In this document: positions 1-32,000 of the stretch, piece by piece | How positions within the stretch are numbered: the stretch's first letter is position 1 | Layout of the letters: each line of letters starts with the position of its first letter | Assembly: GCA_000091165.1 (NCBI GenBank) | Contig: FP565575.1 | Span: 750,001 to 782,000, forward strand | From: Candidatus Methylomirabilis oxygeniifera | GTDB lineage: Bacteria > Methylomirabilota > Methylomirabilia > Methylomirabilales > Methylomirabilaceae | Direction of reading: 5' to 3' | Length of the DNA: 32,000 nucleotides | Position numbers and translations under genes: made by a program | Notes under the pieces: model-generated | The model's database searches: none | Told to the model about the DNA's origin: nothing | What the model saw: the letters and a program-made list of their open reading frames with translations, nothing else

Positions 1-48
1 ACTCCTTGACAGCGCGTACAATGCCCCTTCGGGCCACCATGGCCCGGC

Positions 49-70
49 GAAGTCTTGTTGAAGTCTTGTT
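49..70 (+). repeat. 11-bp tandem direct repeat (GAAGTCTTGTT x2) in the leader of the small zinc-ribbon ORF
   Basis: Two perfect adjacent copies at 49-59 and 60-70, followed by a TTGT-rich tract. Function unknown. Confidence 0.6.
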
Positions 71-105
71 GTGTTGTATATTGTTGTGAAAGGAGGGAAG
101 TCGAC

Positions 106-282
106 ATGGCAGAGAAGCCACAAGGAGCAAAACTTGCCAGCCGCACGAAGAATCAGGTCAAGAAGACGGCCGGTCAGTGTACATGCGGCGGCGATCTGAT
201 CTGGAGCATGGTCTTTAACCCGCGCGGTCGTATGATGAAAGTTTGCGAAAAGTGTGGGACGGCCTTGCCAAAGGTGGGGTAG
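106..282 (+). CDS. small zinc-ribbon-like protein (58 aa), hypothetical
   Basis: ATG at 106 lies 8 nt after AGGAGGG (91-97). Two Cys pairs (CTC ... CEKC). A strong terminator follows. The track ORF start at 55 has no RBS. Confidence 0.5.
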   Translation: MAEKPQGAKLASRTKNQVKKTAGQCTCGGDLIWSMVFNPRGRMMKVCEKCGTALPKVG

Positions 283-313
283 GGTACGACAGTACGCGGC
301 CTCTTAAAACGAC

Positions 314-353
314 AGGGCTCCCCGATATGATCTGGGGAGCCCTTTGTATTTTG
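314..353 (+). terminator. rho-independent terminator
   Basis: Perfect 10-bp stem AGGGCTCCCC (314-323) / GGGGAGCCCT (334-343), followed by TTGTATTTTG. Confidence 0.7.
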
Positions 354-556
354 TGACTGATATATAGTATGGGGGTCAGTGCTAAGTCGAGTGTCGGGCT
401 GTATCACGCCGTTTCAGCCAAGCAGGAGATACTGCTTGGCAGTCGCCGGTCCACACAGTATCATACTCTCGAATCGGATATGTCACCGTGAACACGCTGG
501 TCAAGTTACGTATGCAGGCGTTCCGGTGCATGGCGGTCATCAACTGAGCGGAGGAG

Positions 557-1291
557 ATGGAGCTTCACGGGCGGACGGCATTGGTGACGGGGGCAGCCAG
601 GCGTGTGGGCCGGGCGATTGCCCTGGCGATGGCGGGCCGGGGCGCCGATGTGGTGATTCACTATAGGAGCAGTGCGTCCGAGGCCCACGAGACAGTAGAG
701 GCGGTGGTACGTCTCGGCCGACGAGCGTTTGCCATTCAGGCCGATTTGGCAGAGCCGGATCAGGTCGAGGCGCTGGCTGACCGCGCAGTGCAGGCGTGCG
801 GGAAGATCGATGTCCTGGTGAACAGTGCCGCGATCTTTCGGAGAACGCCGCTCGAACAGCTTACCGTACAGGACTGGGAACAGTTCCTGCGCGTCAACCT
901 CACGGGACCGTTCCTGCTGGCCAGACGACTGGGCCTGCTGATGCGGCAGCAGGGAGCGGGGAAGATCATCAATGTCGCCGATGTCGCGGGGATCAAACCG
1001 TGGGCCGACTTCCTGCCCTATTCCGTCTCCAAGGGGATGTTGATTACCATCACGCAGGGGCTGGCGAAGGCGCTGGCGCCGGAGGTCCAGGTGAATGCTG
1101 TGGTGCCCGGCACAGTATTGCCGGCAGAGGACTACAGCGAGAAAGAGCGCGAGTCGATTGTCAGAGGCACACTGCTCAAACGGATCGGTGACCCGGCCGA
1201 TATCGCCCAGACCGTCCTCTTTCTTGTAGAAGGCTCGGATTTCATCACCGGGCAAGTCGTGGTCGTAGATGGGGGCCGATCGATCCAGTAA
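557..1291 (+). CDS. short-chain dehydrogenase/reductase (SDR), pteridine-reductase/FolM-like subgroup
   Basis: TGAARRVG Rossmann motif, NSAA, and YSVSK catalytic Tyr/Lys. GGAGGA RBS upstream of the ATG. Confidence 0.9.
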   Translation: MELHGRTALVTGAARRVGRAIALAMAGRGADVVIHYRSSASEAHETVEAVVRLGRRAFAIQADLAEPDQVEALADRAVQACGKIDVLVNSAAIFRRTPLEQLTVQDWEQFLRVNLTGPFLLARRLGLLMRQQGAGKIINVADVAGIKPWADFLPYSVSKGMLITITQGLAKALAPEVQVNAVVPGTVLPAEDYSEKERESIVRGTLLKRIGDPADIAQTVLFLVEGSDFITGQVVVVDGGRSIQ

Positions 1292-1309
1292 GCGGCCCTG
1301 AAGGATAAG

Positions 1310-1987
1310 ATGAGCCACACCCTCTATCTGAAGCAAATGGAATTAGGCGAGATGGCCAACTACGTCTATCTGATCGGTTCGACCAAGACGAAGGAGGCCG
1401 CTGTGATCGATCCGGCCTGGGAGATCGAGAGGATTGTGGAGCTTGCCGCAGTTGATGAGATGACACTGACCCACATCCTGGTCACCCACTCCCATCCCGA
1501 TCATGTGGGTGGCAAGCTGTTCGGTCTTCAGATCCAGGGAGTCGCGGAGTTGCTCGAGCGGGTAGACGCCAAGGTGGTTGTTCATAAAGCGGAGGCCGAC
1601 CACCTGACCCCTCTTGCCGGATCGAACATCATGCGAGTCGACCATGGTGACACCGTGAGTCTGGGCGACATCACCGTGACGATCATCCACACCCCTGGCC
1701 ACACTCCGGGCTCACAATGTTTTCTGGTGCGGGATCGCCTGGTTACAGGAGATACATTGTTCATTGGTTCGTGCGGCCGCGTTGATCTCCCGGGCAGCAG
1801 TCCTGAGCAGATGTACGATTCGCTGACGAATAGAGTCATGAAGCTGGACGACAAGACCGTCGTCCTACCCGGCCATAACTACGCCGCTGGTCGCACGTCC
1901 AGCAGTATCGGTGAGGAGCGCAACAAGAACCCGTACGTTCAGTGTCGCTCCCTTGCCGCGTTCCTCCGCGTCACGGGCAATGCCTGA
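1310..1987 (+). CDS. MBL-fold metallo-hydrolase (glyoxalase II-like)
   Basis: HSHPDH metal-binding motif, TPGHTPGS, and a later GH. RBS GAAGGA upstream. Confidence 0.9.
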   Translation: MSHTLYLKQMELGEMANYVYLIGSTKTKEAAVIDPAWEIERIVELAAVDEMTLTHILVTHSHPDHVGGKLFGLQIQGVAELLERVDAKVVVHKAEADHLTPLAGSNIMRVDHGDTVSLGDITVTIIHTPGHTPGSQCFLVRDRLVTGDTLFIGSCGRVDLPGSSPEQMYDSLTNRVMKLDDKTVVLPGHNYAAGRTSSSIGEERNKNPYVQCRSLAAFLRVTGNA

Positions 1988-3143
1988 GTCCGGCGGCGCG
2001 TCGAACCTTCGACAGAGATCGGGACCAATCTACTCGGCGTCCCGGCTCTCTACGTACGAATCCTGCCCTCTTCAGTACAGGTTCCGCTACATCGACCGGA
2101 TCCACAGGACCGAGGAGTCGATCGAGGCGTACCTTGGCTCACGGGTCCATGAAGCGTTGAACGCGTTGTACCGGACGCTGCAGCTTGGCGGCGAGCCAAG
2201 CCTGTCCGATTTGCTGAAGGAGTATCACTGGCAGTGGGGGCAGCGCTGGCACAACCAGGTGAAGATCGTCAAGCAGGACCGCTCGATCGATTCTTACAAG
2301 GAGCTTGGCGAGCGGTGTCTGGTGAACTACTATCAGGCGCATCAGCCGTTTAACCACGGACAGATACTGGGGTTAGAATATCATGTCGCGACCTCCCTTG
2401 ACCCCCATGGTTGCTACAAGATTCAAGGGTACATCGACCGTCTTGTCAGTGTCGGGTCCGGGCGCTATGAGATCCATGACTATAAAACGTCCGGTCGTCT
2501 GCCGAGCCAGGGAGATCTGGATGTCGATCGGCAACTGGCCCTCTATCAGCTCGCGATAGAAGGGATATGGCCTGACGCCAAAGAGATCGAGCTGGTCTGG
2601 CACTACCTGGCCTTTGGCAGGGAACTCCGTTCGAGACGAACGCCGGACGCGCTCGAGAGGTTGAAACGTTCGACGATCGCCGTCATTGACCGGATTGAGG
2701 CCGACTCCGAGTTCAAGCCGATCAAAAGCAACCTGTGCCACTGGTGTACGTACCAGAACATCTGTCCGCTCTGGAATGACCACCCCGATGCAATCTATGT
2801 CCGATCCACTAAGGCGTTCGGTAATAGCCGTTCAATGGAGGAGGTCCAGACTTCGGATGAGCGAGGGGGGCTTGAACTGCAATCTATTGCTCGTGATGCG
2901 CTCCGGGAGGCGATCGTCACGGCGGCCGGACACGAAGGGGCAGAGATCCGTTTTGCCGAATACGGTCAGCTCTGGATCAGTAGGAGCCATGTGAATCCGA
3001 AGTCCACCGTAGATGGCACGGTGGACGGGTGGATCCGACTATCCGCCGAAAGCTTACCTCTGCTTTTCAGACAGGTGGAGCTGGCGCGGTTGAGTGCCCC
3101 CTTTGTTGAAAAGTTACAGCGGTACCTGAGAACCAGGGTATAA
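1980..3143 (+). CDS. PD-(D/E)XK nuclease, RecB/AddB/Cas4-like with a 4-Cys cluster
   Basis: GYIDRL, IHDYKTSG and QLALYQLA nuclease motifs. One N-terminal Cys (YESCPLQY) plus C-terminal CHWCTYQNIC fit a Cas4/AddB-type Fe-S arrangement. ATG at 1980 overlaps the upstream stop (ATGCCTGA). The track start at 1911 would overlap the MBL gene by 77 nt. Confidence 0.8.
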   Translation: MPESGGASNLRQRSGPIYSASRLSTYESCPLQYRFRYIDRIHRTEESIEAYLGSRVHEALNALYRTLQLGGEPSLSDLLKEYHWQWGQRWHNQVKIVKQDRSIDSYKELGERCLVNYYQAHQPFNHGQILGLEYHVATSLDPHGCYKIQGYIDRLVSVGSGRYEIHDYKTSGRLPSQGDLDVDRQLALYQLAIEGIWPDAKEIELVWHYLAFGRELRSRRTPDALERLKRSTIAVIDRIEADSEFKPIKSNLCHWCTYQNICPLWNDHPDAIYVRSTKAFGNSRSMEEVQTSDERGGLELQSIARDALREAIVTAAGHEGAEIRFAEYGQLWISRSHVNPKSTVDGTVDGWIRLSAESLPLLFRQVELARLSAPFVEKLQRYLRTRV

Positions 3144-3166
3144 AGTGTAGGGTAAGAGACGGAACT

Positions 3167-3763
3167 GTGAACCATACGCTTCGCACGCCGCACGCCGCAC
3201 GCCGCACGCGCTCCCCTCTTCGGTACGCCCCAGTGTCCACCACGCTCGGACGGCTCTATGTGGCCTATCGTGGCAAGGCTGTCTGCTGTGTCGCCCTCGG
3301 GTCGGATAGCCGTAACTTTGAGCGGGTGTGTACAAGGACGTTCGGTGTTCGACCGATGCCGGATCATCGCCTGCCGGAAGAGATGGCCACACAGGTATTG
3401 GACTGTCTGGCAGGGAAGCGGCGCTTTTCAGGCCTGATTGACCTGTCCCGCCTCACACCGTTCCAACGGAGTGTATTACAAAAGGTCCGGACCATCCCTG
3501 TCGGCAAAGTGCGCTCGTATCGATGGATCGCAAAAGCCATCGGTGCGGAGAGGGCAGCCCGTGCAGTCGGAACAGCCTTAGCCAAGAATCCGGTCCCGCT
3601 GTTGATCCCGTGCCACCGGGTGATCAGGAGCGATGGTCGCCTCGGGGAGTATTCCGGGGGTGGCCCTTCCGTGAAGGCGAAACTGCTGGCCTTCGAAGGC
3701 GTCGACCTGGAGGATCTGATGCGTCCGCGGAGCCGCCGCAAGGTCACTCGTCCGTCGACGTAG
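3167..3763 (+). CDS. ogt: methylated-DNA--protein-cysteine methyltransferase
   Basis: PCHRVIRSDG active-site motif and a preceding helix-turn-helix region (YRWIAKAIG..RAVG.AL..NP). The start is uncertain: GTG at 3167 or an in-frame GTG near 3230. Confidence 0.85.
   Translation: MNHTLRTPHAARRTRSPLRYAPVSTTLGRLYVAYRGKAVCCVALGSDSRNFERVCTRTFGVRPMPDHRLPEEMATQVLDCLAGKRRFSGLIDLSRLTPFQRSVLQKVRTIPVGKVRSYRWIAKAIGAERAARAVGTALAKNPVPLLIPCHRVIRSDGRLGEYSGGGPSVKAKLLAFEGVDLEDLMRPRSRRKVTRPST
3183..3210 (+). repeat. heptanucleotide tandem repeat (GCACGCC x3 + GCACGCG)
   Basis: Four consecutive 7-mers read directly. They lie in the N-terminal extension or the 5' leader of ogt. Confidence 0.8.
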
Positions 3764-3793
3764 GGGCGGTACGGATCGCCCGGTTTCTGTAGC

Positions 3794-3822
3794 TTGACAG
3801 CCATGAGGCCCTTGGCTATAGT
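3794..3822 (+). promoter_or_regulatory. sigma70-type promoter of tRNA-Thr
   Basis: TTGACA (3794-3799), 17-nt spacer, TATAGT (3817-3822), about 15 nt upstream of the tRNA 5' end. Confidence 0.6.
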
Positions 3823-3836
3823 AGTCGCACCCTCGC

Positions 3837-3912
3837 GCCGGCGTAGCTCAGTTGGCAGAGCAGCTGATTCGTAATCAGCAGGTCGCGGGTTCAATTCCCC
3901 CCGCCGGCTCCA
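3837..3912 (+). tRNA. tRNA-Thr (anticodon CGT)
   Basis: Full cloverleaf folded by hand. Acceptor GCCGGCG/CGCCGGC, D stem GCTC/GAGC, anticodon stem GCTGA/TCAGC with loop TTCGTAA, T loop TTCAATT, encoded CCA. One C:C mismatch in the T stem. Confidence 0.93.
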
Positions 3913-4031
3913 CTAAAATATGCTCGTGACATCTGAATCCGTACGTCTTATGAGGTGCCGAAAAATGGCGCCGGGGTAAATGTAGCAAAGCCGAGGCAAT
4001 ATCGGCCAGCCCTCAAGGCCGTGATTGATCA

Positions 4032-4074
4032 AGCCCTCCGTGGAGTCGTATGCCACGGAGGGCTTTCTCTTGTT
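4032..4074 (+). terminator. rho-independent terminator downstream of tRNA-Thr
   Basis: Perfect 12-bp stem AGCCCTCCGTGG (4032-4043) / CCACGGAGGGCT (4053-4064), followed by TTCTCTTGTT. Confidence 0.6.
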
Positions 4075-4624
4075 AGACGCCTCCCCGCTCGCGGTTCGAG
4101 CTTATATCTTCCCAGCGCTAGAGTGTTCCCTGGAGATATGCCAAGAGCCAAGAACCGCGAAAGCCAAGAAAAAGCTGATCGTAGACGAAAATACCACTGC
4201 GTCCATTGTGTTACCGACTGTTGCCATGAAATGTTCTAGAACGATAATGAAGACACTCTAACCTCCATAAGAACCCTAAAGGATCCAGTCTTCCCGTGAG
4301 TGGGGTATTTGGAGGGACCCTTTTGTATACAGTAGCGTAAAAAAATCATACCAGCTCGGGAGTCGCTTGGCCGCAATCAGCGGCTCGTGTGTCTCATAAC
4401 TTATTACCAACACAGAGATCATAAGTTTTTAGGCGAATACTTCGTTGCTGGCCTACGACTTGCGTGCAGCTTATACTTTTGGTCCCTCCAGACAACTCAG
4501 CATAGCGCGAGGGGTCGTGCAGCAGATGTTGGTGCTCGTCTTGTGGATCTGAGCACTGGAGGGGAGAGGGCTACCGCTCGGACGATCTTTCCGAATCTTT
4601 TGATTGGAGACATGGAGGTGTCCA

Positions 4625-6007
4625 ATGAAGATACCGCGGATCTTGATCGTTGAGGACAATCCACACATGTTGGACTTCCTGAGTGCCACTTTGGAACAAC
4701 ACGGCTTTATCTCTGTGCTTGCTTCGCATGGTGAACAAGCCTTACGCGCTATGGCCCTGACTCCCGTTGATCTGGCGATCCTCGAACACAGGCTGCCCGG
4801 CCAGTCCTCGGGCGTGGAACTGGCCAGGCTTATAAAACGCCGGGACGCGGGGCTGCCTGTCATTCTCATGACGGCCTACGGTACTGAGGAACTAGCCATC
4901 GAAACCTTGGAAGCGGGGATAGACGATTATTTCCCGAAGCCGTTAGTTGTCATCGATCTCTTGGTGAGCATTCGGCGACTCTTGGCCTCACGAGGGTCAC
5001 GTCCACGTCCGGCATCAGCCGGTATGGGAAGCAGCGCTCCAGACTTGATTGATGAGCATCGGCTCGTCGGGACCACGGCGCCGATACAAGAGATCAAGGC
5101 GAATATTCGTAAGGTAGCCCCGACCGACAGCAATGTTCTTATTACAGGCGAGACCGGCACAGGGAAGGAGTTGGTAGCTGAGCTGATCCATAAAAACAGT
5201 AAGCGAGCAGGGAAGCCGCTGGTTTGTCTGAACTGCGCCGCAATTCCGGAATCTTTAGTAGAAAGTGAATTATTCGGCTATGAGCGCGGGGCGTTTACGG
5301 GCGCCTACGCCGCCTACGCGGGGAAGCTGAAGCAAGCCGATGCGGGAACGGTCCTGCTGGACGAGATCGGCGACATGCCATTGTCCGCCCAGGCCAAGCT
5401 GCTTCGGTTGTTGGACAAGAAAACCGTTCAGCGCGTGGGCGGGCGAAGGGACGTGACCATCGATTGTCGCGTCATTGCCGCCACTAATCAGGATCTGGAA
5501 GGGCTGATGACTGCCGGTAAGTTCCGACGGGATCTCTACTATCGTCTGAACGTTGCGCACATCAGCGTGCCCCCCTTGAGGATAAGGAGAGAGGACATCC
5601 CGCTTCTGTTGAGGTACTTCATCGGTGAGCTCAATACGCGAATGGATAAACAAGTGTGTGGTTTCTCTCATGCGTTGGTCGAGCGTCTCCTCCGGTACGA
5701 CTGGCCAGGTAACGTCCGGGAGCTTAGGAATATGACGGAGGTCTGTATGATGGACCTGAACACCGGCATCATCGACCTCACGCACATTCCGAAAGAGTAT
5801 CGAGATAGATTACCGGATGGCAGCACCGACGAGAAAGGCGCGATTATGAATGCCCTCTGCGAAACAAAATGGAACAAGAGCCGAGCCGCCCAGAAGCTCC
5901 ACTGGTCTCGGATGACCCTCTACCGAAAGCTGGCGAAGTACCACATTTTCACCAGCCAGAGTGAAATCGAGCGCGGCACACTGATGATCTTGGACAATAC
6001 GCTGTAA
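4625..6007 (+). CDS. sigma54-dependent transcriptional activator (NtrC family: receiver + AAA+ + Fis-type HTH)
   Basis: Receiver domain (ILIVEDN ... MTAY ... PKP), Walker A GETGTGKE, GAFTGA loop (ERGAFTGA), Walker B LLDEIG, and a C-terminal HTH (KSRAAQKLHWSRMTLYRKL). ATG at 4625 follows GGAGG. The phospho-acceptor position is Glu54 (GAA, 4784-4786). Confidence 0.9.
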   Translation: MKIPRILIVEDNPHMLDFLSATLEQHGFISVLASHGEQALRAMALTPVDLAILEHRLPGQSSGVELARLIKRRDAGLPVILMTAYGTEELAIETLEAGIDDYFPKPLVVIDLLVSIRRLLASRGSRPRPASAGMGSSAPDLIDEHRLVGTTAPIQEIKANIRKVAPTDSNVLITGETGTGKELVAELIHKNSKRAGKPLVCLNCAAIPESLVESELFGYERGAFTGAYAAYAGKLKQADAGTVLLDEIGDMPLSAQAKLLRLLDKKTVQRVGGRRDVTIDCRVIAATNQDLEGLMTAGKFRRDLYYRLNVAHISVPPLRIRREDIPLLLRYFIGELNTRMDKQVCGFSHALVERLLRYDWPGNVRELRNMTEVCMMDLNTGIIDLTHIPKEYRDRLPDGSTDEKGAIMNALCETKWNKSRAAQKLHWSRMTLYRKLAKYHIFTSQSEIERGTLMILDNTL

Positions 6008-6021
6008 CATCTGTGTCCGGA

Positions 6022-6052
6022 TGTGACACCGATGTGACAGTATGCTGTGACA
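6022..6052 (+). promoter_or_regulatory. three direct TGTGACA repeats, candidate enhancer (UAS) sites
   Basis: TGTGACA at 6022-6028, 6033-6039 and 6046-6052, spaced 11 and 13 bp apart. Each is a TGT-N-ACA mini-palindrome. They sit just after the activator stop and about 80-110 bp upstream of a -24/-12 candidate. Confidence 0.35.
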
Positions 6053-6130
6053 GGCTTCGATTGCAGCCCCTACCTCATCAGTATCTTTTTCAGTGTCAGC
6101 TAACACAGTAATTGTACCCACCTTCTCAAC

Positions 6131-6146
6131 TGGCGCCTATCCTGCT
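6131..6146 (+). promoter_or_regulatory. candidate sigma54 (-24/-12) promoter
   Basis: TGGCGC-N5-CTGCTT. GG (6132-6133) and GC (6144-6145) are separated by exactly 10 nt, as in TGGCACG-N4-TTGCW. Confidence 0.4.
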
Positions 6147-6298
6147 TCTCAGTCACCCTCTCCCACACCAGCTCAAAAACCTGTAACGCCTTCTGTGATA
6201 TCCCATGCTAGACCAGACAAAGGACTGAACACGCGAAATCTTGGAAGAGGGCTTCAGTAATCGCTAGTTAGACGAGGCGACTCCTGGCCGGTACGAGA

Positions 6299-6314
6299 TG
6301 GTCCCGGTCTTGCT
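6299..6314 (+). promoter_or_regulatory. candidate sigma54 (-24/-12) promoter
   Basis: TGGTCCCGGTCTTGCT. GG (6300-6301) and GC (6312-6313) are separated by 10 nt, with TTGCT at -12. It shares the TGCTTCT..CAG tail with the 6131 site. Confidence 0.35.
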
Positions 6315-6568
6315 TCTATCAGAACCATCCATCATCGCCCCTAGCGATGTCGTAGAGAATGGAGTTGACCGTCATCGCAAACACGATCCTTGAATCGGGC
6401 ATGCTCCGTTGATACAAAGGCGGCAACATCACGTGGTTATTGGATTTATCGCCAGTTCTCGCATGGAGGAGAAGGGATCCGACGGGTGTTGGGGGTTACA
6501 GAAGCGTTGCGAGGTAGTCGTTGTTCAATGTAGCAACGACTCCTTGCTTTCTGACGGAAAGGAGAACA

Positions 6569-7408
6569 ATGAGCTTATTAAAGTGTTTAGCGATAAAGCC
6601 TGAGACGCTCATGCGGATGGCTCTTGGCACAGCGCTCCTGGCCGCGATCCTCGTACCGGCCGAATCGGCGCTGGCGGTTGCTCGCTTTGGTACTCGCTGT
6701 CAGAAGGAATTCCAGAACGGCTGGCGTGCAACGCTCCCGTACATGTGGGATCGCTGTGGGTGGTTCAACGACGAACTCGACGACACCGACACAAAGGTCT
6801 TTTACTGGAACCTCCACGGCGCCCGTAACTCGTTCTCGACCTGCGACAGTTGCGGCAACGGCGTGGATGATGTGCACCTCCTCTACGTGGGCACGCATGG
6901 CGGCGCGATCAACGACACGAACGCCCGCCTGGTGATGTGGGACCAGAACGTGCGTGCGCTCTCCATCACGGACAACTGGCGCTATGGGGACGAGAACACG
7001 GGCGTTGCGTTTTTCGCGCAATACGCCTGCGAAACACTCACGAATGGCGATGGCAATATCTGGAGTCGCTGGCGAACGGCCTTTCGAGGCGGGCTGATCA
7101 TGGCCCTGGGTAGTCACGATAAGCTTTGGGACAGCGTCACGACCAATGAGACCGGTGAAGATTTCGCTGACGATCTTCAGAAAGGAAAAGTTGTCAAGTG
7201 GGCGTGGTTCGACGGCAACGGGGACTGGTGGGAAGACCAGGATGTGGCGGTTATGGCGACGGGGAGTTCCCAGACGGCAGCCAACGACGCCAGCGCGGAT
7301 TGCAAGTTCCGCCGCGACAACGTGAAGTGGCAGAACTTCGGCAGCTTCGCACGCTGGCGCGACGGTCAGGCTGAATGGTGGTGTCGCTCACGCATTGACA
7401 ACAACTGA
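6569..7408 (+). CDS. secreted Trp/Asp-rich protein with a clan-CD-like His/Cys pattern, uncharacterised
   Basis: ATG at 6569 follows AAAGGAG (6558-6564). Hydrophobic signal-like segment (ALGTALLAAILVPAESALA). HLLYVGTHGG (His110) and VAFFAQYACETL (Cys154) each follow a hydrophobic strand, as in legumain, caspases and gingipain. Confidence 0.75.
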   Translation: MSLLKCLAIKPETLMRMALGTALLAAILVPAESALAVARFGTRCQKEFQNGWRATLPYMWDRCGWFNDELDDTDTKVFYWNLHGARNSFSTCDSCGNGVDDVHLLYVGTHGGAINDTNARLVMWDQNVRALSITDNWRYGDENTGVAFFAQYACETLTNGDGNIWSRWRTAFRGGLIMALGSHDKLWDSVTTNETGEDFADDLQKGKVVKWAWFDGNGDWWEDQDVAVMATGSSQTAANDASADCKFRRDNVKWQNFGSFARWRDGQAEWWCRSRIDNN

Positions 7409-7425
7409 ATCGAGAGGTGGATGCT

Positions 7426-8508
7426 ATGCGTATCTCCCGAACAGCGGCCCTGCTCACTGCAGGGTTTGTTCTTACCGCAGCGGCTCTTAGCGCGAATGAA
7501 CTGCGTAAAGGCCACTCCGACTACCTGGCGTCGCTGACGGAGCGCTCACTCAAAAAGGCCTTCCCTGCTCGCAGCGTGCGGCTGCTGGAGGTGGCTCCAG
7601 GCCCAGGCCGCGCCGCCGCCGCCAAGGCGATCCTCGCACGACTGGAACGAGGCGACCTTGGTCGGCGTCTCAGGCTCGCCGATCTGAAGCCGAGAACAGC
7701 GGACCGTCGTGTCCTCTCGTTTCTTGGTGAGGCGGGGTACTTGGATGTCATGGCCGACGGCTCGAAGCTGCGTGTCCGAGGAGCCATAGATGATACGAAG
7801 GAGATTGAACGCGCCGGCGCCGGTCGTATCGAGAAGAAAGCGCTGGAAGATTTAGGCCGTCGCTTCGTCCGTGAGGCGCTCTCGCCGTTGGTCAAGCTGG
7901 GTAAGGGCGAAACGCTGATGTTTCTTGGGGTGCGCTATCTGTACGACGGCGAGGCCGGTACGGAAGCGGCTACCGCGTCCCAAGAGCGCGAGCGGGTGAT
8001 TGCAAGCATCGCGATCTTTGGTCGCGAGGTGGCAGGCCTGCCAATTGTCGGTAGCGGATCGAAGGTGGCCGTATGGTTCGATAACTCCCGTGAACCCGTC
8101 GGCTTCGATGTAGACTGGCCGGTCTACCGCGTGTCGTCTCGTGTCCAGCGTGTGTTGTCACAGGCCGAGTTGGCGCGCCGCATCGCCACGACGACCGTGC
8201 CTCTCGGAGGCACCAAGGACATTACAGTCCGCCGCTTTGAGTGCGGCTATGTCGACCTTGGTGCTACCCGCCGCACGAAGGTTATGCAGGCCGGCTGCTC
8301 CATAGCGTTCGAGGGCCGCGGCGAAGGCGGCGAGGTTTGGGGACGCACGGAGTTTGTGCCGGCTGGTAGGCCCGCGCTAAAGGAGGCGCGGTGGCCGCTC
8401 GCCAATGCGCTAGCGGCGGGGGACGTGATCAACACCGGCACCGAGGAGTTCCAGCGCTTTCTCAACTCACCGAAGGCGCCAGACGAGGCTCCGCCTACGG
8501 CACAGTAA
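7426..8508 (+). CDS. secreted hypothetical protein
   Basis: ATG at 7426 lies 8 nt after GAGAGG. Signal peptide MRISRTAALLTAGFVLTAAALSA. It begins 18 nt after the upstream gene ends. I recognised no motif. Confidence 0.75.
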   Translation: MRISRTAALLTAGFVLTAAALSANELRKGHSDYLASLTERSLKKAFPARSVRLLEVAPGPGRAAAAKAILARLERGDLGRRLRLADLKPRTADRRVLSFLGEAGYLDVMADGSKLRVRGAIDDTKEIERAGAGRIEKKALEDLGRRFVREALSPLVKLGKGETLMFLGVRYLYDGEAGTEAATASQERERVIASIAIFGREVAGLPIVGSGSKVAVWFDNSREPVGFDVDWPVYRVSSRVQRVLSQAELARRIATTTVPLGGTKDITVRRFECGYVDLGATRRTKVMQAGCSIAFEGRGEGGEVWGRTEFVPAGRPALKEARWPLANALAAGDVINTGTEEFQRFLNSPKAPDEAPPTAQ

Positions 8509-8685
8509 GACACCCTCGGCATTTGAGTAGGTGAGCCGTGAGAAATGGAGATGAGTTGCGATTACTGATAGGCGGATGAGTATCGGACCTATACCGAGTT
8601 CCTGGGAAACAATGGTGGTTTTGTGCAGGTGAATCTGCTGTATAGGATGATGTAGTTAACTGCTGACAGCAAGGAGGCGGATGGC

Positions 8686-10851
8686 ATGAATGAGCGAGAA
8701 GAACGCCCGGCTAAGGAGCGCGTAGAGTTCAAGAAGCTTCTTGCGATCAATCCCAACTACTTTGGTAATCTGGAGAAGAGCGAGTTCAAACCCGTCAAGA
8801 AGATTGTCGGAAACACGACGTACGAGGAGGTGACCTGCGTCGGATTCAACCCGGCGCTCAACCTCCTCGAGGCGACCATTCAGATCAAACGACCCGGTGG
8901 CTACAATGGCACCCTCTGTACACCCGGATCGACCGAGTATGTTCGATTCTTTATCGACTACGGCGCCGGCTGGATCGACGTCGGTCTCGCCTCCTTCAAC
9001 GCACATGACATCGCTAACGCTGTCGACTGCGCGAACCATCCCGATAAGCCCATCTCCTACGTCGTGACACTCTCCCTCGACCCCCAGCGGGATACCTGCA
9101 AACACCCCGTTCTGCCGAAGGTCCGCGCCATCCTCTCATGGCAGTTGATGCCTCCGGCGGCGGCCTCGAATTGGCCGCCAATCTGGGGTAACGTACTCGA
9201 CCAGCACATCCAGATCAAGCCGCGGCGCCCGATATTCGGCGACATCTTCGAGGTTATCCCCAAGGACGTGCTGAAGGACCTTCCACCCCTGATCGAGGAG
9301 GTCAAGCCGTTTCCCATCCCACTGCCCGATCCCCCACCGTTGTCCGTGAGCGATCTCGCAGAACTCTATCACGTCAAAGAGAAGACCATGAGCGCCGGTG
9401 TAGAACCCCACCGGTTCGGGCTGGCGCACCTACAGGCGTTGGTGGCATCGGGGACCCAGGACATGCTGTCCGGCGCCAACGTGGAGTGGAAGGCCGCCGG
9501 TATTGATCTGGCTGGGGCACTGGCCGCCCTCGACAAGACCAAGGCGGACGTCTCATATGAAGAACTCAAATGCCTGGGACTGGAGTATAACCTGGATCGC
9601 CTGGTCGCGACCTTCAGGATCAAGCGACCAAGCGGATACTCAGGCAATCTGTGCGCTCAGGGGAGTCAGGAATACGTAGCCTTCTGGGCGGACTGGGACG
9701 ATACGTGCGAGTGGACGTACCTCAATACCGTTACGGTCAACGTCCACGATATCTCGACGATTCCGGCCGACGGGCTCGCCTACAGCGCGATCCTGCCGGT
9801 GGACCTGAACGCCGTCCGGCGTCCCTGCGGCGGCCCGGGTGGCGGGCCGAAGATCGCGCGCATCCGAGCTGTCTTATCGTGGAACAGCCCGCCGTCGACA
9901 ACCGATCCTGACGCGCTGAATCACTGGGGCAACCGTCTGGACGCGCATGCGCAGATCCGCCCCGGCGCCTCGGTCCCCGGAGATCAGCCGTTTATCAGTG
10001 CCATCGGCGGCATCGGCGTCGCCGACATCAACGTCCTCGGCAACGGCATGACTAAGCCCACAGCGACATTCGGCTTCAGCGGCCTCGCTGCCGATTATCC
10101 ATGGCTGCTGAGCCGTGAATGCCCATTCGGCGGCCTGATCATCGTCCAGGGGCCGCCCGTACTCGGGTTCAAGTACCGGCTCTGGGCGCGGGAGTTCGGC
10201 AACGCGATGACCGAGCAGATTGTGACGGACCAGTTCCATGTGATGAACTGGCTCGGGGTCGGATCCGACATCGCGCCGGATCCAATCACGGGCTACGCCA
10301 CCTACATGGATACGCTCTCAAACATGAACCAGGTGCTGGCGCACTGGACGCCGCCGGGAGACGCTCTGTGGGAAATCCGGGTGGAGATGGCCACGCTGGG
10401 CGACGTCGTCGTTGGGACCACTGTGTGGCACAGCATCCAGCTCGATAATACGGCGCCGCGCCGCAAGCCGGCCGTGCTGCCGTTCGAGCCGCCGGCGGTA
10501 ACCTGCGAGATCCACATCGACAGCGGTGGCGACTGCAAGGACTTCACCCAGGGGACGGTGATCCAGGGGCACTTCGTTGCGCGGGACACGCATTTCGGCG
10601 GGTTCTCTCTGACCACACTGCCGTCAAGCATGTTGCCGAACAGTCCCACAACAGCGACGCCGACCACCTCGCAGACGGCCTCGTTTGCCGCCGGCGGCGA
10701 CGAATGGGAGCTTGCCACCATAGGCATGCAACCCTGTGGCTATGTTGTGCTGTTACAGGTCTGGGATCGCTCGATCGTCGGAAGCCGACCCGACTCGCAC
10801 AACTACAACTACTACGACGTGGGGTTCTGTCTGAGGGCGGCGAGTAAGTAG
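8686..10851 (+). CDS. large hypothetical protein (721 aa) with a tandemly duplicated N-terminal domain, no signal peptide
   Basis: AAGGAGG RBS (8671-8677). Long ORF with an internal duplication and a Pro-rich linker (PFPIPLPDPPP). Confidence 0.85.
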   Translation: MNEREERPAKERVEFKKLLAINPNYFGNLEKSEFKPVKKIVGNTTYEEVTCVGFNPALNLLEATIQIKRPGGYNGTLCTPGSTEYVRFFIDYGAGWIDVGLASFNAHDIANAVDCANHPDKPISYVVTLSLDPQRDTCKHPVLPKVRAILSWQLMPPAAASNWPPIWGNVLDQHIQIKPRRPIFGDIFEVIPKDVLKDLPPLIEEVKPFPIPLPDPPPLSVSDLAELYHVKEKTMSAGVEPHRFGLAHLQALVASGTQDMLSGANVEWKAAGIDLAGALAALDKTKADVSYEELKCLGLEYNLDRLVATFRIKRPSGYSGNLCAQGSQEYVAFWADWDDTCEWTYLNTVTVNVHDISTIPADGLAYSAILPVDLNAVRRPCGGPGGGPKIARIRAVLSWNSPPSTTDPDALNHWGNRLDAHAQIRPGASVPGDQPFISAIGGIGVADINVLGNGMTKPTATFGFSGLAADYPWLLSRECPFGGLIIVQGPPVLGFKYRLWAREFGNAMTEQIVTDQFHVMNWLGVGSDIAPDPITGYATYMDTLSNMNQVLAHWTPPGDALWEIRVEMATLGDVVVGTTVWHSIQLDNTAPRRKPAVLPFEPPAVTCEIHIDSGGDCKDFTQGTVIQGHFVARDTHFGGFSLTTLPSSMLPNSPTTATPTTSQTASFAAGGDEWELATIGMQPCGYVVLLQVWDRSIVGSRPDSHNYNYYDVGFCLRAASK
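8818..9222 (+). repeat. domain copy 1 of the intragenic duplication (aa 45-179)
   Basis: TYEEVTCVGF..ATIQIKRPGGYNGTLCTPGSTEYVRF..AHDI..KVRAILSW..WGNVLDQHIQIKP aligns with copy 2. Confidence 0.8.
9553..9963 (+). repeat. domain copy 2 of the intragenic duplication (aa 290-426)
   Basis: SYEELKCLGL..ATFRIKRPSGYSGNLCAQGSQEYVAF..VHDI..RIRAVLSW..WGNRLDAHAQIRP. Similarity is at the protein level only, so the duplication is old. Confidence 0.8.
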
Positions 10852-11142
10852 CCGGGTTGCCGGTCGAAGAACAATACGGACAAGGAACCCGATCAAGCGA
10901 AACGTGAGGTAGTATGTTGCTTAGCGGATGGAAAAGGAGTATTTGTAAGTAACGTATGACCGTGCCCAATCAACCGGAATAAGCTCGGCCAACCTTAAGT
11001 AGGGGAACACTCACGCTAACGCGTAAGAGGGACTTCAGCAGTCCCCCAGATCAGATTCGCATCGGCGGTAGAGTTTCTGACCATGCGAGAGGGGTCCACC
11101 CAAGTCATCGGACAAAACTAAACGAAAAAAGGAGACGAACAC

Positions 11143-12057
11143 ATGGCGGAGACAAATGAGCGTCGGGGAATGGGGTGGTTGCCGGACTACCCCAGTTTTC
11201 GCGATCACACAGTCGATCTGGATGAGCTGCCCCAACGGCTAAAGGATGTAGGACAGCGCGAGTCAGTGAAGGCGATGCTGAAAAAGGTCGGCGTTGCGGC
11301 GCCACTGAAGGCGCCGCCGGCCTCAGTTGATCTTCGGGCCTGGTGCTCCGCTATCGAGGATCAGGGCGCCTTAGGCTCCTGCACGGCGAATGCCGGGGTA
11401 GGAATAGTGGAGTATTTTGAGTATCGAGCCTTCGGACGTCACCTGGATGCCTCCCGGCTCTTTTTGTATAAAGCGACCAGAAACCTGATGCATCTGACAG
11501 GCGATACGGGCGCCTTCCTCAGGACCACGATGGGGGCCCTGGTGCTGTTCGGTGTCCCGCCCGAGGAGTACTGGTTGTATACCGTCGCCGATTTTGATAA
11601 GGAGCCTACTGCGTTCTGCTATGCCTTCGCCCAGAACTATCAGGCGATTCAGTACTACCGTCTCGATCCACCAGGCACCAGTAAGCCGACCCTGCTCACC
11701 CGGATTAAGACCAACCTGGCCGGCGGGCTGCCGTCGATGTTTGGTTTTACGGTCTACACCTCGATCTCGCAGGCGGCCGGAAACGGCAAGATTCCTTTTC
11801 CGACTGCCGGCGAGAAGGTAGCGGGTGGCCACGCCATCGTGGCCGTGGGGTACGATGACGCGCTGAAGATTAAGAATACGAATCCCGGCGGTGCAGCAAC
11901 GACGGGGGCGCTGCTGATTCGGAACTCGTGGGGAACGGGATGGGGCGACCAGGGGTACGGTTGGCTCCCTTACGACTATGTGTTGAAAGGGCTGGCTGTG
12001 GATTGGTGGTCACTCCTTAAGAACGAGTGGATAGATACCGGGGCGTTCAAGGTATAA
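11143..12057 (+). CDS. papain-family (C1) cysteine peptidase, no signal peptide
   Basis: DQGALGSCTANA (Gln/Cys), GGHAIVAVGYDD (His), IRNSWGTGWGDQGYGWLPY (Asn/Trp). AAAAAGGAGA RBS. Confidence 0.9.
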   Translation: MAETNERRGMGWLPDYPSFRDHTVDLDELPQRLKDVGQRESVKAMLKKVGVAAPLKAPPASVDLRAWCSAIEDQGALGSCTANAGVGIVEYFEYRAFGRHLDASRLFLYKATRNLMHLTGDTGAFLRTTMGALVLFGVPPEEYWLYTVADFDKEPTAFCYAFAQNYQAIQYYRLDPPGTSKPTLLTRIKTNLAGGLPSMFGFTVYTSISQAAGNGKIPFPTAGEKVAGGHAIVAVGYDDALKIKNTNPGGAATTGALLIRNSWGTGWGDQGYGWLPYDYVLKGLAVDWWSLLKNEWIDTGAFKV

Positions 12058-12123
12058 ACTCCAGGATGGTGTGCTGTATCGCATGTCTGGAGAAGGCAGG
12101 GGACGCGAAAGGCAGAAAAAGAC

Positions 12124-12152
12124 TTGAACAGTTCCTTGCGGTACGCTATGGT
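12124..12152 (+). promoter_or_regulatory. candidate sigma70 promoter for the TPR/M48 pair
   Basis: TTGAAC (12124-12129), 17-nt spacer, TATGGT (12147-12152). Confidence 0.4.
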
Positions 12153-12291
12153 ATTTTTTATAAGGGCGGAAGCCGGTTAAGCCCAGGTTGCGTGTCGGAT
12201 CCGGATAAGGTGGTAAACGGCCACATCCCGCACGCCTAACGTCGTCACGTGTCGATCGCGATCCTCTATTATCCCGACGCTACGCCGTATA

Positions 12292-12750
12292 ATGGTCTCA
12301 TTGATCTTCTGCTGCAGTTCGAACCGTCGCAGGAAGCAGCGGCGCGCGTGCGCTCTTGCGACGGTGTCGGTTCTCTTCGCCCTCCAAGGGGCAAGCCTCG
12401 CGCGTGAGGGGAAGTCGCCCGAGACTGAGCGCAGGCCGCCCGCTCATCTGGCGACAACGGCGGACGCGCATTACGAACTTGGGGTTTCGTACCACGAGCA
12501 GATGTTTGTCAATCTCGACCAGGCGATTGCCGAATATGAGCAGGCGATCAAGCTTCGGAACGATTTTGCTGAGGCGCACTACCACCTGGGGCTTTCCTAC
12601 CATACGAAGGCTAAATTGGGCGCTGACGATAAGGTCCTGTACCGTAAGGCGCTGAAAGAGTACAAGGCGTATCTGACCCTGCTTCCGAAGGGCTCATTAG
12701 CCGAAAAGGCCAGGCAGAATATTAAAGCAGTGGAGCAGAGGCTTCGATAA
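12292..12750 (+). CDS. secreted TPR-repeat protein
   Basis: N-terminal basic and hydrophobic signal (RRKQRRACALATVSVLFALQGASLA). Two or three TPR-like units (AHYELGVSYH ... AIAEYEQAIKL ... AEAHYHLGLSYH). Confidence 0.75.
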   Translation: MVSLIFCCSSNRRRKQRRACALATVSVLFALQGASLAREGKSPETERRPPAHLATTADAHYELGVSYHEQMFVNLDQAIAEYEQAIKLRNDFAEAHYHLGLSYHTKAKLGADDKVLYRKALKEYKAYLTLLPKGSLAEKARQNIKAVEQRLR

Positions 12751-12775
12751 GCTCGCGGTGTGGGGGGTACGAGTA

Positions 12776-13831
12776 ATGGATTGTTGTTGCGGCGTCGGCA
12801 GGCGTGATTTCTTGCTGCTGGCTGTCGGGTCCCTGCTTGGACTCATGTCGCCTTTGCGCGCCTATGGTTTTACGATCATCTCTGAATCTGAGGAGAACGA
12901 GATCGGCAAGAAGGCGGATCAGGAGATTCTTGCGCATTTCGGTCGTTATCGCGACCAGCAATTGCAAGCATATGTGGAGTCGATCGGTCAGCGACTGCTG
13001 GAAGGGATCGGCCCAACCAGTTTCCACTACAGTTTCAAGATCGTCGATGTTCCGGACGTGAACGCGATGGCCCTGCCGGGAGGCTATATCTACATTACCA
13101 GAGGGATGCTGGCGATGTTGAACAGCGAGGCGCAGCTCGCGGGGGTCCTCGGCCACGAGATCGGTCACGTGACCTCCCGTCATGCGGCGAAACAGCTCAC
13201 GAAAGCCTTAGGTGCGCAAATCCTGTCGCTGGGTCTCATGGCCGTGAGCCCCGGCGGTCGCCAGAATACGGGAGAGTGGGCACAGGTGTCATCGGCCCTT
13301 TTCAGCCATGTCCTCATGGGATACGGCCGGGAGGCGGAGATGGAGGCTGACGAGCGCGGACTTCGCACAGCCTACCGCGCCGGCTATGATCCTGGAGAGA
13401 TGGTCGCATTCCTCACTGCGATGAAGGTAAAGGAACGACTGGAAGCACTCGGTTATCACGGCTTTCAAGGGACCCATCCGGAGACGATCGATCGCGTCGT
13501 GAAGGCTGAAACCATGGCCTCCATTCTCATTGAGCAGGGCAGCGGCGCTCTCGAAGTGAAGACGAACGAATACAAAGCGCACCTCGACGGTTTGATCTAT
13601 GGGACGAAGCGGGATCGTCGGCGTCTGAAGATCTATGTTGCCAAAGGCGGAGAGACACCGACAACGGTGGCCAGGGATATCCTTGGCGACCAGCAACTGG
13701 CGTGGGAGGTGGCGACCCTGAATGGGATCAAAGAAGCGACGGTCTTCCGTGAGGGAGACCAGGTGAAACTGCTGCCGCCTGTGTCTACGGGTTCGCCTGA
13801 AGGGCGACAGTTGAGGCTTTCCCCCAACTGA
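12776..13831 (+). CDS. M48-family zinc metallopeptidase with a C-terminal LysM-like domain
   Basis: HEIGHV (HExxH) with a downstream EMEADE. Tat-like GRRDFLLLAV signal. The C-terminal segment YVAKGGETPTTVARDI...LNGI...GDQVKLL resembles LysM. ATG at 12776 is preferred over the track start at 12758. Confidence 0.88.
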   Translation: MDCCCGVGRRDFLLLAVGSLLGLMSPLRAYGFTIISESEENEIGKKADQEILAHFGRYRDQQLQAYVESIGQRLLEGIGPTSFHYSFKIVDVPDVNAMALPGGYIYITRGMLAMLNSEAQLAGVLGHEIGHVTSRHAAKQLTKALGAQILSLGLMAVSPGGRQNTGEWAQVSSALFSHVLMGYGREAEMEADERGLRTAYRAGYDPGEMVAFLTAMKVKERLEALGYHGFQGTHPETIDRVVKAETMASILIEQGSGALEVKTNEYKAHLDGLIYGTKRDRRRLKIYVAKGGETPTTVARDILGDQQLAWEVATLNGIKEATVFREGDQVKLLPPVSTGSPEGRQLRLSPN

Positions 13832-13985
13832 TCCATCCTGCCGTGTCTGCGTTGAATCTGAGAGGGTTCATTCCCCGCGGCTTGCCGCAAGTTCGTCATA
13901 CCGGCGGACCCCGGATCGGAGTCCGGGGCAGGCGCCGGAATCAGAGGGCCACGCTGGATTCTTCCGTATCCGGTACGGGGCAGGC

Positions 13986-14014
13986 TTGTCAAGCACGGAA
14001 TGACGGACTAGAAC
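13986..14014 (+). promoter_or_regulatory. candidate sigma70 promoter for ubiE/prenyltransferase
   Basis: TTGTCA (13986-13991), 17-nt spacer, TAGAAC (14009-14014). Weak -10. Confidence 0.3.
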
Positions 14015-14093
14015 AGAAGACGATACCTCGCAGTAAGCTGCGGGGTTCTTCAAAGGGGGAGGGTGTAAGGTTCGGAACGGAGGGATCGATCGC

Positions 14094-14816
14094 ATGCGGG
14101 TGGATGGAAGGATAAGAGATGGCGACACCATTCGCCGGATGTTCGGCGGCATTGCGCCTCGATACGATCTCCTCAATCGTCTGCTCAGCGCTGCGCGCGA
14201 CCGCTACTGGCGCCGGGAGGCCGTCGCTCACACTCGGCTCCCCTCCGGTGGAGCCGCGCTCGATGTCTGCACCGGGACTGCCGATATGGCCCTGGAATTG
14301 GCCAGGCAGTTCCCCTCAGCCGGGACGATTATCGGCGTAGACTTCTGCCTGCCGATGATACGTATCGCGGCGGAAAAGGTCGCTCGCAAGGGCCTGACCG
14401 GTCGTATCCGGCTGCAAGCCGCCTCCGCCGAGGCCTTACCGTTCGACGCTAATACCTTCGACGCCGTCACCATCGCCTTCGGGATCCGCAACGTCGTAGA
14501 TCGCAAGTGCGGGTTGTCGGAACTCTGTAGAGTGCTGCGTCCGGGGGGCGTGGGCGTCATCCTGGAGTTCGCCACGCCCCGTGGGCCGTTCTTCGGGTGG
14601 CTCTATCGTGTCTATTTCCATCGCGGGCTTCCCTGGCTGGGTGGCCTGATTTCAGGGGATCCTCAGGCGTACAGGTACCTTCCGACCTCCGTGTCCGCCT
14701 TCCCCGCCCCGCAGGAACTGTCCAGGATGATGGAAGAGGTGGGCTTCCGTGATGTTCACTTCCGCACCCTGACCGGTGGGATTGTCACCCTTCATATGGG
14801 AACGAAATCGGCGTGA
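14094..14816 (+). CDS. ubiE: demethylmenaquinone / ubiquinone C-methyltransferase (UbiE/MenG family)
   Basis: N-terminal MFGGIAPRYDLLNRLLS signature, SAM motif LDVCTGTADMA, and the PGG region. Confidence 0.9.
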   Translation: MRVDGRIRDGDTIRRMFGGIAPRYDLLNRLLSAARDRYWRREAVAHTRLPSGGAALDVCTGTADMALELARQFPSAGTIIGVDFCLPMIRIAAEKVARKGLTGRIRLQAASAEALPFDANTFDAVTIAFGIRNVVDRKCGLSELCRVLRPGGVGVILEFATPRGPFFGWLYRVYFHRGLPWLGGLISGDPQAYRYLPTSVSAFPAPQELSRMMEEVGFRDVHFRTLTGGIVTLHMGTKSA

Positions 14817-15685
14817 ACCTGCTGCGACCGGCCATTCATAAAACAGCCCTGTATCTGGAACTGGTGAAGTTTTCTCACACCGTCTTCGCGCTTCCGTTTG
14901 CCTTGATGGGCGCCATTCTGGCAGCCCGAGGGATCCCGACGCCGCCGACGCTCTTCTGGATTGTAGTGGCCATGGTCGGCGCCAGAAGCGGCGCCATGGC
15001 GATCAACCGGCTGGCCGACCAGGAGTTCGACGCGCGAAATCCCCGCACACAGGAGCGAGCCCTGCCGAAGGGAATAGTCCGGCGCGGAGAGGTGATCCTG
15101 TTCACGCTTGGGTCGTTCACACTCTTCCTATTCGCCGCCTCCCGGCTGAATCCGCTTTGCCTGAAGTTGGCTCCCCTTGCGATGGCGGTGCTGATTCTGT
15201 ACTCTTACACCAAGCGCTTCACGTTTCTCTCTCACCTGGTGTTAGGGCTGGCGCTGGCTATAGCGCCTCTGGGCGCGTGGATCGCTGTGACCGGGGAGCC
15301 GGCAGCGGTTCCGATTGTGCTCGGTATTGCCGTGCTCTTCTGGGTAGCCGGGTTTGACATCCTGTACGCCATGGCTGATATCGACTGTGATCGAGCGGCG
15401 GGCCTCCATTCGATTCCGGCCAGGTTCGGAATACCGACCGGGATGGCCATCTCTCGATCCTTTCACGCGGCGACCCTGTTGCTCCTCTTCCTGCTGATGT
15501 TTCTTTCGGATCTACGCAGTTTCTATCTGGCCGGCGTCCTCCTTGCCACGGGCCTCCTGGTGTATGAGCACCTGCTGCTTCTCCGCTGCGGCCTCAATCG
15601 ACTCGACGCCGCCTTTTTCACGGCCAACGGTCTGCTCAGCATTTCCCTGTTCTGTTTTACCCTTCTCGATGTTGTGCTGTTGTAG
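14813..15685 (+). CDS. UbiA-family aromatic prenyltransferase (4-hydroxybenzoate polyprenyltransferase-related, possibly the menaquinone MqnP type)
   Basis: NRLADQEFDARNPRT (NxxxDxxxD) and a second Asp-rich motif YAMADIDCD. Multiple transmembrane segments. GTGA start/stop overlap with ubiE. Confidence 0.85.
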   Translation: MNLLRPAIHKTALYLELVKFSHTVFALPFALMGAILAARGIPTPPTLFWIVVAMVGARSGAMAINRLADQEFDARNPRTQERALPKGIVRRGEVILFTLGSFTLFLFAASRLNPLCLKLAPLAMAVLILYSYTKRFTFLSHLVLGLALAIAPLGAWIAVTGEPAAVPIVLGIAVLFWVAGFDILYAMADIDCDRAAGLHSIPARFGIPTGMAISRSFHAATLLLLFLLMFLSDLRSFYLAGVLLATGLLVYEHLLLLRCGLNRLDAAFFTANGLLSISLFCFTLLDVVLL

Positions 15686-15829
15686 CGAGAGTAGAGATGG
15701 AAGGCGGTGGACGTCCTCGACGGTGTCAGACACTTAGGGTTGCAGAATGCGGCACAATAGAGCATCCTGAGACGTGAATCTGCAACCTATCCGCAACCCC
15801 TGGGCTACCGGGGGGAGGGTGGTGACGTC

Positions 15830-16084
15830 ATGCTTGTCAGAAAATGCTTTATGGGAGCGCTCGTGGGGATGTCCGGAGGATTCCTCGTCGGTCTCATTGG
15901 AGCATTTGTTCTCGGACCGCTGTGGATGATTGCATCTGAGGGAGGTGCTCCGCCGCCAGTGAATCTCATAAGCCTGGTCTTGCTTCTTACGATTCCTACC
16001 GGCCTCATCATTGGGATCATGGTCCCGATTCGCAAGGCATCGAGGCGCCGTCAGGCAGCCAAAGCGGAGGAGGAGACTCGCTGA
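15830..16084 (+). CDS. small membrane protein, hypothetical
   Basis: Two or three hydrophobic helices and a basic C-terminal tail. G-rich RBS region upstream. Confidence 0.45.
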   Translation: MLVRKCFMGALVGMSGGFLVGLIGAFVLGPLWMIASEGGAPPPVNLISLVLLLTIPTGLIIGIMVPIRKASRRRQAAKAEEETR

Positions 16085-16093
16085 CGCCGTGAT

Positions 16094-16137
16094 CCTTTTT
16101 GAATCGATAACAAAAAAGGGCAGCGGCTTGATGCCGC
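16094..16137. terminator. terminator-like hairpins between the convergent small membrane gene and tRNA-Ala
   Basis: CCTTTTTG/CAAAAA(A)GG hairpin plus a GCGGC/GCCGC hairpin. On the minus strand the latter is followed by CCCTTTTTTG. The stems are short. Confidence 0.35.
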
Positions 16138-16153
16138 AACCCCTTGATGTAAT

Positions 16154-16229
16154 TGGTGGAGCTGACGGGATTCGAACCCGTGGCCTCCTGACTGCCAGTC
16201 AGGCGCGCTCCCAACTGCGCCACAGCCCC
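16154..16229 (-). tRNA. tRNA-Ala (anticodon GGC)
   Basis: The reverse complement folds as a canonical cloverleaf with the G3:U70 Ala identity pair. Anticodon loop CTGGCAG, T arm ACGGG/TTCGAAT/CCCGT, encoded CCA. Confidence 0.95.
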
Positions 16230-16237
16230 ACATTGGT

Positions 16238-16504
16238 ATGCCTATGAACAGGGACGATTTAAGCGAACAGGAGCAAGCCTGTCAAGGGAAATCTTCCCCG
16301 CGCTCTGCTCCATCGGGCCGGACCATCGGTCTCCGCCAATGTTTTGTGTGCGGCGGAGCCATCACGCTCCAGGAAACCTATCTCCTCGCTGAAGGGCCGA
16401 CCGCGGATATTGTCCGGACTGTCTGCCGCCCCTGCTATTGTCGCAAAAGTCTTGAGATCCGCGAAGCGGTCCGACGAGAGCGCGACGAAGGATTCATCCG
16501 CTAG
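16238..16504 (+). CDS. hypothetical Cys-rich small protein (CxxC ... CxxC)
   Basis: Open frame containing CFVCGG and CRPCYC. No clear RBS, and its 5' end overlaps the tRNA-Ala promoter on the opposite strand. Confidence 0.3.
   Translation: MPMNRDDLSEQEQACQGKSSPRSAPSGRTIGLRQCFVCGGAITLQETYLLAEGPTADIVRTVCRPCYCRKSLEIREAVRRERDEGFIR
16257..16285 (-). promoter_or_regulatory. sigma70-type promoter of tRNA-Ala
   Basis: On the minus strand: TTGACA (16285-16280), 17-nt spacer, TTAAAT (16262-16257), 27 nt upstream of the tRNA 5' end. Confidence 0.6.
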
Positions 16505-16594
16505 CCGGACCTCTTTAGAGCACTCCTGGCGAGGGGCGACAGCGCAGTCATGGACATGAAAGTCTACGCGGTGAGGTATTCAATGCCCGCCCGC

Positions 16595-16704
16595 GTCATT
16601 GCGAGCGACCAACGGGAGCGTGGCAATCTCATCGTTGTACCCAGGGGCCACGGACCCCAACGACTGTGAGATTGCTTCGGTCGCTGCCGCTTCCTCGCAA
16701 TGAC
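16595..16704. repeat. nested palindromic REP/MITE-like element
   Basis: Outer inverted repeat GTCATTGCGAG (16595-16605) / CTCGCAATGAC (16694-16704). Inner inverted repeat GCAATCTCA (16623-16631) / TGAGATTGC (16667-16675). A further small palindrome sits in the centre. Confidence 0.6.
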
Positions 16705-16784
16705 CCGCGAGGGAGACTTTCTAACCAATGACCAGGCAGCGGTTGGCGAACGACATTGGGACGGTACCTGGGGGTCGAATCCGC

Positions 16785-16814
16785 TTGACAGTTCGTAGAG
16801 CGCTTTGATAGATA
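16785..16814 (+). promoter_or_regulatory. candidate sigma70 promoter for the PqqD/B2/precursor/kinase operon
   Basis: TTGACA (16785-16790) with ATAGAT or TAGATA at a 17 or 18 nt spacing. Weak -10. Confidence 0.35.
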
Positions 16815-16899
16815 GAAGAATCGATAAAGCCCATGAGGCGCCTACTTCCTGAGGGGCCTCAGCCGCTCCCTGAGTGTTGAGGAGCCGAAGAGCTGGAGA

Positions 16900-17217
16900 A
16901 TGGTAAGCGATCCTGCGACAATCTATCCGATCAGGAGCGAGCATGTGACCTGGAAAGCCCTCGACGGCGAGAGCGTCCTCCTCCATCTCGAGACCGGCGT
17001 GTACTTCAGCCTGAATGAAACCGGGACCGCTGCGTGGGAGCTGTTCGATGGCGCAACTCCGTTGGCAGCCGTCGGCGAGGCCATCTGTGCTCGATTTAAT
17101 GTCTCCGCAGAGCAGGTCCGGCAAGATCTCTTCGAGTTGACGCAGACGCTTCAGGAAGAAGGATTGGTGGAAATTCATGAAGACCCTGCGACGCCTCCGG
17201 GAACTGACCGATCCTGA
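16900..17217 (+). CDS. PqqD-family peptide chaperone (RiPP recognition element, lasso B1-like)
   Basis: Typical PqqD pattern: W.ALDGESVLLHLETGVYFSLNETGTAAWELFDG..PLAAV.EAI...F.V..EQVRQDL.EL...L.EEGLV. GGAGA immediately precedes the ATG. Confidence 0.85.
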   Translation: MVSDPATIYPIRSEHVTWKALDGESVLLHLETGVYFSLNETGTAAWELFDGATPLAAVGEAICARFNVSAEQVRQDLFELTQTLQEEGLVEIHEDPATPPGTDRS

Positions 17218-17689
17218 GTCGTTCCGGCTCTTCGGTTGGTCGCTTCTGATGGTTTTCGTGGTGGCAACCCTCTTGCGCTTTACGCGGTTGCCGGTGTTGC
17301 TCCGCTATTTGACCCGACCGGCGGCCCCTATACGCACCGGCCACAAGTCGGTACGGACCCTCGAGACCCGCGCAGTCGATCGGGTCCGCCGGTATAGCCA
17401 TGTGATTATCACGGGTCTCCTTCGATCGCGACGCCCATGTCTGCTGCGTTCGCTGGTCCTGTACCGATACTGTTGGAAGTGCGGAGTGCCCGTATCGATC
17501 CACTTTGGGGTACGGTCGGGTATGGGCGGATTGGAAGGACATAGTTGGGTCACGTGTGACGGGATCCCTTTAGGGGAATCGGATGCAGGGGTGCGTCCCT
17601 ACATCGTCGTCTATTCGTTCCCCATCAACACCGACGGGACCGACCCGCATGACGCTCCGGCTGTGGCCGGATATCTGGAATGTGCGTAA
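17177..17689 (+). CDS. lasso-peptide B2-type transglutaminase-like cysteine protease
   Basis: Hydrophobic N-terminal helix, then RRPCLLRSLVLYRYCWKCGVPVSIHFGV...LEGHSWVTCDG (Cys...His...Asp pattern of McjB-C/Transglut_core3). Overlaps the PqqD gene by 41 nt. Confidence 0.85.
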   Translation: MKTLRRLRELTDPESFRLFGWSLLMVFVVATLLRFTRLPVLLRYLTRPAAPIRTGHKSVRTLETRAVDRVRRYSHVIITGLLRSRRPCLLRSLVLYRYCWKCGVPVSIHFGVRSGMGGLEGHSWVTCDGIPLGESDAGVRPYIVVYSFPINTDGTDPHDAPAVAGYLECA

Positions 17690-17737
17690 GCTATAGCCAC
17701 TGACGCTGAAACGATATTGAGAAGGAGGAGGATACGC

Positions 17738-17860
17738 ATGAAAGAGATCGTTACGGAAGAACCGAAGATGCCCTATACGAAACCGACCCTCACCAAGCAC
17801 AAGCCGCTGCGGGACATTACGGCCGGGGATGTCTCAGTGATCGGTGGGGTAAGGGTGTGA
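17738..17860 (+). CDS. 40-aa candidate RiPP precursor peptide (MKEIVTEEPKMPYTKPTLTKHKPLRDITAGDVSVIGGVRV)
   Basis: Missing from the ORF track because it is too short. ATG lies 7-8 nt after GAAGGAGGAGGA. It sits between the B2 protease and the kinase. Y13/P16/L18/T28 match the lasso leader register Y-17/P-14/L-12/T-2 if cleavage occurs before G30. Confidence 0.6.
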   Translation: MKEIVTEEPKMPYTKPTLTKHKPLRDITAGDVSVIGGVRV

Positions 17861-17906
17861 GGTAGACCGATCCTTAGCGACTTGTGACGGTAGTGCCGAT
17901 CGCAAG

Positions 17907-18926
17907 ATGAACCGCATGATCACACAGACGTTTAGTATCTACGGAATCGACGTTCAGGTAGATGCGGATATTCCGCTACTCGCCGCCGGGATTGATGGAT
18001 TGCTGCGGCGGTTTTCCCGACATCCTGCAACCGACAGTCGGCCGCTGCGGTTTGTCTATGAACGCAGCGGGAAGGTTGCGGACCCTCTTTCGCATAAAGC
18101 ATCCGACGGAGACGGATCACTGCTCTTCTCGACCTCCCGGGAGAATGCCTTTGATCTGGCCGGTCGGCTGGGCATCGACTGGGATGTCTATGCTCGGGAT
18201 GGCGGTTTCTTGCTGGACTATCATCGGCATGGCCGACTATGGCTGGACACCGCGGGCGGACGGCTTGAGGGGTCGCTGGCCGAGCCGCTGGATCTACACT
18301 ATGCGCTGCTTTCCAGCATCTTCTTCTTTTTTCCGTTCGCGCAGCTTCTGGCCCGGCGCGGACTCCACGTTGTGCATGCGGCCGCCATGGAGCGGAACGA
18401 GCGCGGGGTACTGATTCCCGGAATGAGTGGGAGTGGTAAGAGTACCTGCTGTGTCTCCCTGATGCGGGCAGGGTATCGCTGCCTCTCGGATGACAAGCCG
18501 TTTCTACGGCAGAACGGGAGCGGTGTCGAGTTGCTCCCGTTTCCCGAAATGATCGATGTGACTGATCAGTCTGTCGCCTTCTTTCCGGAGCTCAACAGAG
18601 CGGCATCAGACCTCGAGTCCGGCTACCGGAAGAAGCGGTTCTGTGCCGAGACGCTGTATCCGGGTTCCGTGGCTGACGCTGTCACGCCCAGCGTCATCCT
18701 ATTTCCGGAAATCAGTGGAGAGCCGACCAGTAGAGTCGAGGCGCTGTCAAAGGCGAAGGCGCTCCAAGCGCTTCTGCCGCACAGCCTGCTCTGTTTTGAC
18801 CGAGAGATCTCGGCGCGTCATTTTGACCTGCTCGCGCGCCTCGTCGAGACGACCGCCAGTTATCGTCTCTATTTCGGCCGTGACGTCCTGGATCTTCCTA
18901 CCCTAGTCGATCAGCTCCTCCAGTGA
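17907..18926 (+). CDS. HPr kinase/phosphorylase-related kinase (HprK-like)
   Basis: GVLIPGMSGSGKSTCCVSLMRAGYRCLSDDKPFL closely parallels the HprK catalytic core GVLITGDSGVGKSE..LEL...GH.LV.DD. Confidence 0.85.
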   Translation: MNRMITQTFSIYGIDVQVDADIPLLAAGIDGLLRRFSRHPATDSRPLRFVYERSGKVADPLSHKASDGDGSLLFSTSRENAFDLAGRLGIDWDVYARDGGFLLDYHRHGRLWLDTAGGRLEGSLAEPLDLHYALLSSIFFFFPFAQLLARRGLHVVHAAAMERNERGVLIPGMSGSGKSTCCVSLMRAGYRCLSDDKPFLRQNGSGVELLPFPEMIDVTDQSVAFFPELNRAASDLESGYRKKRFCAETLYPGSVADAVTPSVILFPEISGEPTSRVEALSKAKALQALLPHSLLCFDREISARHFDLLARLVETTASYRLYFGRDVLDLPTLVDQLLQ

Positions 18927-18965
18927 ACCGTATCCTACAGCAACACCTCGTCTCGTTCTAAGGTG

Positions 18966-18994
18966 TTGACACTACGGTGTCCGGCACGTAGTCT
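18966..18994 (+). promoter_or_regulatory. candidate sigma70 promoter upstream of GT2
   Basis: TTGACA (18966-18971), 17-nt spacer, TAGTCT (18989-18994). Weak -10. Confidence 0.3.
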
Positions 18995-19003
18995 TAGGCT
19001 GTG

Positions 19004-19852
19004 ATGAGCGTATCTGACGACCTGCCGCTGGTCTCGATCATTACCCCCTCTTTCAATCAGGGACAATTCATTCGTCGAACTATCGAGAGCGTCCTCTCCC
19101 AGGACTACCAGAAGCTGGAATACCTTGTGATGGATGGGGGTTCTACCGACGAAACCCTCGACATCCTGCGCAGCTATGGGAACCGGATCACGTGGAGATC
19201 CGGGCCGGACGGAGGACAGGCGGATGCCGTCAACGCCGGTGTTCGGCTGGCTCAGGGTGACATTCTCGGCTGGCTGAATTCCGACGACACCTATCAACCG
19301 GGCGCGGTGAGGGCCGCCGCGACCTATCTGGCGGCCCATCCGGCAACAGCGGTGATATATGGGGATGCGCACTACATCGATAAGCAGGACAGGGTAATCG
19401 GGATCTATCCTACCGAGGATTTCGACCGGGATCGACTGGCCAAGGCGTGCTTCATATGCCAGCCTGCCGCCTTCTTCCGACGGTCAGCCATCGAGACCGT
19501 GGGCGGGCTCGATACGCGCCTGCAGTACTGCATGGACTACGATCTGTGGATTCGGCTGGGGCGTCGATTTCCGATCGATCGAATCCCGTACGCGCTGGCC
19601 AACAGCCGCCAGTACCCTCAGACCAAGACCTGGGCTCAACGGGATCGACTGTTCGAAGAGCTGTGCGAAGTCACGCAGCGATCGTTCGGGTATACATCGC
19701 GCCATTGGCGGATGTGGCATGCCTACGCTCGCGTGAAAGGTGTCTCATGGCCGCTCGCTCGAACGGTGTTGTATCCGGTCAGGACAAGGCTGCCGCTATG
19801 GATCAATCGATTGATCTTCCGGGATATGCGCGCCGGGAAAAGACGAAGCTGA
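19004..19852 (+). CDS. family 2 glycosyltransferase
   Basis: VSIITPSFNQGQFIRRTIESVLSQDY..LEYLVMDGGSTDET, followed by a DxD-like region (NSDD). Confidence 0.9.
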   Translation: MSVSDDLPLVSIITPSFNQGQFIRRTIESVLSQDYQKLEYLVMDGGSTDETLDILRSYGNRITWRSGPDGGQADAVNAGVRLAQGDILGWLNSDDTYQPGAVRAAATYLAAHPATAVIYGDAHYIDKQDRVIGIYPTEDFDRDRLAKACFICQPAAFFRRSAIETVGGLDTRLQYCMDYDLWIRLGRRFPIDRIPYALANSRQYPQTKTWAQRDRLFEELCEVTQRSFGYTSRHWRMWHAYARVKGVSWPLARTVLYPVRTRLPLWINRLIFRDMRAGKRRS

Positions 19853-19878
19853 AGCGCGCCAACTGTAGTAATCGACTA

Positions 19879-20673
19879 TCAGACAGTTGACGAAGCGCTG
19901 AACTTCCGGTACTCGGTCACGACGTCGTCGGCCGGGCCGGTGGCAGCGACCTGCCCGTGATGAATCCAAATGGCTTTCTGGCAGGTGTCCTGGATCAGTG
20001 TGAGGTCATGCGATACCAGAACAATGGTGACTCCTTTCGCCTTGAATGCTTCCATCCTTTCCTCACACTTTTTTTGGAAGGCGGCGTCCCCAACAGAGAA
20101 GAGTTCGTCGATCAGGAGTAAGTCCGGCTTGGCATCCGTCGCGATCGCGAATCCGAGCCGGGCAGACATCCCGACTGAATAGTTCATCAATGGCACATCG
20201 ATAAACTCCTCCAGCTCGGCGAACTTGACGATACGATCAAATCGCCGTTCAAGCTCTTTTTGTGAGAACCCCAGAAGCGATCCGTAGAGGAAGATGTTCT
20301 CTCGTCCGGTCAAAAACGAGTCAAACCCGGCGCCGAGCTCGATGAGGGGAGCGATTCGTCCTCGTACAACGACCCGCCCGACAGAGGGGGGAATGATGCC
20401 GGCGATCACCTTCAGAAGCGTACTCTTTCCCGCTCCGTTGGCTCCGATGATCCCGAGAATCTCCCCGGGATCTACAGAGAAGGACACCCCCCGTAGCGGC
20501 CAAAACTCGTCCCGTCCTTTTGTCTGACGCTTCAACAGCCGGATCGCGTGATCCCGTATTGATCTGATTCGCTCCCGGTGCAGCAGCAAACGGATGGAGA
20601 GATCTTCAATCTCAAGAACTGGTGGCCGTCCAAGGTGAGCTGGAGGAGCCGAGAGGCGTGGAACGTCAAGCAT
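19879..20673 (-). CDS. polysaccharide/O-antigen ABC exporter ATP-binding protein (Wzt/TagH-like, NBD only)
   Basis: Walker A GANGAGKST, signature YSVGMSARL, Walker B LLLIDE. The ATG at 20673 is preferred over the track start at 20769, which would overlap the permease gene. Confidence 0.9.
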   Translation of the reverse strand: MLDVPRLSAPPAHLGRPPVLEIEDLSIRLLLHRERIRSIRDHAIRLLKRQTKGRDEFWPLRGVSFSVDPGEILGIIGANGAGKSTLLKVIAGIIPPSVGRVVVRGRIAPLIELGAGFDSFLTGRENIFLYGSLLGFSQKELERRFDRIVKFAELEEFIDVPLMNYSVGMSARLGFAIATDAKPDLLLIDELFSVGDAAFQKKCEERMEAFKAKGVTIVLVSHDLTLIQDTCQKAIWIHHGQVAATGPADDVVTEYRKFSASSTV

Positions 20674-20720
20674 GGTCGGGCGCGTGAACAAGTCGAGAGA
20701 TGTGGCCCGGTTGCCGGCCG

Positions 20721-21575
20721 CTAGACATAGTGGATGAACCGGGACTCGAATCGGTGAAAGACCATCCACCCGATGGCGAGGGTGACCAGGGAGAGGGCGA
20801 GCCCGAAGATCATCATTCCGATGGGGGGCGCCGCGCCCAGGTAGACAGGAGCTCGAAGGGATTCCAGAAGCGCATACATGGGATTCATATACAGGAGAAA
20901 CTTGAACTTCTCCGGGATGATCTCGGGCGGATAGAAGATCGGGGTGGCATAAAACCAGGCCAACAGACCGGCCTCATAGAAATACTTGACGTCCCGGAAG
21001 AAGACATTGAAGGTTCCAACAAGTAAGGCGATGCCCAAGGCGAAACAGGTCAGACTGACGAGTGGGATCGGCAGCCAGAGCAGATGCAGGCTGAAACCCG
21101 CGCCGACTGCGGCCATCAGGAGAAAAAGCGGGACTAATGTGAAGACAAAATTGACGACCTGTGAGACAACAGTCGCAATCGGGAAGATCGCTTTCGGAAC
21201 AAAGACCTTTCGGATGATGGGACCGTTGAGAACGACGCTGTCCAAACCCCGTGAGGTGCCTAACGAGAAGAGGTTCCACCCCAGCAGAGCGGTGAACACA
21301 TACAGCGAGTAATTCGGACGGCTACTGAAAATCCTGGAGAAGACCATCGTAAAGATAACCATAGCCAGGAGAGGATTCAACACAGTCCAGGCGAATCCAA
21401 GCGCCGACCGCTTATAGCGAAGCTTGACCTCACGGATGACAAGCTGACGCAACAGCTCCCGATACCGGAGGAGCGTCAAAAATGGCCCGGTGGATCGGTG
21501 ATCTGCGATGTACAGTCCGGGCTGAGGCGCACGTCTTTCATGACTCATTGCACGTCCGATATTGTCCTCCGGCAT
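20721..21575 (-). CDS. ABC-2 type polysaccharide exporter permease (Wzm/TagG-like)
   Basis: N-terminal LRYKRSALGFAWTVLNPLL ABC-2 signature and six hydrophobic segments. An alternative start at 21548 is possible. Confidence 0.9.
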   Translation of the reverse strand: MPEDNIGRAMSHERRAPQPGLYIADHRSTGPFLTLLRYRELLRQLVIREVKLRYKRSALGFAWTVLNPLLAMVIFTMVFSRIFSSRPNYSLYVFTALLGWNLFSLGTSRGLDSVVLNGPIIRKVFVPKAIFPIATVVSQVVNFVFTLVPLFLLMAAVGAGFSLHLLWLPIPLVSLTCFALGIALLVGTFNVFFRDVKYFYEAGLLAWFYATPIFYPPEIIPEKFKFLLYMNPMYALLESLRAPVYLGAAPPIGMMIFGLALSLVTLAIGWMVFHRFESRFIHYV

Positions 21576-21743
21576 CGAGAGGCGGGTGATGTTCCTGATG
21601 TAGCGAATGTTAGACCAGCCCCGGCGACACTGTCAAGCGCATTACACCGGGATCTATGACTCAAGTCGATTGAGCCGCCTGGTGAGGAGGGTCTGAGCAG
21701 GTCTGTTCGCAGCCGCAAAAATATTCGCTTGGCGGTGATCTAA

Positions 21744-22826
<1,083 letters not shown>

Positions 22827-22952
22827 GGAGTTGTAACGCCTCATCGCCAAGGGCCGCCTGCAGATGCAGTAAGCATCTCCAACAGAGTGGTTAAATAGAT
22901 CAGTGCGCGCACAATGTTAGGGATATTAATTCACTAAGAAGATGAGGATCAC

Positions 22953-23477
22953 ATGGATGAAGCATTCAAGAAGGATCGCCAGACGGTGACACCGGAAGGG
23001 AAATCCGTTCTCCCGCTGATCCATGATGTGCGTATTCGCTCTGCTGTGACACACCCCGATGAACGCGGAACTATTTGCGAAATTTATAATTCGGCCTGGG
23101 ACTTCTCGGAGGCGCCTGTGGTATACGTGTACCAGGTGACCGTACGTCCGCAACGGATCAAGGGCTGGGTCGTCCATTACCAGCAGGATGATCGAGTGTT
23201 CGTCAGCCAGGGAGTTCTGAAGATCGTCATGTACGACCCTCGCAAGGAATCGCCCACGCACGGCATGCTGAATGAACTGTGTATCAGCGAGCACAATCGA
23301 GGGTTGTTATTTATCCCCCGCGGGGTCTACCATGCGCTACAAAATGTTGGGACCACTGACGCGTTGTTCATCAACATGCCGACACGCGCATACAACCACG
23401 CCGACCCGGATAAGTATCGCCTCCCGCTGAACAACGATCTGATCCCGTATCGTTTTGACGATCGGTTAGGCTGGTAG
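22953..23477 (+). CDS. RmlC-like cupin sugar-nucleotide 3,5-epimerase family protein
   Basis: DERG...E.Y, a KGWV.H segment, and the pattern IPRGVYHA..N.G of dTDP-4-dehydrorhamnose 3,5-epimerase-like cupins. Confidence 0.75.
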   Translation: MDEAFKKDRQTVTPEGKSVLPLIHDVRIRSAVTHPDERGTICEIYNSAWDFSEAPVVYVYQVTVRPQRIKGWVVHYQQDDRVFVSQGVLKIVMYDPRKESPTHGMLNELCISEHNRGLLFIPRGVYHALQNVGTTDALFINMPTRAYNHADPDKYRLPLNNDLIPYRFDDRLGW

Positions 23478-23489
23478 CGCAACTGTTCG

Positions 23490-24335
23490 ATGAATTCATC
23501 CTCGCCCGTGGTTAGCGTCATCACTGCTACGTACAATTGGAGCAGTGTCCTGTGCTACGCCATTCAGAGCGTCTTGTGGCAAACCTGCCAGGACCTCGAG
23601 ATGCTGATCATCGGCGATGGGTGCACCGATGATTCCGAAGAGGTTGTTGCATCGTTCCGCGATCCCCGTCTGCGGTGGCACAACCTCCCGCATAATTCTG
23701 GTAGCCAATCTACCCCAAACAACGTCGGTCTGGGGCTGGCGCGCGGCAGATACGTTGCATATCTCGGACACGATGATGTGTGGTATCCCACCCACCTGGA
23801 CATGCTCACAAAGGCAGCGCAGGAGACGGATGCAGACCTGGCCTATTCCTTAGCGGTCATGATCGGACCTCCCGGCAGCGGGGTGCGCGTGTTAACGGGA
23901 CTGTCCGGTTCAGGCCGCTATGAACGGGGTATGGGCCTTCCACCCTCGTCGGTTCTCCACACACGCGAACTGGTCGATCGGATCGGCGGCTGGAAGGACT
24001 ACCGGACCCTACGCCTACCGCCGGACCGTGAGTTCATCCTTCGTGCCTACGATCACGGGGTCCGCTTCACCGCCGTTCATGCCCTCACCGCGTTCAAATT
24101 CAACTCGGCATGGCGTCGCAACTCATACCAGGACAAGCCGTCGCATGAGCAGGCCGAATATGTCCGCCGTATTCGGGAGGATAAGAACTTCCTGGCCGAT
24201 GAGTTACTGGAGATTGCAGCCGCCTATGCCCTTAATCGGCCTCGTTCGCCGATTGCGGTCCTACCACGGAGCATAGTCAACCTGATGCCCCCCGGCTGGC
24301 AGGTGAACCGGTGGCGTCGGATCCGCGGACTGTAA
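23490..24335 (+). CDS. family 2 glycosyltransferase
   Basis: VSVITATYNWSSVLCYAIQSVLWQTCQDLEMLIIGDGCTDDS and GHDD. Confidence 0.85.
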   Translation: MNSSSPVVSVITATYNWSSVLCYAIQSVLWQTCQDLEMLIIGDGCTDDSEEVVASFRDPRLRWHNLPHNSGSQSTPNNVGLGLARGRYVAYLGHDDVWYPTHLDMLTKAAQETDADLAYSLAVMIGPPGSGVRVLTGLSGSGRYERGMGLPPSSVLHTRELVDRIGGWKDYRTLRLPPDREFILRAYDHGVRFTAVHALTAFKFNSAWRRNSYQDKPSHEQAEYVRRIREDKNFLADELLEIAAAYALNRPRSPIAVLPRSIVNLMPPGWQVNRWRRIRGL

Positions 24336-24548
24336 GAATAGGCTGGATGCTCCATTCCGTTATTGTTTCTGCGCTAGCGTCCTGTTCCGCAAGCTATCAT
24401 CCAAGGCTCAGGAGTGTCATGCTATCTATTTCTATATGGTGTATGGGTAAGAAATAGCCTAACCAGGATTCGTAACTTTGAATTCAGCGTGGATATGGTC
24501 AGCAGCAACGAAATCGCTCAGAAACCATAAATAATGGGGAGGTTGTAC

Positions 24549-24577
24549 TTGACACGCTCTCCTGCTTTTAAGACAAT
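24549..24577 (+). promoter_or_regulatory. candidate sigma70 promoter in the A/T-richer spacer upstream of fcl
   Basis: TTGACA (24549-24554), 17-nt spacer, GACAAT (24572-24577). Confidence 0.35.
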
Positions 24578-24679
24578 ATCGGCATTGTTTTTGCTTGTGG
24601 GAACGGCTTATTGTGAATCTGATACCATGAGACTGAGCCTGAACGTCCATTCCGATAAGTTCAACCGTAGAATGACTGA

Positions 24680-25657
<978 letters not shown>

Positions 25658-25791
25658 AGTCGCTCTCGGGAAGACGTGCCTTGCGTATTGGCGTAATTAC
25701 CCTGCCGCCCTTCCCCGGACGGTGAAGGAGAAACCGGCGATGGAGGGAATGACGATATCACTCAGTACGGTAGCCGAGAGGGTTCGTCGCA

Positions 25792-26214
25792 ATGATTCAT
25801 AAGGCGTTGCTCCCCCAAGATGTTGAGGAGCGGCTACGCTCCCTTGGCCCGGCGCTACAACAATGCTCTGGTGTCCTCTTCGCCTACCTGTTTGGCGGGG
25901 CGACGGTTTTACCTCTCAAGCCCCTGAGTGACGTGGACGTAGCCGTCTATCTGGATGAATCGGTCGATCCGGTCGAGGGGCGGTTGGAGGCCGTGGGAGT
26001 TGTTGCCGCTCACTTAGGAACCGACGAGGTAGATCTGGTGGTCCTCAATACCGCGCAAACAGCCCTCACGGGGCGGATTCTCCAGACCCGACGGGTCATC
26101 GTCGATCGCGATCCGTTCCGCCGCCACCGCTTCGAGTCCCTCGCCCTCCGGGAATTCTTCGACTTTCGTCTATTTGAGCATCGCCTCCTCACGAGGAGAT
26201 ATGGGAGTGGTTGA
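25792..26214 (+). CDS. mntA: nucleotidyltransferase-domain antitoxin (MntA-like)
   Basis: LFGGA...PLSDVDVAVYL minimal nucleotidyltransferase motif (G[GS]-x9-13-DxD). It overlaps the start of the following DUF86/HepT frame by 14 nt. Confidence 0.8.
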   Translation: MIHKALLPQDVEERLRSLGPALQQCSGVLFAYLFGGATVLPLKPLSDVDVAVYLDESVDPVEGRLEAVGVVAAHLGTDEVDLVVLNTAQTALTGRILQTRRVIVDRDPFRRHRFESLALREFFDFRLFEHRLLTRRYGSG

Positions 26215-26619
26215 CAGGGACCTCCTCCTCCGCAAGCTGGCGGATCTCGATCAGTCCCTGAGCCAGGTGACAGAGTCCGGAATATCACTCTTGACCAGTA
26301 TCGAGGGGACTGGAAGATCCAGCGGATTGTCGAGCGGACCCTGCAGATGGCGATCGAGGTGTGCGTGGATATCGCCAACCACATCATCGCCGATCGAGGG
26401 CTTCGGGTTCCGGCAACGTATGCCGAGACCTTTGAAGTCCTTGGCGAGGCCGGGCTCTTGGATACCGCACAGCGAGAGGCCATGATTCGCATGTGCAAGT
26501 TCCGTAATGTGATCATCCACGACTATACGCGGGTAGACCCCACGATTGTCGTGCAGATCCTGCGTGAGCATCTCGAAGATTTCCCCCGGTTCAAGGCAGC
26601 CGCATTGAAGTGGATATAG
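26201..26619 (+). pseudogene. hepT: HepT (DUF86/HEPN) toxin gene split by a 1-nt frameshift
   Basis: The N-terminal part MGVVDRDLLLRKLADLDQSLSQVTE starts at ATG 26201. The HepT-like sequence then continues one frame over from about 26278 (RNITLDQYRGDWKIQRIVERTLQMAIEV...FRNVIIHDY, an Rx4H motif). That frame has no ATG, GTG or TTG before 26347. Confidence 0.7.
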
Positions 26620-26703
26620 TTCCTTTTACCTAAATGGGGAGTGAGAGCGGATGCAGGACCGACCGTTCATAGAACATTTGTGTCGAGAGGAGATTTGTCC
26701 TCT

Positions 26704-26943
26704 ATGAGACGAGCGCCTCGTGAAGAGGGCGCCAGATGGCTGCAACAGGCCGTCGAGGATCTGCGGTGGGCCGAGGATCTGGCAGAGCGCGGTGGGTCAT
26801 ATCGCCTGCTTCCTGGCCCAGCAGATCGGCGAAAAGGCCCTCAAGGCGTTCCTTATGGCTATTACATCCCTACCCGATACCCGAACAGCATACCCGACAG
26901 CATTCCGGCCCATATCTTCACTCGAGATGCCGCGGGGGAATGA
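26704..26943 (+). pseudogene. degraded HEPN-domain gene remnant
   Basis: HEPN-like segments lie in two frames: ARWLQQAVEDLRWAEDLAERG in one, HIACFLAQQIGEKALKAFL in another, then YYIPTRYPN back in the first. The middle of the domain is missing. Confidence 0.55.
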
Positions 26944-27067
26944 ACCCTCAGTGGATGCAACCCCACAGAGATGCTCATGACAACCTCATCAAGCCGCACG
27001 GTGGCCTCCATATACGAGATCGTGTGGGATTGAATCGTTGTCGGCCCATAGCGAGAGGAAAGCGGAT

Positions 27068-27856
27068 ATGATGTGTGGGGAAGAGGTAACATTAGTGAGT
27101 GGGCGTACCGGTCTCCTCATTGGGCATCCTGGACATGAACTCCGAATTTACGGGTGGGTGGAGAGGACAAAGCCACTGGTTCTCGTCATCACGGACGGAT
27201 CCGGTGGGGCCAAGGCAGATCGGACGGAGTCAAGTCGCGCCCTGCTGGAGAAAACCGGGGCCAAAGTCGGACCGATCTTCGGGCGGCTTTCCGATAAGGA
27301 GGCATATAGCGCCATTCTTCGGAAAGATGTGGGGTTGTTCACAGGCCTTGCGGAGGAGGCAGCCGACATCTATGATCGTGCGGGAGTCACTGTGGTGGTA
27401 AGCGATGCGGCGGAAGGATTCAACCCGGTCCACGATCTGTGTCGGCTTATGGCTGATGCGGCGGTACGGCTTATGGAGGGGCGACGGCAGGCTAGGGTTC
27501 CAGTGTATGAATTCGATCTGGTCACCCCTCAATGGGAGACTCAGGCATGTGATGCAGAGATCAGAATCAATCTCACAGAAGCTGAGTTTTGCAGAAAACT
27601 TGAGGCCGCTCAGCGATACAAGGAGCTGCGCGGGGAGATCAAACGGGTACTGGAGAATACCGCTGCGGATGCCTTTCGAGAAGAGATCTTCAGGCCTGGC
27701 GGTCGCCGGCTGGGGCCTCCGGGTAAGCCGTTCTATGAGAGCTTTGGCGAGTGTCGTATTGCCGAGGGACTGTATGATCAGGTCATCAGGCGTGACATTC
27801 ACTTAAAGCCAATTGCCGAGGCTCTGACAGGATTAGGACGGCCGGCGAGAGGGTAG
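27068..27856 (+). CDS. hypothetical protein, possibly a divergent LmbE/PIG-L-like deacetylase
   Basis: ATG at 27068 follows GAGAGGAAAG. LLIGHPGHELR..W....P.VLVITDGSGG and NPVHD loosely resemble the AHPDDE and HPDH motifs. The functional call has low confidence. Confidence 0.55.
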   Translation: MMCGEEVTLVSGRTGLLIGHPGHELRIYGWVERTKPLVLVITDGSGGAKADRTESSRALLEKTGAKVGPIFGRLSDKEAYSAILRKDVGLFTGLAEEAADIYDRAGVTVVVSDAAEGFNPVHDLCRLMADAAVRLMEGRRQARVPVYEFDLVTPQWETQACDAEIRINLTEAEFCRKLEAAQRYKELRGEIKRVLENTAADAFREEIFRPGGRRLGPPGKPFYESFGECRIAEGLYDQVIRRDIHLKPIAEALTGLGRPARG

Positions 27857-27971
27857 CTGGTGGAAGCAGCGGCGATCCGTCTGTGCGAACTTGTCCGCGG
27901 GTGTTTTGATAGTGTGCGCTGATCAATTTTACGAATCCGCCATTCCAGTCACCGAGCCCGCCAGCCGACCA

Positions 27972-28829
27972 ATGCCGATCATCGTTGGCGCGCCGCGTTC
28001 CGGAACGACGCTGTTACGCCTGATGCTCGATGCCCATACGGACCTTGCCATCCCGCCGGAAACAGGTTTTCTGGCGACCGATCAGACGTTCCTGCACCGC
28101 CTCTCTCGGCAGGAGTTCGCCGACTTCATCGAACAGTTTCCACCAGGCGTTCCCGGTTGGCAGGATTTCTGCATCCCGTTCCCCGTGTGGCGCGAAGCGC
28201 TCGAAGCCATCGAACCCTTTTCGCCCGTGAACGCCTTCAGGACTTTTTATCGGCTGTACGCGGCCCGTTTTTCGAAAATGCGCTGGGGGGACAAGACGCC
28301 CAGCTACGTATTTTGCATGAGGCAGATCAAGGAGATGCTTCCGAAATCCCGTTTTATCCACTTGATTCGCGATGGGAGGGACGTTGCGCTGTCGTGGCGA
28401 AAGACCTGGTTCGCTCCCGGGCAGGACATGAAAACGCTGGCAAGCCACTGGAAGCAGTCGGTGTCGGCAGGTCTGGACAGCCGGAAGGACGGGAGCCATT
28501 ATCTTGAGATCCGTTACGAGGAACTGATTCAAGATACGGTGTCGGTGCTGCAACGCATTTGTGATTACATTTCGCTCGATTGGCAGCCGGCAATGCTGAA
28601 CTACTTCGCGAATAGCCCGGCGCGCCTGGCGGAGCATGCGGAGCGGCGGCGTGACGATGGTACGGTGCTTGTCAGCAGAGAACAACGACTTGAACAACAA
28701 CGCCTGACGACACGCCCGCCGATCTCGGAGCGCGTACTGGCCTGGCGCGTCACGCTCACACCGTCTGAGCGCGAGGAGTTTGCGAGTGTTGCGGGCGATC
28801 TGCTGGATACTTTGGGATACGAACCATGA
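27972..28829 (+). CDS. sulfotransferase family protein
   Basis: 5'-PSB loop GAPRSGTTLL and 3'-PB-like IHLIRDGRDVALS. The start is uncertain: ATG at 27972, or the track TTG at 27891. Confidence 0.85.
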   Translation: MPIIVGAPRSGTTLLRLMLDAHTDLAIPPETGFLATDQTFLHRLSRQEFADFIEQFPPGVPGWQDFCIPFPVWREALEAIEPFSPVNAFRTFYRLYAARFSKMRWGDKTPSYVFCMRQIKEMLPKSRFIHLIRDGRDVALSWRKTWFAPGQDMKTLASHWKQSVSAGLDSRKDGSHYLEIRYEELIQDTVSVLQRICDYISLDWQPAMLNYFANSPARLAEHAERRRDDGTVLVSREQRLEQQRLTTRPPISERVLAWRVTLTPSEREEFASVAGDLLDTLGYEP

Positions 28830-30385
28830 GCCGGCCGCTAACGGTATTGCTCACCAACCTCTTTCTGAGTGGTCGCTCCGGAACCGAGATCCAGACGCGG
28901 AACATTGCGCTTGAGTTGCTTCGGCAGGGACATCGACCGCTGGTCCACACGCCCGCGCTCGGGCCGATCGCGGCGGAACTCAGGAACGCATCGATCCCCG
29001 TGGTGACGGATCTGAACGATATCACTCGGCCAATCGACATCGTGCATGGCCATCACTTGCCGACGACGGTGGCCGCGATGGCACGCTTTCCGGAGACTCC
29101 TGCCATTTTCGTCTGTCATGACTTTACTGCGTGGTACGATTCTCCGCCTCAATTCCCAGCGATTCGTCGCTATGTGGCCGTCGATGAAACCGTGTACGAC
29201 CGACTGACTCTTGAAAGCGGCATTCCGACGGACAAGGTGTGCGTCCTGTTGAATGCTGTGGATATCAATCGTTTTGCGCCCAAGGAGTCGCTCCCGCCGC
29301 AACCTCGACGCGCCCTCGCGTTCGCCAAGAACCAGGGGCACATCGCCGTGATACAAGCGGCCTGCGCGCAACGGGGTATTCGTCTCGATGTGATCGGCTA
29401 CTCGGTTGGCCGCATCGTCGACGAGCCGGAGCAGATCATTCAGGGCTACGACGTTGTCTTCAGCTCGGCGCTGTCGGCAATGGAGGCGATGGCGTGCGGC
29501 CGGGCAGTAGTGGTCTGCGATGGCCGCGGACTGGCGGGGATGTGCGACGTACAAAGATTTGCCGACTGGCGCCGGTTGAACTTCGGTTTGCGCACGCTGC
29601 GCCAGCCCCTGACGCTACAGGCGATCGGAACCGAGATCGACTGCTACGACGCAGCACAGGCAGCCGAAGTCACCGCGCGACTGCGAGCGGAGGGCGGCTT
29701 GGCCGCGTATGTTGAACGGTTGACGCTGCTGTACCGGGAAGCGATGGAAGAGCAGCGCCGGACGCCGCATTCAGCGCATGATCTTTCGCGGGCCATAGTC
29801 ACGTACCTGCAGGATTGGTATCCCAATGACGCAGGCCCACGGTCTTGGCTGCGCGAACGCCGCGTACTCCTGGACACAATCGATGATCTATCGTATGGAG
29901 TACTGTGTGCGCCGCTGGACACGCCCTTGAGTTTCGGCAGCGGAGAAACTCGCCGCTGGTGGTGGAGAATACGCGGATTTTCGATCCCTGAAGACTGGGG
30001 AACCTGGACCGACGGGAGTCCGGCCATTGCCATGTTTCGGGTCGGCCAAGCCTGTGAACTGCACGCGGAATTCGCCATGCATCCGTTTGTGCCCGATAAA
30101 AGCCGCGAAATATCGGTAGATGTTACGGTCAATGGTCTGCTGCTGGATACCTGGGTCTTCCGCGGACCCGACAGTATCGAGTCGCGAATGCGTTGCGTGC
30201 GCATTCCCGAGGAGGTCATCGGCGAGGACGGCGCAATCTGGTTGGCGTTTACCATCAAGAACTCTCGCTCACCAAAGCAGCTCGGCTTGTCGGACCTGGA
30301 TCCGCGTTCGCTCGGAATCGGATTGCGTGAGGTGACGCTGCGAGCGTGGAATGCGTCCATGACCGCGAAATGTTGTGTGCATTAA
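28826..30385 (+). CDS. GT-B (GT4-like) glycosyltransferase with a ~190-aa C-terminal domain of unknown function
   Basis: The N-terminal region has a GT-B-like layout (VLLTNLFLSGRSGTE.Q.R..A..L...GH). The C-terminal module contains GFSIPEDWGTWTDGSPA...VNG...SP...GLSDLDPRSLGIGL. ATGA start/stop overlap with the sulfotransferase gene. Confidence 0.8.
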   Translation: MSRPLTVLLTNLFLSGRSGTEIQTRNIALELLRQGHRPLVHTPALGPIAAELRNASIPVVTDLNDITRPIDIVHGHHLPTTVAAMARFPETPAIFVCHDFTAWYDSPPQFPAIRRYVAVDETVYDRLTLESGIPTDKVCVLLNAVDINRFAPKESLPPQPRRALAFAKNQGHIAVIQAACAQRGIRLDVIGYSVGRIVDEPEQIIQGYDVVFSSALSAMEAMACGRAVVVCDGRGLAGMCDVQRFADWRRLNFGLRTLRQPLTLQAIGTEIDCYDAAQAAEVTARLRAEGGLAAYVERLTLLYREAMEEQRRTPHSAHDLSRAIVTYLQDWYPNDAGPRSWLRERRVLLDTIDDLSYGVLCAPLDTPLSFGSGETRRWWWRIRGFSIPEDWGTWTDGSPAIAMFRVGQACELHAEFAMHPFVPDKSREISVDVTVNGLLLDTWVFRGPDSIESRMRCVRIPEEVIGEDGAIWLAFTIKNSRSPKQLGLSDLDPRSLGIGLREVTLRAWNASMTAKCCVH

Positions 30386-30444
30386 TTGAGTGTACAAGCA
30401 CGTATGGTTTTGGCAGGGGCGAATTCTGTTTCGGAGATTGAGCG

Positions 30445-31686
30445 ATGACTGACCCATTGCCAGACGAGCTATCGGAAGCCGAACGGGCCCGGCGCGCCTT
30501 GATCCAATGGTCTCTGGACAAGAGCCACGTGAGACTCGGTAATATGGCCCGCTGGCACAAAGGGACGACTTATCGTCGCATGCCAGACAAGACACAACTA
30601 AGCGCCATGGGCATGGATGCGCTGGGCGACGGCTGGTTGCCGGCCGAACCGCTGATTACCCCGGAGACGCGCGTGCTGGCGATCGGCAGTTGCTTCGCGC
30701 GATATTTTATCCTCTGGCTTGCAGAACACGGCTTCAACAAAGCGGCCCCACAGTCGCCCTACAATGCGTTGCTGCGGTTTGGCTCCGATTTTGTAAGCCC
30801 CGCCGTGGTTGCTCAGCAATTCCGCTGGGCGTTCGACGAACTGGATGACAAGGACGTTCTTTGGATCGGCAAGGATAAGAATATATTTGAGGCGACCGAG
30901 GAGCGGCGCCAACTGGTGCGGGATACCTTGTTAGGGACCGAGGTTCTGCTTCTCACCTTGGGGCTGTCGGAGGTCTGGTACGACCGTGTTACAGGCGAAC
31001 CCTTGTGGCGGGCGCTTACGGAGGATCAGTTCGATCCCGAGCGCCATATCTTCCGGGTAGAGACGATGGCGCAAACGCTGCATTATTTGGAGACGATCGA
31101 GCGCTTGCGCGCGCAACACGTCCCAAACATGACGATCATATATACCGTCTCGCCGATTCGTCTCGCGGCGACGTTTCGGCCGGTATCCGCGTTGACCGCT
31201 AGCAGCGCCTCGAAGGCGATTGTGCGCGCGGCCCTGGACGAATTTCTGCGCAATCACCAGGACGGCTTACACCGAAACCTGTTCTATTTTCCGAGCTACG
31301 AACTCGTGACCGAATATTTTGTCGACCCCTACGAACATGATAATCGTCACATTTCGTCTACAGTGGCGGCAGGCATCATCCGTTACTTTGTCGCACACTA
31401 CTGTTCGGCTGACATGATCGAGCGTTCCGGGCGATCTTTGAATGATCTTGAGGGTGCAGGGCAGGATCTGGAGCGGTTCATTCAACAATCAAGAATTGCT
31501 GGTACCGACCCGCGGTCTGGCGAACTACTGGCTCGCATCGCCGAATTAGAGGGTAAGGTGGTCGACCTGCAGAAAATCTGCGATGAGCGGCAGGAAGTCA
31601 TCGTGGGTCTCGATCAGGCGGCGCGGGAACGGCTGGATCTCATTCACCGTCTCGACGCCGAGGTCAAGCGGATTCAAGGGCGGTGA
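30445..31686 (+). CDS. GSCFA-domain protein with a C-terminal coiled-coil
   Basis: The family-defining LAIGSCFA motif and a SGNH-like layout. The C-terminal heptad-like segment is LLARIAELEGKVVDLQKICDERQE. Confidence 0.8.
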   Translation: MTDPLPDELSEAERARRALIQWSLDKSHVRLGNMARWHKGTTYRRMPDKTQLSAMGMDALGDGWLPAEPLITPETRVLAIGSCFARYFILWLAEHGFNKAAPQSPYNALLRFGSDFVSPAVVAQQFRWAFDELDDKDVLWIGKDKNIFEATEERRQLVRDTLLGTEVLLLTLGLSEVWYDRVTGEPLWRALTEDQFDPERHIFRVETMAQTLHYLETIERLRAQHVPNMTIIYTVSPIRLAATFRPVSALTASSASKAIVRAALDEFLRNHQDGLHRNLFYFPSYELVTEYFVDPYEHDNRHISSTVAAGIIRYFVAHYCSADMIERSGRSLNDLEGAGQDLERFIQQSRIAGTDPRSGELLARIAELEGKVVDLQKICDERQEVIVGLDQAARERLDLIHRLDAEVKRIQGR

Positions 31687-31886
31687 CGGATGCATTCTTG
31701 GTGTGCTATGCTTATTTGCCGAATATCATTCGCGCTGGCCGGCTTCCTCGGTATGCGATGGTGGCGTGGTAACTCCCGCTCTGGCAATGATCGAGCCGGC
31801 TTTTCCATCTTTTATCAATTTTCGGCTGCTTATGTAGGTGCCATTGTGGTCATGCCCCGCAATCCATTAGAAGCGCCCGATAGAAG

Positions 31887-32000
31887 ATGAGCCCCGAGTT
31901 CATGTCAGTCGAGTTTCCGTGGAGCGTCGCACGGGATGCGGGGGTCGACATCGCGCTCAAGAAACCGTGGCTCGTCGGATCCAACCACCACTTTCTGCGT
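31887..32000 (+). CDS. 5' fragment of an ORF running off the window
   Basis: ATG at 31887, open to the window end (MSPEFMSVEFPWSVARDAGVDIALKKPWLVGSNHHFLR). No motif recognised. Confidence 0.25.
   Translation, partial: MSPEFMSVEFPWSVARDAGVDIALKKPWLVGSNHHFLR

Follow-up and report, generated by a model that had tools for sequence, protein, structure and literature searches.

The locus described here raises the question of what a lasso-type maturation cassette may produce when no lasso cyclase accompanies it. The window, that is, the whole 32-kb stretch of DNA analysed, carries four consecutive genes that the initial annotation had assigned to a PqqD-type RiPP recognition element (RRE), a B2 leader peptidase, a 40-aa peptide and a kinase; profile searches and a ribosome-binding site bear out all four assignments and their positions (Table 1). 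From sequence comparison, we consider it likely that these genes form a biosynthetic cassette that descends from lasso-peptide machinery and operates without a cyclase, the product of which would most likely be a short linear phosphorylated peptide.

Table 1. Positions of the cassette genes, their predicted signals and the neighbouring genes in the window.
Feature	Position	Strand	Basis or remark
Segment shared by the window, L011 and L092 but missing at the empty site of L098 and L099	16508..19017		BLASTN against L099
Promoter-like block (TTGACA, 18 nt, TGaTAGATA), tentative	16785..16814	+	Unchanged between the window, L092 and L011; flanks vary
Perfect palindrome CTGAGGGGCCTCAG, 5' leader region of the cassette	16849..16862	+	Also kept in L092 and L011
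PqqD-type RRE (B1), 105 aa	16900..17217	+	PF05402, 67.3 bits (gathering score 23.4)
Lasso-type B2 cysteine leader peptidase, 170 aa	17177..17689	+	NF033537 lasso_biosyn_B2, PF13471
Shine-Dalgarno AAGGAGGAGG of the precursor gene	17722..17731	+	Read from sequence, 6 nt 5' of ATG; strong
Precursor gene, 40-aa peptide	17738..17860	+	
Precursor leader, residues 1-29, MKEIVTEEPKMPYTKPTLTKHKPLRDITA	17738..17824	+	
Predicted core GDVSVIGGVRV (11 aa, Ser at core position 4) and stop codon	17825..17860	+	
HprK-like (ScmC-family, PF27840) P-loop kinase, 339 aa	17907..18926	+	
GT2 glycosyltransferase	19001..19852	+	Flanking gene, not demonstrated to belong to the system
Wzt (19879-20769) and Wzm (20721-21575), ABC-2 polysaccharide exporter	19879..21575	-	NF010065, NF050108, NF050109; flanking genes, not demonstrated to belong to the system

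The best solved relative of the RRE is TbiB1, a lasso RRE (E 2.4e-11), and the protein scores under the cut-offs of the lasso-specific NCBIfam models (48/70 and 46/80). The B2 gene, the first 41 nt of which lie within the RRE gene, encodes a protein that matches NF033537 with 56.3 bits (cut-off 33) and PF13471 with 55.7 bits; a PDB sequence search with it found no solved relative. Among 60 B2 homologues, Cys88, His122 and Glu134 are invariant and Asp128 is kept in just 39, implying that the triad is Cys-His-Glu, not Cys-His-Asp. Of the Cys/His/Asp set originally described as intact, the cysteine and the histidine are thus invariant among the homologues and the aspartate is not. Measured against the related loci L092 and L011, dN/dS is 0.27-0.33 for the RRE and 0.15-0.28 for the kinase, and for RRE, B2 and kinase together it spans 0.15-0.33, well below 1.

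The kinase falls below all curated cut-offs: its best NCBIfam match is TIGR04352 (72.3 bits against 200), and it reaches 25.3 against 33.3 for PF07475 and 39.7 against an equivalog cut-off of 125 for the ScmC model TIGR04249. Its P-loop GMSGSGKST and the residues His157, Lys178, Asp195 and Asp196 are invariant, and a profile search with the protein reaches the P-loop region of HprK. The AlphaFold2 model (mean pLDDT 85.5) retrieves PEPCK (E 1e-8) and the HprK/P entry 3tqf in Foldseek. As judged from sequence and model, the protein combines the P-loop fold with the His, Lys, Asp and Asp residues by which the HPr kinase/phosphorylase superfamily is defined, and is assigned to it. The His-Lys-Asp-Asp motif has been reported for lasso-tailoring kinases (PMC9266682).

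Judging by its conservation, the small ORF is no accidental reading frame, since its leader recurs in 86 distinct precursors, located beside homologous kinases, and differs from that of L011 by five synonymous and no non-synonymous changes. All 86 have in common the motif P.L.K[HYQ]..L.D[VIL]T and the YxxPxL plus Thr -2 spacing of the window leader, in which Tyr13, Pro16, Leu18 and Thr28 occupy positions -17, -14, -12 and -2. Ala follows the motif directly, at -1, in 83 of them, and the Shine-Dalgarno sequence of the precursor gene is kept in L011. The cores are hypervariable and 5-38 aa long. Ser nevertheless appears within core residues 1-5 in 83 of the 86 precursors, with the first Ser at position 3 in 49 and at position 4 in 23. 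A core related to that of the window (EDLSVIGGVRVLR) is found in L092, which has two precursors with different cores, and the L011 core has undergone a 17-bp frameshifting indel with the Ser retained.

To form a lasso ring, a core needs a small first residue, an Asp or Glu at positions 7-9 and a tail of sufficient length for threading. The predicted window core, with 11 aa and no acidic residue at 7-9, cannot form such a ring. A small first residue and Asp or Glu at 7-9 do occur in 14 of the 86 cores, all from Nitrospira, which counts against the linear reading. The window peptide ends in Val and has no C-terminal Ser that could serve as phospho-acceptor in the manner of paeninodin. With the core Ser and the kinase motif both conserved, the product is most likely a short linear peptide, as expected earlier, and one modified on Ser.

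No Asn_synthase domain (PF00733) was found in the 32-kb window, where the scan covered gene-like ORFs from 110 aa upwards as well as antisense ORFs and both ends of the stretch; the absence of a cyclase noted at the outset is confirmed for this range. Our search yielded 174 relatives among species-representative genomes, from which 77 loci were retained, mostly of Nitrospirota and two of Methylomirabilota. The initial annotation had suggested comparing homologous cassettes for co-occurrence with EPS genes or cyclases, and a cyclase was found within about 10 kb in none of the 77 species-level loci. The SGGxDS PP-loop motif is likewise absent from 6,464 ORFs of related loci. Four BLASTP matches to E. 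coli AsnB among these ORFs were rejected as PurF/GATase neighbours: the one in L028 is a GATase domain by Pfam scan, and the other three, from their size (about 476-491 aa) and position, appear to correspond to the PurF annotated in L004. Of the 77 loci, 52 combine the PqqD RRE, B2, kinase and NTP_transf_5; 70 contain NTP_transf_5 and 39 an ABC exporter. This is a real conserved family, and a broken lasso cluster was therefore set aside. Together with the leader in lasso register, the comparison upholds the proposal that lasso recognition and cleavage machinery is employed here without a cyclase.

The cassette family thus appears to be widespread in Nitrospirota and Methylomirabilota, and in the literature on HprK-related kinases, Methylomirabilis and Nitrospira we found no report of a B2-type family of this kind. 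According to RRE-Finder, about half of lasso-like RREs have no peptidase and cyclase nearby. The closest relatives of the window cassette also possess a radical-SAM/SPASM enzyme, NTP_transf_5 and MsbA-type exporters; the fuller Methylomirabilis cluster comprises RRE, B2, radical-SAM enzyme, precursors, kinase, NTP_transf_5 and exporters. Having no radical-SAM enzyme, NTP_transf_5 or dedicated exporter, the window cassette is, by gene content, a reduced form.

We propose the following sequence of events. The RRE would bind the 40-aa precursor via Tyr13-x-x-Pro16-x-Leu18, and the kinase would phosphorylate Ser33 (core position 4), possibly repeatedly, with the leader still attached. B2, through Cys88, His122 and Glu134, would cut between Ala29 and Gly30, with Thr28 at -2, and the linear 11-mer GDV(pS)VIGGVRV would be released. 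No macrolactam ring is expected to form because there is neither a cyclase nor an acidic residue at core positions 7-9.

Among known systems, the one behind the linear polyphosphorylated peptides (LPPs) of Bacillota (Popov et al., Nat Commun 2026) comes closest; it is cyclase-free, gives linear peptides polyphosphorylated on core Ser3 and cleaves the unphosphorylated precursor poorly (PMC13381572). The initial statement that no product or function had been shown is therefore outdated for these relatives (PMC13381572), although it still stands for the B2-type family. The two systems share the lack of a cyclase, a discrete PqqD-type RRE, an HprK-like kinase, a YxxP leader motif with Thr by the cleavage site, a Ser near the core N-terminus (Ser3 in LPPs, Ser3 or Ser4 in the cassette family) and a location within polysaccharide loci; the NTP transferase and MsbA-type exporter of LPP clusters are also found in relatives of the window cassette. 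They differ in the protease, a lasso B2 cysteine peptidase in the cassette as against a SipW-like signal peptidase, the defining enzyme of LPP clusters, and no SipW-like signal peptidase I domain was found among the window ORFs. In addition, cores of the cassette family measure 5-38 aa, compared with 45 aa in the studied LPP, and the window form is without the NTP transferase and exporter that belong to the LPP core gene set. The RRE is nearer to TbiB1 than to two PDB PqqD-family entries (E 2e-3 to 4e-3), which we presume to be the RREs of the LPP study. The cassette hosts are Methylomirabilota and Nitrospirota, whereas LPPs are described as restricted to Bacillota (PMC13381572).

Phosphorylated lasso peptides offer a second comparison. 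The paeninodin (PadeK) and pseudomycoidin (PsmK/PsmN) clusters contain B1, B2 and an HprK-like kinase with His-Lys-Asp-Asp, and there, as in the cassette, phosphorylation by the kinase is expected to precede cleavage of the precursor; NTP_transf_5, the PsmN family, is present in relatives of the window cassette. Unlike these clusters, the cassette has no cyclase, the conserved Ser of its family lies near the core N-terminus instead of at the C-terminus, and its leader has Tyr where paeninodin-type RREs favour Trp (PMC13381572). Split-B lasso clusters (TbiB1/TbiB2, fusilassin) resemble the cassette in their RRE and B2 homologues, in the leader spacing of Tyr-17, Pro-14, Leu-12 and Thr-2, and in a Gly as first core residue. 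They are set apart from it by the Asn-synthetase-like cyclase and the ring-acceptor Asp/Glu, both missing here, by the cassette core, which is too short for threading, and by the invariant Glu as third catalytic residue of the cassette B2. TIGR04352 HprK_rel_A, SynChlorMet ScmC/ScmD and PF27840 ScmC represent the same kinase superfamily with a PqqD partner, and the Methylomirabilis sister clusters likewise possess a radical-SAM/SPASM enzyme. The cassette kinase, however, scores far under their equivalog cut-offs, and those families are annotation-level ones with no known product.

The surroundings of the cassette are informative about its neighbours. BLASTN boundaries against L099 lie at window positions 16507 and 19018, and the empty site of L098 and L099 consists of a tRNA-Ala, an 88-aa ORF and about 55 bp, followed by the same GT2, Wzt and Wzm. 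Since all three genes are present at the empty site, they are independent of the cassette, which constitutes a 2.5-kb indel on the margin of the polysaccharide locus. The window GT2 has 79% DNA identity to that of L099, which directly follows the 88-aa ORF with no cassette, and a further GT2 homologue, in L095, belongs to a cassette-free polysaccharide locus. Profile matches agree with the earlier description of the downstream region, namely the GT2, the convergent Wzt/Wzm and, further on, GDP-mannose dehydratase, epimerases, a sulfotransferase and GT4. A consensus promoter scan did not call the promoter-like block, consensus promoter and terminator scans gave nothing useful within the cassette, and Rfam returned two tRNAs alone. 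In L008, the RRE, B2 and leader have been deleted with kinase and GT2 intact. The cassette can therefore be dispensed with, and in some lineages it may be undergoing decay.

Such losses raise the possibility that the window cassette itself is a decaying remnant, a stripped copy of the fuller Methylomirabilis cluster that makes no useful product and is heading for loss. The radical-SAM enzyme, NTP_transf_5 and MsbA-type exporters of L001, L005 and L012 are indeed missing from the window, the radical-SAM gene is truncated in L009, L008 is without RRE, B2 and leader, the site is empty in L098 and L099, and dN/dS of the cassette genes (0.25-0.33) exceeds that of UbiA (0.10) and GT2 (0.14-0.18). 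We nevertheless regard decay as unlikely: all four reading frames remain unbroken in three independent assemblies (those of the window, L011 and L092), dN/dS remains well below 1, the leader is perfectly kept through synonymous changes, L092 retains two precursors with different cores, and the ribosome-binding site and upstream block are conserved. A true lasso peptide, its cyclase being encoded elsewhere in the genome, is highly improbable. The 11-aa core without Asp/Glu at 7-9, sister cores of down to 5 aa and the cyclase-free surroundings of all 77 loci speak against it, and to our knowledge every characterised lasso cluster has its cyclase grouped with B, which also counts against a distant one; in its favour are the bona fide lasso-type B1 and B2, the leader in lasso register, the Gly at the start of the core and a genome search that covered the 32 kb alone.

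The peptide could also be coupled to the polysaccharide machinery, either glycosylated by GT2, perhaps sulfated, and exported by Wzm/Wzt, or used as a glycan primer or cap. Cassette and GT2 are encoded on one strand, the cassette 75 nt upstream, an arrangement kept in L011 and L092, and kinase and GT2 persist together in L008. Among distant relatives, a tight PqqD-kinase-GT2-GT2-NTP_transf_5 operon is found in Planctomycetota, Gaiellaceae and a third genome; ABC-2 transporter genes are near the Gaiellaceae operons and about 6 kb away, along with a sulfotransferase, in the third genome, but both are absent from the Planctomycetota locus. Capsule loci likewise harbour the LPP and paeninodin clusters (PMC13381572), and PsmN places a hexose on phosphoserine in pseudomycoidin (PMC9266682). 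On the other hand, GT2, Wzt and Wzm are conserved without the cassette at L098 and L099, GT2 homologues number in the thousands and are found in ordinary polysaccharide loci, the window GT2 is only 30% identical to that of the distant operons, the closest relatives have MsbA-type exporters, and the downstream polysaccharide genes differ between the window and L092. We judge such coupling quite unlikely; in view of the empty site and the cassette-free L095, GT2 and Wzm/Wzt were dropped as dedicated partners from the main reading. The functional tie to the polysaccharide locus that had been suggested at first is accordingly not sustained, and the adjacency is probably positional rather than functional. 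A bolder version, which we hold to be very unlikely, takes the phosphoserine peptide as a ribosomal handle that is glycosylated and passed to GT2 and Wzm/Wzt, so that a peptide-linked or peptide-primed glycan is exported. In relatives, NTP_transf_5 or the paired GT2 enzymes would take the handover. If true, it would account for the occurrence of PqqD-kinase modules, LPPs and paeninodins in polysaccharide loci of several phyla.

The linear phosphopeptide that we favour has consequences for how such loci are recognised and studied. Genome-mining rules that require a cyclase overlook these clusters, and rules built on B2 and RRE mislabel them as lasso peptides. The 86 natural precursors, with a fixed leader and Ser, make up a substrate panel for the cooperation of RRE, kinase and B2, and the Methylomirabilis series, which runs from the full cassette through a partial deletion to the empty site, provides a built-in functional comparison. 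The Nitrospirota hosts are nitrite oxidisers and comammox organisms, and the Methylomirabilota hosts nitrite-dependent methane oxidisers. To these two phyla the cassette family would extend the idea of cyclase-free phosphopeptides, introduced in 2026 for Bacillota only, and it suggests that the lasso B1/B2 recognition and cleavage pair may serve as an independent processing module beyond lasso peptides.

The four tightly packed genes that the initial annotation had read as a lasso-type maturation cassette hold up as an RRE, a B2 peptidase, a precursor ORF and a kinase (see table). The claimed Cys/His/Asp triad of B2 stands in part: among 60 homologues Cys88 and His122 are invariant, with Glu134 as the further invariant residue and no invariant Asp. 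The kinase assignment is stronger than its family scores imply, because the P-loop, His157, Lys178, Asp195 and Asp196 are invariant in 17 homologues with identity as low as 33%. The His, Lys and two Asp residues correspond to a His-Lys-Asp-Asp motif described in kinases that tailor lasso peptides (PMC9266682). In addition, the AlphaFold2 model of the protein is confident (mean pLDDT 85.5), and its structural matches include PEP carboxykinases and HPr kinase/phosphorylase. The dN/dS values of RRE, B2 and kinase (0.15-0.33) indicate purifying selection, weaker than that on UbiA (0.10) or GT2 (0.14-0.18). The absence of a cyclase is confirmed as well, no Asn_synthase match being found in any ORF on either strand of the 32-kb window, antisense ORFs and window ends included.

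Positions of the cassette, its surroundings and features of related loci (L-numbers)
Feature	Locus	Position	Strand	Characteristics
Four-gene cassette	window	16900-18926	+	tightly packed
PqqD-type RRE	window	16900-17217	+	105 aa; PF05402, 67 bits
B2 peptidase	window	17177-17689	+	170 aa; NF033537, 56 bits (cut-off 33); also PF13471
Precursor ORF	window	17738-17860	+	40 aa, MKEIVTEEPKMPYTKPTLTKHKPLRDITAGDVSVIGGVRV; preceded by AAGGAGGAGG
Kinase	window	17907-18926	+	339 aa; best family matches HprK-related kinases, all under curated cut-offs
Upstream genes	window	6521-12057		DUF6345 protein, papain-family peptidase (adjoins a chagasin-type inhibitor, I42, in L092), two large ORFs (363 aa, 721 aa) without Pfam match
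88-aa ORF	window	16238-16504		two CxxC pairs; no Pfam match
Palindromic element	window	16547-16732		~185 bp, between 88-aa ORF and cassette
Breaks in homology with cassette-free site	window	16507 and 19018		
GT2 C-terminus	window	19700-19800		11 residues missing relative to L092 and L099: …YPGRMLLPERVFWGIRKRLPLW… versus …YPVRTRLPLW…
Polbeta/MNT-type nucleotidyltransferase (toxin-antitoxin antitoxin family)	window	25792-26214		inside polysaccharide locus; HepT/MNT pairs in similar positions in L008 and L098
Natural deletion	L008	800-925		end of 88-aa ORF into precursor core
Multiple precursors	L001; L005	5700-12114; 235-4869		three to five precursors, cores 5-10 aa, no Cys (e.g. ISSPD, DSSPI, GTPVSLK)
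Second Nitrospira module	L038	9037-13317		PqqD, kinase, PF04116, NTP_transf_5
PqqD with C-terminal tail	L100; L089; L088	7583-8014; 6405-6854; 9510-10004		leader-like [FY]xxPx[IL] motif; ending DPxHEVDExGWP; no conserved Ser

The cassette is not a one-off but a member of a family. When one genome per species was scanned, 174 relatives of the kinase came up; 77 loci were retained, and reference proteins were mapped onto them. In 52 of these loci, PqqD, kinase, NTP_transf_5 and B2 are all found, many of the remainder being cut by contig ends. Across the 77 loci, 70 have NTP_transf_5 and 39 have an MsbA-type ABC exporter. Nitrospirota loci usually run in the order PqqD, precursor, kinase, NTP_transf_5, B2, exporter. 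A profile search against 1.84 billion representative proteins returned 680 clusters at E <= 1e-30, so the family of the kinase is a large one. The comparison of homologous cassettes that the annotation had called for reveals no cyclase either: four weak AsnB matches in the related loci are PurF/GATase neighbours, and the SGGxDS PP-loop motif occurs in none of their 6,464 ORFs. Many Nitrospira genomes (L038, L064, L022, L069, L074) carry a second, different module, often a few kb from the first, that includes a fatty-acid-hydroxylase-family membrane protein (PF04116).

The nearest relatives that carry a name belong to Candidatus Methylomirabilis. Two layouts, labelled here type I and type II, are seen in Methylomirabilota. 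Type I (L001 from M. lanthanidiphila, L005, L012) comprises PqqD, B2, a radical-SAM/SPASM enzyme, precursors, kinase and NTP_transf_5; intact loci have two to five precursors each and two MsbA-type exporters nearby, and the precursors of L001 are interrupted by a PAP2/vanadium-chloroperoxidase-like gene. L009 keeps the type I order, but its radical-SAM gene is truncated, it has a single precursor, and its contig contains no exporter. In type II (window, L011, L092), PqqD and B2 precede one or two precursors and the kinase; GT2 and a convergent Wzt/Wzm pair come next. L011 (DATMXF010000215.1) is labelled 'Patescibacteria group bacterium'; its UbiA and kinase are 94% and 91% identical to those of the window, and the contig probably comes from Methylomirabilis and was mis-binned.

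Small ORFs adjoining the kinases yield 86 distinct precursors, whose leader is conserved as [Y]xxPxLxKHxxLRD[IV]T, with Ala next in 83. Given cleavage after Ala29, Tyr13, Pro16, Leu18 and Thr28 of the window leader lie at -17, -14, -12 and -2, the same spacing as in lasso leaders. Both a [Y/W]xxPx[L/V/I…] motif and Thr as the penultimate leader residue are documented (PMC13381572, PMC10368454). The cores are hypervariable (5-38 aa), and 83 of 86 have Ser within the first five residues, with residue 3 as the first Ser in 49 cores and residue 4 in 23. Comparison of the window with L011 shows five synonymous and no non-synonymous changes in the leader; in the core, a 17-bp indel shifts the frame and changes the sequence, yet Ser is retained. 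L092 encodes two precursors; one core is INLPSGAG, and the other, EDLSVIGGVRVLR, resembles the window core. A leader under constraint, a core free to vary and a single fixed site of modification are, judged from sequence, what marks a RiPP precursor.

The window core, GDVSVIGGVRV, does not match the lasso-ring sequence pattern, which is fitted by only 14 of the 86 cores, a Nitrospira group of type GQSGYNCDEK…. The cores of this subgroup (GQSGYNCD[DE]K…, upstream of the kinase in L019, L022, L023, L025, L028, L034, L062 and L076) fit because Gly1 and Asp8/Glu9 are kept and the length is 15-19 aa; no cyclase was found within 10 kb in these loci. The RRE and B2 genes, the conserved leader and the lack of a cyclase support the suggestion that lasso machinery has been repurposed, and the proposed linear modified peptide is consistent with a core outside the ring pattern, no cyclase and a fixed core Ser. 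We suppose that the RRE would bind the leader via YxxPxL, that the kinase would phosphorylate Ser33, and that B2 would cut between Ala29 and Gly30 to release a linear 11-mer phosphopeptide, with calculated [M+H]+ values of 1057.600 for the unmodified and 1137.566 for the predicted monophosphorylated core.

Linear polyphosphorylated peptides (LPPs) have been described in Bacillota, to which they were stated to be restricted (Popov et al., Nat Commun 2026; PMC13381572). A YxxP motif marks their leader; expression in a heterologous host gave a linear core that was polyphosphorylated on Ser3 and cut after a Thr, and leader cleavage was poor without phosphorylation (PMC13381572). The annotation's statement that no product had been shown is thus outdated for this related family. 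The family of the window cassette has all features in common with LPPs except the peptidase, here a lasso B2, and the host phyla; in the window form, the NTP transferase and exporter are missing as well. LPPs of Bacillota being already known, what appears new at the sequence level is B2 in place of the LPP peptidase and the Methylomirabilota/Nitrospirota hosts. About half of the lasso-like RREs in RRE-Finder have no peptidase and cyclase nearby, which was not followed up there, and our literature search found no paper on Nitrospirota or Methylomirabilota clusters of this kind.

Downstream of the cassette lie GT2, convergent Wzt/Wzm, then GDP-sugar, sulfotransferase and GT4 genes, and the annotation had suggested that the peptide may be linked to this polysaccharide machinery. 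Such functional coupling is not supported. L098 and L099 (Methylomirabilota, GCA_003104975.1) have UbiE, UbiA, tRNA-Ala, the 88-aa ORF and, after ~55 bp with no cassette between, GT2 (79% DNA identity to the window), Wzt and Wzm; a GT2 homologue also lies in the cassette-free polysaccharide locus L095. Presence or absence of the 2.5-kb cassette is therefore a polymorphism on the margin of a polysaccharide locus that was already there. In favour of coupling, distant PqqD-kinase pairs form tight PqqD-kinase-GT2-GT2-NTP_transf_5 operons in Planctomycetota, Gaiellaceae and a third genome, with ABC-2 transporter genes in the latter two and a sulfotransferase in the third, and capsule loci also house LPP and paeninodin clusters (PMC13381572). 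These observations make a functional tie of the wider superfamily to glycan chemistry plausible, but it is not demonstrated for the window GT2, whose identity to the GT2s of the distant operons is only 30%. No separate precursor ORF was found in the distant operons L100, L089 and L088, and their tailed PqqD proteins may be RREs fused to their own substrate.

The deletion in L008 has removed RRE, B2 and leader, leaving a core remnant ('…AVIGGGRV*') fused after the 88-aa ORF; GT2 and the kinase (85% identical) remain intact. The 88-aa ORF always adjoins tRNA-Ala(GGC) (window, L092, L008, L099) and is independent of the cassette. The palindromic element, with nested inverted repeats CATTGCGAGCGA…GGCAATC / GATTGC…CGCAATG, looks like a MITE; L092 and L011 lack it, and a 71%-identical copy lies in opposite orientation upstream of tRNA-Ala in L099. 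The interest of the cassette rests mainly on the wider family that it reveals, and the reduced, polymorphic copy in the window tells less.

Follow-up and report, generated by a model that had tools for sequence, protein, structure and literature searches.

A conserved, probable RiPP precursor with a lasso-type leader and a short, serine-containing core in Methylomirabilis oxyfera

Results

Genes and features at the locus

In this study, we analyzed a 32-kb stretch of the Ca. Methylomirabilis oxyfera genome, hereafter called the window, in which a first-pass annotation had pointed out a 40-codon ORF with a lasso-like leader and a core that did not look like one of a lasso peptide. The ORF lies in a co-directional cassette ordered as PqqD/B1, B2 cysteine protease, precursor, HprK-like kinase and family-2 glycosyltransferase (GT2). 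The features are as follows:

16900..17217, plus strand: B1, a discrete PqqD-type RiPP recognition element (RRE) of 105 aa (Pfam PqqD, 1.6e-18)
17177..17689, plus strand: B2, a transglutaminase-like cysteine leader peptidase of 170 aa (Pfam Transglut_core3, 5.7e-15)
17721..17732, plus strand: Shine-Dalgarno sequence GAAGGAGGAGGA, 5 nt upstream of the precursor ATG
17738..17860, plus strand: precursor ORF of 40 codons, from the ATG at 17738 to the TGA at 17858-17860, translated as MKEIVTEEPKMPYTKPTLTKHKPLRDITAGDVSVIGGVRV
17738..17824, plus strand: leader part of the precursor (M1-A29), carrying Y13, P16, L18, H21, L24 and T28
17825..17860, plus strand: predicted core GDVSVIGGVRV (G30-V40) and stop codon; Ser33 is Ser4 of the core
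17907..18926, plus strand: HprK-like (ScmC-family) kinase of 339 aa (NCBIfam HprK_rel_A 3.3e-20 and ScmC 3.5e-10, both below cut-off)
19001..19852, plus strand: GT2, the last co-directional gene (Pfam Glycos_transf_2, 4.1e-30)
19879..20769 and 20721..21575 (together 19879..21575), minus strand: convergent Wzt/Wzm-type ABC-2 transporter pair (NCBIfam and Pfam matches)

The genes for B1 and B2 share 41 nt, an overlap that is also present in relatives, and the other gaps within the cassette measure 46-75 nt. On the NCBIfam lasso PqqD chaperone models B1 obtained 8e-13 and 5e-12, both under the curated cut-offs. Its best PDB match was the lasso RRE TbiB1 (5v1u, E 2.4e-11), and LppB (9x8z) and PbaB1 (9x90) matched as well. 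Residues N39 and D77 of B1 align with the Asn and Asp of LppB that fix the leader Pro, at a kink, and the leader Tyr (PMC13381572). B2 reached 56.3 bits on the NCBIfam lasso_biosyn_B2 model, above the curated cut-off of 33; C88 and H122 were invariant in nine cassette B2 proteins, with an acidic residue at H+12 (E134), and a search of solved structures by sequence returned no usable match for this protein. A 204-aa minus-strand ORF at 16564..17178, overlapping the 5' two-thirds of the B1 gene, was taken as spurious.

The kinase scored 72.3 on HprK_rel_A (TIGR04352; cut-off 200) and 39.7 on ScmC (TIGR04249; cut-off 125), and it stayed under the curated cut-off of every NCBIfam HprK-related model. 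An identical kinase protein, P0065, carries PF27840 (ScmC) and PF07475. The P-loop and the DD motif align to HprK (1jb1). Eight cassette kinases have H157, K178, D195 and D196 without exception, and these residues match the His-Lys-Asp-Asp motif that was reported to be essential in lasso-tailoring kinases (PMC9266682).

GT2 occupies the same place after the kinase in four related loci (L005-L007 and L011), a place taken in other cassettes by an NTP_transf_5 protein. We regard GT2 as a candidate that is probably a member of the cassette; it may belong to the neighboring polysaccharide locus instead. The Wzt/Wzm pair stays beside the cassette in L005-L007, and it is possible that it serves as a putative peptide exporter or is simply part of the adjacent polysaccharide locus, which continues beyond it with a GDP-mannose dehydratase, an epimerase/reductase, a GT2, a sulfotransferase and a GT4. 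Scanning of 15600-20000 for promoters and terminators gave no promoter-like site, and terminator-like sites were at chance level. Rfam matched two tRNAs only in the window, and the base-composition profile showed no island-like anomaly across the cassette.

The precursor gene and its conservation

The ORF had been thought untracked, which does not hold, since it is identical to CBE67964.1 of Ca. M. oxyfera, annotated as 'protein of unknown function'. The strong Shine-Dalgarno sequence ascribed to it was borne out: predicted anti-Shine-Dalgarno pairing is -12.1 kcal/mol, which is the strongest value for the 16 gene starts that we compared and ranks in the top 0.46% among all plus-strand 20-mers, and GAAGGAGGAGGA occurs a single time in the 32-kb window. 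A TTG at 17717 was rejected as start codon, since the Shine-Dalgarno sequence would then fall inside the ORF and homologues begin with MKE or MKD. The 40-aa peptide matched no family in Pfam or NCBIfam.

A search of 5.8 billion proteins retrieved 63 small homologous proteins of 31-61 aa, all of which keep the frame and the leader; the named members are all Methylomirabilis species, and the remainder are mostly metagenome proteins. The precursor family comprises at least 63 small peptides with an almost invariant leader, PYTKPTLTKHKPLRDITA. In the 63-sequence alignment, Y13, P16, L18, T19, K20, H21, K22, L24, R25, I27 and T28 are invariant and K10, K15, P23, D26 and A29 are at least 90% conserved, and everything beyond A29 is hypervariable. 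When 23 distinct DNA versions of a 17-codon leader stretch were compared with the window, 162 codon differences were synonymous and 21 non-synonymous, and 162 of 197 base changes lay at third codon positions. This excess of synonymous differences indicates purifying selection on the protein, and the precursor ORF is a real gene under such selection.

A profile search of 1.84 billion cluster representatives gave 74 at E <= 0.001, so that the leader type KPxLTKHxxLRDITA is used more widely, with other kinds of core. When genome contigs were searched with a profile of the precursor alignment, only four loci were obtained. One of these four carries a Patescibacteria label, probably through mis-binning. 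The contig of P0193, a distant 'LGCTK' precursor, is 789 bp long and offers no informative context.

Leader register

Lasso leaders are described by YxxPxL at -17 to -12 together with a penultimate Thr (PMC10368454). If the window precursor is cut between A29 and G30, its Y13, P16, L18 and T28 fall at -17, -14, -12 and -2, so that the lasso register proposed in the first-pass annotation is exact for this cleavage site. The reported replacement of Gly by Lys at -8 was likewise confirmed (K22). The annotation had suggested aligning small ORFs from homologous cassettes, and the ORF, the Y/P/L/T register and a mostly Gly first core residue were all kept when this was done. In the six-frame translation of the 32 kb, the pattern Y..P.L.{9}T.G has one occurrence, the precursor ORF itself, and no extra leader copies were found in any of the six frames.

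Other related precursors show how the register varies. Those of locus L017 have the full canonical YxxPx[LV]x3Gx5Tx leader, Gly at -8 included, with cores of just 5-6 residues (KIYFKPVLSRDGHLKDITA|GTISST, and two others with the 5-residue cores QKTGA and NGTPV). The precursors of L015 and L019 (e.g., YVKPALVKHELLRDVTA|IQLSRVVDQRIS) are without Gly at -8.

Core composition

We pooled the homologous proteins with precursors read from 58 fetched loci, which yielded 121 distinct cores. They are hypervariable and 4-19 residues long (median 8). Position 1 is Gly in 83 of the 121, and E, V, A, I, T, Q and N are also found there. Within this variable part, a Ser occupies position 4 or 5 in 110 cores, and a Ser or Thr occurs within positions 3-6 in all except one (120/121). 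Only a single core, SAASVRTDIRVES, is formally compatible with a lasso, having an acidic residue at positions 7-9 and five residues after it.

The window core, GDVSVIGGVRV, has 11 residues with G, G and V at positions 7-9, in agreement with the earlier remark that Asp and Glu are missing there. Seven relatives have cores of this type, [GE]D[VL]SV[IVF]GG[VI]R[VM], that run on for two more residues; M. oxyfera has lost these two because a 1-nt deletion turns TTG into TGA. The judgment that the core is too short and not lasso-like is supported across the family by the range of core lengths, the one compatible core and the lack of a cyclase in the loci examined. The earlier reading did not include the Ser conserved in the cores, the likelihood that the neighboring HprK-like kinase modifies it, or the published system of linear phosphorylated peptides discussed below.

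Search for a lasso cyclase

Lasso cyclases resemble asparagine synthetase and are roughly 550-650 aa in length. None of the window ORFs of at least 180 aa (32 kb) encodes such an Asn-synthase-like cyclase. Two window ORFs reach at least 500 aa, one a GT4 and one a 721-aa protein without Pfam match. The Asn-synthase family was also absent from the gene tables and long ORFs of related loci from several lineages, within ±8-10 kb; the remaining long ORFs of the metagenomic loci encode a T2SS ATPase, PQQ dehydrogenase, citrate synthase, integrase and similar proteins. With lasso-type B1 and B2 as neighbors, and with the core and cyclase tests both negative, the view of a lasso-like leader joined to a core of another kind was upheld.

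Related cassettes

In the related loci examined, precursors are invariably accompanied by B1 and B2, and in nearly all cases by the kinase as well, and they often form arrays of at least two. In every sufficiently long related Methylomirabilis locus, family precursors adjoin B1, B2 and a kinase, except in L008, where the kinase is missing. The cassettes fall into three types (A, precursor; K, kinase):

Window type, B1-B2-A(1-2)-K-GT2: the window, L005-L007 and L011
Radical SAM type, B1-B2-radical SAM/SPASM-A(1-5 or more)-K-NTP_transf_5-SDR, then two ABC exporters: M. lanthanidiphila, M. limnetica, L009, L023 and L032
Methyltransferase type, B1-B2-radical SAM-A-methyltransferase-A, then K: L029-L031, and L008, of the same type without kinase

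Most Methylomirabilis cassettes carry a radical SAM/SPASM enzyme, whereas the window is without one. In L008, B1 and B2 are joined by a radical SAM enzyme and a methyltransferase with no kinase nearby, and its cores still keep the Ser as an 'SP' pair.

Cassettes assigned to Nitrospira, an assignment that comes from annotation, contain B1, B2, 1-3 small ORFs, a kinase 35-41% identical and NTP_transf_5; L015, L017 and L019 belong to this type. A distant locus, L018, is arranged as PqqD-kinase-GT2-GT2-NTP_transf_5, and this order offers independent, sequence-level support for a putative partnership of GT2 with such kinases.

Discussion

Proposed pathway and alternative explanations

The conserved ORF is most probably the precursor of a small modified peptide (RiPP). 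We consider it likely, by analogy with studied pathways, that this RiPP derives from a lasso pathway without ring closure, in which B1 binds the leader, the kinase phosphorylates Ser33 and B2 releases a linear 11-mer. The PqqD-type B1 would bind the leader through its YxxPxL motif; with the leader held, the HprK-like kinase would phosphorylate Ser33 (core position 4), possibly several times. GT2 may then add a sugar to the phospho-serine or to the peptide, an NTP_transf_5 protein standing in the same position in sister cassettes. B2 would cut after Thr28-Ala29 and release a linear 11-residue peptide, G-D-V-S(mod)-V-I-G-G-V-R-V. The product would thus most likely be a short, linear and probably serine-phosphorylated peptide.

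This proposal starts from the observed ORF with its conservation and selection, the leader register, the cassette composition, the intact catalytic motifs and the conserved Ser. BsfK and LppK are the models for what we propose on Ser4 phosphorylation, the sequence of steps, the precise site of cleavage and the role of GT2. BsfK of Bradymonas sediminis acts on the still uncleaved precursor, before B2 cuts, and phosphorylates Ser3 of its lasso core, and BsfB1 accelerates this phosphorylation and is also needed for cleavage by BsfB2 (PMC10368454). LppK polyphosphorylates Ser3 of a linear, cyclase-less peptide (PMC13381572). As the window kinase scores under all curated cut-offs, its substrate is one that we infer. 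L008 keeps the Ser without a kinase, which means that the Ser may be retained for a reason other than phosphorylation; the sister loci L029-L031 of that type do have a kinase. Furthermore, radical SAM/SPASM enzymes are present in most Methylomirabilis cassettes and missing in the window, so that the defining chemistry of the family could differ.

Several other explanations can be set against the linear phosphopeptide. An ORF that is short and matches neither Pfam nor NCBIfam might be thought to carry its motif by chance, a reading that deserves practically no weight: the 63 homologues and the 74 cluster representatives from the profile search of 1.84 billion proteins, the dominance of synonymous changes and a Shine-Dalgarno sequence stronger than those of the other gene starts tested contradict it, and conservation rules it out. 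A true lasso precursor whose cyclase is encoded elsewhere in the genome would agree with the canonical leader register and the lasso-type B1 and B2, and the cyclase search covered the 32-kb window and related loci only. The cores themselves are incompatible with this idea, which we rejected as close to refuted and hold to be very improbable: positions 7-9 of the 11-residue window core hold neither Asp nor Glu, a ring with a tail is formally open to just 1 of 121 family cores, the first core residue may be E, V, I, Q or N, and no cyclase lay within ±8-10 kb in loci from several lineages.

Two further alternatives accept the precursor as genuine and differ from the phosphorylation pathway in what becomes of it. 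The peptide could be a RiPP precursor of B1 and B2 whose Ser is modified otherwise, by O-glycosylation through GT2, nucleotidylation or another transfer, with the HprK-like protein acting elsewhere or as a phosphorylase or ATPase. The sub-cut-off scores on all HprK-related models and the retention of Ser in L008, with no kinase nearby, fit this explanation. So does the constant presence of GT2 or NTP_transf_5 after the kinase, and even the systems studied so far have left the role of the NTP transferase unsettled (PMC13381572; PMC9266682). We nevertheless find it unlikely, since the His-Lys-Asp-Asp motif and the P-loop are intact and in Bsf and LPP, the two relatives studied experimentally whose core has a Ser close to its N-terminus, that Ser is phosphorylated. 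Somewhat less likely again is that the leader is the functional product, or that the peptide is a regulatory or decoy ligand of B1, B2 or the kinase, with the true substrate elsewhere (e.g., in the polysaccharide pathway) and the tail unimportant. Its 19 consecutive near-invariant residues go far beyond the need of RRE binding, cores shrink to 4 residues, and the cassette adjoins a polysaccharide locus. What weighs against such a role is that an invariant leader, a hypervariable core and arrays of at least two paralogues form the usual pattern of RiPP precursors, that a position-specific Ser and a mostly Gly first residue are kept inside the variable part, and that the window core type is conserved in seven relatives.

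Novelty and implications

That lasso peptides have linear, phosphorylated relatives, the main idea here, has been published before (PMC13381572). In the literature searched, which leaves out most subscription journals, we found no description of B2-dependent, cyclase-less cassettes. It is conceivable, although we hold this view only tentatively and would sooner doubt it, that the cassettes form a RiPP family of their own, with ultrashort (4-19 residue), linear, B2-processed and Ser-modified peptides from hypervariable multi-precursor arrays in Methylomirabilota and Nitrospira-annotated genomes. The precursor arrays of such a family may be combined with a kinase, GT2 or a nucleotidyltransferase, or enzymes of the radical SAM, methyltransferase or Mur-ligase-like kinds.

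A B1/B2 pair is normally read as the signature of a lasso cluster, both by people and by genome-mining tools. As judged from sequence, the window family has the same types of leader, chaperone and protease, no cyclase that could be found and cores that appear too short for a lasso. If the cassettes do form a RiPP family of their own, the leader/B1/B2 module of lasso pathways would be a portable unit for delivery and release that also works where no lasso is made, and its peptides, which may be phospho-glycosylated, might enter the polysaccharide export machinery next door. If the linear phosphopeptide pathway is true, the window family would extend the idea of linear counterparts to phosphorylated lasso peptides past Bacillota, to M. 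oxyfera, which oxidizes methane with nitrite, and to Nitrospira-annotated cassettes, and also to a different leader peptidase and far shorter, hypervariable cores. With an 11-mer and four or five genes, the cassette would offer a small and cheap test case for the products of the kinase and transferase and for the role of such peptides beside polysaccharide loci.

Comparison with known systems

The in-silico cassettes SynChlorMet (ScmC, ScmD and radical SAM) and HPr-rel-A pair a PqqD-family chaperone with an HprK-related protein, as the window does, and some of them include a radical SAM/SPASM enzyme. The window proteins are far under the cut-offs of these cassettes (ScmD 21.4 vs. 100; PqqD_rel_X 14 vs. 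35), and our search found no literature on SynChlorMet or HPr-rel-A cassettes.

In paeninodin and pseudomycoidin, an HprK-like kinase whose His-Lys-Asp-Asp motif is shared by the window kinase acts on the linear precursor (PMC9266682), and in pseudomycoidin the kinase and a second transferase lead to a phospho-glycosylated Ser (PMC9266682). These pathways differ from the window in that the modified Ser is C-terminal, a cyclase is present and the product is threaded. Moreover, Bacillota lasso leaders are mostly WxxP, whereas the window leader has YxxP.

The Bsf pathway is nearer. Its leader shares YxxPxL at -17 to -12 with that of the window, and B1, B2 and an HprK-like kinase are common to both, with the nucleotidyltransferase N of Bsf having a counterpart in sister cassettes. 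In contrast, Bsf has a cyclase C and a core whose Gly1 and Asp8 form the lasso, and the window has neither a cyclase nor an acidic residue at positions 7-9. Position -2 is Ile in Bsf and the canonical Thr in the window leader.

LPPs, the Linear Polyphosphorylated Peptides of Bacillota (Popov et al., Nat Commun 2026; PMC13381572), have been presented as a cyclase-less 'linear analogue of phosphorylated lasso peptides'. They share with the window cassette a discrete PqqD-type RRE, an HprK-like kinase, a further transferase and the lack of a macrolactam cyclase, and with the window family a conserved leader followed by a variable C-terminus and loci that lie beside polysaccharide genes. In a by-eye comparison of the published LPP logo YxxPxVLxHQxIxFETxxS with YTKPTLTKHKPLRDITAGDVS, for which only the logo was used, Y, P, V/L, H, I/L and T stand at identical spacing, and Y to T spans 15 residues in both leaders; the Q, F, E and Ser offset of the logo are unmatched in the window leader.

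The differences concern processing, core and accessory genes. The modified Ser is at core position 3 in LPP, whereas the conserved Ser of the window family is at position 4 or 5. LppS, a SipW-like signal peptidase I that is the leader peptidase and guide gene of the LPP family (PMC13381572), cuts right after Thr, while the lasso-type B2 of the window is expected to cut one residue later; neither the scanned window ORFs nor the gene tables for related loci gave a match to the signal-peptidase (SpI-like) family. The studied LPP core has 45 residues and LPP precursors have 35-200 aa, against cores of 4-19 residues in the window family. LPP includes an NTP transferase (LppN) and an MsbA-like exporter (LppD), and the window is without both, having GT2 after the kinase and Wzm/Wzt nearby; an NTP transferase along with an MsbA-like exporter occurs in the sister cassettes L001-L003, L009 and L023. 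LPPs are stated to be restricted to Bacillota (PMC13381572), and the window family is found in Methylomirabilota, with related cassettes annotated as Nitrospira.

With lasso systems, the window shares a leader with YxxPxL and Thr at -2 and a discrete B1 next to a B2 that passes its curated cut-off; it falls outside the lasso definition because no cyclase was found in the loci examined and the core is unsuitable. With LPP, it shares a discrete RRE and an HprK-like kinase, again with no cyclase in the loci examined, and it falls outside the LPP definition because there is no SipW-like peptidase and the window also lacks the NTP transferase and the exporter. The window system resembles the LPP and Bsf pathways and is a member of neither, and LPP is the closest described system to its cassette.

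Precursor cores and their expression

The M. oxyfera core was found to be two residues shorter than those of its orthologues, ending in …GGVRV* (window 17855..17860) versus …GGVRVLR* (related locus L005, 8231..8359). Comparison with L005 revealed that a 1-nt deletion had converted TTG to TGA at the core end, which accounts for the two missing residues. A hairpin was predicted in the gap that separates the stop codon of the precursor from the start of the kinase gene:

window 17880..17906, predicted hairpin CTTGTGACGGTAGTGCCGATCGCAAG

The Shine-Dalgarno sequence at the kinase start is poor (-3.2 kcal/mol), and together with the hairpin it might set the precursor:enzyme ratio.

Genomic setting of the cassette

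In the window, the cassette is flanked on one side by a tRNA gene, which precedes the B1 gene by ∼670 bp, and on the other by a polysaccharide locus, and no GC anomaly was detected over it; the related cassette of M. lanthanidiphila and M. limnetica is located elsewhere, adjoining type II secretion/pilus genes. A distant cassette was also identified in L018, in which B2 is absent and no precursor was identified.

window 16154..16229, minus strand, tRNA-Ala(GGC) gene
L018 8510..14594, distant cassette in the order PqqD, HprK-like kinase, GT2, GT2, NTP_transf_5, lipoprotein gene, sulfotransferase

A sulfotransferase, as in L018, is also encoded in the polysaccharide locus of the window (27891..28829). 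Elsewhere in the window, the products of a gene run (6521..12057) include a papain-like C1 peptidase (11143..12057), a DUF6345 protein and proteins of 363 and 721 aa, neither of which matched any Pfam family. Downstream of the peptidase gene in the syntenic locus L005 come a 70-aa ORF and then, 241 bp from the peptidase gene, an inhibitor gene of the chagasin type (Inhibitor_I42).

Diversity of leaders and cores

Precursor arrays were observed in two further loci, L032 and L054, with up to 9 and up to 7 leader-motif matches, respectively, under a loose pattern; a stricter pattern confirmed five family precursors in each, and every confirmed core was different. An orphan family precursor was located on a 131-kb metagenome contig, where the ±10 kb around it contains neither B1 nor B2 nor a kinase. 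Two additional small ORFs of M. limnetica carry a second leader subtype in which the canonical Gly-8 is present; they are followed by a Mur_ligase_M protein immediately upstream of PqqD-B2-radical SAM.

L027 10001..10099, orphan family precursor, core QQGSGPMD
L002/L003 6169..7915 (M. limnetica), two small ORFs, leader YERPILRRVGWLRDVTA with predicted core QASIDTIE and leader YQRPTLRRVGWLRDVTA with predicted core NGSTDT

The leader type KPxLTKHxxLRDITA also precedes other core families (proteins P0192-P0224; L016 around 7042, minus strand), including one group with an LGCT[KR]xF ending and another with WYQW inside. These groups suggest additional uncharacterised RiPP families in which the leader is shared.
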